From: an uncultured Hormoscilla sp.
Lineage (GTDB): Bacteria > Cyanobacteriota > Cyanobacteriia > Cyanobacteriales > Desertifilaceae
NCBI GenBank assembly: GCA_963921275.4
Contig: OZ001293.3
Span: 1,120,001 to 1,184,000, forward strand
DNA length: 64,000 bases
Direction: 5' to 3'
The translations under genes and the position numbers were made by a program. Under the pieces are notes generated by a model. That model worked only from the letters and a program-made list of their open reading frames with translations, was not told the origin of the DNA and ran no database searches. Every line of letters starts with the position of its first letter. The first letter of the stretch is position 1. Below are positions 1-64,000 of this stretch, piece by piece.

Positions 1-2420
1 GTGCGATTCTTTTATGGTAAAATGACTTGACACGTGTCAAGAAAGGGGACCGCTAGCAGGGTTTCAATAGCCCTGACAACTTACAGATGATGGTGGTGAA
101 AGCCCACCCCTCCAGGTGCTCTCGTGACAGCACCCTCCCGACGGTAGCGATGGCATCAATCCGTAAAGCGGGAAGGAAAGGCGCTCTAACTGGTAGCCTA
201 AACCGGTCATCGTCGAGCAAGTAGTCATGATGAGCGCAAGCAAAGGTTCATAAGTGTCGTCAACATCAACCAGTGTAATAAGGCTGAGACACTGGCCCAA
301 AAGGGAAAGGATAATGGTCATTAGCGGTTGTAATCCGACTAATAAGCACTGACAACAAACCCGGCATATAGAATCCATCTAAAACTACGATTAATCATCT
401 GTAGGAACGAAGTAACCCAGCTAGGCACTCTCCATCACCGGTCGATAGATGGAGTAGTCACCAAAGACGCAACATCTGCTCTCATTTGGCAGGTCATAGC
501 TGGGAAAGATTGAGTGGAGAAGCAAACGCCTATCTGTAATGGATGGGATAAGCTGACGCCCTCACGGTTTTGTCAATTGTGAAGTTGTGAGTAGTAGTTA
601 ATATGTCACGGAACTTAGCCGAAAAGCAAGAGTATGAATGGAAGGAGGTGCCCTGGCAGGAGCTGGAGCGCCGATCGCGCTAGCGTGGCGCCAGCCATGT
701 CTTCAAGCTACAAAAGCGAATTTACAGAGCGGCACAGGAAGGCAACAAGCGGAAAGTTCGCAAGCTCCAAGGGTTACTAAATAGGTCATGGTCCACGAAG
801 ATGATAGCGGTGAGACAGGTAACACAACAAAACCAAGGAAAGAATGCGGCTGGTGTGGATGGTGTGAAAGCACTGACTATGGAGCAGCGACTGGAACTGG
901 TAAGTCAGCTCAGAGTATCCAGGAAGGCAAAGGCGAAACCTACACTGCGTGTATGGATACCTAAGCCAGGAAGGGACGAAAAGCGGCCACTAGGAAGACC
1001 GACGATGCACGACCGCGCACTTCAGGGATTGGTCAAACAGTCGCTTGAGCCCGAATGGGAAGCGTACATGGAAGCCAATTCCTACGGATTCAGACCAGGA
1101 AGGGGATGCCACGATGCGATCGAAACGATATTCACCAGCACCAACAAGAAACCAAAATGGGTGTTAGATGCGGATATTGCGAAATGTTTCGACAAAATTG
1201 ACCACTCAGCGCTCCTAGAGAAATTGAATACAACATCACCAATCCGTAGACAGATACGGGCATGGCTAAAAGCCGGGGTGATGGACCAGGGAATATGGCA
1301 GGACACAGAAGCCGGAACTCCTCAAGGCGGAGTAATATCACCATTGCTAGCCAATATAGCCCTACATGGGTTGGAAAAGGTAGTGATGAGTCTTGCCCGC
1401 ACAAAGAGAGAGGAAAAGAAACTAACGATAGTCAGGTACGCCGATGATTTTGTGGTAATGCACGATGACCGGTCAATGATTGAGCGAGCACAAGGAGTGA
1501 TTGAGGAGTGGTTGAAGGGAATAGGACTAGAGCTAAAAGCCGAGAAAACCAGGATATCCCACACACTGGAAGGAGAAAACCCCGGATTTGACTTCCTAGG
1601 GTTCAATATCCGACAATACAAAGTAGGGAAACACAGAAGCGGCAAACTCAGCAACGGAACCCCCCTAGGATTCAAGACCCTAATCAAGCCTAGCGATAAA
1701 TCCATTAGGAATCATAAAGAGCAACTATCACAGATAGTTCGCCGCCATAAATCGGCACCACAGACAGCCTTGATAGTCAAACTAAACCCAATGATAAGGG
1801 GATGGAGCAACTACTTCAAGACGGTGGTAAGTAAGGAAACTTACAGCGACATGGATAGCTACCTATGGGAGCTGCTGTGGCAATGGGCAAAGAGAAGGCA
1901 TCCCAATAAATCGGGCGAATGGATTGCCAAAAATTATTGGGCCATGACCGGTAAGGACCGGTGGAGGTTCATCGGTAAATCCAAGAAAGGAGAAATAAAG
2001 CTAATCCGGCACTCTGAAACTGAAATAATCAGACACACAAAGGTAAAGGGGACAGCTAGCCCGCTTGACGGTAACCTAGTCTACTGGAGCCAGAGATTAC
2101 GAAAGAGCCCGGACGTAAGCATGAGAGTGATTAACCTGCTCAAGAGGCAGGATGGCAAGTGCCAGCATTGCGGACTAACGTTTAAGGACGGCGACAAATG
2201 GGAAGTGGACCACATCCTGCCAACCTCACTGGGAGGTAAGGACTGGTACTCCAACCTACAGTTGCTGCACGACTACTGCCATGATTATAAATCTGCCAGG
2301 GATGGCAGCAAAGGCCGTATCCATGACAAGGATGACGAAACTGAGGAGCCGGATGAGGTGAAAGTCTCACGTCCGGTTTTGAAGACGAGTCGGTACGGTG
2401 ACGTACTGGCTTAGTTTAAT
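1..2420 (+). mobile_element. Group II intron I1 (IIB, chloroplast-like type), ORF-containing
   Basis: Starts GTGCGA at base 1. DV is GAGCCGGATGAGGTGAAAGTCTCACGTCCGGTT. DVI ends CTTAGTTTAAT at 2420. RT ORF lies in DIV. Confidence 0.95.
603..2414 (+). pseudogene. ltrA: Intron-encoded RT/maturase/HNH protein, interrupted by a micro-insertion with in-frame TAG (681-683); downstream frame 801-2414 is open
   Basis: PQGGVISPLL, YADD, maturase X (LNPMIRGWSNYF) and HNH (EVDHI...NLQLLH) motifs. N-terminus matches the I9 protein except for the 672-698 insert. Confidence 0.88.
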
Positions 2421-2624
2421 ACTCCTATAACCCAGCTCGTGATTCGGAAGTATGAAATATATCTTCATCAGCTTTGTCCTCTTGCCAGTTTACCTCAAAA
2501 GTTCCAGAACTGCCCTGGCGACTTAGCTTGCTATCTGCCGGTGCTAAGTTCATATTTCTTCACATTCAAGGTCCTCGCCAGGAAATCTGCTGTCCGCAAA
2601 CATCTCCCCACTGCGCCCCGCCGT

Positions 2625-2763
2625 GGCTGGCGATGTCTCTGGAGAGCTTTCGGTGTCCCCCGGTCGCTTGATGTCTCTCGGGGCGAGGTGTCTCCTGGGA
2701 GCACTAATCGCACTACCCAGGAGACACCTCGCGCTAACCGCACTACCCGGGGGACACCGAACT
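2625..2763. repeat. GC-rich short repeat cluster (CGCACTACCC..GAGACACC type); related copies near 3599-3620, 22945-22985, 27500-27545 and 35365-35540
   Basis: Recurrent (a/c)TCGCACTACCC and GGACACC/GAGACATCG units in both orientations. Confidence 0.6.
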
Positions 2764-3598
<835 letters not shown>

Positions 3599-3760
3599 CG
3601 CACTACTCCAGAGACATCGGTTGCTGATTCACTCGGGTTGGGGCGAGAAACATCTTAACGATTCTTAATGTTAATCCTCATCAAATAGTTCTAAAGTATC
3701 TCAGGTAACAGTTTAGGCAGGCTGCCGGATAGTCAAATTTACACTCACAAACAGGAACAT

Positions 3761-4492
3761 ATGAGCAATAATCTAGCCACAAAATTGCGCGAAGGCACGA
3801 AAAAAGCCCACACGATGGCAGAAAACATGGGTTTTATCAAGTGCTTCTTAAAGGGCACGGTTGAGAAAAACTCTTACCGGAAGCTGGTAGGTAACCTCTA
3901 CTTCGTCTATTCAGCGATGGAAGAAGAGATGGAACGCCACCGCAACCACCCGATTATGGGTAAAATGTACTTTCCCGAGCTAAACCGCAAGCGCAGCTTG
4001 GAAAAGGATCTGACATACTACTATGGTGCCAACTGGCAGGAACAAGTGTTGAGCACGCCAGGGGGAGAAGCTTACGTGCAGCGGATCTGGGAAGTGTCTG
4101 CTACGGAACCAGAACTGCTGATCGCTCACCTTTATACCCGCTACATGGGCGACTTGTCTGGAGGACAAATTCTCAAGAAAATTGCCCAAACAGGAATGAA
4201 CTTGACAAATGGCCAAGGAACGGCTTTCTACGAGTTCGCAGAAATTTCCGATGAGAAGGCGTTTAAGGCTAACTATCGGCAAACCATGAATGATTTGCCG
4301 ATCGACGAGGCGACAGCAGATAAGATCGTGGATGAAGCTAATGACGCTTTTGGCATGAATATGAAAATGTTCCAAGAGTTAGAGGGTAGCTTGATCAAGG
4401 CGATCGGTCAGATGCTTTATAATTCTCTGACACTGCGTCGGACTCGCGGCAGTACGGAAACGGAAAAGGAACTGGCAACTGCTGAAAGTTAA
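3761..4492 (+). CDS. ho1: Heme oxygenase (biliverdin-producing)
   Basis: LATKLREGTKKAHTMAEN and YTRYMGDLSGGQ motifs of cyanobacterial heme oxygenases. Confidence 0.93.
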   Translation: MSNNLATKLREGTKKAHTMAENMGFIKCFLKGTVEKNSYRKLVGNLYFVYSAMEEEMERHRNHPIMGKMYFPELNRKRSLEKDLTYYYGANWQEQVLSTPGGEAYVQRIWEVSATEPELLIAHLYTRYMGDLSGGQILKKIAQTGMNLTNGQGTAFYEFAEISDEKAFKANYRQTMNDLPIDEATADKIVDEANDAFGMNMKMFQELEGSLIKAIGQMLYNSLTLRRTRGSTETEKELATAES

Positions 4493-4513
4493 AAATTACT
4501 CAGGACCATGATG

Positions 4514-6983
4514 GAATGGCACTGACTTAAGTCGGGCAGGGCGCAAGAATCAATAAGGGGTATCTATTCTCAAATATCATGAGAATGATTGCCTTCTTAT
4601 TGCGAATCAGGCACAGTCCACTCGCAATTTTCGTGGCTCCATACCACATGCACAATTTTTCTTGCGCTTAAGTCGGGTGAAAAAAAGCTCCAAGGCATGC
4701 TAGATAAGGATTATAGCCCTGAAGCCTAGTAAGCTATTACCCATAATCATGCCTAATCGAGCTGATATTCTCAAGTGTCAATTGGCTTCAAAGCAATCGC
4801 TTTACCATTCCGACAGGTGCTGCCAGAATCAGACATTCAACAGTTATGCGGACCAAGAAAACGTCCCTCGTTCGCCATCGATTGTTTTCGCCGGTGGTTA
4901 CCCTGTGGATGTTCTTGCTGTGGATGCAGGTCATCGATATAGCTGCGCCACGCTACGGGATCAGCCTCTACTCGCACATTAGCAGTCAGTAAGGTTGTGG
5001 CCTGGTGCAGCGGGAGAGCAGGTCCCCGAGGATAGCGCAGCCATGGGCAGCGCTATGGGTAAAATTATGAGGGGTCCAGGGAGGTCGAGGGGGTGAGGGG
5101 GTGAGGAGGGGGTGAGGGGGTGAAGGGGTATAAAAGGTAAATCAACATGGCTCTATAATAGACAATTATCACCAAAGGCCAGCTCCCACTCCCCCACTCT
5201 CCCACTCAGTTGAATCTGGTAAAAATTCAAAACATACCCTTGAAAGAGAGGGAGGTCCAGGGAGAGGGGAAGGCGAGAAGATGTTGATTTTTCGTGTTCT
5301 GCACAGATGGAGAGAAAATGTCGGCGTATTATTAATGGACCGACGCTCTAGAAGCTAAAGTTACTGCGAGGGCAGCTATGGCTGCGCCCCCAGGGGAGAT
5401 ATCTCTGCTCCTTGCTCTTGTCCCAGGGTCCATAAGGCACACAGGAGACATCGCAGCGCTATTGGTGCTAATTAAGAAGTGTGCCTGCTAGATGGCTCTT
5501 CGGTGATTATGAGGGACACAACTCAGCTGGACAGTGGGAAGTTCTATGGCTGCGCCACGCTACGCGATTGGGAACTCTCTTCCGAGCAGGCCATGAGCGA
5601 TGAGCGCATCCGTCAGCCTGGAGGTGGACGTAAAAGAGCCACTGATGAAATAGAGGGATACTTTGCATTTTGGCGTGTTATAGAGAGCCATACAGCAGGT
5701 TCGCGCCCTGGATGAGTCTATTAAATGGACGCATTTAACTCGTCAGCAAATCGCCGATAAATTGTTGCAGGATGCTGGAATTTCAGTTAGCGTAACGGTT
5801 GTGGATCAATTGTTAGAAAAATACAAATTTCGTCGTCGCAAGGCTTTCAAAACCAAAGCTACTGGGGAGAACAAAGATCGCGGCCCGAGCAATTTGAGAA
5901 TATAGACTCTCTTGTCGAAAGCTCTCAAAATGCTGGAAATCCCGTGATAAGTATGGACACAAAAAAAAAGAGTTTATAGGTCAACTGTATCGTGATGAAC
6001 ACACCTATACTCAAGATAGAATCAAGCTTTACGACCATGATGGGCCATCTCTGGCTCAAGGCCGGATCATTCCGCACGGTTTATATGATATGAACTACAA
6101 CCTCGGCTATGTACAGATTGGGACATCCCATGACACGAGCGAGTTTGCCTGTGACTCAATTAACTATTGGTGGCTCACCTATGGTTCTATACTGTATCCG
6201 TTGGCAACCTCAATTTTATTATTGTGTGATGGTGGTGGTAGTAACAGCTCTCGCTCTTACCTGTTTAAAGAAAATCTGCAAAACCTTAGCAACAAGCTAG
6301 GCATTGAAATTCGGGTTGCTCATTATCCTCCCTATACCTCTAAGTATAATCCTATTGAACATCGCTTATTTCCTCATATCAGCCGTGGGTAATCTTCTAC
6401 AAGGTGGAAACGGCCTCAGACTTGATAGCTACAGCTACAACAAAGACGGGGTTAAAGGTGTTTACAACCGTGATTGACAAGGTTTATCAAACAGGAGTGA
6501 AAGTTAGCTTAAATTTTAAGGAAACTATGAAAATTGTATTTGACAATTTTCTCCCACAATGAAACTATACAGCCTTGCCACAACCGACGTAATGGCTCTC
6601 CTGAGCGGGGTAAATGTATTGCAGAATACAAATATGGCAGGTGGGAAAGGTAGCAAACCCTTGATACCAGCGTAAACATAAGTTTTACTTATCACCCCAA
6701 ACTCAGGAGACTCGATGTAATTTTGGACAAATTATTAAATCCTCAAATCCTTACTTTAATGTGAAACGCCACAATGGGAGAATCAGTCGTACCGTTACAA
6801 ATCTCCCGACAATCGCGGAGACCAAAAAATTATCCCCTCGATGTCTCCTGTGTGCCGTGCGCGCAGCGTGGCGCAGCCATGTCACCACCGGACAAGAGCA
6901 AGGAGCAGAGATATCGAAATGAGGCAACGGCGTCAAGAGTTGAAAGCACAGTTACTCGAATGATGCTTAAGTCAGTGCCATTC
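4514..6983 (+). mobile_element. Degenerate IS4-family element with nested insertions
   Basis: 18-bp terminal IR GAATGGCACTGACTTAAG / CTTAAGTCAGTGCCATTC. Frameshifted transposase N-terminus (MPNRADIL..., RLFSPVVTLWMFL). A second 5' copy starts at 14711. Confidence 0.7.
5590..6590 (+). pseudogene. ISAzo13-family (Rhodopirellula-type DDE) transposase, fragmented
   Basis: RIRQPGGGRK, ISMDTKKKE, CDGGGSNS and HYPPYTSKYNPIEHRLF motifs spread over several frames. Confidence 0.85.
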
Positions 6984-7029
6984 AATGTAGGGTGGGCATT
7001 CCTGGCTGTGTGAAGCTACCGGTGATTTT

Positions 7030-7287
7030 TTATACCTCAGCCAGCCCTAATCTCCGGCGCATTTCATCGCTAGAAATTCCCCCCGACCCACGTCGCCGCG
7101 ATCGCTCAATCAACTGAATAAATTTAGGATTAGTACTCAGTGAAATTGTTTCCAAATCCGCATTTTCAATATTAACTAACGCTGCGATCGGCTCACCATT
7201 GCTAGTAATTATCACCGGTTCTTCAGAAAGACTAGAGGTATACTCAGCCAGTGTTCCCCTTGCTTCCGCTATTTCAACAATCTTCAT
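7030..7287 (-). CDS. Phd/YefM-family antitoxin
   Basis: MKIVEIAEAR...EPVIITSNGEPIAALV signature; lies downstream of a RelE-like gene. Confidence 0.8.
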   Translation of the reverse strand: MKIVEIAEARGTLAEYTSSLSEEPVIITSNGEPIAALVNIENADLETISLSTNPKFIQLIERSRRRGSGGISSDEMRRRLGLAEV

Positions 7288-7289
7288 AG

Positions 7290-7583
7290 CTAGTAAATCT
7301 CTCCTGCTATATTAACCTGGTTGCGTTCCTTCACACCAACTGCGTTAATGTACACCACGGCCTCTGGTTACTCTTCTACATCATAGTATACAAGTAAGTT
7401 ACCAATACATAGTTCCCAAGCAGCAAGATAATTTGAACACATCAACTTCCTGTTTTTGGTTTCAACCGTTGGCTGATACATGAGTTGCTCATCTACATTA
7501 TCTAATACAATTGCTTGCTGTCGAGTAGTTAGGTACTTTAAGTGTGCTTCTGAGTCTGGTGAGTATTCTATATGGTAAGCCAA
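7290..7583 (-). pseudogene. RelE/ParE-family toxin with premature TAA at 7368-7370
   Basis: MAYHIEYS...WELCIGNLLVYYDVEE* continues in frame as PEAVVYINAVGVKERN up to the antitoxin start. Confidence 0.7.
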
Positions 7584-7730
7584 TTTTAATGGGCAAATAT
7601 GTCAACAAAAATATTTTAGCACGAGGTCTAACACCTATAATCTATCTGATCTCCTCTGGCCCCGGGATCATCCCAGAGAAGCTTCTGTATTATAATTAGA
7701 GCCAATGTAGTAATAGATGTGCATAAAAAT

Positions 7731-7905
7731 AACTACGAACTACGAACTACGAACCCGAGAATTTGTGCTTTTATGCTTTAGTGAGATGCGCCCTCTGGCC
7801 TCTCTCTAGGCGCTGAGCGCCTGGGAAGCACGCTTCGTGCTTACTACGAACCTACTCTCTAGTCGCTGAGCGCCTGGGAAGCACGCTTCGTGCTTACTAC
7901 GAACC
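7731..7905. repeat. Heptamer tandem repeat (AACTACG)n plus a ~52-bp tandem duplication; the same heptamer occurs at ~45594-45627 and ~63718-63750
   Basis: Direct reading; resembles the STRR-type heptamers of filamentous cyanobacteria. Confidence 0.75.
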
Positions 7906-8014
7906 GCATAACCGGTACGAGCCAATAATAACACCGGTGTTAAGAGAGGGATTTTCGGTGTGAAATGGTTTGTCAATCCTATTGGCTATTCTCCTAATCT
8001 GTGTTAACCTAACT

Positions 8015-8178
8015 TAATGTAGTCGGTTCTGATGGGGAACAGCCATCAGAGGTAACGGGGAAAGTTCGGTGCAAGTCCGACCCTGTCCCGCAGCTGTAAT
8101 CAGACAAGTTTGTCTGTAAGTCAGAAGGCCCGCCGATGAAAAGCACAGTAAGTTAAGCATCTGCGAGGTACGGATGAT
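8015..8178 (+). ncRNA. Cobalamin (B12) riboswitch
   Basis: GGTTC...GGGGAAAGTTCGGTGCAAGTCCGA.CTGTCCCGCAGCTGTAA...AAGTCAGAAGGCCCGCC core. Hairpin CATCTGCGAGGTACGGATG covers an SD and ATG. Upstream of hupE/DUF1636/cobW. Confidence 0.92.
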
Positions 8179-8337
8179 GAGCATAAGTGAATTTCTATTG
8201 GTCCGACTCAGGCGTGAGCCTAGCATATTCCTCTGCAAGTACCGATGCTAGAGATGCCAGACCACTTTACCCAGACTGAATAGGGAGATTACGCCAGATG
8301 CGGGCGCTTTCTGGTTCCTTTGCGGCCTGGCATGCAG

Positions 8338-8811
8338 TCAGTTGGACTTTTCGCCTAGGACAGTCCAAGCATTGAAGCTGGTTGGGGTCCACCCTGCTGT
8401 CTCTGTCAAGCTGCTAGCAACAGCGATCGGAATTAACCCCCAAGTCAAGGAACATAAGGTGACCAGAAAAACCAGTCCTAAGGGATGCTGGCGGTGCCGT
8501 TCCCCGTTCAATCTCGATATATCGCTATCGGACAGCAACATTTCTGCTGCTTGTGGTTTTAAGCTAGTGCCAGTCACATGCCGATTGACCTTGACTGTTA
8601 CTTCCGTTTTGGCAACCTTGATTAACTTAAGTTGCTTTAACTGCTGCAGGGCACTGAAAATCTCCCGATCGCTATAGGCTTTTTCCCGATATTCCCCTGT
8701 CCAAGCTTGGAAGTCCTGCAAATCAACTTTCATCTGGCGATCGCTTTCAGAGCGCCCTATCATCCAATTGTACATCAGGTTAGCACAAGGAGTAAGTTTT
8801 GCTTCTAACAT
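8338..8811 (-). CDS. Hypothetical protein, possible winged-helix N-terminus and C-terminal membrane segment
   Basis: 157-aa ORF with a hydrophobic C-terminal helix; no family recognised. Confidence 0.55.
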   Translation of the reverse strand: MLEAKLTPCANLMYNWMIGRSESDRQMKVDLQDFQAWTGEYREKAYSDREIFSALQQLKQLKLIKVAKTEVTVKVNRHVTGTSLKPQAAEMLLSDSDISRLNGERHRQHPLGLVFLVTLCSLTWGLIPIAVASSLTETAGWTPTSFNAWTVLGEKSN

Positions 8812-9024
8812 GGCTCGATTTTTTCCTCAATTATCTTTACAAATGCGGACAAATGCTTTTATATGACTGTTGACCAGACCTGGAAGCCGACCCTAGTCCT
8901 TATAGGCACAATTGCTCATGAATTTGCAAGTTGTGACTAAACTTTTTCTCCTAAATTGTAACATCGTTTACAGTTTCCTGTCTACTTTGGTGAATCATGC
9001 CCAAAATCGGCCATTTAACATATA

Positions 9025-9690
9025 ATGTCGAAAATGTCAATGCCAAAAATCAAGATTTATGCCCGATCAGGGATAGGCCCGATCGCCCTAGTATCAGTAA
9101 TCGGACTGCTGCTCTTCGCGCAACCGGCGATCGCCCACCATGCTTTTGATGGCTCAACACCCACCAATTTCTTTGAAGGGTTTCTCTCGGGACTGGCGCA
9201 CCCGGTCATCGGTTTGGATCATTTTGCCTTCGTAGTAGCCGTAGGGTTGCTATCAGCGATCGAAAAGCAAGGTTTTTTAATTCCAGTGGCCTTTGTCTTG
9301 GCAGCAATAGGCGGAACGGGCCTGCATTTAATGGGTCTGGATCTGCCACTTCCGGAGGTAGTCATATCCGCTTCCGTGCTGGCCTTCGGTGTCATGCTGG
9401 CAATGAAAGATCGTCCTCAGGCGATCGCCCTAGCGGTCCTGGGGGCGATCGCGGGAATTTTCCACGGATATGCCTACGGCGAATCCATTGTCGGAGCCGA
9501 AATGACCCCCCTGGTAGCATATTTAGCAGGCTTTACCATCATCCAGCTAATTGTTGCCCTGATCGCCTACAAAATTGGTAAATTTTGGATGGAGAAATTT
9601 ATTGAGCAACCCTTGCTAAATTTACGATTTGCAGGCTTTACCATCTGTGGTGCAGGTGCCGCTTTTCTGGCCGGAGCCATCCTAGGTTAA
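9025..9690 (+). CDS. hupE: HupE/UreJ family Ni/Co transporter
   Basis: Signal peptide followed by AHH; GLAHPVIGLDH and FHGYAYG motifs. Confidence 0.9.
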   Translation: MSKMSMPKIKIYARSGIGPIALVSVIGLLLFAQPAIAHHAFDGSTPTNFFEGFLSGLAHPVIGLDHFAFVVAVGLLSAIEKQGFLIPVAFVLAAIGGTGLHLMGLDLPLPEVVISASVLAFGVMLAMKDRPQAIALAVLGAIAGIFHGYAYGESIVGAEMTPLVAYLAGFTIIQLIVALIAYKIGKFWMEKFIEQPLLNLRFAGFTICGAGAAFLAGAILG

Positions 9691-9782
9691 TTACCAATTA
9701 AGAAACCCGGTTTTTTAGAAAAACCGGGTTTCTGGGCTCCCGCGCAGCAACAACGCAATTAGTTAATATCATCTCAAGGAAC

Positions 9783-10157
9783 ATGTCAAAACACGCCATA
9801 TTTGTTTGCACGACCTGTGCCACTGTTTGGAAAGATGGAAAACCCCAAGGAATTAGTGGCGGACAGCGGTTCCTCGAACAACTGCAAACAATGCACTCGG
9901 ACTGGGAATTACGAGATGATTTTCCCATTCAGGAAGTAAAATGCATGAGCGCATGCAGTCATCATTGTGCAGTTTCCTTTGCCGCTGCTGACAAATACAC
10001 TTATGTATTCGGCGATTTACAAATATTGCCGGAAACTTCTGCTGCTGTGCTAACTTGTGCTAGTCAATATTATGCTAAACCCGATGGCATGTTGCCGTGG
10101 TCGGAACGACCCGAACCCCTCAAAAAATCTGTCCTGGCACGAATTCCGCCCCTTTAG
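9783..10157 (+). CDS. DUF1636 family metal-binding protein
   Basis: IFVCTTC...CMSAC...YTYVFGDL...WSERPEPLK..VLARIPP. Confidence 0.85.
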   Translation: MSKHAIFVCTTCATVWKDGKPQGISGGQRFLEQLQTMHSDWELRDDFPIQEVKCMSACSHHCAVSFAAADKYTYVFGDLQILPETSAAVLTCASQYYAKPDGMLPWSERPEPLKKSVLARIPPL

Positions 10158-10182
10158 CGATCGCCCGATAGTTGAGGAGATT

Positions 10183-10490
10183 GTCGGGTGGGTTAGGCGC
10201 GGCGGCGTGAGTAGCTACATAATAAGTTGTGCCTGTAAAAGCGCCGTAACCAAACATCTTCAGAAGTAAGATGCAGTAAGGTGGGTTAGGCGCGGCGGCG
10301 TGAGTAGCTACATAATAAGTTGTGCCTGTAAAAGCGCCGTAACCCACAATCTTCAGTCAGCAACTGGCTGCAACCAGGTGCGTTACGGCGCGAAATACAC
10401 TCAAACTGTCTGTTTCCATAACCGTTGGTCGCGCCTAACGCACCCTACTATCAGGCTAACAAATCACCGGTGGGCGGTGCCCACCCTACA
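10183..10490. repeat. REP-like intergenic repeats (two ~64-bp direct copies plus palindromic units)
   Basis: GTGGGTTAGGCGCGGCGGCG...GCGCCGTAACC occurs twice, followed by GTGGGCGGTGCCCACCCTAC. Confidence 0.7.
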
Positions 10491-10506
10491 AGAAAGAAGA
10501 AAAAAG

Positions 10507-11535
10507 ATGGCAGCTAAAATACCAGTTACTGTGATTACAGGATTTCTCGGCGCAGGCAAAACGACTACCATTCGTCACCTGCTGCAAAATAATCAAGGAC
10601 GCCGCATTGCTGTAGTTGTCAATGAATTTGGCGAAGTTGGTATTGATGGAGAACTTCTGCGTGACTGTCAGGTATGCGACGATGAAGAAAGTGCTAACAT
10701 TGTAGAATTAACAAATGGATGCTTGTGCTGTACGGTGCAGGAAGAGTTCTTTCCCATGATGCAAGAATTGCTTCAGCGTCGCGATAAAATTGATTGTATG
10801 CTGATCGAAACATCAGGGCTAGCTTTGCCGAAACCTTTGGTACAAGCTTTCCGCTGGCCGGAAATTAAAAATGGCGCTACAGTGGATGGTGTTGTGACAG
10901 TGGTAGACTGTGAAGCGGTAGCTAAAGGCACTCTTGCTAGCGATCTTGATGCCCTCAACGATCAACGCCAAGCTGACCCCAATTTAGAACATGAAACTCT
11001 CATTGAGGAACTGTTTGAAGACCAACTGGCTTGTGCGGATATGGTACTGTTAACTAAGGTAGACTTGGTAGATGCTGAAACTCGCAGTAAAGTAGAAGCA
11101 TGGTTGCGATTGCAGTTACCTGCAACGGTGAAAATTGTTCCTTGTAAAAGTGGTGAAATTAGCCCTGACGTGCTATTGGGATTTAATGCCGCTGTGGAGG
11201 ATAACCTGGACTCTCGTCCCAGTCACCATGATACTGAAGAAGAACACGACCACGATGATGAAATAAATTCGGTGAATGTTGTCTGCGATCGCCCCTTCGA
11301 CCCGAAAGCCCTGATAGCCAAATTACGACAGCTAGTCGGACAGCAGGAAATATATCGGATCAAAGGTTTTGTCGATGTTCCCAATAAACCCATGCGCATG
11401 GTGCTGCAAGGGGTGGGCGATCGGGTCGAATCATTCTACGATCGCCCCTGGCAAGCATCGGAGGCCAGGCAAACACGACTGGTGTTCATTGGCCAGGCCC
11501 TCGATCGGGTAACAATTGAGCAAGCTTTGTGCTAA
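10507..11535 (+). CDS. cobW: Cobalamin biosynthesis GTPase CobW (COG0523)
   Basis: KIPVTVITGFLGAGKTT, GCLCC, ETSGLALPKP and a His-rich linker. Confidence 0.93.
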   Translation: MAAKIPVTVITGFLGAGKTTTIRHLLQNNQGRRIAVVVNEFGEVGIDGELLRDCQVCDDEESANIVELTNGCLCCTVQEEFFPMMQELLQRRDKIDCMLIETSGLALPKPLVQAFRWPEIKNGATVDGVVTVVDCEAVAKGTLASDLDALNDQRQADPNLEHETLIEELFEDQLACADMVLLTKVDLVDAETRSKVEAWLRLQLPATVKIVPCKSGEISPDVLLGFNAAVEDNLDSRPSHHDTEEEHDHDDEINSVNVVCDRPFDPKALIAKLRQLVGQQEIYRIKGFVDVPNKPMRMVLQGVGDRVESFYDRPWQASEARQTRLVFIGQALDRVTIEQALC

Positions 11536-11934
11536 ATTTGGATAAAGGTGCAAAATCTTAACTGATGTTACAGCCCTGGGATGACTGGTAAGTAGGTGCG
11601 CGCAATTAAACTCAACTGATCTTAATTGTGCGCACCTACTTAGGAGTGAGTTTTTACGAGAGTTAAAAATCCTGACCTAATATCATGTCCGCTTAAATGC
11701 CCATAATAAAAATTGCATCACCTGTAGGTTGGGTTGAGGCACGAAACCCAACGGCAGTAAGCCCTGTTGGGTTTCGCTGGCGCTCTACCCAACAAACGCA
11801 AGAGATCTTTTTTATTACGGTTAATCATCCCGACATGATATAAGTTAGTCGTGAGGCCAGTGTCAGTGAGTGGATATCTTCGAGATCGCACTACAAGAGC
11901 CGCGATCGCACTTTGAATAATTTAGGGACATGTT

Positions 11935-12255
11935 TTAGTCTCTGACATCCATTGCCAAAGCTTGTGGAACAAGCTGATAGCCCATAGCATGTAGAATCGC
12001 GTTTACATTCTCAAAGAGTGGGTTTTCTTGCTCTGACAATGCTTTTTGTAGTCCTTTCCGGCTAATCCCTGCTGCTTCTGCTGTTGCTGTAACTCCTTTG
12101 ACACGGCTAATCATAAGCAATGCGGACAATAAAGCACCTGTGTCATTGTTCTTTGCATATTCCTCAAAGATAACAGTTATAAAACTGTCAATTTCCTCTG
12201 GATGTTCGCGGTAATATTCCTCTTCAACTTGGTCAAATGTTCTGTATTTACGCAT
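11935..12255 (-). CDS. Addiction module antidote protein (HTH, HI1420-like)
   Basis: KGVTATAEAAGISRKGLQKALS..NP HTH; overlaps the toxin gene. Confidence 0.85.
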   Translation of the reverse strand: MRKYRTFDQVEEEYYREHPEEIDSFITVIFEEYAKNNDTGALLSALLMISRVKGVTATAEAAGISRKGLQKALSEQENPLFENVNAILHAMGYQLVPQALAMDVRD

Positions 12256-12580
12256 AACTTAGATGATCCTTCCAATAAGCTTTCGCCGCTTCAATATCTT
12301 GTGTGTGGCTGCTTTTGTCGCCGCCACACAGCAAAAGCACAATGTTGTCACCCTCTTCCCCGAAATACACACGGTAGCCTGGTCCGAAGAACATTCGTAA
12401 TTCTGAAAGTCCTTCGCCGATGGGTTCACAATCTCCGTAATTTCCCTGCTCTAGCCGTCTTAATCGGGCGCTGCTCCTCTTACGAACATCACGTAAACTA
12501 TTCAGCCAGTTTGTGAATGGCTCGTTTCCATCTGCATCCTGATAAACGGTTAAAGTTTTTGGTTTTACGGGTTTAATCAT
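12248..12580 (-). CDS. Addiction module killer protein (RelE/HigB-like, HI1419-like)
   Basis: GNYGDCEPIGEGLSELRMFFGPGYRVYF...LLLCGGDKS signature. Confidence 0.88.
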   Translation of the reverse strand: MIKPVKPKTLTVYQDADGNEPFTNWLNSLRDVRKRSSARLRRLEQGNYGDCEPIGEGLSELRMFFGPGYRVYFGEEGDNIVLLLCGGDKSSHTQDIEAAKAYWKDHLSYA

Positions 12581-12735
12581 ATCATTCTATCTTATCACAT
12601 GCGTACCTCAGTACGCAAGCTCTTGTTTAGATTAGCACAGATGTCAAGTTTGATGCTTATCCCATTCAAAGGTTATGGGATTGAACTCAATAAAAACAAT
12701 GTTGGGTTGAGGAAACGAAACCCAACCTACGGCGA

Positions 12736-12860
12736 TGGGCGATCGCGTCGAATCATTCTACGATCACCCCTGGCAAGCATCAGAGGCCAGGCAAACACAA
12801 TTGGTGTTCATTGGCCGGGCCCTCGATCAGGTGACAATTGAGCAAGCTTTGTGCTAAAAT
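12736..12860 (+). repeat. Duplicate of the cobW 3' end (copy of ~11414-11539)
   Basis: Near-identical ~125-bp direct repeat including the cobW stop codon. Confidence 0.9.
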
Positions 12861-13199
12861 TGTCCAACCAGAAGGTCTGAAAATTATTCATACCAGCAAG
12901 TTGTTAGGGTCAAGTCAAGCCCACTTGACTTGACAGCTCAGTGCTTGTTATGCTATGATTATCAAATAATAATACAATATCCTACATAAAAATACAATAT
13001 CAAAGGTAAAAAGTCACGAACAGAGTATGGGCAAAACAGTTTGCCCAACCAGAACCGATGGACAAAAGAAACTCAGTTTTTAGGGTCTTGGCAGTATTCT
13101 CTGGATCCTGTAGTTTTCCATAGCGATCCTGGAATTATTCCTCCTGATCGAAGCCAGTGGGCTTCTTGGAATTACACCTGATATGTAACTGGAGAAAAC

Positions 13200-13490
13200 G
13201 ATTATAATTTTTCCTATTATCTAAATAGCGTTCACAACCATAAAACGGAAAAGGATTATTTCCTGACTTTAAACGATAGGAAAACAATCGATAGCAATTT
13301 AATCCTGAGGCAACTCAATTTTACCCATCCGATTTATTCTCTAGATTCTATGAGTTATCAACATCGTCTTTCTGAATTAAATGGAGAAAAAAGAACATAT
13401 TACTGTGGCAGTTATTTTGGCTATGGATTTCACGAAGATGCGGTGAAATCTGGATTGGCAGTTGCTCGCGCTTTTGGCATTGAATTATAA
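13200..13490 (+). pseudogene. C-terminal remnant of an FAD-dependent oxidoreductase
   Basis: Translates to RTYYCGSYFGYGFHEDAVKSGLAVA. Confidence 0.65.
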
Positions 13491-13529
13491 TGATCGCCCC
13501 AATGAATAGCAAGATATGGCGGTCAAAAA

Positions 13530-14460
13530 ATATGCAAGTCCAACAGTCAGAAAAAATAGCACAAATTTGAAGATTACTCTGAGTAAAAAATACGATCCAT
13601 CAGTGATTTATTCATGCGTTAGCCATTAACATCATTCCCGGATTGGGAACGATAGCTGCCATAGGACTTATTTTTAAACAGGGCATTTATACTTGGAAAA
13701 AATTATGTTAACGGTATTTTATATGTTAAATATTATGGGAATTACGGTAGGCTCGTCTATTTGCTCACCGGACATTCCAAACTTCAATAGTAGTTAAAGT
13801 ATGTTTCATTATTTTAGGATCGATGGCTTGTCAAGATCTCTATTGTATTGGGTCAGCAATCACAGACGACATCATCAATATAGCGATCGCCCAGGAGATT
13901 CTCACTCTCCTCATTGTTTTGAAACCAAAAAATTAAATACTATCCAAGGACTATGGCACGCTCAGATAGGCTGGACTTTTACCCATAAAATTACCAATGT
14001 TTTTGTATTCGCTAAAGACTTACTCAAAGACCAGACAATTGTCAAGTTAAATAGTTGGTACTATGTCTGGGTTTTACTAGGCTTGATTATACCAACTCTC
14101 AGAGGAGGTATTATTACGGGAACGAGTTGGGGATTGCTGTCTGTTTTTCTGTGGGGAGGTTGCCTTCGCTTATTCTTATCCTATCATTTCACGCAAAGTA
14201 TTAACTCAATTACTCATCTCTATGGAAGTCATCCTTTCAATACTCATGAATGGAGTACAAACAATATTTTGCTCGCATTACAAACATTAGGAGAAGCATG
14301 GCATAATAACCATCATGCCTTTCCGAATTCTGCAAAATTTGGTTGACAATTTTGGCAAATATATCTAGGGTATTGGGTGATTCGAGCATTAGAACAAGTG
14401 GGCTTGGTTTGGGATGTCAAAGTTCCTAAGAAGGAGGCTATCGCTGCCAAAGAATAATTG
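13530..14460 (+). pseudogene. Acyl-CoA/acyl-lipid (delta-9 type) desaturase, fragmented
   Basis: HRRHH, NSITH and GEAWHNNHHAFP His boxes, with stops and frameshifts. Confidence 0.8.
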
Positions 14461-14463
14461 GAG

Positions 14464-14493
14464 TTGACAAGGTAGATATTCCTCTGTTATAAT
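14464..14493 (+). promoter_or_regulatory. Consensus sigma70-type promoter
   Basis: TTGACA-N18-TATAAT. Confidence 0.45.
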
Positions 14494-14710
14494 GCGAATC
14501 CTATAAAAAACGAAAACGAGAAGAAAAAATGCAGGAAACTCAAGGCAAACTAAGAGGATGTTTGGAAACACGTAGAGGTAAGAAATGTTTCATGCTAGTC
14601 GGCGCAGCATAAGTCGAATCATGGCTATGTAGATAAAGGATTCTGATGAAGCAGGATCGGGTTCATAATCCATGTTGAGACGACGGCACCAATGTAGCCA
14701 GGAGTAAGTG

Positions 14711-15390
14711 GAATGGCACTGACGACGAAGGAGTGAAAAAAAGCTCCAAGGCGTGCTAGATAAGGATTATAGCCCTGAAGCCTAGTAAGCTATTACCCAT
14801 AATCATGCCCAATCGAGCTGATATTCTCAAGTGTCAATTGGCTTCAAAGCAATCGCTTTACCATTCCGACAGGTGCTGCCAGAATCAGACATTCAACAGT
14901 TATGCCGACCCGACCCGGAGCAAGAAAACGTCCCTCGTTCGCCATCGATTGTTTTCGCCGGTGGTTACCCTGTGGATGTTCTTGCTGTGTCCCTTGACAG
15001 GGCTCGGTATGAGATACTATCGGATCATACCTGTCAAGGGACACAGGATGCAGGTCATCGATTCAGCCTCTACTCGCACATTAGCAGTCAGTAAGGTTGT
15101 GGCCTGGTGCAGCGGGAGAGCAGGCCCCCGAGGAGGACACGCTTTACCGAAGGCAAAGCCAGAAAACCTCTACCCGATCGCGTAGCGTGGCGCAGCCATA
15201 CGAGTAGTGGAGCGTATGCACGACCTTACCGTACAAAAGCTAGAAGCTAAAGTTACTGCGAGGGCAGCTTTGCGGGGCGGGGTGCGGTTTACGAGTGTGC
15301 CTGCTAGATGGCTCTTCCGTGATTATGAGCGACACAACGAGCGCAATCTTAAGGCTTATCCTCAACACTCAAATCAACTAAAGGGCAGTA
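14711..15390 (+). mobile_element. Second IS4-family remnant (5' part)
   Basis: Closely similar to 4514-5030; same IR start GAATGGCACTGAC. Confidence 0.75.
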
Positions 15391-15592
15391 TCACTTGACA
15401 TGCGTGATAATATATTATATCACGCTATGTCAAGTGATACTGGGTTGTGGTTTTCGTTTGAGCGCGAATCGTCGTTATGTTTAGCTTGGGTGTGGTCAAA
15501 AGTAGTTGATAGAGTAGAGAATCAATTTTGTCGCCAGGCTCAAAATTGATAATCATTACCATTCTCGTCAGCCAAAAACAATAAAGTATTAC

Positions 15593-15621
15593 TTGACATC
15601 CGCGATCAAATATTATATAAT
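15593..15621 (+). promoter_or_regulatory. Perfect sigma70 consensus promoter
   Basis: TTGACA-N17-TATAAT upstream of the transposase remnant. Confidence 0.5.
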
Positions 15622-15849
15622 AAGAGATCATATGGAGTGGTTGTTTATCGTAATTGAGGAAAGTAGGTAAGTGTAAATGGCAATATATAGTCATAGGTGC
15701 AGAAATCGCTGAAAGCATTTCTGGGAGAGGTTTTCAGCTATCTCGATCCCAATTTACTCCTGCCCTCGTTTAATTGTGAGCGCCTCACGCTCTTGCATTC
15801 TGGAAAGAAATATGGCAGTATTGAAATAGAGAGAAAACTAAATGTCAAC

Positions 15850-17040
15850 ACTGCCATGAAGAAAGACTACACCGATGTCCGATACGGAAGTTTGTGAATT
15901 ATTGTTCAATGCCATTCGCGAACGAGAACCTAATTTAGTGGATAAGGTACAAGGTCTAGACGGGGAATTGTTAAAATTATTGCGGATTATTTGCTTGCAA
16001 CTAATGTTGATGATTTTCACCTACTTAAGTTCTCAGGTAACAGCAGATGGGAAGGAAAAAGGGTATAAAGTTCACCGTCATCTACGAGTAGAATATTTCT
16101 GATATTTGGTCCGATAGAAGTAGAATCACCCTATCTGTGGTGCCGCAAAACGCTCACAAGGGTTACGTCCCGTCAAAGACAAACTAGGTATTACTGATCT
16201 CAGACGTTCTGTAGCTTTAGAAAAAGCCTTAGTAGATTTTGGAGCTTGTCAATCTTATTTGCAAGCGGCTAAGCAATTTGAACAACACTATGGATGGGAG
16301 TATCGATCGTTATCGAATCAGAAGATCGGTCGTCAAAACGGCTCCACAAGCAGAGGAATATGTTGCTCGACGACTATAAAGTTCAAGAGCCGAATATAAT
16401 AAACCTCTTGATTCCAGACCAGGAGAACCACAAATTTTACTTAGGCTTGATGGTAGTCATATTTGTACTGGTATCTTTCAATTAGCTGAAACGAAAGAGT
16501 TAACAAAAAAACGACAACTGCCGAAAAAATAACCGACGACAGAGTAGTGGAACCTGTGAAGTTAGAGTAGGTTTCGCGCGTCCACTTGAAGATAAAGAAA
16601 AACGCCATTTTGTATGTGCAAGAATGAGCAAGTATCCAGAGGTGGTAAATCTATTGGTAAGTGCGGCAATAGATCGAGGTATGTCTTCACTTAGTAAAGT
16701 CTATGCAGTAGGAGATGGTGCTCATGGGCTATGCTCAGCTCAGAACTGCAAAAACAATTTAACAACTTACAATTTATCCTAGATCGTTGCCATCTCAAAC
16801 AACATCTTTATGAAACGGCTGAAGCTCTAGGACTAGAGGGAAGCAAAAAGCATAATTTGGTAAATAAAGAACTCTAATTTATTGATGCCGGGAAAGTACA
16901 ACAACTATTGACAAACTTCAAGAAATATCTGGTTGGTAGTGACGGTTCGGTGGAGTTGACTGCCAAAGGGAAAGATCGTTTAGCCCGTTTGTGTAAGGAT
17001 CTTAAACAATTTGATAATTGCATTAATTATGGGCTACCAA
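15850..17040 (+). pseudogene. ISKra4/UPF0236-like transposase remnant
   Basis: Fragments LEKALVDFGA, DGSHI, EVRVGFAR, VGDGA and FILDRCHLKQHLYE across frames. Confidence 0.65.
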
Positions 17041-17152
17041 CTTAAGCCGGGACAGTAAGTCTGGGTAAGGGATTCGACGGTTGTCTAAAAGATGACTGTC
17101 GTGGCAGAGGGAGTTCACCCATATGGTTTACCACCCACTCAAATAAGTTGGG

Positions 17153-17390
17153 AGACCCAGTCATAGGGGGCAATACTTCGGAATCTATCTCTGTAGATAT
17201 CTCCCGTCAGACTTGGCGGGGTGTTGACAACAGAGAAAGGTCTGGGGCGCACAGTCCCTATATAGGGGCATCTGGTCAAATTGTCGAAGCGACGGGTTGG
17301 ATACAGCATCCCTATGGGATGATCGAGCTAGTTGCCCATCTCGGGCCCATGAGTAGTCCCGGGTTAAAACCGGTTTCCTGCCAGGATTTA
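17153..17390 (+). repeat. C-terminal fragment of a filamentous haemagglutinin-like gene; direct repeat of ~22639-22856
   Basis: IVEATGW motif; near-identical ~220-bp copies. Confidence 0.8.
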
Positions 17391-19669
17391 TCTTCCATGA
17401 TTAATAGAGAAGAATAGCCGATGAAAAAAAATCCTATTACCTTGAAGTTATTGGGTCAGATAGAGGCAACTTTAGCTTTCCAGTTTGGTGCCAACGGTAG
17501 CCCAGTCCAAGCTCAAATAGTACCTGACGCCACCCTGCCAAGTAATTCCCGGGTTACCAGGGATGGCACAAGCTTCACCATTGACGGGGGAACAGTCAGG
17601 GTCCCAACCATTTTCACAGTTTTACTGAATTTTCTGTTCCCACTGGCGCCGAAGCATTCTTCAACAATGCAGAAGGCATTGAGAACATCATTACCCGCGT
17701 TACGGGGGACACAATATCCAATATTGATGGATTAATTCGCGCGGGGGGCGATGCTAACCTGTTTCTCCTTAACCTCAACGGCATTGTTTTTGAATCAAAT
17801 GCCAGACTCGACATCGGTGGTTCGTTTTTTGCCAGTACCGCTGACAGGATGCTGTTTGATGATGGTAGCAGCTTCAGCGCCACAAATCCGGCAAGTAAGC
17901 CATTGCTGACGATTAATGTTCCCATTGGCTTACAATGGAATGGACAGAATCAAGGAACCATTCTAGTAAGAGGCACTGGACAGCATCTCAAGGTTGAAGG
18001 ACGCATAGTTTCACCATCGGTTGTCGGAGCAGGTCAAAGCGACACAGGTCTGCGGGTAAACCCCGGTACGGTAAGACCCTAGCTCTAGTTGGGGGGAATG
18101 TCAGTTTTGATGGTGGGATATTGACAGCACCAGGAGGACGAGTAGAATTAGGTGCTCTCGCCCAAGGAAAGGTTGAGTTCAATCAATTTGACGGCAGTTT
18201 GAACTATGAGGGAGTGGAAAGTTTCGGTGACATCCTACTCGAGAGACAAGCATTAGTTGATGCTAGTGGGGTTGGTGGGAGCGCAATTCAGGTACAAGGA
18301 CGAAGTCTGGAACTCCGGGATGGTTCATTGATTGGTAGTGATAAATATGTAGTGATAGAACATTCCATCCCTCTATTAATCCTTACTTTTCTTAGGAATG
18401 ATATAACAGCTCTTTATCTTAGCCAAATTGATAGCAATGATAAAATATTCTCATGTATAGCCCATCAGAAAAATGCTCTTATGTTATTAGTCAAAAGCGA
18501 GTATAGACTTATGAACACATCATCATCTTTAGGGTCGCGACCCAATTGCCCTTATTGTAATTGTGAGCGAACAGTAAAAAATGGTAGTACTCATAATAAA
18601 AAGCAAAAATATGTAAAAAATCGGCAATAAATTGAAAACCCGACAGCAGGTATCGTCCGAAAAGAAAAAGAATATAGATGAGCTATTACTTGAAAGAATA
18701 GGCAAGTATTGCGCGTCGAGTAAAGCTTTCACAAACCTGGCGTTAATAAAAAATCTGCCGTGAGATAAAGGTTTCAGACAAGCCCAAAGGAAAATTGACT
18801 ATTGAATGTGATGAAATGTGGTCTTGGGAATAAAGAAAACAAACACTTGATACAAAAACAAGAGAAATTGTAGGAGTTGGGCGATCGCAAAAAAATTGTG
18901 GAAATATTTACCTTTATCGACGCATTTTTTTACTTTTTGGGAAGCATATAACACAGTAATACCGAAGTCATAAAGCGGTAGGTAAAGAAACTGGAAAAAC
19001 TAATCATATTGAAAGGTTAAACAACGAGGCAAAGAATTAGTCGCTTGGTTCGGAAAACATTATCATTCTCTAAGAAGAAAATCACGCGATTTGGTATTTT
19101 GTGCATGATTACAGTGCGATTTTTTTTATTGTAAAATGACTTGACACAGGTCCAAAAAAATGGAACACTAGCAGGGTTCCATTAGCCCTGACAACTTTTA
19201 GATGATGGTGGTGAAAGCCCACCCCTCCAGGTGCAGGAGTGACAGCACTCTTCCGACGGTAGCGATGGCATCAATCCGTAAAGCGGGAGAGAAAGGCGCA
19301 ATAACTGGCAGCTTAAACCGGTTACCGTCAAGCAAGTAGTCATGGTGAGCAAAAGCAAAGGCTCATAAGTGTCGTTATACCAAACCAGCGAAAAGGCTGA
19401 TACGCTGGCCCAAAAGGGAAAGGATACAGGTCATTGGCGGTTGTAATTCGACCAATAAGCACTGACAACAAACCCGGCATATAGAGTCCACCTAAAACTA
19501 CGACCAATCATCTAGAGGAACGAAGTAAACCAGGTACATACTCTCAACCACCGGTCGATAGGTTGAGTAGCCACCACAGGCGCAACATCTGCTCTCCGGA
19601 AGGCAGGTTGTATCTGGGAAAGATTTCGAGGAGAAGCCAACGCCTGTCTGTAATGGATAGGATATGCAG

Positions 19670-20612
19670 GTGCGATTCGTTCAGGCGTAAACCGGTGACG
19701 GTGAAAGTCTGGTCTGGTTTCATTTGCTAGACAACTCTGGTTATCATGGGGGTTAAATTCCCTCTCCCCAGGTGTGGGGGGTCGAGGGTACTACCGGTCC
19801 TTAGTGCTGCGGAGTCACATCGCCGTGGTGCTCCGCTAGGACTTAAATGTAGGGTAGCTGGCAGCCTAAGCTAGCAACACCGCGCTTGTTAGATGTTCAT
19901 GGTTAGAACAAGCGAACCTGTGTAAGCCTCGTCACCTATAACCAGCGGAATAAGGCTGATACGCTGGCCCAAAAGGGAAATGGTAGTTAGTGTTGGTAAT
20001 CTGTACTTACTAGCATCGCACTCGAAGAACTCCCGGGGTATAGCAGGAACCTAAAAGCATCGAGAAATGATACCAGGGAACGAAGTAACCTCTTGTGTGC
20101 AGTTCGGCTCAACGGGGCCGAACCAGTTAGATGTACGTCCGCGTAGCGTGCGCGGAGCGCATAGCGCAAGCCACGAGGGGAAGGATGTCCTAAGAAGCAA
20201 ATGCCCGGGGTAATGCCCGTGGATAAGCTGACGTCGGACGGATATGGTAAGAAGCCTTTGGTGAAAGTAGCCCTAATATGTCGCAAAACTTAGGAGAAAT
20301 CCAAAAGTATGAATATGGACTAGAGTCTCAGCCGGGTAAAGTTCAGAGCCCCGATAAATCAGGAATGGGGAAATGTTAGTAAAGAGCGGTTAGACCGGTT
20401 TGCTGAACTACCCTCCGCGAACCTTCCGGAGCTGAAATCATTAACGGTCCAATAGGATTGACCATAAGGGGTAAAATTACAGAGGGTAAGGGGAAACGGG
20501 GTGACCTAATTATTGATGATGATATGCCTAAGGACAAGCCCCAGCGGTGAAAGTCGCAAGTCCGGTTTCGCTCTTGGAGGGTTGGGAAGTGATTCCCAGC
20601 TCGACCCCGACC
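19670..20612 (+). mobile_element. ORF-less group II intron I4 (943 nt) nested in I3 near the DIII/DIV junction
   Basis: GTGCGATTCG...CTCGACCCCGACC. Removal restores GGATATGCAGACGCCCTC, matching sister introns. Confidence 0.92.
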
Positions 20613-20664
20613 ACGCCCTCACGGTAACGTTAATTGTAAAGTTGTAAGTAGCAATACACAGGTC

Positions 20665-22442
20665 ATGAGCACGATTTCCGAATCGATGAATGAATGAAAG
20701 GATACCCCCTGGCCTCGGCTGGAGCGGGTAGTCTTTAAGTTGCAAAAGCGAATTTACAGAGCGGCAATGGAAGGCGTAATAAGCGACCAGTTCGCAGACT
20801 CCAAAGGTTACTGGTAAAATCCCGGGCTGCCAAAAGTCTAGCGGTACGACAGGTAACTCAAGACAACCAGGGAAAGAAGACGGCGGGAGTGGACAGTGTA
20901 AAAGCACTGACCCCAAAGCAACGCTCAGAACTGGTAGGACGGATTGAAATCTCAAACAAGGCCAAACCTACACGTCGTGTATGGATACCAAAGCCGGGGA
21001 GAGAGGAGAAGCGTCCTTTAGGAATACCAACGATGTACGACCGTGCGACACAGGGACTCCTCAAGATTGCGCTCGAACCCGAATGGGAAGCGTACATGGA
21101 AGGGAACTCCTATGGATTCAGACCGGGTCGGGGATGCCACGATGCAATCAAGGCAATATTTAACAGCATCAGATATAAACCCAAGTGGGTATTGGATGCC
21201 GATATTGCAAAATGTTTCGATAAGATTGACCACAAAGCGCTAATAAAAAAATTAAATACAACGTCACCAATCCGTAAGCAGATACGGGCATGGTTAAAAG
21301 CCGGGGTGATAGACAAAGGAGAATGGCATGCAACCGAAGCGGGAACACCCCAAGGGGGAGTCATATCACCACTACTAGCCAACATAGCCCTACATGGACT
21401 AGAGGAGGCAGTAAAGGAACTCGCCAGGACACAAAAAGAAAAGCAAAAGCTGACAGTAGTCAGGTATGCTGATGACTTTGTGGTAATGCATGAAGATAGG
21501 GGAATGATAGACAGAGCGCAGATAGTGGTGGCAGAATGGCTAAAGGGAATAGGGCTAGAATTGAAAGCCGAGAAGACAAAAATAGCTCATACGCTAAAAG
21601 GAGAAAGCCCGGGGTTTGACTTCCTGGGTTTCAAAGTAAGGCAATATGAGATAGGTAAATACAGAACCGGCAAGTCAACCAACGGAACACCCCTAGGATT
21701 CAAAACCCTAATCAAACCCAGTAATAAGTCCATAGGGAAGCATAAAGAACGGCTATCAGAAATGGTGGCCAGCCATAAAGCAGCACCACAAGCAGCCTTA
21801 ATAAGTAAGCTAAACCCGATAATACGGGGATGGTCAAACTATTATAGGACAGTGGTAAGTAAAGAAACATACAGCTACATGGACCACTACCTATGGACCA
21901 TTCTCTGGCAGTGGGCAAAAAGGAGACATCCCAATAAATCCAGTCATTGGATAGCTCGTAAGTACTGGTCCCTGAGTGAGAACGGTAAATGGCGATTCCG
22001 GTGCCAAATAGGAGAGGAAGAAATAACGCTGTACAGACACTCCGAAACTGAGATAATCAGGCACATAAAAGTGAAAGGTACAGCAAGCCCATATGACGGG
22101 AACCTTACATATTGGAGTACGAGATTAGGCAAAAGCCCCGAGCTAAATAAGAGGGTAGCAACGCTACTCAAGAGACAAAAGGGAAAGTGCCAACAATGCG
22201 GATTAACGTTTATGGATGGTGACAAGTGGGAAGTTGACCATATCAAGCCCCTCTCATTAGGGGGTAAAAACCAGTACGACAACCTACAGTTACTACACAA
22301 ACATTGCCACGATATAAAGACTGCCAGCGATGGTAGTCACAGCCGTACCCATGACAAGGGTGGCGTTACTGAGGAGCCGGATGATGCGAAAGTATCAAGT
22401 CCGGTTTTGGAGACGAGTCGGAGGGGTGACCCTCTGGCTTAG
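20665..22442 (+). pseudogene. ltrA: Intron-encoded RT/maturase/HNH with an N-terminal nonsense codon and a +2 frameshift; 20889-22442 is open
   Basis: TGG>TGA at codon 11 relative to the I6 protein; YADD and HNH motifs intact. Confidence 0.85.
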
Positions 22443-22894
22443 TTTAATACAAATGCTTGTCGGGTTAGTTGTGCCATCACTACATGTTTATCACTACCCC
22501 CATTGATATTTCAAGTCTGCTGGGAAGAGATTTCTGTCAAGTGAGTCAAGATAGTTCTTTCGTCATCACCGGACGGGCGGGTTACCTGGGAGTCCTAGGG
22601 ACTATCTTACTGGTAACCTTGTGAGAGTTGGCTTGGTAGACCCAGTCATAGGGGGCAATACTTCTGAATCTACCTCTGTCGATATATCTCGTCAGACTTG
22701 GCTGGGTGTTGACAACAGAGAAAGGTCTGGGGCGCACAGTCCCTATATAGGGGCATCTGGTCAAATTGTCGAAGCGACGGGTTGGATACGGCATCCCGAT
22801 GGGACGATCGAGCTAGTTGCCTATCTCGGGCCATGAGTAGTCCCGGGTTAAAACCTGTTGAGTGCAGCGATCTGAGATAATGCTCAATGTAAAT

Positions 22895-23121
22895 TACAAT
22901 AGTCCGGACCGTTTTGGCTGTACGTAGCTGCAAGCCTTGCGATGCACTCGGGGCGCGCTACTCGCACTACCCCTCGCGCATCGCAGCGTCAGCCTTTGCT
23001 CGATAGAGCAATTTTAGGCAAGTTAGCCCTGGGGCAGACATTGAAAAAAATAAGGCGCTTTTGGTTGCAACCCTTGTGTTGTGGTCGTTCTGAGGGTCTA
23101 AAAACTGTCCGGAGTATTGTA
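22895..23121. mobile_element. MITE-like element
   Basis: Terminal IR TACAATAGTCCGGACCGTTTT / AAAACTGTCCGGAGTATTGTA. Confidence 0.65.
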
Positions 23122-24147
23122 GAATGAAATAGCCCTGCCGATCTGTCCAGTTGATAAACCTCTAGCCATCCCCGATCGGGATCGAAGATAGCATAAGTAG
23201 GAAGAAGCAGGATCTGCTCGTAGTAGTACCATTTTCCTGGGGGATGTTTGGATTGTGCGATGAGTTCTAGCCTAACGTAGTCAAATACGGAACGCTAGCC
23301 TAGGAAACTAGGAACTCTGATATTCATGGGGGTTAAATTCCCTCTCCCCAGGCGCGGGGGTAACCGCGTGAGGTGCTGCGGAGTAACATCACCGTGGTGC
23401 CTCCCGAGGACTTAAATGTAGGATAGCTGACAGCCTAAGTCGGTGACGCCGCGCTTGTTAGATGTCCAAGGTCAGAACAAGCAAATTCATGTAAGCCTCG
23501 TCACATCCAACCAGCGAAATAAGGCTTTATGCGCTGGCCCAAAAGGGAAAGTAGTTAGTATTGGTTATTATCCATGACCAATATCGTGCTCGAAGAACTA
23601 CCGGGGTAAAGTGGAGACCTAAAGGCATCGCGCTTCGGATATCAGGGAACGAAGTAACTACTCGTGTACTGTCCGATCGGACCAGTCAGATGTGAAGCGC
23701 AAGTCACGGGTAGAGAGATGGCCCAAGAAGCAAATGCCTGGAGTAATGTCTAGGATAAGCAGACGTGCGGTGAGGGTGGGTGATAGTAGGAAGTCTCGGG
23801 TAAAAGTAGCTCTAAAACGTTATCAGCCCTTCACTGCGAAGTGATGAGGAATAAATTACTGGTAAAACGGACGTGAAAATGGTGATACTAAAGGTTATCC
23901 GGCAGCGCCACTCACCAACCAGTGAAGGAGCAAAATCGCATGAGACAAGGGACAATGAGAGTAATGTGCGATTCGTTTAGTGTAAACCACCGGCGATAAG
24001 TCGATGGGGGACCACTGGCAGGGTTCCATCAGCCCTGACAACTTCTAGATGATGGTGGTGAAAGTCCACCCCTCCAGGTGCAGGAGTGACAGCACTTACC
24101 CGACGGTAGCGATGGCATCAATCCGTAAAGCGGGTAAGAAAGGCGCA

Positions 24148-25089
24148 GTGCGAATCGTTTTGGCGTAAGTCTGAAATATGGCGATCGCCGGGCTGGTTAA
24201 TACCAGCAACTCTGGTCATCATGGGGTTCAATTCCCCTTCCCCCAGGTACGGGGGTGACCGCGTGAGGTGCTGCGGAGTAACATTACCGTGGTGCCTCCC
24301 GAGGACAAATGTAGGATAAGGTCTCAGCCCAGAGACCGACGCCGCATGGCTGCGCCACGCTGCGCGATCGGAAAGAGGCTCATGGTTAGAGCAAGCGAAT
24401 CCCTGTAAGCATCGTCATCTTAAACAAGCGAAAAGAGGCTGACACGCTTGGTGCAAAATGCGCACGCAGTCCGCGTATCAGTGGTTGCACGTCACTGATA
24501 TCGTACCCGAAATGACTGCCGGTGTATAGGGGAGACCTAAAAGCCTCGTGAAATGATACCAGGGAACGTTCCGGACAAGAGCGGTGCTGTCCAGATGGAC
24601 AAGTCAGATGTGCGTCCGCGTAGCGTGCGCGCAGCGCCTAGCGCATGCCCGCGTGGGGAGGGAGGTCCTAAGAAGCTAATGCCCGGGGTAATGCCTGTGG
24701 ATATGCAGACGTAGGACGGATATGGTAAAAAGCTCTAGGAGATAGTAGCCCTCTAAACGTGCTTAACCAGTGGCAACACTAGGTAGTAATGATGGACTGA
24801 AATCCTAACCGGGTAAAAAATTTAGAGGCCCCATACGGGCACCTGTTAGTAAAGAACGGTCATAGTGGTTTTCTAGTTCTCCCCCGTAAACCTTCCGGAG
24901 TTAGGTACTCAACTAGTTCATGACTGACCATAAAGGGGCTATATTTCATAGGGCAAGGGACAACGGGAGTAATCCCTAGTAATCCTACCCGTGACAAGGG
25001 TTTACCAACCAGTAGCCGTGTGCGGTGAAAGTCGCTCTTCAGGTTCCGAATGGGAGGATTGTCCCGCGAGGGACAGCTCGACCCCGACC
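24148..25089 (+). mobile_element. ORF-less group II intron I7 (942 nt) nested in DI of I6
   Basis: GTGCGAATCG...CGACCCCGACC. Removal restores AAGGCGCAATAACTGG, as in I3. Confidence 0.92.
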
Positions 25090-25512
25090 ATAACTGGTAG
25101 CCTGAACCAGTTACCGCCAAGCAAGTAGTCATGGTGAGCGAAAGCAAAGACTCATATAAGTGTCGTTACATTGAACCAGCGAAAAGGCTGATGCGCTGGC
25201 CCAAAAGGGAAAGGATACAGGTCATTGGCGGTTGTTTTTCCGACCAATAAGCACTGACAATAAACCCGGCATAGAAAGTCCACCTAAAACTACGACCAAT
25301 CATCTAGAGGAACGAAGTAAACCAGGTACATACTCTCAACCACAGGTCGATAGGTTGAGTAGCCACCACAGGCGCAACATCTGCTTTTATTTGGCAGGTT
25401 GTATCTGGGAGAGATTTCGTGGAGAAGCTAACGCCCTTCTGTAATGGACGGGATATGCTGACGCCCTCACGGTAACGTCAATTGTGAAGTTGTAAGTAGC
25501 AATGCATACGTC

Positions 25513-27291
25513 ATGAGCACGATCTCCGAATCGATGAATGAATGGAAGGATACCCCCTGGCGAAAGTTGGATCGGGTAGTCTTTAAGTTGCAAAAACGAA
25601 TTTACAGAGCGGCAATGGAAGGCAATAAGCGAACGGTTCGCAGACTCCAAAGGTTACTGGTAAAATCCCGGGCTGCCAAAAGTCTAGCGGTACGACAGGT
25701 AACTCAAGACAACCAGGGAAAGAAGACAGCGGGAGTGGACGGTGTAAAAGCACTGACCCCAAAGCAACGCTTAGAACTGGTAGGACAAATTGAAATCTCA
25801 AACAAGGCCAAACCTACACGTCGTGTATGGATACCAAAACCAGGGAGAGACGAAAAGCGTCCACTAGGAATACCAACGATGTACGACCGGGCGACACAAG
25901 GACTCCTCAAAATTGCGCTTGAACCCGAATGGGAGGCGCATATGGAAGGAAACTCCTATGGTTTCAGACCGGGTAGGGGATGTCACGATGCAATACAGGC
26001 AATATTCGGAAGCATCAAACAAAAATCAAAGTGGGTATTGGATGCTGATATTGCAAAATGTTTTGACAAGATAGACCACAGGGCGCTACTGGAAAAACTG
26101 AATACAACATCACCCATTCCTAGACAAATACGGGCATGGTTAAAAGCCGGTGTGATGGACAAAGGGGAGTGGCACGCAACCGAGGCGGGAACGCCCCAAG
26201 GGGGTGTCATATCCCCACTGCTAGCCAACATAGCCCTCCACGGGTTAGAGGAGGCAGTAAAGAAACTCGCTATGACACAAAGGGAAAAGCAGAAGCTAAC
26301 AGTAGTTAGATATGCAGACGACTTTGTGATAATGCACGAGGATAGGGAGATGATAGACAGAGCGCAGACAGTGGTAGCAGAGTGGCTAAAAGGAATGGGG
26401 TTAGAGCTGAAAGCCGAAAAGACAAAGATAGCCCACACACTAATCGAAGAAAACCCGGGGTTTGATTTCCTAGGATTCAACGTAAGGCAACATCAGGTGG
26501 GAAAACACAGAACCGGCAAATCAACTCAGGGAACACCCCTAGGCTACAAAACCCTAATCAAACCCAGTAAAAAGTCCATAGGGAAACATAAAGAACGGTT
26601 ATCAGAAGTGGTAACTAGCCATAAAACAATACCGCAAGAGGCCTTGATAAGTAGGCTAAACCCAATAATACGGGGATGGTCAAACTATTACAGGACAGTG
26701 GTAAGTAAGGAAACTTACAACGATATGGATAAATACCTATGGAACATCCTATGGCAATGGGCCAAAAGGAGGCACCCTAATAAGTCAAGTCACTGGATAG
26801 CCCGTAAGTACTGGTCCGTAGACCAGGATGGTAAATGGCGATTCCGATGTAAGACAGGAGAGGGAGAGATAACGCTGCGCAAACACTCCGAAACTGAGAT
26901 AGTCAGACACGTAAAAGTGAAAGGAATAGCAAGCCCATATGACGGGAACCTTACATATTGGAGTACAAGGTTAGGCAAAAACCCCGAATTGAGTAAGAGG
27001 GTAGCAACGCTACTTAAGAAGCAAAAAGGAAAATGCCAACACTGCGGACTAACATTCAAGGACAGTGACAAATGGGAAGTTGACCAGATCAAGCCCCTTT
27101 CATTAGGAGGTAAGGACCGGTATGACAACCTACAATTACTGCACAAGCATTGCCACGACTCAAAGACTGTCAACGATGGCAGCAAAAACAGCCGTACCCA
27201 TGACAAGGGTGATGTTGCCGAGGAGCCGGATGAGGTGAAAGTCTCACGTCCGGTTCTGAAGACGAGTCGGTCCGGTGACGGACTGGCTTAG
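25513..27291 (+). CDS. ltrA: Intact group II intron RT/maturase/HNH protein (592 aa)
   Basis: Full RT0-7 with YADD, X domain and CxxC/HNH region; HNH His is replaced (VDQI). Confidence 0.95.
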   Translation: MSTISESMNEWKDTPWRKLDRVVFKLQKRIYRAAMEGNKRTVRRLQRLLVKSRAAKSLAVRQVTQDNQGKKTAGVDGVKALTPKQRLELVGQIEISNKAKPTRRVWIPKPGRDEKRPLGIPTMYDRATQGLLKIALEPEWEAHMEGNSYGFRPGRGCHDAIQAIFGSIKQKSKWVLDADIAKCFDKIDHRALLEKLNTTSPIPRQIRAWLKAGVMDKGEWHATEAGTPQGGVISPLLANIALHGLEEAVKKLAMTQREKQKLTVVRYADDFVIMHEDREMIDRAQTVVAEWLKGMGLELKAEKTKIAHTLIEENPGFDFLGFNVRQHQVGKHRTGKSTQGTPLGYKTLIKPSKKSIGKHKERLSEVVTSHKTIPQEALISRLNPIIRGWSNYYRTVVSKETYNDMDKYLWNILWQWAKRRHPNKSSHWIARKYWSVDQDGKWRFRCKTGEGEITLRKHSETEIVRHVKVKGIASPYDGNLTYWSTRLGKNPELSKRVATLLKKQKGKCQHCGLTFKDSDKWEVDQIKPLSLGGKDRYDNLQLLHKHCHDSKTVNDGSKNSRTHDKGDVAEEPDEVKVSRPVLKTSRSGDGLA

Positions 27292-28041
27292 TTTAATCTC
27301 TAGTAATCCTACCATTGACTTGGGCCTACTACCCAGTAGCCGTGTGCGGTGAAAGTCGCATGCACGGTTTCGAATGGGAGGGTTGGAAAGCGATTTCCAG
27401 CTCGACCCCTAATTAATCGAGTATTCGCCACCTTCGGTGTCCGACAAAAAACTCCATCGCGATTATTGGCACTTCTCCTTCCCTGTGGGGGGTGTAGCTT
27501 CTGTGTCCCTCGGGTAGTGCGAGTAGCGCTCCCGAGGGACACAGAAGACGAGTTTGGTTCGTCCGGTTGGGGGGGATGACCGATCGCACGTAAAACCAAT
27601 CCGGCGCTAAAGAAACTATTTTTCCATCTACAGTAGCGCAGATATCGCAGTTAGTACCGATTAATGCCTGGGGTAAAATGCGTCCAGCGATTCCCAAGCT
27701 TTCGGTTAACGCTGCTGCTAGCGGGGGTTGATTGAAGTTGTCAACGGGGTCGTCTGGTATAGGAAAATCAGGAGGTAATTTCTCCCAAATGATTATCGGT
27801 TTACTGATAGTTATGGCCATGATAATCTTTCCCCCGTGCTGTTATCATTATTATGAGGGAGGAGGTGCGATTCGTTTCGGTATAAATCAGAAATGATGAA
27901 ATCCGGGTTGGGCGCAAGCTCAACAACTCAGGTCCGGAATGGGGGTTCAATTCCCCTCCCCCGCGGGGGTGACACCAGACCTCGGTGCTGCGTCCTAACA
28001 TCGCCCCCGGTGCTGAGCGAGGTCTTAAATATAGGATTAAA

Positions 28042-30709
28042 CTAAGCCAACGGGTCACCCCGCCGACTCGTCTTCAGAACCGGACGTGAGACTTTCACCT
28101 CATCCGGCTCCTCAGTTTCGCCATCCTTGTCATGGATACGGCCTTTGTCACCATCTCTGGCAGACTTTACATCATGGCAATAATCATGCAGCAACTGTAG
28201 GTTGGTATACCAGTCTTTACCTCCTTTAGAAACTGGTAGAATATGGTCAACCTCCCATTTGTCGCCATCTTTGAATTTCAGTCCGCAGTGCACACACTTA
28301 CCATCCTGCTCTTTTAGCAGTCTGATAACTCTAGCGCTCACATCCGGGCTTTTTCTCAGTCTTTTGCTCCAATAAACCAGATTACCGTCAAACGGGCTAG
28401 CTGTCCCCTTAACCTTTACGTGTCTGTGCGATTCGTTCTAGCCTAACGTGGTCAAACACGGAACGCTAGCCCGGTTTCATTAGCCGGGAACTCTGACCGC
28501 ATGGGGGTTAAATTCCCCTCCCCCCAGGTACGGGGGTGACACCGGTCCTCGGTGCTACGAAGCGACATCATCGTGGTGCTAAGCGAGGACTCAAATGTAG
28601 GATAACTGGCAGCCTAAGCCGGTGACGCCGCTAGGAAAGATATCCAAGGTTAGAGCAGGCAAACATGTGCAAGCCTCGTTATAAGGAACCAGCGAAATAA
28701 GGCTATATGCGCTGGCCTAAAAAGGAAATGGTAGCTAGTATTAGTTTTAGACTCTGGCTAATATAGTACTCAAATAGCTCCCGGGGTATAGTGTGGACCT
28801 AAAGGTATCGCGAAATGTTGTTAGGGAACGAAGTAACCTCTCGTGTGCTGTCCATCAGGACAAGTTAGATGTTAAGCGCAAGCCACGGGGGGAGGGATGG
28901 CCCAAGAAGCGAATGCCCGGGGTAATTCCTGGGATAACATCTACAGTAATGTAGATGATGCTGGGTAGCCAGCGCTGACGTGGGTCGGTGATACTAGGAA
29001 GCTGCTGGAATGAGTAATCCTAAAAAGCCACGGAACTAATCCGAAACGCAAGTGGAGGATAAGGTATGGATAACTGGTAAAACTGACTTGAAAATGGTGA
29101 TACTAACGGTTATCAGAACAACCACTCGCTAAACCAGGAAAGGGAAGAAAAGACAGGCGGCAAGGGCTAACGGAAGTAATTCCTATTAAGTCTACCTATG
29201 AAAAGGGCCTAGTACCCAGTAGCCGGATGCGGTGAAAATCGCAAGTCCGGTTCCTCAAGGGAGGGTCGGGAAGCGATTCCCGGCTCGACCCCATCCGATT
29301 ATTTCAGTTTCAGAGTATCGGTTTAGCTTCATTCCTCCATCTTCTTTAGACTTGCCAGCGAACCTCCACCGGTCTTTCCCGGTCATACCCCAGTACTTAC
29401 TAGCAATCCATTTGCCCGTTTTGTTAGGATGTCTTCTCTTTGCCCATCGCCATAACAACTTCCATAAGTAGTTATCCATAGAGCTGTAAGTTTCTTTACT
29501 TACCACCGTCCTATAATAGTTGCTCCATCCCCTTATCATCGGGTTTAGTCTTGCTATTAAGGCCGTTTGCGGTGCCCCTTTATGGCGGCGAACTATCTCT
29601 GATAGCTGCTCTTTATGATTCCTTATGGATTTATCGCTAGGCTTGATTAGGGTCTTGAATCCTAGGGGGGTTCCGTTACAGAGTTTGCCGCTTCTGTGTT
29701 TCCCTACTTTATATTGTCGGATATTGAACCCTAAGAAGTCAAATCCAGGGCTCTCTCCTTCCAATGTGTGGGATATCTTCGTTTTCTCGGCTTTTTGCTC
29801 CAGCCCTATTCCCTTCAACCACTCCTCAATCACTCCTTGAGCTTCCTCAATCATCGACCGGTCATTATGTATTACCACAAAGTCATCCGCATATCTTACT
29901 ACGGTTAACTTCTCCTTCTCTCTTTTTGTGTGAGCGAGACCCATTACTACCCCTTCCAGCCCATGTAAAGCTATATTGGCTAGTAATGGAGATATAACCC
30001 CACCTTGGGGAGTTCCGGCTTCTGTGGATTCCATCCTTCCCCGGTCCATCACCCCAGCTTTTAGCCATGCCCGTATTTGTTTACGGATTGGTGACGTAGT
30101 ATTCAATTTCTTTAGGAGCGCGGAATGGTCAATTTCGTCGAAACACTTCGCAATATCCGCATCTAACACCCATTTCGATTTTTGACTGATGCTAGCGAAT
30201 ATCGCTGCAACTGCATCATGACATCCCCTACCTGGTCTAAACCCGTAGGAATTGGCTTCCATATACGCTTCCCATTCAGGCTCTAGCGCTTCTTTAACCA
30301 ATCCCTGAAGTGCGCGGTCGTGCATCGTTGGTATTCCTAATGGCCGCTTCTCCTCCCTTCGTGGCTTCGGTATCCACACTCTTCGTGTGGCTTTTGCCTT
30401 CGCCTTTCGAGTAACTTTGATTTGACCTACCAGTTCGATACGTTCTTTTGGGGTCAGTGCTTTCACACCATCCACACCAGCCGTCTTCTTTCCCTGGTTT
30501 TGTTGTGTTACCTGCCGTACCGCTATCATCTTCGCGGACCATGACCTATTTAGTAATCCTTGGAGCTTACGAACCTTCTGCTTATTACCTTCCAGTGCCG
30601 CTCTGTAAATTCGCTTTTGCAGCTTAAAAACTATCCTTTCCAGCTTTCGCCAGGCGACAGTCTTCCATTCATACTCTTGTCTTTCGACTAAGTTCCGTGA
30701 CATATTCAC
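28042..30709 (-). pseudogene. ltrA: Intron-encoded RT/maturase/HNH interrupted by antisense intron I10
   Basis: Removing 28426-29296 rejoins SETEII|RHVKVKG in frame. Confidence 0.9.
28426..29296 (+). mobile_element. ORF-less group II intron I10 (871 nt), antisense within the I9 ORF
   Basis: GTGCGATTCG...CTCGACCCCATCC; boundaries fixed by the host reading frame. Confidence 0.93.
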
Positions 30710-31071
30710 TACTACTTACAACTTCACAATTGACGAGACCGTGAGGGCGTCAGCTTATCCTATCCATTACAGACAGGCATTTGCTTCTCCACTCAATCTC
30801 CCCCAGTTGCGTCCTGCCTTCCGGAGAGCAGATGTTACGCCTGTGGTGGCTACTCCATCTATCGACCGGTGATGGAGAGTGCTACAACCGGGTTACTTCG
30901 TTCCTACAGATGATTGGTCGTAACCTTAGACGGGTTCTCTACGCCGGGTTTATTGTCAGTGCTTATTGGTCGGGTATACATCCGCCAATGACCAGTATCC
31001 TTTCCCTTTTTGGGCCAGTGTATCAGCCTTATTACACTGGATAGGCTTTACGACGTTGCAAACCTTCGCTT

Positions 31072-31906
<835 letters not shown>

Positions 31907-32961
31907 TACGCTCATCATAGTTACTTGCTCGACGATGACCGGTCTAGGCTCCCAGCCATAGCGCCTTTCCTTCCCGCTTCACGGATTGATGCCATCGCTA
32001 CCGTGGGGAGGGTGCTGTCACTCCTGCACCTGGAGGGGCGGGCTTTCACCACCATCACCTGTAAGTTCTCGGGACTTACGAAATCCCGGTAGCGGTCCCC
32101 CTCCTTGACTTGTGTCAAGTTAGTTTACGCTAAACGAATCGCACATAAACCCTAGCCTAAAGGGTGACTAGGAAAGAAGTCCATGGTTAGAACAAGGGAA
32201 TCCCTGTAAGCGTCGTAAACATTAACAAGCGAAAAAGGCGCTCCACCCTTGGTGCAAAATGCGCAAGCAGTCCGCGTATCAGTATTATTCTTTTACTGAT
32301 ATCGTACCCTCAATAACTGTCGGCGTATAGGGGAGACCTAAAGGCTTCGCGAAATGATACCTGCCAACGAAGTAACCCCCGTGATTCTATCCGCAAGGAT
32401 AAGTCAGATGTGAAGCGCATGGTCACGTGGGGAGGGATGTCCTAAAAAGCTAATGCCCGGAGTAATGCCTGGGATATGCCCACGTCGGACGGTGATAGTA
32501 GGATGTTCTGGGAGAAAGTAGCTCTCTAAAAGTGCTGTACCGGTGTATCGACCCACCAGGTAGTAATGTGGACTAAAATCCTATCCAGGTAAAAAACAGG
32601 GGGTACGGGCACCTGTTAGTAAAGAGCGGTTCTGGTGGTTTACCAGTTTATCCCCCGCTCACCTTCCGGAGGTAGGTAGTCAAATAGTCCCTCAGACCAC
32701 CATAAAGGAGCCAAATTTCATGGGGCAAGGGACAACGGGAGTAATCCCTAGTAATTCTGTCAGTGACAGTGACCTACTACCCACAAGTAGCCTGGTGCGG
32801 TGAAAGTCGCTCTTCAGGTTCGGAATGGTCGGGTCGGGGGGTGACCCCTGGATCGACCCCGATCAGCCCTTGCCCGTCCTTCCCTCCTTGTCCTTTAGCC
32901 TTATTTTTTTCAGCCAGCGATAGTTAGGGACGATCGCTTCTCAAAAGCTATCCTATAGGAA

Positions 32962-35347
32962 ATTAAACTAAGCCAAGGAGTCACATCCTCGACTCGTCTT
33001 CAAAACCGGACGATCTGCTTTTCACCTCATCCGGCTCCTCAGTAATGCCACCCTTGTCATGGGTACGGCTATTACTACCATCATTGGCAGTCTTTATGTC
33101 GTGGCAATGTTTGTGCAACAGTTGCAAGTTGTCCCATTGGTCCTTGCCACCTAATGAGAGTGGTTTGATGTGGTCTATTTCCCACCTGTCGCTATCCTTG
33201 AATGTTAGTCCGCACTGTTGACATTTCCCTTTTTGCCTTTTGAGTAGTTTGGCTACTCGGTTATTCAACTCTGGGTTTTTGCCTAATCTTGTGCTCTAAT
33301 ATGTAAGGTTCCCGTCGTATGGGCTTGCTGTTCCTTTCACCTTTACATGTCTTACTATCTCTACACTCGCGTGTCGATATAGTTCTGTATCATCTTCCTG
33401 AAATCGCCATTGTGCATCTTGGCCAATTGACCAATACTTCCTGGTTATCCATCCTTTTGACTTGTTAGGGTGTCTTCTTTTTGCCCAATTCCACAGGATT
33501 TCCCATAGGTGCTTGTCCATTTCTGAGTAAGTCTCTTTGCTTACCACTGCTCTGAAGTAGTTCGCCCATCCCCGTATTACCGGGTTAAGTTTACTTATCA
33601 AAGCTGCTTGCGGAACCGCTTTATGATTCCTTAATATCTCCGCTAACCTTTCTTTATGCTTACCTATGGATTTATTACTGGGTTTGATGATGGTTTTGAA
33701 TCCTAGTACTTTACCATGTGCGTTTCTACCACTTCTGTATTTGCTTACCTCATATTGCCTTACATTGAAGCCCAGGAAGTCAAATCCTGCCTCTTTTCCG
33801 TTTAGCGTATGGGTTAGCCTTGTCTTTTCTGGTTTGAGTTCTAGTCCAATTCCCTTTAGCCATTTAGCTATGACATTCTGCGCATCTTCTATCATTTTTC
33901 GGTCATCGTGCAAGACTATAAAGTCATCGGCATATCTGTCAACTTCTGACTTTTGCTTTTCCTTTTGTGTCTTTGCTAATTCCATTACTTTATCCTCTAA
34001 CCCCTGTAGGGCTATATTTGCGAGTAATGGTGATATGACTCCTCCTTGTGGAGTTCCCTCCTCTGTCGGATACCATACCTTTTTATCTATCACCCCGGCT
34101 TTTAACCTTGCCCGTATCTGTTTACGGATTGGTGATGTCGTATTTAGTTTTTCCATGAGCGCTTTATGGTCAATTTTATCGAAGCATTTAGCTATGTCAG
34201 CATCTAGTACCCACTTGGGCTTGTGTTTGATACTGACAAATATGGCTCCGATTGCGTCGTGGCATCCTCTCCCTGGCCTGAATCCATAGGAGTTACCTTC
34301 AAAATACGCCTCCCATTCAGGATAAGTGCGCTATCTTCAGTAACCCCGGCGTTGCACGGTCGTACATCGTCGGTATTCCCAATGGACGCTTGGAGTCTCT
34401 CCCTGGTTTGGGTATCCACACTCGTCGCGTGGGTTTTGCCTTGTTTGAGATTTCTATCTGTCCTACCAGTTCTTGGCGCTGCTTTGGGGTCAGTGATTTC
34501 ACACCATCCACACCGGCAGTTTTCTTTCCCTGGTTATCTTGTGTTACCTGTCGTACCGTTAATTTCTTAGCAGCCTGGGAGCTTACCAGTAACCTCTGGA
34601 GCCTGCGAACCATCCGCTTATCGCCACGTTGTGCCGCTCTGTAAATCCGTTTTTGTAACTTAAAGACTACCCGCTCCAGCTTATGCCAGGGGATGTTCTT
34701 CCATTCATCCATCGGCTTGGTGCCGTGTCTATGACATTTCATTACTACTCACCGCTTTACTTTTGACATTACCGTGAGGGCGTCAGCGTATCCCACTCAT
34801 TACAAGTAGGCGTTTGCTTCTCCGCGAAATCTTTCCCAGGTATGACCTGCCTGATGGAAGCATATGTTGCGCCTTTGGTGGCTGCTCTACCTATCGACCG
34901 GTGGTAGAGAGTGCATACCTGGTTTACTTCGTTCCTACAGACGATTGTTCGTAGTTTTAGATGGATTCCTTGCGCCGGGTTTATTGTCAGTGCTTATTGG
35001 TCGGCACATCATCCGCCAATGACCTATATCCTTTCCCTTTTGGGCCAGTGTGTCAGCCTTATTACACTGGTTTACAGTGACGACGCTGCAATTCTTTGCT
35101 TTATGCTCATCATGACTACTTGCTCGACGTTGACCGGTGTAGGCTACCAGTTAGTGCGCCTTTCATTCCCGCTTTACGGATTGATGCCATCGCTACCGTC
35201 GGGAAAGTGCTGTTACTCCTGCACCTGGAGAGGTGGACTTTCACCACCATCATCTGTAAGTTGTCAGGGCTAATGGAACCCTGCCAGTGGTCCCCCGCCG
35301 GTGCTCCTTTATTGGTTCACCGGTGGTTTACACTGAACGAATCGCAC
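32962..35347 (-). mobile_element. Group II intron I12, ORF-containing, degenerate
   Basis: Minus-strand GTGCGATTCG at 35347 and CTTAGTTTAAT end at 32962. Confidence 0.92.
32970..34742 (-). pseudogene. ltrA: Intron-encoded RT/maturase/HNH, multiple frameshifts and stops
   Basis: ORF pieces 34317-34742, 33296-34156 (YADD) and 32981-33268 (HNH). Confidence 0.9.
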
Positions 35348-35576
35348 GAAAGGTATTGTACTGTGCTTTCGATATCTCTGGGTCGAGGTATCTCCTGGTC
35401 GCTCGATGTTCCCCGAGGGCGCTAGGGGCACAAAGGGGGGAACATCGTACTCGCACAAAAGAGGAGATACCTCGCGCTACATGCGCTGCGCGCACCAGGC
35501 TGCAAACTCCGCCGAAGTGATCGCACTACCCCAGAGATATCGACGTGACACTGGCAGCGGTCCCCTGCTGGCTAAA

Positions 35577-36911
35577 TTACAAGAAAACAAAGGTTCCGGC
35601 TTCTGCTGCGAGTTCAGTTGCCTGAATATTCAGGAAAATTCCTAGGTCACTCCCGGCAAAGCTAATCACAGCATCACTTCCCAATTGCCTAAAGCTAAGG
35701 TCATCAATGGATGATATACCGATACGACTGATGCCAATTACATCAATACCCAGTTCAAAGTCAGTAATGGTGTTAGCCATTGAAGGTACTTCGCCATTAG
35801 CGATCCAGAAAGCGTCAGCAGCAGCGCCACCGCTGATAATATTGTCGCCACCACTGCCCACAAAAAACTTGTCCTCTCCTCGACCACCAAACAGACGATC
35901 GCTGCTACCTGGGAAGAAGATGTCGTCCCCCCGACCACCAAACAGCAGGTTATTGCCGTCGCCGTTCGAGCTATCCAGAAGGTCATCTCCCGGGCCGGCG
36001 AACAAGCTATCATTAGTATCAGCAAAAAGTCGATCGTCCCCTGTACCGCCAAACAGAAGGTTATTGCCATCGCCGTCCCCAGCGTCGAGGCGATCGTCTC
36101 CGGGACCAGCGAACAAGCGATCGCCCCTACCAGGGATTAGTTCATCATTGCCTGTACCGCCAAAGAGAAGGTTATTGCCGCCGCCGTTCGATGCATCCAG
36201 AATATCATCTCCTGCGCCACCTTCCAAAAGTTCATTTGTATCAGCAAACAATGGGTCATTATCATTATCCGTGATGTTGGGATTAACGATACTCAGACTA
36301 TTGATGCCGATCGCCCGCTCTGGTTCGGTACTACTAATAACTAGCTGCTTAATGTTAGGACTGTCGCTTCTGACACCTAGGAATATGGCTGAATTATCCA
36401 ATTCCAAAGAGGAAGTTCCAGATACTGAAAAACTTCTCAACAGCATATTATTGTCGTCAAAAGCAGAAATTAATCCTGTGAATTCAAAAGTATCATCTAC
36501 GGCTAGTTGAGCGCCTGCGCCCAACACGGGGGTATCGAAGGTAATAGTTATCGGTCCTGGGTTGCCTGGGGCAGGAGGCGGACCTGCCATGAAGCCCGTA
36601 AACAGAATATAATCTCCCGTGGCATAGTTAGTCTCTATGCCTGGTGCTGGCAGAGTGCGAAACACCAATGGCGGCGTAATGCCCGGTTCAGCAGGGGGGA
36701 TATCTACCAAAAGTTGGAGACCTGCTGGGGAGGTGGTTGAGAAGGAATTGCCTAAAGTATTGACGGAGTTGACTGGATCGATCGGGTCGGACAAGGGACC
36801 CAAACTGGACCAATCAATTTGGTCATTGCCTGCTAAGGTCGCCCGATCGCGGACCAATGTGACTGCTGTTACCCCGGGCCTGCCCGATAGACGTAAATCG
36901 TTCATGCTCAA
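35577..36911 (-). CDS. RTX/hemolysin-type Ca-binding repeat protein
   Basis: Many GGxGxDxL nonapeptides and a C-terminal TITDFELGIDVI motif. Confidence 0.85.
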   Translation of the reverse strand: MSMNDLRLSGRPGVTAVTLVRDRATLAGNDQIDWSSLGPLSDPIDPVNSVNTLGNSFSTTSPAGLQLLVDIPPAEPGITPPLVFRTLPAPGIETNYATGDYILFTGFMAGPPPAPGNPGPITITFDTPVLGAGAQLAVDDTFEFTGLISAFDDNNMLLRSFSVSGTSSLELDNSAIFLGVRSDSPNIKQLVISSTEPERAIGINSLSIVNPNITDNDNDPLFADTNELLEGGAGDDILDASNGGGNNLLFGGTGNDELIPGRGDRLFAGPGDDRLDAGDGDGNNLLFGGTGDDRLFADTNDSLFAGPGDDLLDSSNGDGNNLLFGGRGDDIFFPGSSDRLFGGRGEDKFFVGSGGDNIISGGAAADAFWIANGEVPSMANTITDFELGIDVIGISRIGISSIDDLSFRQLGSDAVISFAGSDLGIFLNIQATELAAEAGTFVFL

Positions 36912-37025
36912 CTCCTGTAATGTTGACTAATAAAATTCAGTTCGGTGGGCAGGGGCCCCCTACAGTACCCCACGTTCCCACCCGCAGCGTGGGAACGGGT
37001 TCCGACCTGTTATAGTTCCGGCCTG

Positions 37026-38129
37026 TTAGAGTGTGGTAGCTGTACTTGGCGCAGTCCCCATTTTTTTCAGCCAGCGATAGTTAGCGACGATCGTTTCCCA
37101 AAAGGTATCGTAGACGTTGTATTTCACGCCATATTCCTCGCATACTTCTGCCAAAATAGGAGCAATCTTGGGATAATGTATATGACAGACATGGGGGAAC
37201 AAGTGATGAACTACCTGATAGTTTAGTCCCCCCAGATACCAGTTCAGTAGCCAATTATTAGGAGCAAAATCTACCGCTGTTTTTACTTGAAAAATTGCCC
37301 ATTCATCATCGATCGTGTTTGTTTCCACATCTGGTTGGATAAACTCTGCTGGTTCTAGCACGTGAGCCACCATAAACACCGTGCAAATCCACAATCCATA
37401 GGTCATGTAAGCGATCGTAAAACCAATGATTGCTTCTGTGGTACTATATCCTACTGCGATCGGGATGCCAACAAATAAGCCCAGCCAAATCAGCTTAAAT
37501 CCCAGCAATGCTATCATTTCTAATGGTTTTGGTTCAGGGATGGTATTGTCTTGGTATTTGCCCTTGAACAAAATCAAATCTACATCCGCCACCGACCAAT
37601 AGAACGGAATGAATGGATACACAAACCAAATAAATATATGTTGGAATTTGTGATACCATTTATGCTCCATACTGGGAGACATCCGCACTAACCCATTCCC
37701 ATGGATTTCCACATCATGACCCAAGATATTGGTATAGGTATGATGCAGAACGTTATGGCGAAATCGCCATAAATAACTTGACACTCCGATGAAGTCGTAA
37801 ATTGAACCAAGGATCCGATTTACACGATGGCTATTAGAATAACCACCGTGATTGGCATCATGTCCGATACTAAAGCCCACCCCAGCGATCGCGAATCCGA
37901 TGGTAACACAGCCCAGCACTTTCATCCAGTAAACTGATGGCCCAAAGACCGTAAATGTCCAGGCGGAAATCACCCAGCCTAAAATAATTACTGTTTTGAG
38001 ATACATCGCTGGGTTATCTCGCGGTTTCAGGTTGGACGATGCAAACATTGCTTCAACCCGTTGATTCAGTTCTTTCCTGAATCCCACGTTTTTGCCAAAC
38101 CTTACTCGCACTGGTATCACTGTTGTCAT
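37026..38129 (-). CDS. desD: Delta-6 type acyl-lipid desaturase
   Basis: HDANH, HNVLHH and QVVHH boxes (front-end desaturase Q box). Confidence 0.8.
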   Translation of the reverse strand: MTTVIPVRVRFGKNVGFRKELNQRVEAMFASSNLKPRDNPAMYLKTVIILGWVISAWTFTVFGPSVYWMKVLGCVTIGFAIAGVGFSIGHDANHGGYSNSHRVNRILGSIYDFIGVSSYLWRFRHNVLHHTYTNILGHDVEIHGNGLVRMSPSMEHKWYHKFQHIFIWFVYPFIPFYWSVADVDLILFKGKYQDNTIPEPKPLEMIALLGFKLIWLGLFVGIPIAVGYSTTEAIIGFTIAYMTYGLWICTVFMVAHVLEPAEFIQPDVETNTIDDEWAIFQVKTAVDFAPNNWLLNWYLGGLNYQVVHHLFPHVCHIHYPKIAPILAEVCEEYGVKYNVYDTFWETIVANYRWLKKMGTAPSTATTL

Positions 38130-38262
38130 CTAAACCTCCCTCTCGAAAATCCTTGCCTTGCCATTATACCCTGTTGAGGCAACCTCAACAATTTTCCTCA
38201 AAGACCGTCGCATTGCCCCTTAGTGGCCAAGACCGTAAAGTGGGCAGTGCCCACCCTATAAT

Positions 38263-39339
38263 TTAGTCACCCAGGCAAATACCCAAACCTCTAGCGGTTT
38301 TCACTAGAGTCCCGGAGGGGTTGACTTTCCGGTATTGAGCGATCGCCTCAGCAATGGGAACGCTAACCACTTGCCGATTTTGCCAAGTCACCATCCGATC
38401 GTACTTGTCTTCAGCGATCAAATCAACCGCTGCTACGCCAAAAGCTGAAGCAGTTAAGCGATCGAGAGGTGAAGGTATCCCCCCGCGCTGGGTATGTCCT
38501 AACACGATAACTCGGGTTTCGGCACCGCTACAGAGAGAAATTTTATCTGCCAAATATTGACCAATGCCACCTAAGCGACATTGACCTAACACGTTGGTAT
38601 TGGTAATGGGTTCGCCTTCTTGGGTACAAACTGCTTCTGAGACAATTACTAAACAGTAATTCTTGCCTTGGTCCTGACGTTGTGTAATTTTGCTACAGAT
38701 GCTTTCAATTGTGTAAGGAATTTCCGGAATCAGGATGGCGTCAGCACCCCCAGCAATTCCCGCACAGATGGCGATATGTCCGGCATCCCGTCCCATCACT
38801 TCCAGGATCATCACCCGATTATGACTAGCAGCTGTGAAATGCAGGCGGTCCAAGGCTTCGGTAGCAATATTGACAGCTGTGTCGAAACCGATGCAATGTT
38901 CGGTAATGCCGATGTCGTTATCGATGGTTTTGGGTATGCCTACCATGTTAATATTACCCTGCTGGGCCAGACGTAGGAGAATGGCCAGACTGCCATCGCC
39001 GCCAATGCCGATCAGGGCATCTAGCCCTAACTTGCGGTATCCGACGATAATTTCTGCCGATCGATCGATCGTCGTTCCATCTGGCATCGGGTATGCAAAG
39101 GGGTCGCCTTTATTGGTGGTTCCTAGCATTGTCCCCCCAATTGTCAACAAATTCTCCACATTGTGGATATCTAGGGCGATCGCCTGAGGGGGGTCTGCCA
39201 TCAAGCCGTTAGTGGCTTGACGAATTCCCACAACTGAGTAATCATAACCTGTAGCACGCAGTACAACGGCCCGAATGATGGCATTTAGGCCAGCACAGTC
39301 GCCGCCACTGGTGAGAATGCCAATATGTTTTTCTCCCAT
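38263..39339 (-). CDS. pfkA: 6-phosphofructokinase
   Basis: GILTSGGDCAGLN, GGDGS, PKTIDND and EVMGR motifs. Confidence 0.95.
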   Translation of the reverse strand: MGEKHIGILTSGGDCAGLNAIIRAVVLRATGYDYSVVGIRQATNGLMADPPQAIALDIHNVENLLTIGGTMLGTTNKGDPFAYPMPDGTTIDRSAEIIVGYRKLGLDALIGIGGDGSLAILLRLAQQGNINMVGIPKTIDNDIGITEHCIGFDTAVNIATEALDRLHFTAASHNRVMILEVMGRDAGHIAICAGIAGGADAILIPEIPYTIESICSKITQRQDQGKNYCLVIVSEAVCTQEGEPITNTNVLGQCRLGGIGQYLADKISLCSGAETRVIVLGHTQRGGIPSPLDRLTASAFGVAAVDLIAEDKYDRMVTWQNRQVVSVPIAEAIAQYRKVNPSGTLVKTARGLGICLGD

Positions 39340-39427
39340 AGTATGTCTCGCGAGCAAAGTCCAGAAGTAAATTACACTTAATTCAGGACTTGTCTAGAGT
39401 TATTACATTTTCATTTAATCTTCTCGG

Positions 39428-40369
39428 ATGCAAGATAGTTCTCAGTTAGTCGGCCCGGTGATTCCGGTAGCACCGGAGGGGTTCCGATCGGGCTTTATCG
39501 GCATTATTGGACGCCCGAATGTGGGCAAGTCTACGATCGTGAATCAGCTGGTGGGGCAAAAAATTGCCATCACTTCGCCAGTGGCACAGACGACGCGCAA
39601 CCGCTTGCGGGGCATCTTGACTACACCGGTAGCCCAGCTGATTTTTGTGGATACCCCAGGGATCCACAAACCCCATCATCAGTTGGGGAAGGTGCTGGTG
39701 CAAAATGCCAAAATGGCCATTAAATCAGTGGATATGCTGCTGTTTGTAGTAGATGCTTCGGTTCCGGCAGGTGGAGGCGATCGCTACATAGTGGATCTGC
39801 TAGCCCATACCCAGATACCCGTTATTTTAGGATTAAACAAATCCGATCTGCAACCTGTAGATTCGACTCAGTTGGATGCCAGTTACGCGCAGCTGAAATT
39901 AGCACGGAATTGGGAAATAGTCAAGTTTTCTGCAATAACTGGCTCGGGATTAGAACAGCTGCAAAGGTTATTAATTGAGCAGCTAGAACCCGGACCCTAC
40001 TATTATCCTCCCGATTTGGTCACGGATCAACCGGAACGTTTTATTATGGGAGAATTGATTCGAGAGCAAATTTTGCTCCTGACTCGGGAGGAAGTCCCCC
40101 ACTCGGTAGCTATTGAGATTTCAAGGGTAGAGGAAGCACCCAACATTACCCGGGTTTTTGCCGCCATTCACGTGGAACGGAATTCTCAAAAAGGGATTTT
40201 GATTGGCAAAAAGGGCACGATGCTGAAGGCGATCGGGACGGCGGCGCGGGAGCAAATACAGAAATTAATTGCGGATCAGGTATATCTAGAGTTATTTGTT
40301 AAAGTGCAACCCAAATGGCGATCCTGTCGCCTGCGCTTGGCCGAGTTGGGCTATAGAGTGGAGAATTGA
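39428..40369 (+). CDS. era: GTPase Era
   Basis: GRPNVGKST, QTTR, DTPG, NKSD and KH domain (SQKGILIGKKG). Confidence 0.96.
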   Translation: MQDSSQLVGPVIPVAPEGFRSGFIGIIGRPNVGKSTIVNQLVGQKIAITSPVAQTTRNRLRGILTTPVAQLIFVDTPGIHKPHHQLGKVLVQNAKMAIKSVDMLLFVVDASVPAGGGDRYIVDLLAHTQIPVILGLNKSDLQPVDSTQLDASYAQLKLARNWEIVKFSAITGSGLEQLQRLLIEQLEPGPYYYPPDLVTDQPERFIMGELIREQILLLTREEVPHSVAIEISRVEEAPNITRVFAAIHVERNSQKGILIGKKGTMLKAIGTAAREQIQKLIADQVYLELFVKVQPKWRSCRLRLAELGYRVEN

Positions 40370-40462
40370 AGATAGCGGAGAAATAGGTTAAGCTATAAAA
40401 TAGATAGCTGTACAGATAGTTGTGGAGACGATTGCGCTGCGCGCACGCTACGCGATCGGGGA

Positions 40463-41552
40463 ATGACCGAACTGCTTAGCCCTTTTGACTTGCGAGGTTT
40501 ACCCTCAAAAACAGAGTAGTAATGGCTCCCATGACTCGGGACCGCGCGGGAGTCGATCGCATGCCCAACGCCTTGATGGCCGAGTATTACGCTCAACGAT
40601 CTGGCGCAGGTTTGATTATTACTGAGGCGACGGTGATTTCCCGCAAGCAAATGGATGGCAAAATACGCCGGGTATTTACTCGGAGGAACAAGGGGAAGCC
40701 TGGAAGCAGGTTGTAGATGCAGTTCATGCCCAAGGAACGCCCATTTTCTTGCAACTTTGGCATTGTGGGCGAGCTTCTCACAGTAGTTTTCATCGAAATG
40801 GCGAACTACCAGTTGCTCCTTCGGCAATTAAGCTGAATGGAGAATACATTCATACGCCCATTGGTAAGCAACCCTTTGAAACACCTCGTGCTTTAGAAAC
40901 GGCAGAGATTGGGCAGATTGTGGAGGATTATCGTCAGGCGGCCGAAATGGCTGGTTTTGATGGGGTAGAGATTCACGCGGCCAATGGCTATTTGATTGAC
41001 CAGTTTCTACAGTCGAAAACTAACCACCGGACGGATAAATATGGTGGCAGCATTGAAAACAGATACCGTTTTCTGAAAGAAGTTGTGGAAGCGGTCCTCA
41101 CAGTATGGCCTGCTAATCGGGTAGGGGTTCGGCTTGCTCCCAACGGGAATTATAATGACATGGGTTCGCCAGACTTTCGGGAAACTTTTATATACGTAGC
41201 CAAGCAATTGAACGCTTACTCCTTGGCTTACCTCCACGCGGTCGATGGTCTGGCGTTTGGCTTTCACGAATTGGGAGAACCGATGAGTTTGGCGGAATTT
41301 CGATCGGTGTGGGCAGGTCCGCTTATGGGAAACTGCGGATACGAGCAGTCAACTGCTGAAACGGCCATTCAAGAGGGAAATGCTGACTTAATTGCTTTTG
41401 GACGCCCATTTATTAGTAATCCGGATTTGGTCGAGCGTTTTGCCAATGGCTGGCCCCTGAATCCACCAGCAGATATGAAGATTTGGTTTTCCTTTGAGAA
41501 AGAAGGCTATACGGATTTTCCCACTTACGAAGAATCTCAATCAGCAGTATAA
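40463..41552 (+). pseudogene. Old yellow enzyme (alkene reductase, NemA-like), frameshifted
   Basis: MAPMTR, YYAQR, QLWHCGR and EIHAANGYLIDQFL in different frames. Confidence 0.85.
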
Positions 41553-41919
41553 TTGGGAAAGCAGAATGATCGATCTGATTCGTAGGGCGGGCGGATCGCC
41601 TGCCCGGGTTCTGCGTAGGGCGGGCGGATCGCCTGCCCGTAAGTTGTCAGCCCCGTCCCCGTCCATAGGTATTCTGTATTGAAGGAAAAATACTGAGAAA
41701 CTGCTCTGGACAGGCTCCCGATCCGATCGCCTAGGGAGTAGGTCAAGAAACTGCGTCGGGCAAGGCAATTGAGGAGTTGGTATAGTTATGCTAGCAAAAC
41801 TGCGTCCGCGCTGGGTATCGAGACAGTATGCCAACGACCATTAGCATACTCGATTTGAAACTTCTGGGTAAAGACTAAAGTCTTTACTACGAACAGGACG
41901 TTAAACAGAGAGGATTGAA

Positions 41920-43425
41920 GTGATGCAAATTCCCATGACTGATAAAAAAATTAAATCGCCAGCTCCCTGGATACTGGGGCTAGTTGCAGCTAGCTTGGTG
42001 GGAACCACAGGTGTCGCGTATGTGATAACGCAAACAGCTATACCCAGCGCTACGGAAGTCATGGAACTGACTGTGCCCGTAGAAAGTAAAAACATGACGG
42101 TGCGCATTACTGCTAGTGGCGTGGTTCAACCTGTCAAACGAGTTAATCTCAGTCCCAAGGTCTCCGGACGTTTAGCTGAATTATATGTCGAACAGGGCGA
42201 TCGGGTGGAGGCAGGACAAGTAATTGCCAGCATGGAAAGTCGAGAAATTGATGCTCAGTTGATGCAAGCGAAGGCCCGTCTGGCCCGCGCCCAAGCCGAA
42301 AGAGATAAGTTGATCGCGGGAAGTCGCCCAGAAGATATCGCCGCAGCGCAAGCGCGGGTAGACCGCGCTCGGGCAATTTTAGCCGAACTGCGGGCTGGTA
42401 GTCGTAGGGAAGACATTGCCGAGGCCCGAGCTACTGTTGCTAGATCCGAGGCCCTGGTAACAGAGGCGCGATCGCGATTAGAGTTAGCTTCCCAGAGAGT
42501 CAGGCGCAACCAGTATCTGGCCGATGAGGGAGCAATTTCCCGGGATGATTTGGATCTGATCGTAGATGAAGAGCGTCGGGCCAAAGCGACGTTTCAACAA
42601 ATGCAAGCAGGGGTTGCGGAAGCGAAACGACGCCTAGAAAGGCTGGAAAATGGCAATCGTCCAGAAGATATTGCCGAAGCGGAAGCTTCTTTAGCAGAAG
42701 CACAAAGTCAATTAGCTGAATTGGTGAATGGTTCTCGTCCGGAGGACATCGCTAAGGCCGAAGCAGATGTGGCCGAAGCTGAGGCAAATGTCCGTTACTA
42801 TCAAGTGCAATTGGAAGATACGCAAGTGCACGCTCCTTTCTCTGGTTTAATCGTGCAGAAATATGCCGATCCGGGAGCTTTCGTGACCCCAGCAACTTCG
42901 GCGTCCGATGCCAGTTCAGCTACTTCTACTTCTGTTGTCGCCTTGGCAAAGGGTTTGGAAGTTTTAGCGAAAGTGCCAGAGGCAGATATCAGTCAAATTC
43001 AACCCAATCAGACAGTGGAAATTGTCGCCGATGCCTATCCAGACCAGGTTTTTCAAGGTCAGGTGAAGTTGATCGCCCCCGAAGCAATTAAGGAACGGGA
43101 CGTGACTTTATTTCAGGTGCGGGTGGCGATCGCGACGGGTGCAGATAAGCTACAATCGGGAATGAATGCGGATCTGAACTTTCTGGGGGACGAGTTGCAG
43201 GATGCTTTAGTTGTGCCGACTGTAGCGATTATCACGAACAAAGGGGAGACGGGGGTTTTGATTCCCAATCGGAGAAATAAACCTACTTTCCAACCGGTGA
43301 CGATCAGCTCTACCTTTGGCAATCAAATTCAGATTCTCGATGGCATAGAAGAGGGCGATCGGGTATTTGTGAAACTCCCGGAAGGACAAAAATTAGAAGA
43401 TATCATCAAAAAGGAAATTAAATAA
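41920..43425 (+). CDS. Periplasmic adaptor (HlyD/MacA-like membrane fusion protein)
   Basis: N-terminal TM, lipoyl halves (SPKVSGRL..GDRV, APFSG) and a long coiled coil. Confidence 0.9.
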   Translation: MMQIPMTDKKIKSPAPWILGLVAASLVGTTGVAYVITQTAIPSATEVMELTVPVESKNMTVRITASGVVQPVKRVNLSPKVSGRLAELYVEQGDRVEAGQVIASMESREIDAQLMQAKARLARAQAERDKLIAGSRPEDIAAAQARVDRARAILAELRAGSRREDIAEARATVARSEALVTEARSRLELASQRVRRNQYLADEGAISRDDLDLIVDEERRAKATFQQMQAGVAEAKRRLERLENGNRPEDIAEAEASLAEAQSQLAELVNGSRPEDIAKAEADVAEAEANVRYYQVQLEDTQVHAPFSGLIVQKYADPGAFVTPATSASDASSATSTSVVALAKGLEVLAKVPEADISQIQPNQTVEIVADAYPDQVFQGQVKLIAPEAIKERDVTLFQVRVAIATGADKLQSGMNADLNFLGDELQDALVVPTVAIITNKGETGVLIPNRRNKPTFQPVTISSTFGNQIQILDGIEEGDRVFVKLPEGQKLEDIIKKEIK

Positions 43426-43493
43426 GACAGTTTCGTAGGGCGGGCGTCTCACCTGCCCGGGTTAGACTCATAACAATTTAAAATTCACAAATT

Positions 43494-44711
43494 ATGGACA
43501 TTGTAGAAAATCTGAAGATGGCGGGGACGACGCTGCTGGCAAATAAGATGCGCAGTACCTTGACGATGTTGGGAATTATCATTGGGAATGCTTCCGTGAT
43601 CGCAATGGTTGGCATCGGCGAAGGGGCCCAGAAGTTTGTGGAAGGTCAGGTAAATTCCCTGGGACCAAATGTGCTGTTTGTTTTGCCAGGGAGTCCCGAA
43701 GCGCAAAGGCGACCCGTTTATCCGCCTCAGACTTTGGTGTTAGCAGATGCAGAGGCGATCACCACGCAAGTCCCGTCTGTGGAAGCAGTAGCACCGATGC
43801 TAACTGGCAGCGAATTGATTAGTTACCGGAATAAAAATGTTTCCACTTCGATCACGGGAACGACGCCAGATATCCTGACAGTACGCAGTTTGGATGTTGC
43901 CAGAGGTCGGTTTTTAACCGAGTTAGATTTGCAGCGGCATGAAACTGTAGTTGCCCTGGGTTCGGAACTTGCCAAACAATTGTTTGGGGATGAAGATCCC
44001 TTGGGTAAATCTCTGCGACTAAAAAATGTGAGTCTGCGGGTGATTGGAGTGATGCAACCAAAAGGTTCGACCTTTGGCGATAATATGGATATGAACGCCT
44101 ACGTTCCCGTGACTATGATGGCGAACAGGATTACGGGACGGACTTCTCCCTATGGCATTCAAGTTACCTTTATTTCTGTCTCCGCTAAGGATGAAAATAG
44201 CATGAGTGCGGCCCAGTTTCAAATTGAAAATCTGTTAAGACTGCGGCATAAAATTACTGACGAGGATGATTTTACTGTCCGCAACCAGAAGGATTTAATG
44301 CAGATTATGGGCCAGATTACCGGGGCCCTGACCATGATGTTGGCGGGGATCGCGGCTATTTCGCTAGTAGTCGGCGGCATTGGCATTATGAATATTATGC
44401 TGGTTTCCGTGACGGAACGCACTCAGGAAATAGGACTGCGCAAGGCGATCGGGGCTTCAGAACGAGATATCTTGATTCAGTTTACGATCGAGTCAGTAAT
44501 TCTTTCCGCAGCAGGGGGATTAATAGGGACGGCGATCGGGATGAGTGGCGTTATTATGGTGGCCGCCTTTAGTCCTCTAGAATCAGGTGTTTCCCTGGGG
44601 GCGATCGCAGTTGCTATGGGAGTTTCTGGCACTATCGGTCTATTTTTCGGCGTCTTTCCCGCCCGACAAGCTGCTAAACTAGACCCGATCGTTGCCCTCC
44701 GCAGCGCCTAA
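43494..44711 (+). CDS. MacB/FtsX-type ABC permease
   Basis: RSTLTMLGIIIG, GIMNIMLVSVTERTQEIGLRKAIGA and PARQAAKLDPIVALR. Confidence 0.93.
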   Translation: MDIVENLKMAGTTLLANKMRSTLTMLGIIIGNASVIAMVGIGEGAQKFVEGQVNSLGPNVLFVLPGSPEAQRRPVYPPQTLVLADAEAITTQVPSVEAVAPMLTGSELISYRNKNVSTSITGTTPDILTVRSLDVARGRFLTELDLQRHETVVALGSELAKQLFGDEDPLGKSLRLKNVSLRVIGVMQPKGSTFGDNMDMNAYVPVTMMANRITGRTSPYGIQVTFISVSAKDENSMSAAQFQIENLLRLRHKITDEDDFTVRNQKDLMQIMGQITGALTMMLAGIAAISLVVGGIGIMNIMLVSVTERTQEIGLRKAIGASERDILIQFTIESVILSAAGGLIGTAIGMSGVIMVAAFSPLESGVSLGAIAVAMGVSGTIGLFFGVFPARQAAKLDPIVALRSA

Positions 44712-44739
44712 CCGATTAATTAAATCTTGGGAGAGAAGC

Positions 44740-45510
44740 ATGGAAAAAATATCAGCGATCGAAAATCAAGAATCAGTACAACGTCAGGATAAATCCTCGA
44801 AGCCAATCATCATTAGCCTAGAGAATATTTATAAAGTATACAATATGGGAGATGTGGAAGTCAAGGCGCTACAAGATGTTAGTTTCACAGTAGAGAAAGG
44901 GGAATCTTGCTCGATTATGGGCCCTTCAGGATCGGGGAAGTCTACGGCGATGAATGTTATCGGTTGTCTGGACAGACCGACTGCGGGTCGCTATGATTTG
45001 GATGGGGTAGATGTGGCCCGAATGCCATCTAACGAACTTGCCCATATTCGCAACCAAAAGCTGGGGTTTGTGTTCCAGCAATTTCATCTGTTACCCCAGC
45101 TAACTGCTTGGGAAAATGTGATGCTACCAATGGTTTATGGGGGCGTTCGGCCAGCAGAAAGACGCGATCGGGCGGCAGCTGCTTTGGGAAAAGTTGGTTT
45201 GCACGATCGCATGCAGAATAAACCCAATCAACTGTCGGGGGGACAACAGCAACGGGTGGCGATCGCCCGGGCGATCGTGAACCGTCCCGTATTGCTGCTA
45301 GCGGACGAACCGACGGGGGCGTTGGACACGAAAACCACGCAAGAAGTGTTAGATATTTTTACAGAATTGAATGCTAGTGGGATGACAGTAGTGATGGTGA
45401 CTCACGAACCAGAGGTAGCGAGTCAAACCCAGCGCATTGTGTGGTTTCGGGATGGTAAAGTTTTGCACTCCTATCTGAGGCCAGAGGATTTGCATCAGGC
45501 GGTATTTTGA
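44740..45510 (+). CDS. ABC transporter ATP-binding protein (LolD/MacB-like)
   Basis: [16 protein letters not shown] and [12 protein letters not shown]. Confidence 0.94.
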
Positions 45511-45773
45511 CCCATGTGCAGGACAAAAATTGTATCGTCTCAAAAAATGCCTCAAACCCTTGCGGGACAAGCATTTGAGAACAAAGATGCTAAGTAGTTC
45601 GTAGTTCGTAGGCAAGTAGTTCGTAGTTATTCTCAGATTCTCTGATACTCGGTAACAGAAGAGTTCAGGATGTATTGGTGTGCTACATGATATGCAATTT
45701 AAATACGCGACAGCTTATAACACTCTCAGCATAAGGGTTTCAGGCTTTTTGTCCTGTACTGAGATCCCAGCTA

Positions 45774-48700
45774 CTATATTCTAAATGGAAACTGCTCGAT
45801 CTGCTCGACGTACAGTCGAAGCAATTTATCGTCAGGGGGCGGACAAGTGATGTCAGAATTAGCAAGTCCTTTCAGCACATTTTCGTAGTTCAAGCGTTGA
45901 GTGAAGGAAGATGCCTCTAAATAGGTTAGCTGGGTTTTGGAGATTTTTGCGGTTAAAAACGGCAAAATAGGACTTAAAACATTTTCTGGGGAACTCAAGA
46001 TAACATCCCCCATCTTTGATTCCCACTCGGGATAGTCAATTTGCTCGATGGGGTAGCCCAGAGAACGAACAAGCTTTACTAGCTCCCCAATATGCAAACA
46101 CTTCTCATTGACTAAGTGGAAGTTTTTTCCTAGAGATTCTTTCTGTCTCGATATATAAACAATGGCTTGACTTACATAGTCCACTGGTGTTAAGTCGAAC
46201 TCAATATTCATGTCGGGAGCACAACCTTGCTCGATAAAACTCTTAAGCAGGCGACCCAGGGTTTGATCTGCATTATACGCACCTGTTTTACTGTGGCCAG
46301 TAATCGTCCCCGGTCTGTATATACTAACCGGAATTCCTCGCGAACTTGCCGTTTTTAAAAATTTTTCCGCTACCCATTTACTTTGAGCATAGCCCCCATA
46401 GACAAGTTCGCAATCCTCAAGAGGGTCTTCTTCTCGAATCGACGGCTTGTTGAAATACCCCGTCGATTTAAAAACTGCCGGTGAAGAGATAAAATGAACG
46501 GGCTTGAGTTTGATTTGACTGGCTAATCTCAAGATTTCCTGAGTTCCCCCCACGTTGGCCGCTCGCATAGCCCTGTAGGGATATGCTAAATTTAAGAAAG
46601 TAGCAGCGTGATAGATAATATCGATTTCCCGTCCGACGCGCTCGAACTGTTGGGAGTGCAGTCCTAACAGTGGCTGGGACAAATCCCCGATTACCGGAAT
46701 AATTCGGGAGTTGAAATTTTCATATTCCAATATATAGCGATCGAGGTTGTTGGCAATTTTCTGCTTGCCTTCAGCAGGAGTCTTACAGCCGCGAACCAGG
46801 CAATAAATCTTGGCTGGGGTTTCTCTGAGAAGTTCGTCGAGTAAAAAAGCGCCGAGAAATCCCGTCGCTCCAGTCAAGAAAATAGCATTGGGTTCGGCTA
46901 AAGGCTCAACAGAAGAAAAGAGCGGCTCGATCGTAGGATCGAGAACTGCTTCTGAGAGCAACTCTTCCACAGTCATGCCTTCAATCCCTGTAGCCTCTTC
47001 TGAGTCGCCGAATGTCTCGATCGCTCGGGCCATATTAGCCACTGTTGGTACTTCTAACAAGCTGTGTAGGGGTAAATCAACTCCAAAAGCCTGTCTTACT
47101 TGGAAAAGCAGCCTAATTGCTAGGAGAGAATTTCCTCCTAATTCAAAGAAGTTGTCATTGGTACCAATTGGATTGATGTGTAAAACCTGACTCCAGAGTT
47201 GGGCTAGTTTGATTTCGACTGAGGTACGGGGTGCAATAAATTCTTGTTCTAGAATAGGTCGATCTGGATTTGGTGCTCTTAGCGATCGCCGGTCTAACTT
47301 CCCATTAGGTGTTAGGGGCAACTCGTCCAAAAAAACAAAAGCAGAAGGAAGCATATACTCTGGCAACTTTGCTTGGATAAGTCCGCGCAATTCTGGCACA
47401 ATTGCTGTCCGAGACTCTTCCCAAAGAGTGCTGACAATATAGGCGACTAAGCGTTTGTCACCCGGATTATCTTCCCTGGCAATAACTGCTGCTTGTTTCA
47501 CCGCAGGGTGTTGAGCGATCGCTCCATCAATTTCCCCTAGTTCGATGCGGAAACCGCGAATTTTGACCTGACCATCTCCTCGACCTAGCAACTCAATATT
47601 CCCATCGGCAAGATAGCTCGCTAAATCTCCAGTTTTATAGAGACGACTGAATTTTGAATTCTCAAAGGGGTTTGTTACGAACTTTTCTGCTGTTAATTGC
47701 GGACGGTTGAGATACCCCCTGACCAAATATTCTCCCCCAACGCATAGTTCTCCCGTTTCTCCTCTGGAAACGGGTTGCATTTGCTGGTCTAAAATATAAA
47801 TTTCCAGCTTGTCAATCGGGCAACTTACAGAAAAGTTGCGCGGTTCTGGTTCTGGGTTACACTGCCAGGAGCTAACGACAATGGTTTCAGTAGAGCCGTA
47901 TATCTCAATGGCTTCGCAATTGGGAAGGCGCTCCCAAAAACATTGTTTGAGAGCAAAAGGAAATGCTTCCCCACCCACAAAAACTCGTCTGAGATTCCTG
48001 CAAGTCTTCAACTCAGGCTCTTCTAGAAAAATCGAAAGCATAGAGGAGACAAAATAAGCAATGGTAATTTGCTCTTCGGAAATTAGTCGAACGATGTAAG
48101 CACTATCTTTTTCACCGTCGGGTTTGGCTAAAATGACGCAAGCTCCAGCCATTAGAGGCCAAAATAACTCCCACCGACTGGAAACGTCAAAGCTGAGAGA
48201 GGCTTTGTGCAAAATGCGATCGTCCGCAACAAAGGGAAAAGTTTCTTGAAGCCAGCGCCAGCTTTGACAAACCGCTCTCTGGGGCATCATTGCACCTTTT
48301 GGCTTTCCGGTCGAACCCGAAGTATAGGTAATGTAAGCTAAGTTTTCCGATCCAACGGCACTAACAGGGTTGGTTTTGCTTTCTACAGCTATTTTCTCCC
48401 AATCTGTATCCAAGCAAACCAGATGTCCTCGATATTCTGGAATTCCGCTTACTAATTTCTGTTGAGTCAACAGCACTGGCACCTGGGTATCATAGAGCAT
48501 GAACTCCAAACGCTCTTGAGGATAGGATGGGTCTAAGGGCACGTAAGCCCCCCCTGCTTTGAGAATCCCCAAAAGTCCGATCGCTGTATCGAGAGAACGC
48601 TCCACACAAATACCAACTATGGTTTCTGGTTTTACACCTAAGGAGCGCAAATAGCTGGCTAGCTGGTTCGCTTTGGCATTCAGTTCTCCGTAGGTTAACT

Positions 48701-48779
48701 GCTGGTTTTCAAACACAACCGCAATAGTATCGGGATTTTGTTCTACCCGATCTTCAAATAACTGAACTATTGTATCCAT
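45774..48779 (-). CDS. Single-module NRPS-like enzyme: adenylation - carrier - thioester reductase
   Basis: YTSGSTGKPKG, YKTGDL, NGKLDR, FFELGGNS and TGATGFLG...GYAQSKWVAE. Confidence 0.93.
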   Translation of the reverse strand: MDTIVQLFEDRVEQNPDTIAVVFENQQLTYGELNAKANQLASYLRSLGVKPETIVGICVERSLDTAIGLLGILKAGGAYVPLDPSYPQERLEFMLYDTQVPVLLTQQKLVSGIPEYRGHLVCLDTDWEKIAVESKTNPVSAVGSENLAYITYTSGSTGKPKGAMMPQRAVCQSWRWLQETFPFVADDRILHKASLSFDVSSRWELFWPLMAGACVILAKPDGEKDSAYIVRLISEEQITIAYFVSSMLSIFLEEPELKTCRNLRRVFVGGEAFPFALKQCFWERLPNCEAIEIYGSTETIVVSSWQCNPEPEPRNFSVSCPIDKLEIYILDQQMQPVSRGETGELCVGGEYLVRGYLNRPQLTAEKFVTNPFENSKFSRLYKTGDLASYLADGNIELLGRGDGQVKIRGFRIELGEIDGAIAQHPAVKQAAVIAREDNPGDKRLVAYIVSTLWEESRTAIVPELRGLIQAKLPEYMLPSAFVFLDELPLTPNGKLDRRSLRAPNPDRPILEQEFIAPRTSVEIKLAQLWSQVLHINPIGTNDNFFELGGNSLLAIRLLFQVRQAFGVDLPLHSLLEVPTVANMARAIETFGDSEEATGIEGMTVEELLSEAVLDPTIEPLFSSVEPLAEPNAIFLTGATGFLGAFLLDELLRETPAKIYCLVRGCKTPAEGKQKIANNLDRYILEYENFNSRIIPVIGDLSQPLLGLHSQQFERVGREIDIIYHAATFLNLAYPYRAMRAANVGGTQEILRLASQIKLKPVHFISSPAVFKSTGYFNKPSIREEDPLEDCELVYGGYAQSKWVAEKFLKTASSRGIPVSIYRPGTITGHSKTGAYNADQTLGRLLKSFIEQGCAPDMNIEFDLTPVDYVSQAIVYISRQKESLGKNFHLVNEKCLHIGELVKLVRSLGYPIEQIDYPEWESKMGDVILSSPENVLSPILPFLTAKISKTQLTYLEASSFTQRLNYENVLKGLANSDITCPPPDDKLLRLYVEQIEQFPFRI

Positions 48780-48797
48780 ATGCTTTTCCCATGCACT

Positions 48798-49566
48798 TTA
48801 GCGCACGTATGAGGCTCCATTAATATCAATGCTGGTTCCGGTTGCCGAGGGGACTTGTCCGGATAAGAGGAAAATGACCATGGCAGCAACTTCCTCTGGC
48901 TGGGCGATTCGCTGTAGGGGAATACCGGATACAATCTGGGACAGGGGATAGTTTTCGGTAAATGCCCCAGCCATCTCGGTATCGACAAAGCCCGGACAAA
49001 TCGAGTAGGCCAGTATTCCATCGGCAGCGAAGTTTCGAGCAATACTTTTTGTCAGATTGCTCAGTGCTGCTTTCGAGGCCGCATAGTGCATATATTCTGG
49101 CGTGTCGCCGCGATGAGCCGCACGACTGGAGATATTGACAATAACTCCTCCTTGCTTGGACTGGAAATGTGCGATCGCCTGTCGGGAGATCGCACTGACA
49201 GCAATCAGGTTAACCTGAAGAGTTTCGATCCATTTCTCTTCCCAGACTGAGGGATTATCATCTAAGCTGAGTTCGGTCATAATTGCGGCATTATTGACAA
49301 CACCATCAATGGAATATCCCCTGATTGATAGTTTCCTCCACCAGTTCTCGTCCTGCTTGGGGCTTGGATAAATCTTTTTGAATCACAACACAATCGGGTT
49401 TTGCCTTGGATGCCAGTTCTTTGGCTGACTCGATGTGGGAATTGCAATGCAGGATAACTTTTGCTCCGTGGGCGATCAGGCGATCGGCTATCGAGTAGCC
49501 GATTCCTGTTCCTGCACCCGTTACTAGGAATGTCTTTTCTGAAATTGGCAAGTTTACAAGATTCAT
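48798..49566 (-). pseudogene. SDR oxidoreductase, single frameshift near 49320
   Basis: TGAGTGIG in one frame; NNA and YAASK in another. Confidence 0.85.
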
Positions 49567-49597
49567 TTAATTAGGAATTAACCAGACTCACGTTAAC

Positions 49598-49954
49598 TTA
49601 ATTGTTAGAATGCTTATCGTTGAAACATTCTGGCGAAGAAACCACCAATAAATTAAGCTCATCCCTAGATTCATTTTTAATTTGATGTATTGCTCCAGGA
49701 GGTACTAATATGCTGTCGCCACTGTTGAGAATATGTGTTTTTCCTTCAATTAATAGAGATGCTTCGCCCTCCAGTATATAGAAAAAATGTCGGGAAACTT
49801 CGTGGTAATGTTCTACCCCCTTACTTCCCGGTGGCATAATTTCTTCTACGATGCTCAACTCGTCACTTTTTAATAAATGCCATCCATCACAGGCTGTTCC
49901 CTATTTGAAATTCTCAGCAGTCGCTTTATTGACGATCTTTTCTTGATTTGACAT
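49598..49954 (-). pseudogene. Cupin domain protein with an early in-frame TAG
   Basis: HYHEVSRHFFYILEG...VPPGAIHQIKN; FK*GTACDGWH upstream. Confidence 0.75.
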
Positions 49955-50009
49955 AGTTGTTTCCTTTTTAAGTGAAAGAGATTTAAGTTCGATTGACACT
50001 TAGTACCTT

Positions 50010-51772
50010 ACCTAGGTTTTCTTGGCACGGATAAAATACAACTGTTGATATAGAGTTCCATCTTTTTCTATAAAGGGGGATGGTTCTCTTTCTCTATCTG
50101 CTACTTTTTGATAGCTTTGCACAAACTCTCTGTGATAGTTAGCTAGGGGAACATTAACTCTACGGACAACTGCCCAATTTGCATCGCCTCGTTCTTCCCA
50201 GTTAATAAAATAGTCTAAGGATTGTCGCCATCACTTTGAATTCCTTTCCCCCAGTATTTCTCCATTAACCGATAGGTTAGCCTCGGACCATTTTTACTGG
50301 TAGCGATAAACAGAATTTCTCCTTCTGGTGCTAGATAGGAGCTTCCCTCGGCAATGAGAGTATCCATTATCAGTCTACCGCGATCGCCATTGCGGTTCCA
50401 CTCTCCGCCCCGAAATTCGTGGGCAGACTTAAGTCTTGCGTGCAATTGCTCTTCCGTATCAGGGAGTGCTGGAGGATTGAGGTAAACGCGGTCAATTTTA
50501 CCTGGTCGGGGTCGAGCTGGGAATCACTCCCCAACCCTCCAAGAGCGGAACCGGGCTTGCGACTTTCACCGCACCCGGCTACTGGGCAGTAGGGCCTTGT
50601 CATTGGTAGGATTACTGGGGATTACTCCCGTTGTCCCTCATCTCATGTAATTTCTCCCCTTTCCTGGTTGGTAAGTGGCGCTGCCGGATAACCTTTAGTA
50701 TTACCAATTTATCTGAGTCCGTTTCACCAGTTATCCCACCTTCGCATGCTAGGTATTGGGGCGTATTAGGGTTACTTTAGCCCGAGATTTCCTACTGTCA
50801 CCGACCCCTGTTTGCTTATCCCAGGCATTAATTAGGGCTTTTGCTTCTTGGGCCATCCCTCCCACCGTAGCTTGCGCTTCACATCTGACTGGTCTCGGTA
50901 GACAGCACACGATGGGTTACTTCGTTCCCTAGTATCATTTCACGATGCTTTTAGGTTCCTACTATACCCCGGGAGTTCTTTGAGTACGTTATTAGCCAGA
51001 TAGAAGAGCTAATACTAACTACCATTTCCCTTTTTTTTGGGCAAGCGCATAAGCCTTATTCCGCTGGTTCTAGTTAACGAGGTTTACATAGGTTCGCTTG
51101 TTCTAACCATTAGCATCTTTCCTAGCGGCGTCACCGGCTTAGGCTGCCAGTTATCCTACATTTAAGTCCTCGGGAGGCACCACGGCGATGTCGCTCCGTA
51201 GCACCTCCGACCGGTAGTACCCTCGACCCCCGTACCTGGGGAGGGGGAATTGAACCCCCATGATTACCAGAGTTCCTAATTTCTTAGGCTAGCGTTCCGT
51301 GTTTGACTACGTTAGACTAGAACGAATCGCACTCAATCTCTCGATTCCCTTTAACCGCAGCAAAGCTGTTGGACTGGAAACTTTGGAAATCCTTTGGGTT
51401 AAGACCATTCAGTTCCCAATTACGCTGGGCTAGGGAAACAGCATAGGGATTTAGTTCAGTACAAATTACCTTGGCTGCACCGCATTTACCAGCAACTATA
51501 CCGAACATTCCCGATCCCCCAGCAAAATCCATCACCACCTTCCCTGTCAAATCATCAGCAGCTATTAGCTGGCACATGGTCAGAGAAAATAGCGAAGAAG
51601 GTGTCCAGGCATTGGGATGGGTTTCTAGTAATATATCTAAGTCATTACTTAGACTATATTTGACAATTGTACCAGTCTCTAGGGACTGATAGTCAGTGTT
51701 ACTGTCTGCGTCATAGGTAATGATTTGCTTCTGTTCAGAAAATTTTTCTAAATCAAGTTTTGACATGTTCAT
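50010..51772 (-). CDS. SAM-dependent methyltransferase split by intron I13 (exons 51772-51333 and 50503 onward); 3' part has apparent homopolymer frameshifts
   Basis: DFAGGSG motif I in exon 1. The spliced junction reads REIE|GKIDRVYLNPPALP (NPP motif). Confidence 0.82.
50504..51332 (-). mobile_element. ORF-less group II intron I13 (829 nt), sense in the methyltransferase
   Basis: GTGCGATTCG...CTCGACCCCGACC. EBS1 TCTATC vs exon end GATTGA (5/6). Confidence 0.93.
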
Positions 51773-52460
51773 TGATTATAATTGCACTGGATAATTTAGT
51801 TTGGATATAATTTTTTTTGTTTCTTCTCTCCAACATTAATTCAACAATTTTTGCTAACTTTGGATGCATAATAAAGTCTTGTTTTTCTTCATTATTTTGC
51901 TGCTTAATACCTTTTACTTCGCCGCGTTTTATCTTCAGTAAAGCTTCCGTAAATACTTGCCATTTATTGGTGTAGTAATTGCGATCTGTGACTGTTTTTA
52001 TCGTGTCTCCTGCTTGTAACTCCAATTGCCTTCTGACAAGAATTTCCCCCGTGTCTAAACCCTCATCAACTAGATGGGCGCTAACACCTACTGGCCCGCC
52101 TTCCAGAATGGCCCAGCGCCTACTCTCTAAACCGCGATACTGGGGTAAGAAACCTGTATGAATGTTTACTGTAGCAATTTTAGGTATTTCCAGTATTGGT
52201 TTGCGTAAAATATTTAAAACATTGACTGCTAAAACATCTGGTGCAATTGCTTTCATCAAAGTCAGACCTTCATTGCTATTAGGATCGTCAAGAAAATGTA
52301 GGTTGAAGCGATCGTTCTGAGCCTGCTCCCTCAAAAGATCGTATTGTCGATCGTCATTACCTACGATGATAACATCAGCAAATTTCAGAGCCTGGGTTTG
52401 GGCCTGATAAATAATATGAATAGTTATCAGAGGTGGGGTTGATAATAAACAAAATTTCAT
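51753..52460 (-). CDS. Formyltransferase family protein
   Basis: NIHTGFLPQYRG and GVSAHLVDEGLDTGEIL. Confidence 0.85.
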   Translation of the reverse strand: MKFCLLSTPPLITIHIIYQAQTQALKFADVIIVGNDDRQYDLLREQAQNDRFNLHFLDDPNSNEGLTLMKAIAPDVLAVNVLNILRKPILEIPKIATVNIHTGFLPQYRGLESRRWAILEGGPVGVSAHLVDEGLDTGEILVRRQLELQAGDTIKTVTDRNYYTNKWQVFTEALLKIKRGEVKGIKQQNNEEKQDFIMHPKLAKIVELMLERRNKKNYIQTKLSSAIIINEHVKT

Positions 52461-52738
52461 CAGATAATTCCCAATCTCTTTTTCAGGGTTTCTAGGCAAT
52501 CATGTTCGCGTTCTTCAATTTCCCTAAGTTGATTCTCCTTTAGATACTCTTCCCGCAACCTGTCATTCAACTTAAGTGCTGTATTTAAGAAGCGATAATC
52601 ATAACTTTCCATAGCATGATCCATAAAACTGAGTGAAAGCATTTCTGGGATAGAAATGTCTGAATTTTCCCGTCTCCACAACTTTCTTATTTCTACGCTA
52701 CGCATAGATTTTTCCAATTTTTTGGCTTTTTCACTCAT
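52460..52738 (-). CDS. Hypothetical protein (may be a fragment)
   Basis: 92-aa ORF translationally coupled to the formyltransferase. Confidence 0.45.
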   Translation of the reverse strand: MSEKAKKLEKSMRSVEIRKLWRRENSDISIPEMLSLSFMDHAMESYDYRFLNTALKLNDRLREEYLKENQLREIEEREHDCLETLKKRLGII

Positions 52739-52824
52739 TTTTCCCTCATTTTTTGATTTACTTTTCCTCTCTTCTTAAGCTTTACAGATCGCAGCCTTCT
52801 TTGACACTCATGAATGCAAAAAAT

Positions 52825-54336
52825 TTATGTTGCAATAATTTGCTCTGATTTTTTTTCTAACTCTTTACCTTCACTTGCAATTATTTTCTCAAAGTCATTA
52901 AATGAAAACATGCCTTTTTCTAGAGCCAGCCAAAAATATTTTAGTCTGTTTAGGACTTCATCAATGTACTCTTGGCTATTTTTGAATCCTTCTTCTGTTA
53001 GAGCTTGTTGACCCCGCATCAGATTAATCCGTACTCCAAAACCCGGTATTCCCATGGCAGAAGGAATACTGCAATGAAGACCTGTTATCAAACTTAATGT
53101 CTGGCAAAGGTGTTGAGCATCTCGACAATCTTTTTCCGAAAGAAAGGAAGATTCAAAGTTTATAAAATAGTTAATCCCCGCTTCCGGGTTAGCATAGGGA
53201 CGCATCAGTTATGCTCCCAATTCCTGATTGATTTGTGCAATTTTTTTAGTAGCATAATCAAAGTTTTCAAACTGATAATCTACGGAACCACCTCGTTCGA
53301 GGAACTTTTCCATAATCTGTGAGGCAACAAGAGTTTCCAGTTTCGAGAATTGAGAAACAGTATAGAAGCTATTTGAGCCGAAAAAGATGGATAGCTTTTC
53401 TTTCAATGTCTTGCTACCACAAGCGATCGGGGTTATTAGTCCCCAATTGGCCGCCGGAATTTTCTTCCTCATGCTAGTTGTATAGATAGCATTCTTGCGA
53501 ATCTCTGGATATTCATATAGAGAATGAATTTTATCCTCCTTGAATAATCCACCATTATAGGCATCGATTAAGATGACCATTTCAGGATACTTTACGAGTT
53601 CTTGTTCGATCAGAGCGGCAATGTCAGCAAGAGCTTCATCTCTGAAGATAAATCCCAGGGCAGTAGGTTCCTCCCATATAAAAGCTACGGGTACTCTATC
53701 GCTGTTTTGGGCAGCTTCAAAAGCTTCTTTAATCGCAGCTGCAGTTACCGTAAATTTTTCGCCTGTGGATTGGGCATAAATTAATTCACCGCCGAGCAAG
53801 TATGGGAACGAGCCGCCACACTTAAAAGAACCTTCAACTCCGATGACACAAGGCTTTTTATATAAAAGCTTTTTGAAATTTTGAAGATCATTGACCTTAT
53901 CTTGGACCGATCCAAATATTCCATCATGGAACTCTTGATAATGTTTCTGAAATGCAATGCTCAAAGCATAATATATAGCAATCATTGAGCTCCCCGGAAA
54001 CACCAGTACGTCATCAATTTCGACTGGTATTTGCTTTTGTAAAACTTTATAAGCCAACTCTAGCAGTTTTTGCGGTTGATGACCTACTGTTTGGGCTAAC
54101 TCAATTGGGGACAGAGAATATTCCAGGAGATATTCATTAAGTTGTTCTAGATCCTTTTGGATATCTGAAGCTGGCTTAATGTCCCACGCCTCAATCTGTT
54201 GTAGTTGGGAGCTTTCTCCGATTTTTTTGACTAATGGCCTGAAATCTTTAGAATATCTGAAATACTCGCAAAAATTAGCAAAACCTGGATTAATAATCGG
54301 ATCGAATTCAAAACCCCCTCTCAGCATAATCTTCAT
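52825..54336 (-). pseudogene. PLP-dependent class I/II aminotransferase-like gene with an in-frame TAA at 53209-53211
   Basis: IDAY and TTSMRK motifs. The 52825-53205 ORF is in frame and supplies a C-terminal-like domain (PEAGINYF...GFGVRINL). Confidence 0.65.
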
Positions 54337-54448
54337 ACAATTTTTTCTCTATCTTTACAGCTCTTACGCTCTTTCCGCTAATTTCTGTTTACATTCGCTC
54401 CGCCAGGATGGTTGCGGCCATTTCCGATGATTACATTTCCACTTTTAT

Positions 54449-54477
54449 ATTCTATTACCTTTCCCTATTTCTGTCAA
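54449..54477 (-). promoter_or_regulatory. sigma70-type promoter of the NRPS cluster
   Basis: TTGACA-N17-TAGAAT; a degenerate duplicate lies near 54600-54630. Confidence 0.6.
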
Positions 54478-54683
54478 CCCCTCATCTTTTTTTCTTTGTG
54501 ACCACCAGTCCTGAGTTCTGAGGACTTTTCCCGGCGTTGGAACTCCTCTTTCTGAGAGCGGGAGCCTAACTTAGATGTCACCGGCAACCCCATCATCTAT
54601 TTTCTTGCCTTTTCCCTATTTCTGTCAACCCCTCATCTTTTTTTCCTTTCCTTGTCACCACCAGTCACTCTTTAATCCTACTT

Positions 54684-54970
54684 TCAACTGTCGGGCGGAC
54701 AGCAGCAACGGGTGACGATCGATCTCCCGGGCGATCGTGAACCGTCCTGTATTGCTGCTAGCGGACGAACCGACGGGGGCGTTGGACACGAAAACTACCC
54801 AAGAAGTGCTGGACATTTTTACCGAATTAAATGCTAGTGGGATGACAGTAGTGATGGTGACTCACGAACCAGAGGTAGCGCGTCAGACTCAGCGAATTGT
54901 GTGGTTTCGGGATGGTATGGTTTTGCATTCTTATCTGAGGCCAGAGGATTTGCATCAGGCGGTCTCTTGA
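54684..54970 (+). repeat. Duplicate of the ABC ATPase 3' end (copy of 45228-45510)
   Basis: ~285-bp diverged direct repeat ending at the stop codon. Confidence 0.92.
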
Positions 54971-55079
54971 CAAATCATGTCTTGGGGATTATGATAGTAG
55001 AGAAGGTTAGGTGGGCGATCGCCTCTGGTAACATCCAGACCTATGTCAAGATCGTGTAATTATTACCAATAGGAAAGCT

Positions 55080-55307
55080 ATGACAACCCCATTACTCAAG
55101 GAAATCTTGCAGCTAAGTATCCCAGAACGACTAGACTTGATTGAGAGGATATGGGACAGGATCTCTGCTGTTCCTGATGCCATTGAGTTGACAGAGGCAA
55201 AACGGCAAGAACTCAGCGATCGTTTAGAACGATACAGGCAAAATCATGCTTCCGGTTCGACTTGGGATGAAGTTAAGCAAAGAATTTCCCAATCAATAAT
55301 CATGTAA
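55080..55307 (+). CDS. Addiction module component (TIGR02574-like antitoxin)
   Basis: LSIPERLDLIERIWD...ELSDRLE...GSTWDEVK. Confidence 0.8.
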   Translation: MTTPLLKEILQLSIPERLDLIERIWDRISAVPDAIELTEAKRQELSDRLERYRQNHASGSTWDEVKQRISQSIIM

Positions 55308-55347
55308 AACTGATAATCTACGATCCCAAGCAGGAGGAGATTAAGCA

Positions 55348-55682
55348 ATGGATAAAATAGATCGTTATAGACAAGCGATGGAGCAAATTTTGACAGAACA
55401 TGCCGAACTTACGAGTTCAAAAGATTCTGCGGTAAAAGCGCAGTTGATATTCGATCGGGAACGGCACCACTATCAGTTGATTTATGTGGGTTGGCAAGGA
55501 TATAAGCGGGTATTTGGTCCGGTCATGCACTTTGACATTGAAGATGGCAAGATTTGGGTTCAGTATAACTGCACTGAAGATGCTGTTGCTGAAAGGTTAG
55601 TTGAGATGTACCCGCTACCGATATCGTGTTGGGTTTTCATTCTGCTTTTAAGCGTCAGTTTACTCGTTATGCGGTTAGTTAA
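55348..55682 (+). pseudogene. xisI: XisI protein, frameshifted, preceded by a XisH C-terminal remnant
   Basis: LIFDRERHHYQLIYVGW, HFDIEDGKIWVQ and out-of-frame DIVLGFH; upstream KLIIYDPKQEEIKQWIK*. Confidence 0.85.
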
Positions 55683-55691
55683 GGGAAAGGA

Positions 55692-56168
55692 GGCGATCGC
55701 AGTCAGAAGCCCGGGGACAAAAAAGCCGCAGGCGGGGTCTTGACAAAGTAGGCTGACATGGTTAGAATAAACCAAGGTGACCGGTCACCAGTCTGGCAAG
55801 AGGTGGAAATTTAGGTGCTAGCAGGCCCGGAAAGCAGATAGTAAGGGGTGTGGTCATAAGCAGTTGATAGCCGGGTGCATCTCAGATACATGTATATAGT
55901 CCGCGCAGGCGGGCTTTGTCAATGTAGCCGGACCCTTTAGGGCTCCTACCAACGGGTTTTGACCACACCCGATAGTAAGATATAATCGGAACATCAGGCG
56001 ATCGCAGTCAGAAGCCCGGGGACAAAAAAGCCGCAGGCGGGGTCTTGACAAAGTAAGCTGACATAGTTAGAATAAACCAAGGTGACCGGTCACCAGTCTG
56101 GCAAGAGGTGGAAATTTAGGTGTTAGCAGGCCCGGAAAGCAGATAGGTAAGATACGATCGGAACATCA
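55692..56168 (+). promoter_or_regulatory. Tandemly duplicated ~175-bp promoter unit
   Basis: Two copies of TTGACA-N17-TAGAAT (55740-55768 and 56045-56073), each followed by the palindrome GGTGACCGGTCACC. Confidence 0.75.
55846..55970. mobile_element. 125-bp MITE
   Basis: IR GGGTGTGGTCA / TGACCACACCC with a 9-bp TSD GATAGTAAG. Confidence 0.85.
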
Positions 56169-56169
56169 A

Positions 56170-57315
56170 GTGAGCATAGGAGGAAGCATTGTGACAGAAA
56201 AGCCGCAGCTACGAGAAAATCCCCTCGACGAGGATGAGAACGAGGATGAGGATGAACGATACCAAACAGACAGCTTGGAGTATGACCCTGAGAAGATTAA
56301 CATTGCAAGTAGGGAACCTACGATATTTCAAATGCTGAGACGAATTGATGAGGAAGCACTGGACTTAGCACCTGATTTTCAGCGTCATGCAGACCTGTGG
56401 AATAACGAGACGAAAAGCCGACTGATTGAGTCTATCATCATCCGAATTCCTCTGCCAGCCTTCTACATGGATGCTACGAATGAAGAGAAATGGCTAGTTG
56501 TAGATGGGCTGCAACGACTAACTGCCCTAAAACAGTTTGTCAGCGATAAAACACTGAGGTTAACTGGACTAGAGTACCTCAAGGATCTTGAAGGCAAAAC
56601 TTACGATGAAATAAGTCGCAAGTACCAGCGTCGCATTGAGGAAACTCAAGTAACTGTCTATCTGATTGACAAAGGCACACCAGAGCAAGTTAAATTCAAT
56701 ATATTCAAACGTCTTAACACAGGGGGATTGCCTCTATCAAACCAAGAAATCCGCCACGCGATCCACCATGGAAAGGCAATAAAATTGCTGGAAAGTCTAG
56801 CTAAGTCTGAAGAATTTAGACAAGCAACTAAGCTGAGCTATAAGAGAAAAAGCAGGATGGACGACAGAGAATTCGTACTGGGTTTCTTGGCGTTTCAACT
56901 TACTTCTTACAAAGATTGTCAAGATGGCAAAAGAGATGCTTTTTTAAATGAGACTATGGGTAAGATAAATAAACTTGATGATGCTGAAATTAATAGTTTA
57001 GAGAACAAATTTAGAAAAGCGATGACTGATGCAATAGAGATATTTTGCGACCATGCATTTCGTAAAATTTATAAGAAAAATAGGAAGAAACAACCGGTAA
57101 ATAAAGCGATGTTTGAAGGCTGGTCAGTGCTCATTAGTAATCTCAGCAATATAGAGCTGAAACGGTTGAAAGAACGCAATCAATTATTAATTGATAAATT
57201 TAGCGATCGCCTAGAAACAGATAAGACATTTGAGCATTCGGTATCCCAGGCAGCTAAAGATATAAAGTATCGATTTGAAACCATTAAGGGATTAATCCAG
57301 GAAGTGCTTTCATGA
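56170..57315 (+). CDS. DUF262 (ParB-like) protein, Menshen NsnA-like
   Basis: PDFQR, SRLIESI..RIPLP, VVDGLQRL and IFKRLNTGG. Confidence 0.88.
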   Translation: MSIGGSIVTEKPQLRENPLDEDENEDEDERYQTDSLEYDPEKINIASREPTIFQMLRRIDEEALDLAPDFQRHADLWNNETKSRLIESIIIRIPLPAFYMDATNEEKWLVVDGLQRLTALKQFVSDKTLRLTGLEYLKDLEGKTYDEISRKYQRRIEETQVTVYLIDKGTPEQVKFNIFKRLNTGGLPLSNQEIRHAIHHGKAIKLLESLAKSEEFRQATKLSYKRKSRMDDREFVLGFLAFQLTSYKDCQDGKRDAFLNETMGKINKLDDAEINSLENKFRKAMTDAIEIFCDHAFRKIYKKNRKKQPVNKAMFEGWSVLISNLSNIELKRLKERNQLLIDKFSDRLETDKTFEHSVSQAAKDIKYRFETIKGLIQEVLS

Positions 57316-58406
57316 TTAACTCACTGCGCTTACAAAACTTCAAACCTTTTCAGGAACAGTACCTACATTTCAGGCCACTCACCCTGTTGTCTGGTCTCAA
57401 TAGTAGTGGCAAATCTTCCGTACTGCAAGCACTTCTGTTGCTGCGTCAATCTTACCAACAAGGCTTATTACTTGAGAAAGGTTTGGCGCTGAAGGGCGAT
57501 TTGGTTTGTATTGGGACGGCTCAAGATGCCCTGTTCGAGGGAGCAGAAGAGGACTCGATTAGTTTTGATATTGTCTGGGAAAATGGTACGAAGGGGACGT
57601 GGCACTTCGACTACGATCGAGAAGTAGATGTGTTGGCTCTTGCCTCATCACCAGTTACAAATGTAGTCTATCAATCGAGTCTTTTCAGCAACAAATTTCA
57701 CTACATAATGGCAGAACGTATCGGTCCCCGTCTATTCTTCGAGATGTCAAATTTCCAGGTGCGACAGCAGGGACAACTAGGAAGTAAAGGTGAATATACC
57801 GCCCACTTCCTGAAAATTAATGGAGGTAAAGTAATTCCCAACAGTAGAGTGAGCCATCCAGAGGCAAAATCCCAGGATTTGATCCACCAAGTCGAGGCAT
57901 GGATGGGAGAAGTCAGTCCTGGAACGCGCATCAAAATTGACCCGAAATTAGATGTAGATCTGATGAGTTTCCAATACTCCTATGGAGACAGCAACCCCTA
58001 CCGGGCTACCAATGTTGGGTTTGGCATTACCTACACCTTACCAGTTATTGTCGCAGCGTTGGCATCAGAACCAGGTACATTAATCCTCATGGAAAACCCC
58101 GAAGCTCATCTCCATCCCAAAGGTCAAGCCAAAATTGGCGAGTTGTTGGCCCTTGCTGCTAGCTGCGGTGTTCAGGTGGTAATAGAAACTCATAGCGACC
58201 ACGTGTTAAATGGAATTCGTGTTGCCGTTCATGGGGGTAAGGTTAAGCCTGATGATGTCCAGTTGCACTACTTCCAACGTCAAGTGAAAGACAGACAAGC
58301 TGTCAGTGAGGTAATATCTCCCCGGATAGATCGCAACGGACGCATCGACCAATGGCCAGATGGCTTCTTCGACGAGTGGAGAAAGCGTTTAGCAGCATTA
58401 ATATAA
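57312..58406 (+). CDS. ABC/AAA ATPase with C-terminal DUF3696, Menshen NsnB-like
   Basis: GLNSSGKS, NVGFG, ENPEAHLHPKGQ, ETHSDH and WPDGFFD. Confidence 0.88.
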   Translation: MINSLRLQNFKPFQEQYLHFRPLTLLSGLNSSGKSSVLQALLLLRQSYQQGLLLEKGLALKGDLVCIGTAQDALFEGAEEDSISFDIVWENGTKGTWHFDYDREVDVLALASSPVTNVVYQSSLFSNKFHYIMAERIGPRLFFEMSNFQVRQQGQLGSKGEYTAHFLKINGGKVIPNSRVSHPEAKSQDLIHQVEAWMGEVSPGTRIKIDPKLDVDLMSFQYSYGDSNPYRATNVGFGITYTLPVIVAALASEPGTLILMENPEAHLHPKGQAKIGELLALAASCGVQVVIETHSDHVLNGIRVAVHGGKVKPDDVQLHYFQRQVKDRQAVSEVISPRIDRNGRIDQWPDGFFDEWRKRLAALI

Positions 58407-58424
58407 CGGAGGGAAGAATAACAA

Positions 58425-59372
58425 GTGGATGTAGATATGGTGTTGAATCACCTTTCTCTGGTGACTCCTGTTGCTGAAGAGCGAATTGCACGAGAACTAA
58501 TGTCTGAGCTGATTCGCACTATGAAGACAGCGGTGAACTTGGGTGTAAAAATACTTCGGACTCAAGACAATATTTTTTATCTCATCCTTGCCCAGGATTA
58601 TCCTGTGGCTCGCTGGCTTAATGATAATCAGGTGTCTCAAGACGATCGGGATTTTTTACTAACTCTGTCAATCCAAACTCCTCCGATCGCCGATATTATC
58701 GATCCAGAGCTTGAAAACAGAGTCGGTTTGTCTGAGTTTAGGTATCAGGGAGCGCTCGCGACAGAACTGGGAATTGCTTATCTACTTGACGCACTCGCAA
58801 TGAGCTTACTCTCGGAACCTAGATGGGATTGCAGTCACTTAGAATTGGAAATAGAACGACTAGAAGATGATGAATTAATCGATGATCGCGCAGAAATTCT
58901 CCACGCCAGTCGCAGCATTCACGTACAGGAACACGCAGATTGGATAAAAAAACGTATCCGCACAGATGTACGTGATGGGTCCGATCTGTGGAATCGTAGA
59001 GATGAGTTATTTCCTCACTTAGAATTCTGCGATCGGGTTTGCGAACAAATGCAGGATCTGAGAACTGGTAACCCGATGCTAGGACAGGTTGTCACACGGT
59101 TATTTGAACTTGAGGAATACTGCCAGAATTGGACATCGGGATCTTTTAATTCAGACAATCTTCCGAGGGCGTCCCCCGAGAGCGAAATAACGCTCCAACA
59201 GTTCGGAAAGGAACATACTTTTAGATGTCCCGATGGGGCAGAACGTATTTTTAGTTGGCATCTGCGGATTACCAAAAGTTGGCGGCTTCATTTCTCGATC
59301 GCATTAGGACCGGGAAAGATAATCATCGGGCACATTGGTCCTCATCTCCCCACAGATAAATATCCTACCTAA
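58425..59372 (+). CDS. Putative effector with RelE-like C-terminus, Menshen NsnC-like
   Basis: C-terminal WHLR..WRLHF...IIIGHIGPHLPT; third gene of the operon. Confidence 0.65.
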   Translation: MDVDMVLNHLSLVTPVAEERIARELMSELIRTMKTAVNLGVKILRTQDNIFYLILAQDYPVARWLNDNQVSQDDRDFLLTLSIQTPPIADIIDPELENRVGLSEFRYQGALATELGIAYLLDALAMSLLSEPRWDCSHLELEIERLEDDELIDDRAEILHASRSIHVQEHADWIKKRIRTDVRDGSDLWNRRDELFPHLEFCDRVCEQMQDLRTGNPMLGQVVTRLFELEEYCQNWTSGSFNSDNLPRASPESEITLQQFGKEHTFRCPDGAERIFSWHLRITKSWRLHFSIALGPGKIIIGHIGPHLPTDKYPT

Positions 59373-59877
59373 TTACCTCAAGTGAGGCGATCGCACTTTT
59401 ACCTGTTGGGTTTCATGCTTCCACCCAACCTACAATATAGGCGATCGCTGATGCTACCAATGATTAACGTTTTTGTTATATAATGATTATCCTACCTACT
59501 TAGAGCTAATTTAAAATGCAACAAAACTGGTTAAAAGTCGAACAATTAAAAGCGATAGCCGCGATCGCACTTTCTTTGATTATTTTGGCGATCGCCCCGA
59601 TTTTTATCAAATTACTTGAAGGCGAAATCGGTACCAACGCTACTATTTTCAACCGTCTTTGGGGTGCTGCAATTATTTTTGGATTTTGGAGTGGACTTTC
59701 GAGAATTAAAAGTCAAAAAGCCAACTCCTCCAAAGAGACCAGGAAAAAAGACTATCTACTTTTATGGGTGCATCTCAGTTAGGCGATGAGTATATTTACT
59801 CAGCACAAGTGGATTTACTGAGTCTGATTAGGCAACTAATGCGCCATTCAGGTAGGCACAGCGATGCTTCAACACCT

Positions 59878-61624
59878 ACGGTCCGCGGACGGCCCGAAAA
59901 ATCGGCACATTCTCGGCTCGCCATTGTGCCCCCGGTAATTTCACCCTTAACCCAATTTGTTTCACCAGGGACTCAACCCGACCAGAGCCAATCGAGTGCC
60001 GAGCTGCCTGCCCGTTCGCGCAGCGGCCCGACGCCAGGAGGGCTAGCCTGGTAGTCAATGATGCGCGTCTGATGGTGCTTCAAGTAGTTGATCAACCCTG
60101 TGGCTCCCCGACATTGCTGTTGGCGCAGATAACTAATCGCCCTCTGGGTCTCCCCTCGCCACAGGAGTGCACGGTCCGCGGACGGCCCGAAAAATCGGAT
60201 CTGCACGGTCCGCGGACGGCCCGAAAAATCGGATTGAGCCGGTGTCCCTTGCACCTTATTGGCATTTTCCATTAGGTGATACCAATCGAGCACTTCGATA
60301 CGTTGTTCTGGTGTCCCGATACCACTGAAAATGTTCCACACCCCATCATGACCATCTCCGAGACCGGTGAACTGCGCCCCTAGGGGCTGGGCATTCACCC
60401 ACTCAAGCAGCCCTTGATTATCCTTGAAGAAAGCCACACTGCCTTGCTCATGGACATTTAAGGCTTTGTATTCTCGCCACTCACCAGGTTGACCCTCCAC
60501 GGTCCGCGGACGGCCCGAAAAATCGGTACGAAGGCGAATCATGCCGCCATCCAAGCTGAGCTCCTGAATCGGTTCAGCTATCTCGGTCGGGGTCGAGCTG
60601 GTACTCACGTACCAACCCTCCAAGAGCGAAACCTGAAGAGCGACTTTTACCGCACACGGCTACTGGTTGGTAAGCTGCTGTCATCAGTAGGATTACTGGG
60701 GGTTACCCCCGTTGTCCCTTACCCTTTGAAATTTTACCCCTTATGGTCAATCCTATTGGACCGTTTAAGTACTTAGCTCCGGAAGGTTCGCGGAGGATAG
60801 TTCAGCAAACCATACTCGCCGCTCTTTACTAACATCTTCCCCATTCTGCTTTCCGCTTTTCGTAGGGGCTCTGAACTTTACCTGGCTAAGATTTGAATCC
60901 AAGATTCGTACTTTTGGAATTTCTTCCTAGTTCTGTGACATTAAGGTTACTTTTCCCAAGGGTGTCTTACCATATCCGTCCTACGTCTGCATATCCACAA
61001 GCATTACCCCGGGCGTTGGCTTCTTAGGACATCCTTCCTCTTCGTGGCTTGCGCTTTACATCTAACTTGTCCAAATGGGGACAGCTCACGAGAGGTTACT
61101 CCGTTCCCTGGTATCATTTCGCGATGCTTTTAGGTTCCTACTATACCCCGAGAGTTCTTTGAGTACGTTATTAGCCAGAGGCAAGAGCTAATACTAACTA
61201 CCATTTCCCTTTTTGGGCAAGCGCATAAGCCTTCTTCCGCTGGTTCTGGTTAACGAGGTTTACATAGGTTCGCTTGTTCTAACCATTAACATCTTTCCTA
61301 GCGGCGTCACCGGCTTAGGCTGCCAGTTATCCTACATTTAAGTCCTCGCTCCACACCACGGTGATGTGACTCCGCAGCACCTCCGACCGGTAGTACCCTC
61401 GACCCCCGTACCTGGGGAAGGGGAATTTAACCCCCATGATAACCAGAGTTATCTGGCTGATAGAGCCAGACCCGACTTTCACCTACTGGCTTATGCCGGA
61501 ACGAATCGCACTACCTCAGACCAGTCCTCTCGTTGAACAAAGCGTTGGAGCGTACTGTGGGAGATGCTCACCCCAGTCAGCATCGCGAGATCTTTTACGG
61601 TCCGCGGACGGCCCGAAAAATCGG
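59878..61624. repeat. Five identical 28-nt repeats ACGGTCCGCGGACGGCCCGAAAAATCGG (59878, 60171, 60205, 60499, 61597)
   Basis: Direct reading; all lie within the transposase gene. Confidence 0.92.
60585..61511 (-). mobile_element. ORF-less group II intron I14 (927 nt), sense in the transposase
   Basis: GTGCGATTCG...CTCGACCCCGACC. Removal gives in-frame REDWSEV|EIAEPIQ. EBS1 TGCCTC pairs with exon end GAGGTA. Confidence 0.93.
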
Positions 61625-62808
61625 CTCTCTGGTAAGAGGCATTGGCACTGACGACCCAACAACATTTTTCCACATACGGACTCCAACGAGTTCCCGGTTT
61701 AACTTGCAGTTGTTGGGCTTGAGCAGTGGTGAGGGTTAGTTTGCCCAGGATACTGGTCAGGGTGCGCTGTTTTCCGGTGCGGCGGGAAGTCGCCGTGTTG
61801 ATAAAAAAATTCCTAGTTGAGGCCAGACGTGTTCTTGGGCAAGCGCACGAACGTTTTTCTCAATGCCTTCAAGGGTGGTGAGTTCAGTGGGGTCGGCTTC
61901 CTGGTAGAGAATCGCGGCAATCGCGTCAAGATGTTGCTGGAGTTCAGCCTGCTTTTGGGAGTTCATGGGTCAAGGGTGGTCAACAGTGCCTAAATTATGT
62001 ACCGTTTTGAGGGATACAAGCACTAAGTATAATTACTCATCGCCTAACTGAGATGTACCCACTTTTATTACTCGCCGGTTTCCTTTTCTGGGCTTCCCAA
62101 ACCTCTTGGGCTTGGTCTCTCCCTCGCACTTCCGTGGCCATTTCCGAACTCTTACATAATTTTACCCCCATCTTTGTCATTTTAGGAGGGTGGCTCCTAG
62201 GCGGACAACGATTCAATGTTCAATTTTTACTCGGAACGGCACTCTCAATTATTGGTTCTTGTCTCATCGGTATCGAACATTTATCTCATTCATCCGATCG
62301 AATTCAAGGCGATCTTGCTGCTCTTCTATCCGCAGCTTTCTTAGGAGGGTATATGCTCGTTGGAGAAACGCTTTGTTATAAATTATCGACGGTCACAATT
62401 ATGTTTTGGGTTTGCACTGCGGGAACGGTTTTCAGTATCCCCGTCCTACTGATTGCAGGGATGCAATCGTTTCCAGAATCTGTCCAAGGATGGATTTTTG
62501 CAGTTTCTTTAATCCTCACAATGGTCTTGGGGCAAGGATTTTTCTTGTATGGAGTCGAACGCTTGGGGGCGAGTTTGGCTGCCGTTCTTTTTTGGCTCCT
62601 TCCCGCTATTACCGAGATCGCCGCTTGGCTCGTTTTTTCAGAAATATTGAGTTATTTGGATTGGGGAGCAATGGCAATTGTTTTACTCGGGGTTTATTTG
62701 GCAATTTCGACGCGATCGCAACCCGCGCCCGAATTAAATGAGGAAATTGCTTCGGCAAATTAGAAATACGATTAAAGCGGGTTTGGGCTTTGTAACCTTC
62801 TGGATAGA

Positions 62809-63669
62809 TTATCCAGCAAATTGGTAGGTAGTAAGGCCAGGCACAGTTGTCTTTAAGCGAAACAAATCCCCTGCCAACGGTTGCTTATGCTTGCCTGCTT
62901 CTCCCAACGCCGCACAAGCCGATGTAATGTATAATTCATCCAAGTTTGCTCCCCCGAAGGTACAACTGGTAGGGCATTCGACAGGCATTTCAACTTGGCG
63001 TTCTAGTTTGCCTTCCGGATCGTAGCGCGTGATGCGCCAACCACCCCACCATGCACTCCAAATAAAGCCCTCCCTGTCTACGGTTAAGCCATCAGGTAAA
63101 CCAGCGCTATCATCATGCACAAAAACGCGCCGGTTCGCGATCGTGCCTGGGACAGCATCATAATCGTAGGCGTAAATGGTATGTCGCAGGGTATCGGTGA
63201 AATACAGGGTTTGGTTGTCCGGACTCCACCCGATACCATTGGCCATGCCGATCCCATCTTCCATCATCTGTACGGAACCATCAGGGTCAAATCGGTATAA
63301 AGCATTATGATAACTATCCCCTAAAGTTCCCGCCCAAAAACGCCCATAACGGTCTACTTTGTCATCATTAAAGCGCGTTTGGGGTTTATGGGCTTCTGGA
63401 TCGGCAATGCATTGTAGTGAGGATGTGGCATCATCCCAAAAAGCAAACCCTTTTTGAGTCGCCATGATGATACCATCACCAGCGCGAAAGGCAACCGATC
63501 CTACTGGTAGTCCCACTTCAAAGCGTTCGTGCTTTCCTGTAGCAGGGTCAAATTTGAGAAAACATTGGCCATCAATATCCACCCAATACAATACTTGCTC
63601 TTCGGGCTGCCATATTGGTCCTTCCCCCAAGGTATTTTTGATGGCTAAAACATGCTCGATTTGATTCAT
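62809..63669 (-). CDS. SMP-30/gluconolactonase/LRE family protein
   Basis: LGEGPIW, RFND, NGIGWSPD and PDGLTVD. Confidence 0.92.
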   Translation of the reverse strand: MNQIEHVLAIKNTLGEGPIWQPEEQVLYWVDIDGQCFLKFDPATGKHERFEVGLPVGSVAFRAGDGIIMATQKGFAFWDDATSSLQCIADPEAHKPQTRFNDDKVDRYGRFWAGTLGDSYHNALYRFDPDGSVQMMEDGIGMANGIGWSPDNQTLYFTDTLRHTIYAYDYDAVPGTIANRRVFVHDDSAGLPDGLTVDREGFIWSAWWGGWRITRYDPEGKLERQVEMPVECPTSCTFGGANLDELYITSACAALGEAGKHKQPLAGDLFRLKTTVPGLTTYQFAG

Positions 63670-64000
63670 CGTTTGGTTCTTAACAACGGGTTCATCTCAA
63701 TTGTGCAAGGGCGCTAAGTAGTTCGTAGTTCGTAGTTCGTAGTTCGTAGTTATTTTCAAATCCTCTGATCTCCAACTACCTTAGGGTTTCAACCTGTATT
63801 ACATCATTACAGGATGTGCAGTTTAAATGCGCGACAGCTTAGCGCTACGGGCACTTCATAAAAGGGTAGTGCCCGATCGGGCACTACCCTAAACGCCCCG
63901 GAGGCTAGATTTGCTTCTATGAAATGCACTCCTTAACAACAGGCTCTACTTCAATCCCAAGGTTCTTCGGCAGATATTGTGCTTTGCGAGCCCAAGCCTC

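Follow-up and report, generated by a model that had tools for sequence, protein, structure and literature searches.

A three-level nest of co-oriented group II introns in the genome of an uncultured Hormoscilla sp.

Three group II introns (I5, I6, and I7) are nested in one another on the + strand of the 64,000-nt stretch of the Hormoscilla genome analyzed here (hereafter the window), and this arrangement is real to the nucleotide. The locus is likely to record three successive retrohoming events in a cyanobacterium with about 500 group II introns. In the proposed sequence, the ORF-less I5 would have entered a Uma2-family gene on its antisense strand by reverse splicing. The reverse transcriptase (RT)-encoding I6 would then have homed into a small hairpin of I5 domain IV, and into the same site of a second I5. 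The latest step would be the insertion of the ORF-less I7 into domain I of I6.

Anatomy of the nest and its antisense host

I5 extends from 23255 to 27413 (4159 nt with I6 and I7 included), I6 from 23966 to 27297, and I7 from 24148 to 25089. All three start with GTGCG on the + strand. The features of the locus are as follows.

22992..23254, - strand: C-terminal piece of the Uma2-family pseudogene, which, read on the + strand, borders I5 on the 5' side and contains the target motif tttggatt
23255..23965, + strand: 5' segment of I5 (domains I-III and the 5' half of domain IV), with GTGCG start, 5'-end profile match (E = 2.4e-18), collinear relatives, and an empty site in the same-genus genome G001
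23966..24147, + strand: 5' segment of I6 (first 182 nt of domain I); joined to 25090-27297, it has 99.9% identity over 2390 nt to two uninterrupted copies
24148..25089, + strand: I7, a complete ORF-less intron of 942 nt (GTGCG...GACC), with target ggtaagaaaggcgca directly upstream
25014..25045, + strand: non-canonical domain V of I7 (5/8 lower-helix pairs)
25090..27297, + strand: 3' segment of I6 (remaining domain I, domains II-IV with the ORF, and domains V-VI), with an RF00029 match to domains V-VI at 27221-27297 (58.8 bits, cut-off 40)
25513..27291, + strand: I6 intron-encoded protein, 592 aa, intact (RT, maturase, and HNH endonuclease, from Pfam)
27298..27413, + strand: 3' segment of I5 (3' half of domain IV and domains V-VI, ending ...CCCCTAAT), with an RF00029 match to domains V-VI at 27335-27413 (47.4 bits, cut-off 40)
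27414..27820, - strand: N-terminal piece of the Uma2-family pseudogene, differing from the G001 ortholog by an indel of 1 nt and a palindromic insert of 45 nt

The anatomy agrees with that proposed in a sequence-only reading of the window, namely co-oriented introns with I6 in domain IV of I5 and I7 in domain I of I6. Each inner intron lies wholly inside the outer one, and its removal restores the outer sequence. I6 without I7 measures 2390 nt and aligns without gaps, at 99.916% identity, with two uninterrupted copies that both lack I7 (C1:5051772-5054161, - strand, and C1:6623488-6625877, + strand). Similarly, I5 without I6 measures 827 nt and aligns end to end with uninterrupted relatives of about 82% identity. 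An empty I5 site is present in G001, where position 651/652 of L009 corresponds to 23254/27414 of the window. The earlier reading had also described the restored host sequence as conserved. Restoration is indeed exact, but the host of I5 is a frameshifted Uma2-family gene on the opposite strand that carries the 45-nt insert.

The I6 insertion site is 39 nt upstream of I5 domain V, within the long hairpin immediately 5' of it in the family consensus fold. I7 sits between positions 182 and 183 of I6, upstream of the putative EBS2 (~258) and EBS1 (~324) loops. Both domain assignments derive from the family consensus fold and position; the Rfam models for domains I-IV gave no useful match to the introns, and their single match (E = 0.55) is elsewhere in the window. 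I5 has the features of a group II intron, including the GTGCG start, a canonical domain V (8+5 bp), and the end AAT, with the branch A of domain VI located by eye only. The fold of its 3' segment has z = -2.5.

I5 is inserted in antisense orientation within the decayed pseudogene, and the minus-strand frame continues across the junction when the flanks are joined. The G001 ortholog is uninterrupted and encodes 239 aa; the window gene differs from it by the frameshifting 1-nt indel and by the palindromic insert, located at about 27500-27545. The host fragments themselves have no Pfam match or a weak one (E = 0.1). They were tentatively assigned to the Uma2 family because a contiguous paralog that aligns with both fragments matches PF05685 (29.2 bits, cut-off 27). 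Since the host gene is antisense and already broken, no host function relies on splicing of the stack.

I5, I6, and I7 are all multi-copy repeats, and it is conceivable that repeated introns were mis-joined in the assembly into a triple nest absent from the cell. Short contigs derived from the reads of four DNA runs break at introns and none spans the stretch, and the locus-unique I6/I7 junction is not bridged among the read-derived contigs displayed. However, the window is within a 6.88-Mb contig of a seven-contig assembly, and junctions 23254/23255 (X4) and 27413/27414 (X2 and X3) are bridged without differences, albeit by runs that may be the assembly's own source. Moreover, all junctions fall exactly at intron ends with a fitting target motif, which a chance mis-join would not produce. 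An assembly artefact is therefore extremely improbable.

I6, its second composite, and the order of insertion

I6 has the components of a mobile RT-encoding group II intron, namely the ribozyme ends and an ORF in domain IV whose product has RT, maturase (X), and endonuclease domains. All Pfam matches of its protein are above the cut-offs (RVT_N, 1.6e-32; RVT_1, 2.5e-45; GIIM, 3.2e-25; HNH, 3.1e-13). The nearest solved chain is 6me0_C (E = 1.4e-113), which we take to be the TeI4h protein of Thermosynechococcus elongatus. The reading frame of the ORF extends through domains V-VI and is free of stops in all three I6 copies. The window copy carries the majority base wherever the three copies differ (all four variable positions), which, together with the intact ORF, suggests that it is young.

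The insertions lack target-site duplications and their junctions are exact at the intron ends, in line with a putative insertion by EBS/IBS-guided reverse splicing, and short target motifs recur from copy to copy. Apart from short motifs that can pair with loops at equivalent positions of domain I, the flanks are unrelated. The putative EBS loops are TATCCA at 315 in I5, GTTGTT/GTTTTT at 324-327 in I6, and TGCACG at 339 and TCTTAA at 271 in I7; position and complementarity are the sole basis of these EBS/IBS assignments, and other hexamers performed equally in an exhaustive scan.

A search for the composite at other loci, which the sequence-only reading had offered as a check, found a second I5::I6 at 6.62 Mb in a different target site. 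The internal junction of I6 (gagagtaat/GTGCG...TTTAAT/ctctag) is identical in the two composites. Segmental duplication was rejected as the source of the second composite, since the flanks in common amount to only about 15 nt. A third I6 copy is located at a non-intron site and is as close to the window I6 as is the 6.62-Mb copy. Between the two composites, the I5 parts differ at 5/827 positions and the I6 parts at 2/2390 (Fisher p = 0.014), although this comparison involves seven substitutions in total and the skew could also come from gene conversion among I6 copies or from selection acting on their ORF. The greater divergence of the I5 parts and the equally close non-intron copy favor the hypothesis that I6 homed separately into two older, already dispersed I5 copies.

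Alternatively, I5::I6 may behave as one ORF-containing intron, in which the I5 ribozyme relies on the RT of its passenger and both introns retrohome together. The earlier reading had suggested in this vein that an ORF-less intron could regain a protein through I6. The identical internal junction of two composites at different targets with so little shared flank is consistent with such movement, as is the result that no I6-less I5 of the same subtype was found; the next relatives are only about 82% identical. Furthermore, a 4109-nt composite of three introns is present at five different sites elsewhere in the genome, with 4-14 differences, and retromobility of composites is named as a possibility in excerpts of Mohr et al. 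(PMC2882425). Nevertheless, only two I5::I6 composites are available, per-site divergence is about seven times greater in I5 than in I6, and the free-standing I6 is equally close to the window copy. Because the I6 target in I5 fits the putative exon-binding loops of I6 itself, repeated homing into this site is expected. Regain of a protein by I5 is formally possible but not favored, and movement of the pair as a unit is very unlikely compared with separate homing of I6.

Domain V of I7 and its bearing on splicing

In addition to the window copy, I7 has seven further full-length copies (99.5-99.9% identity) at unrelated sites. This high identity and the absence of I7 from the two other I6 copies speak for I7 as the latest insertion. 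Among the eight I7-type sites compared (seven copies at >=99.5% identity and the 96% copy), seven have TAAGA about 9-13 nt upstream, and the remaining one has TATAGA. The 5' and 3' ends of I7 match the intron profiles of the genome (E = 5.6e-15 and 3.2e-19, respectively), which makes I7 a derivative of the intron family and not an unrelated element. Its domain V departs from the canonical 14-bp helix with a 2-nt bulge. Only five of the eight lower-helix pairs are formed, and the segment from the catalytic triad to the bulge contains three mismatches and a G-U. The 3' end has no RF00029 match even at E <= 1, the fold of the last 90 nt is no better than those of shuffled sequences (z = +0.31), and the intron ends in CC instead of AY.

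The mispaired domain V block is present in 49 copies in the genome, and I7 appears to belong to this recently mobile lineage. Such a domain V in a mobile lineage is an unexpected feature. In a tree of 37 intron representatives from which domains V-VI were removed, introns with the variant domain V fall mostly in one clade, with canonical ones interspersed. The higher conservation of the variant domain V (90-95%) than of the remaining intron (65%) was discarded as circular, since the sequences had been selected by the same motif. The 3' strand of domain V is unpaired, and no other partner for it was found within I7 at <=1 mismatch. One 9-mer of I7 pairs with this strand at 8/9 positions if G-U is allowed, probably by chance.

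The recent spread to at least eight sites with matching target motifs suggests that an I7-type domain V is compatible with reverse splicing in vivo. Given the mispairing, removal of I7 would probably need a trans-acting protein, such as that of I6. The defect may also make I7 unspliceable, in which case I6 at this locus might be dead. A more far-reaching reading is that I7 represents a lineage of bacterial ORF-less group II introns that still jump despite a degenerate domain V and that, if unable to catalyze splicing by themselves, have to borrow proteins encoded by other introns, possibly along with a domain V in trans; we consider this quite unlikely. In this reading, an internal loop takes the place of the helix that separates the catalytic triad from the bulge, and a subfamily of 16 copies has lost the GNRA loop too. 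If the lineage did depend on factors in trans, it would be a bacterial step toward a shared, spliceosome-like splicing apparatus, for which domain V could come from the hundreds of canonical introns that share the cell. The triple nest would then be a natural reporter, because restoration of the I6 ribozyme requires excision of I7.

With regard to the order of splicing, the position of I7 within I6 and the twintrons described in excerpts of published reports (PMC4424553, PMC4649490) make it reasonable to infer that I7 must leave before I6 can fold, an order that the mispaired domain V of I7 may complicate. An inside-out order is thus plausible for I7 in I6. It would not be needed for I6 in I5, since this insert sits in domain IV. 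If the + strand is transcribed, I5 would probably fold and splice with the whole domain IV insert in place, like an ORF-bearing intron. The I6 ribozyme at this locus would be disabled until I7 is removed. Nonetheless, the I6 ORF is downstream of I7 and intact, and could still supply its 592-aa RT/maturase in trans. Contigs derived from DNA contain the joint 24147->25090, which was rejected as a sign of splicing because it is the DNA of the uninterrupted I6 copies.

Another explanation is that the stack is an inert fossil, in which the + strand is silent or I7 is unspliceable, so that nothing is excised and I6 is dead behind an intact-looking ORF. The host gene is decayed and on the other strand, and a scan of promoters and terminators was no better than shuffles (13 promoter-like sites vs. 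10.5 +/- 2.9). The lack of an RF00029 match and the poor fold of I7 domain V point in the same direction. However, in the 10 kb upstream, the ORFs of at least 120 aa are all on the + strand, and read-through into the stack is therefore possible. The majority bases and intact ORF of I6, which suggest a young insertion, and the recent spread of I7-type introns also argue against an inert stack. We regard this explanation as rather unlikely, although it deserves more weight than unit movement of I5::I6.

Comparison with known nested introns and genome-wide intron load

Nested group II introns are already known from Thermosynechococcus, Methanosarcina, and Trichodesmium, and the nest is one more clean, nucleotide-exact bacterial example with three levels. 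Its polarity, with an RT-encoding intron inside an ORF-less one, is less usual. The comparisons below follow excerpts of the cited reports. A close parallel is T. elongatus, in which the ORF-less TeI3 (F3) is found inside TeI4 (F1) and TeI3h (Mohr, Ghanem and Lambowitz 2010, PMC2882425). The inner introns there are identical and the outer ones diverged, which was interpreted as independent insertions, and ORF-less introns are mobilized by proteins of other introns. Both cases involve a cyanobacterium with a proliferated family of ORF-containing introns and ORF-less derivatives, insertion at a fixed site in domain IV, and inner copies less diverged than the outer ones. Unlike the usual case in T. 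elongatus, the ORF-containing intron is here within the ORF-less one, a third level is present in domain I, and the innermost domain V is mispaired. The intron counts also differ (about 490 here vs. 28 in T. elongatus; PMC2882425).

In Methanosarcina acetivorans (Dai and Zimmerly 2003, summarized in Zimmerly and Semper 2015, PMC4424553), ORF-less and RT-encoding introns were likewise nested through repeated site-specific homing, with no dependent coding exon and with the nests acting as standing homing sites. In that archaeon the nests reach as many as five levels and involve homing into the ORFs of introns, whereas here the sites used are a hairpin of domain IV and a position in domain I, and a pseudogene carries the outer intron in antisense. 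The twintron in Tery_4732 of Trichodesmium erythraeum is also cyanobacterial and from a genome with a high intron load, and RT-PCR demonstrated that its introns are spliced in sequence, the inner one before the outer (Pfreundt and Hess 2015, PMC4649490). It is in sense orientation in a conserved gene and its splicing restores the mRNA, whereas no + strand product is restored here. Euglena chloroplasts have both twintrons and degenerate introns of groups II and III (Copertino and Hallick, cited in PMC4424553 and PMC2882425), and introns within introns are likewise frequent in that intron-rich genome. In some of these introns domain V is degenerate or absent, and trans-acting factors presumably compensate. 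In comparison with these organellar introns, which are not known to be currently mobile, the I7-type copies are on a bacterial chromosome and at least 99.5% identical at many sites.

The greater value of the nest is as a pointer to the surrounding genome, in which introns routinely colonize each other in both orientations and lineages whose catalytic hairpin looks defective have continued to spread. Intron populations of this kind are where a reliance on shared splicing factors acting in trans is presumed to evolve. About 490 introns were detected by their ends (484 5' ends and 495 3' ends), and the 434 that could be paired cover 6.9% of the chromosome. Of these, 61 are nested within another intron. 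The co-orientation at the locus is unremarkable in itself, as 39 of the nested introns are on the same strand as their host and 22 on the opposite strand. Two-level nesting on the same strand occurs at three loci. Nesting here is an ordinary by-product of introns jumping into introns, with no statistical oddity. In the literature searched, no paper was found that combines "Hormoscilla" with "intron", and no intron count above the 101 given for Arthrospira platensis in excerpts of Miura et al. (2022, PMC8919778) was found. The intron load of this Hormoscilla genome is about five times that published maximum.

A nest of three introns and its antisense host

The profile scan placed 14 group II introns within the 64-kb window, three of which form a co-oriented nest:

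23255-27413, + strand: I5, the outer ORF-less group II intron
23966-27297, + strand: I6, a group II intron encoding a reverse transcriptase (RT), within I5
24148-25089, + strand: I7, the innermost ORF-less intron, within I6

The 5′ motif GTGCG is present at 23255, 23966, and 24148, and the + strand matches to Rfam model RF00029 (group II intron domains V-VI) in the window include 27221-27297 and 27335-27413, among others. Every claimed boundary was checked against copies elsewhere. After removal of I7 (24148-25089), I6 is 2,390 nt long and aligns without gaps at 99.916% identity with C1:5051772-5054161 (-) and C1:6623488-6625877 (+) of the same contig (OZ001293.3, here C1). After removal of I6, I5 is 827 nt long and matches uninterrupted relatives from end to end (~82% identity). 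I7 (942 nt) has seven further full-length copies at 99.5–99.9% identity, plus one at 96%, at unrelated sites. Moreover, the same-genus genome G001 has an empty I5 site (position 651/652 of L009, the locus matching the I5 flanks) that joins the window sequence left of 23255 to that right of 27413. The nest described in the sequence-only reading is thus nucleotide-exact. It is shown that the three introns inserted one after another, each with precise junctions.

Intron removal had also been said to restore a conserved host sequence. The joint is exact, as the empty site shows, but the host is a broken gene, probably of the Uma2 family, on the opposite strand. When the I5 flanks are joined, the + strand shows no convincing gene, and the minus strand carries one gene interrupted by I5. 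The empty site in G001 falls in an intact 239-aa minus-strand ORF, and a paralog found by tblastn has both host-gene pieces contiguous and scores 29.2 bits against the Pfam Uma2 threshold of 27. The window gene further differs from its G001 ortholog by a 1-nt indel in an A/T run (~27446-27451) and a perfectly palindromic 45-nt insert (~27500-27545), neither of which is in G001. Because the host gene is on the minus strand, split by I5, and altered by this indel and insert, I5 lies antisense in a dead gene, and its splicing is therefore needed by no host product.

In a consensus fold built from 37 family representatives, I6 lies 39 nt 5′ of I5 domain V, inside a long hairpin that closes right before domain V and is, in this model, domain IV. 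The I7 site (I6 position 182/183) is upstream of the putative exon-binding site loops EBS2 (~258) and EBS1 (~324), which were assigned from position and complementarity to the flanks; this places I7 in domain I of I6. The protein encoded by I6 is intact (592 aa; RVT_N, RVT_1, GIIM, and HNH domains), and its nearest solved relative is chain 6me0_C (E=1.4e-113). The mechanistic gloss of the sequence-only reading is partly right. I6 at this locus would require prior removal of I7, I5 could splice despite its enlarged domain IV, and I7 would require a protein made elsewhere; the genome holds 16 full-length, stop-free frames of the I6 protein type. In the 10 kb upstream, every ORF of 120 aa or longer is encoded on the + strand, but a promoter scan at the locus was uninformative on + strand transcription.

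Intron load and nesting across the genome

Profiles made from the first and last 100 nt of introns, with searches iterated to convergence, put the number of group II intron ends in the whole genome at ~490 (484 for the 5′ profile, 495 for the 3′ profile). Bracket-style pairing yielded 434 introns and left 50 5′ ends and 61 3′ ends unpaired. Co-oriented introns are absent from the interior of 396 of the 434, nested at one level in 35, and nested at two levels in three, including the window locus; the flanks of the other two match each other perfectly in the 30 nt examined on either side of the inner composite. In either orientation, 61 of the 434 introns are nested in another, compared with 6.9% of the chromosome covered by paired introns, which indicates that nesting is routine and exceeds random insertion. 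Co-orientation is favored only mildly: 39 nested introns share the strand of the intron around them and 22 oppose it (binomial p=0.04). Other elements in the window include:

8007-8151, + strand: cobalamin riboswitch (RF00174, 59.9 bits), which looks ordinary
19114-22446, + strand: upstream twintron, an I6-like RT intron (86–93% identical) with an ORF-less 940-nt inner intron (19670-20609) whose 3′ end fits the profile only partly
27865-32861, mixed orientation: four-intron nest adjoining I5, in which a + strand ORF-less intron is broken at about position 173 by a minus-strand 4,109-nt composite that holds one ORF-less intron on each strand
28036-32144, - strand: this 4,109-nt composite, an RT-type intron containing a co-oriented 832-nt intron and an antisense 867-nt intron; also at C1:1056960, 3087153, 4451120, and 3651011

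The protein frames 25513-27291 and 20889-22442 continue across domains V and VI, with the stop 6 nt 5′ of the 3′ splice site in both introns.

The highest published group II intron count found is 101 in Arthrospira platensis (PMC8919778). More than 500 first-look intron candidates also occur in each of three of four same-genus genomes; other genera have 8–33, with one genome at 195. Our literature search found no paper connecting the genus Hormoscilla with introns. Twintrons are known in T. elongatus (PMC2882425), nests of up to five introns in M. acetivorans (PMC4424553), and a spliced twintron in Trichodesmium (PMC4649490). The nest is a correctly observed example of an already known arrangement, in an exceptionally intron-rich genome. 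Separately, contig C3 (31,420 nt) has a G+C content of 17.6%, compared with 42–49% in the other six contigs, and could represent a foreign replicon or contamination.

Origin of the I5 and I6 association

A search for the I5::I6 composite at other loci found one more, at C1:6622023-6625993 (within L002, C1:6621500-6626500). Here I6 is uninterrupted and lacks I7, and another ORF-less intron (C1:6622111-6622864) occupies I5 position 88/89. The flanks of the two composites share only ~15 nt of target motif, so the second is a separate insertion and duplication as its source is ruled out.

The position of I6 had been read as a route by which ORF-less I5 might regain a protein. The composite may have moved as a unit, an option made more plausible by the 4,109-nt three-intron composite, whose five sites have different flanks and 4–14 differences; that element either moved as a unit or re-homed very faithfully at the same sites. 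However, the I5 parts of the two I5::I6 composites have diverged more than the I6 parts (5/827 vs. 2/2390 differences; Fisher p=0.014), and a third I6 copy, not in any intron, is equally near the window's I6, which carries the more common base at each of the four positions that vary among I6 copies. The same pattern was taken by Mohr et al. as a young inner intron homing separately into older, dispersed outer introns (PMC2882425). We therefore prefer separate homing to the gain of a protein by I5: seven substitutions suggest that I6 homed into older, already dispersed I5 copies.

The domain V variant of I7

I7 belongs to a mobile intron lineage whose domain V is degenerate, and this lineage is the most interesting lead. 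No RF00029 match was found for I7 domain V, even at E<=1. It retains the AGC triad, upper helix, and GAAA loop, and the four triad-to-bulge positions are G.A, U.C, G.U, and U.U. The 3′ 90 nt of I7 folds no better than shuffles (z=+0.31), compared with -2.5 for I5 and -4.4 for I6. All eight near-identical I7 copies have the variant, and the same 3′ strand, GTCGC-TC-TTCAGGTT, is found on 49 intron ends genome-wide, in ORF-less introns; domain V is fully paired in 340 of the 445 complete 3′ ends. The mispaired form occurs in the window at:

25014-25045, + strand: domain V of I7
60588-61511, - strand: ORF-less intron
32764-32861, + strand: within an ORF-less intron

Two congeners have a single occurrence each of the exact variant, and the 11 other family genomes searched have none; in a species-representative collection, the exact variant was found only in two Hormoscilla sp. 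records. One variant subfamily has 16 copies (at least 97% identity) with a common target motif and, in many copies, a non-GNRA loop, and the I7 subfamily has seven. Each variant subfamily occupies different sites with shared short motifs and thus fits the expectation for reverse splicing. Such near-identical copies at many sites imply recent mobility of the lineage, and a mispaired domain V is compatible with mobility in vivo, presumably helped in trans.

Follow-up and report, generated by a model that had tools for sequence, protein, structure and literature searches.

Publications on group II introns give their consensus as 5′GUGYG...AY3′ (PMC4424553), describe a contact between the penultimate A and G1 in model introns (PMC3669008, PMC4238363) and quote 7–8 nt as the normal distance between the branch A and the 3′ splice site (Stabell 2007, PMC1865049). 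The consensus has known exceptions. RmInt1 of Sinorhizobium meliloti (class D, IIB3) ends in CC, a mutant in which its penultimate C is changed to A behaves about like the wild type, and the penultimate pyrimidine is called unique to RmInt1 in that work (PMC4238363). In class B introns with a 3′ extension ("domain VII"), as described for B.c.I4, the 3′ splice site lies downstream of the one predicted from the domain VI (DVI) consensus, with a shift of 53–56 nt, an extra stem-loop and no canonical γ–γ′ or IBS3 pairing possible at the site used (PMC1865049). ORF-less introns were rated rare in bacteria by a 2015 review (PMC4424553). In the cyanobacterium Thermosynechococcus elongatus, the ORF-less TeI3 and ORF-bearing TeI4 introns (CL/IIB1), 28 copies in all, include ORF-less introns that have multiplied into families with diverged EBS and are mobilized in trans by related intron-encoded proteins (IEPs) (PMC2882425).

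Here we describe introns of an uncultured Hormoscilla sp., starting from a stretch of 64,000 nucleotides, hereafter the window (C1:1120001-1184000). They are very probably ORF-less, chloroplast-like IIB introns whose 3′ end lies 4 nt after a CCCC motif and which would be spliced and reverse-spliced as GUGCG...A-CCCC-NNNY. With the canonical group II end they have in common the GUGCG start, domain V (DV), the bulged A, a γ-paired terminal pyrimidine and the 8 nt that follow the A; they differ from it in a penultimate C, present in 343 of 397 3′ ends, and in a tail of 5 nt instead of ~3 after the basal helix. The nearest biological parallel is TeI3/TeI4, again a set of cyanobacterial ORF-less and ORF-bearing IIB introns; the 28 copies reported there stand against ~400 ORF-less and ~89 RT-bearing copies here. 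With RmInt1 only the penultimate C is in common. RmInt1 belongs to class D and has its own En-less IEP, whereas relatives of the present introns encode RT-X-HNH proteins, and because that IEP contains an En domain the introns are otherwise not RmInt1-like; moreover, the change is found here in ORF-less introns, with several tails (ATCC, GACT, GACC) and in hundreds of copies. In contrast to B.c.I4, the shift amounts to 1–2 nt with γ–γ′ intact, and the structured segment of ~50–70 nt that follows DVI in the class B extension is absent, the intron ending 8 nt past the branch A. Since AY is a consensus with known exceptions such as RmInt1, ends without AY do not exclude membership of group II, and the variation seen here is rare but not unprecedented. 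Neither these introns nor any non-AY family of cyanobacteria was found described in the limited collection of literature searched.

Group II Introns of the Window

Two sorts of group II intron are present in the window, an ORF-bearing one with a DVI ending in ...A-GTTT-AAT and an ORF-less one ending in ...GA-CCCC plus four bases. Nine ORF-less tails follow an invariant DVI 3′ strand (...TCGA-CCCC), and re-reading of the sequence reproduced exactly the list given in the initial annotation: GACC in I4, I7, I13 and I14 (CCCC ending at 20608 and 25085 on the plus strand and at 50508 and 60589 on the minus strand), GACT in I2 and I11 (2768 and 31076, minus), ATCC in I10 (29292, plus), TAAT in I5 (27409, plus) and GATC in I8 (32860, plus). 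The Rfam model RF00029 matches I13 and seven other copies in the window at or over its gathering score of 40; I8 (tail at 32861–32864, plus) reaches 29.4 bits, has bases opposite the branch A that could pair with it in the alignment, and looks like a decayed copy. The Rfam D1–D4 models gave no match in the window at E <= 1.

The feature at 50495–50520 on the minus strand is the 3′ end of I13, an ORF-less intron of 829 nt (50504–51332, minus; GTGCG...CCCCGACC) that interrupts a class I methyltransferase gene in the sense direction. Its 5′ end GUGCG occupies 51328–51332, DV lies at 50549–50580 (RF00029, 41.9 bits; helix paired in 92% across 18 sequences), and the tail GACC covers 50504–50507, with the penultimate C at 50505 and the terminal C, γ′, at 50504. 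The host gene consists of exon 1 (51333–51772, minus; ...GNREIE), which carries the precomputed Pfam assignments PF06325 and PF05175, and exon 2 (50215–50503, minus; GKIDRVYLNPP...). A 72-aa ORF (50012–50230, minus) overlaps the end of exon 2 in another frame, and in it the methyltransferase reading seems to carry on past the exon 2 stop; a frameshift or a separate small gene could account for this.

Among the other ORF-less copies, I14 (927 nt, 60585–61511, minus) lies in a transposase gene, I2 and I11 measure 835 nt each (2764–3598 and 31072–31906, both minus), and I10 (871 nt, 28426–29296, plus) is antisense in an intron-encoded RT gene. I5 (23255–27413, plus), antisense in a Uma2-family gene, is the outer ORF-less intron of a nested set: it encloses an ORF-bearing intron ending at 27297, which in turn encloses the ORF-less 3′ end of I7 (25089). 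The tail of I4 (20609–20612, plus) is likewise nested in an ORF-bearing intron, its 3′ flank matching DIII of the ORF-bearing family. Nesting is deep at 23255–29296 and 19000–22448. In the ORF-bearing introns (801–2420, 20889–22448 and 25513–27297, all plus) the RT ORF extends through domains V and VI to a stop 6 nt short of the intron end, the middle A of this TAG being the bulged branch A. The window also carries a cobalamin riboswitch (RF00174, 59.9 bits; 8007–8151, plus) upstream of a CobW-family gene (10300–11535).

Census of the Genome

A blastn search with I13 against the 7.03-Mb genome from which the window comes returned 606 HSPs with 290 5′ ends and 397 3′ ends. The 5′ ends read GTGCGA in 287 cases, preceded by a variable base. 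After GACCCC, the tails of the 397 3′ ends are ATCC (147), GACT (109), GACC (70) and TAAT (40), together with minor forms; the last base is C or T in 395, the penultimate base is C in 343 and A in 48+1, and the group II consensus terminus AY occurs in only 48. Pairing of the ends gave 254 simple full-length copies, among them 123 of 871 nt and 63 of 835 nt. The full-length copies occupy 227 unique sites (122 for ATCC, 75 for GACT, 9 for GACC) and include 61 identical copies of the 871-nt ATCC intron; these numbers, and candidate EBS1 sequences that change with the IBS1 of each family, suggest recent mobility.

Besides 397 ORF-less 3′ ends and 89 RT C-termini, the census gave at least 484 kb of intron-derived DNA, or 6.9% of the genome. 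The group II intron load of this genome is extreme; the top count in a 2022 survey is 101 introns per genome (PMC8919778). Two or three 871-nt ATCC introns also occur in head-to-tail arrays (C1:5447656-5450268 and 824938-826675), in which each intron begins directly after the ...CCCCATCC of the previous one with no base between. The 871-nt intron bears its own homing site within DIV, and this site accounts for 710 exact matches in the empty-site search, nearly all in other intron copies.

Position of the 3′ End

That the ORF-less introns end 4 nt after CCCC, mostly without AY, had been proposed in the initial annotation, and as a boundary in DNA it is established by four independent lines of evidence, namely the conservation of the flank, empty sites, host reading frames and the γ–γ′ pair. 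Across the 397 3′ ends, positions +1 to +4 after CCCC are invariant within subfamilies: when the ends are grouped on their first three tail bases, +4 is C in 147/147 members of the ATC group and C or T, according to subfamily, in the GAC group. Position +5 is biased to A (102/147 in the ATC group and 134/182 in the GAC group), a partial conservation like that of IBS1 positions, and from +6 onward the flank has no bias. Counted over unique insertion sites, the first exon base is A at 88/122 ATCC and 60/75 GACT sites. At I13 it is the A at 50503 (minus), the presumed IBS3.

In the empty-site search, for which an exact 30-nt paralogous match was required, 19 unique insertion sites qualified. Twelve of them admit only an insert running from G1 to CCCC+4, five are ambiguous but compatible with it, and two fit these boundaries only if a one-base difference between paralogues is assumed. 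The extra base thus belongs to the intron's own 3′ terminus, as the comparison of sister introns had already indicated. For I13 the boundary follows uniquely from a sister copy elsewhere in the genome, 99% identical to it, with 34 paralogous empty-site matches; the site of I11, common to several copies, has a unique solution from 14 exact matches at two empty loci, and I10 has six paralogous empty sites.

Host reading frames give the same answer. All three frames are covered when 3, 4 or 5 nt beyond CCCC are taken out, and at 34 of the 227 unique sites the junction is flanked on either side by an ORF of at least 100 codons. In 32 of these 34 the frame continues only when 4 nt are removed, including 18/18 insertions in sense orientation; no site accepts 3 nt only, a single site accepts only 5 nt, and another accepts 4 as well as 5. 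The four window genes from which the removed length had originally been read, encoding the methyltransferase, the transposase (I14; SEV|EIAEP), the RT (I10; EII|RHVK) and the Uma2-family protein (I5; YSIK|SKHPPGKW), are indeed all continuous only with 4 nt removed. As evidence for splicing, this reading holds for the first two of them: the RT and Uma2 hosts lie on the strand opposite the intron and therefore count as empty-site evidence. Antisense insertions, which make up 16 of the 34 in long ORFs genome-wide and are represented in the window by I10 and I5, are not spliceable from the host mRNA and inactivate the host genes.

For the methyltransferase, an uninterrupted orthologue (P0003, 79% identical) spans the junction as GNREIEGKVDRIYLNPP, REIEGKVDRIYLNPP (...REIEGK...). 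The alignment with such an orthologue, proposed at the outset as a check, fits the removal of 4 nt after CCCC and excludes an intron AGUGCG...GAC, from which IAGK would be expected. A single query for the DNA of this orthologue in five related genomes gave no match. Contigs of unrecorded kind from four sequencing runs break inside the repeat, and none of them joins the two exons or shows an intron-less allele, an outcome that speaks neither for nor against splicing. The last position of RF00029 falls on the nearest AY in each match, 1–2 nt before the end placed here; at I13 the match stops at 50505, on ...GAC.

Terminal Base and Exon Pairings

The fourth line of evidence comes from the terminal base itself. 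In a MAFFT alignment of 137 unique copies, 1353 columns were scored for complementarity to the last intron base. The highest-scoring column, which lies between DII and DIII directly 5′ of GA, forms a Watson–Crick pair with the last base in 132/137 copies (G-C 71, A-T 61), narrowly above a runner-up column with 129. The same top column complements position +3 in 71/137 copies and any further tail or exon position in 45 at most. We regard this top column as γ (in I13 the purine at 50858, minus, in the J2/3 context GGGAG-R-GAT), and its place directly 5′ of GA in J2/3 is presumably the same as in the yeast ai5-γ intron. All 20 sequence clusters keep the γ–γ′ pair, few individual exceptions aside (5/137 unique copies are without it), but the subfamilies are related and the covariation rests on few independent changes. 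γ is G in all four GACC clusters and A in all six GACT clusters; it is also G in relatives ending in TAAC and A in the ORF-bearing family with AAT ends. An intron end at GAC would leave the entire GACT family with an A·C mismatch at γ–γ′. The idea of a relaxed terminal base, with which the unusual ends had first been explained, is contradicted by these data, since this base is a pyrimidine in 395/397 ends and paired with γ in 132/137 copies; the base that deviates is the penultimate one.

Candidate exon-binding sequences were read from the alignments, not from a fold. For the ATCC, GACT and GACC families, respectively, the putative EBS1 column contains AGACTC, TGCACT and TCTATC (the last at 50999–51004, minus, in I13), each complementary to the consensus of its own family's 5′ exon at −6 to −1, and the EBS2 candidate of the ATCC family, AAGGTT, complements the exon consensus of that family. 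A U directly 5′ of the EBS1 candidate could equally serve an IIA-like δ pairing, and no EBS3 was located by reading of the alignment. Between the tail and the DV–DVI linker no covariation was seen in the 18-sequence alignment. In I13 the tail could also pair with the DVI 5′ strand (GGTTGGGG/CCCCGACC), but this pairing is specific to I13 and was rejected because it is not conserved in other subfamilies.

Domain VI and the Presumed Branch Point

The DVI alignment comprised 18 sequences, 8 from the window, 5 from a congener and 5 from other genera. The helix (50509–50541, minus, in I13) comprises 13 pairs, compensatory changes occur in 8, and pairing extends to 95.7% of the cells; 0/500 shuffles reach the observed values, and slid controls are paired in 34–52%. 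All 18 sequences have an invariant bulged A, unpaired and beside a G that faces an A, and in I13 the bulged A, at 50512 (minus), is presumed to be the branch point. The helix below the bulge consists of three invariant G-C pairs, reduced to two in I13 and the GACC introns akin to it, after which come a single unpaired C and the tail of four bases.

In 18/18 of the aligned sequences, 8 nt come after the bulged A; the resident ORF-bearing introns (...A GTTT AAT) have 7 at this place and the RF00029 consensus 6. Compared with these residents, the branch A accordingly lies a position farther from the 3′ splice site, as had been claimed. The "shifted geometry" deduced from this comparison stands as far as the difference from the residents goes. 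It goes too far as a peculiarity of ORF-less introns, because relatives in other genera that end in canonical TAAC or TAAT, two of them ORF-bearing, share the spacing, and 8 nt lies within the quoted normal distance of 7–8 nt, at its long end, and is no new geometry.

Relatives and Possible Protein Partners

Of 201 genomes sampled across the order, 6 contain the DV/DVI pattern of these introns, with 307 matches in this genome, 68 in a congener and single copies in four other genera; a sample of 401 genomes from the phylum yielded 2 with the pattern, one of them being this genome. Outside the genus the tails are TAAC in three genomes (two with a full RT-maturase-HNH ORF), TAAT in one and GACC in one. 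The spacing of A, CCCC and four bases thus coexists with canonical AY in relatives, which argues that it is a trait of the lineage and that the penultimate C is derived. The single GACC copy lies in a genome of another family (G052:C1:3888399-3891457) and has two ORFs of transposase-like appearance interrupting it upstream of DV.

Introns of this DV/DVI pattern in two genomes (G128 and G197) encode a CL-type IEP with RT, X/maturase and HNH domains. Its best PDB match is 6ME0_C (E 2e-86), and chain C of 6ME0, which we take to be the T.el4h IEP, is the best solved-structure match for both RT lineages, that of the relatives and that of the residents. The resident IEPs carry PF01844, the IEP of the relatives has an HNH-type motif at its end, and between the resident RT and that of the G128 relative the identity is 54%. 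Among the 89 RT C-termini in the genome, 80 adjoin the ...TTAGTTTAAY ends of the ORF-bearing family and none adjoins a DVI of the ORF-less type. Hence the lineage has no ORF-bearing member in this genome and needs to borrow its protein; that the resident RT, of a 54%-identical lineage, mobilizes it in trans is an assumption.

Proposed Mechanism and Alternatives

The explanation that we consider very probable is that the ORF-less introns would be excised, and re-inserted by reverse splicing, as a unit GUGCG...A-CCCC-NNNY, with GUGCG used as the 5′ end in both directions. The 3′ splice site would be fixed partly by the constant 8 nt from the presumed branch A and partly by a Watson–Crick γ–γ′ pair that joins the J2/3 purine 5′ of GA to the last base (C or U), and the first exon base, usually A, would probably be paired with EBS3. 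Reverse splicing inserts the excised RNA, so the identical tails at 122, 75 and 9 unique sites imply that this RNA ended at +4, and the same site would be the one used in splicing. The 8-nt spacing would have been inherited from an ORF-bearing lineage ending in canonical UAAY, and in the three large subfamilies (ATCC, GACT, GACC) C would have taken the place of the penultimate A, a change that appears to have stopped neither splicing nor mobility. The contact between G1 and the penultimate base may have been substituted by a G1-C contact or may be dispensable. Splicing and mobilization would proceed in trans, presumably by the RT-maturase-HNH protein of the ~80–90 resident ORF-bearing introns.

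A bolder reading, which we regard as doubtful, takes the change from A to C at the penultimate position not as neutral drift but as a rewiring of the second-step active site, for example by a G1-C Watson–Crick pair or by complete loss of the contact, that arose in an ORF-less lineage and helped it to spread. If the contact were lost, the 3′ site would be held by γ–γ′, EBS3 and the longer tail. Were the rewiring real, these introns would represent the most prolific bacterial group II family so far, with ~400 copies and, together with the ORF-bearing family, ~7% of the genome, and the "A" of AY would be dispensable in protein-assisted IIB splicing.

It is less probable, and on the whole unlikely, that the +4 site is used by a hydrolytic or other pathway without branching at the bulged A, which would deprive the distance from this A to the 3′ splice site of mechanistic meaning. 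Efficient retrohoming normally proceeds via lariat RNA. The weak helix of 2–3 bp below the A in some subfamilies could disfavour branching, but the bulged A and the flanking GA/CCCC are invariant in 18/18 diverse copies and in nearly all of the 397 ends, and this invariance argues for selection on the branch site.

Slightly more improbable still is the possibility that the copies are dead repeats, no longer spliced, whose boundaries record past retrotransposition or spread at the DNA level and whose present 3′ ends are inactive. Such a state could be read from the short basal DVI helix, from decayed copies such as I8 and from the antisense orientation of 16/34 insertions in long ORFs, where splicing could not rescue the host gene. 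The tails were, however, already ATCC, GACT or GACC at insertion, as their identity at the unique sites indicates, 61 copies are identical, the γ–γ′ and DVI pairs are maintained, and the frame is exactly restored at all 18 sense-oriented insertions in long ORFs.

Canonical ends, with the introns stopping at the nearest AY (GAC|, AT| or GAT|) and the next one or two bases being exon selected by IBS3, would agree with the last position of RF00029 in each match and with the bias of the base after the tail, by which exon positions can be conserved, but they can hardly be upheld against an invariant +4 (147/147) where real exon positions are conserved to 70–86%, 12 empty sites that exclude them, 0/34 junction-spanning ORFs that work with 3 nt only, an orthologue with IEGK in place of the IAGK or frameshift predicted, and the A·C mismatch that the GACT family would acquire at γ–γ′.

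Conclusion

The overall view of 3′ splice-site choice in group II introns is left unchanged by these introns, with their end 4 nt after CCCC. For annotation the consequences are direct, as an AY rule or a DV/DVI model places the 3′ end of ~350 introns 1–2 nt early and thereby frameshifts every reconstructed host gene. The ends without AY are backed by hundreds of natural "mobility assays" provided by the genome itself, and the γ–γ′ covariation offers specialists a clean, natural example of this interaction. The pattern also suggests that splicing in vivo may do without the contact between G1 and the penultimate base.
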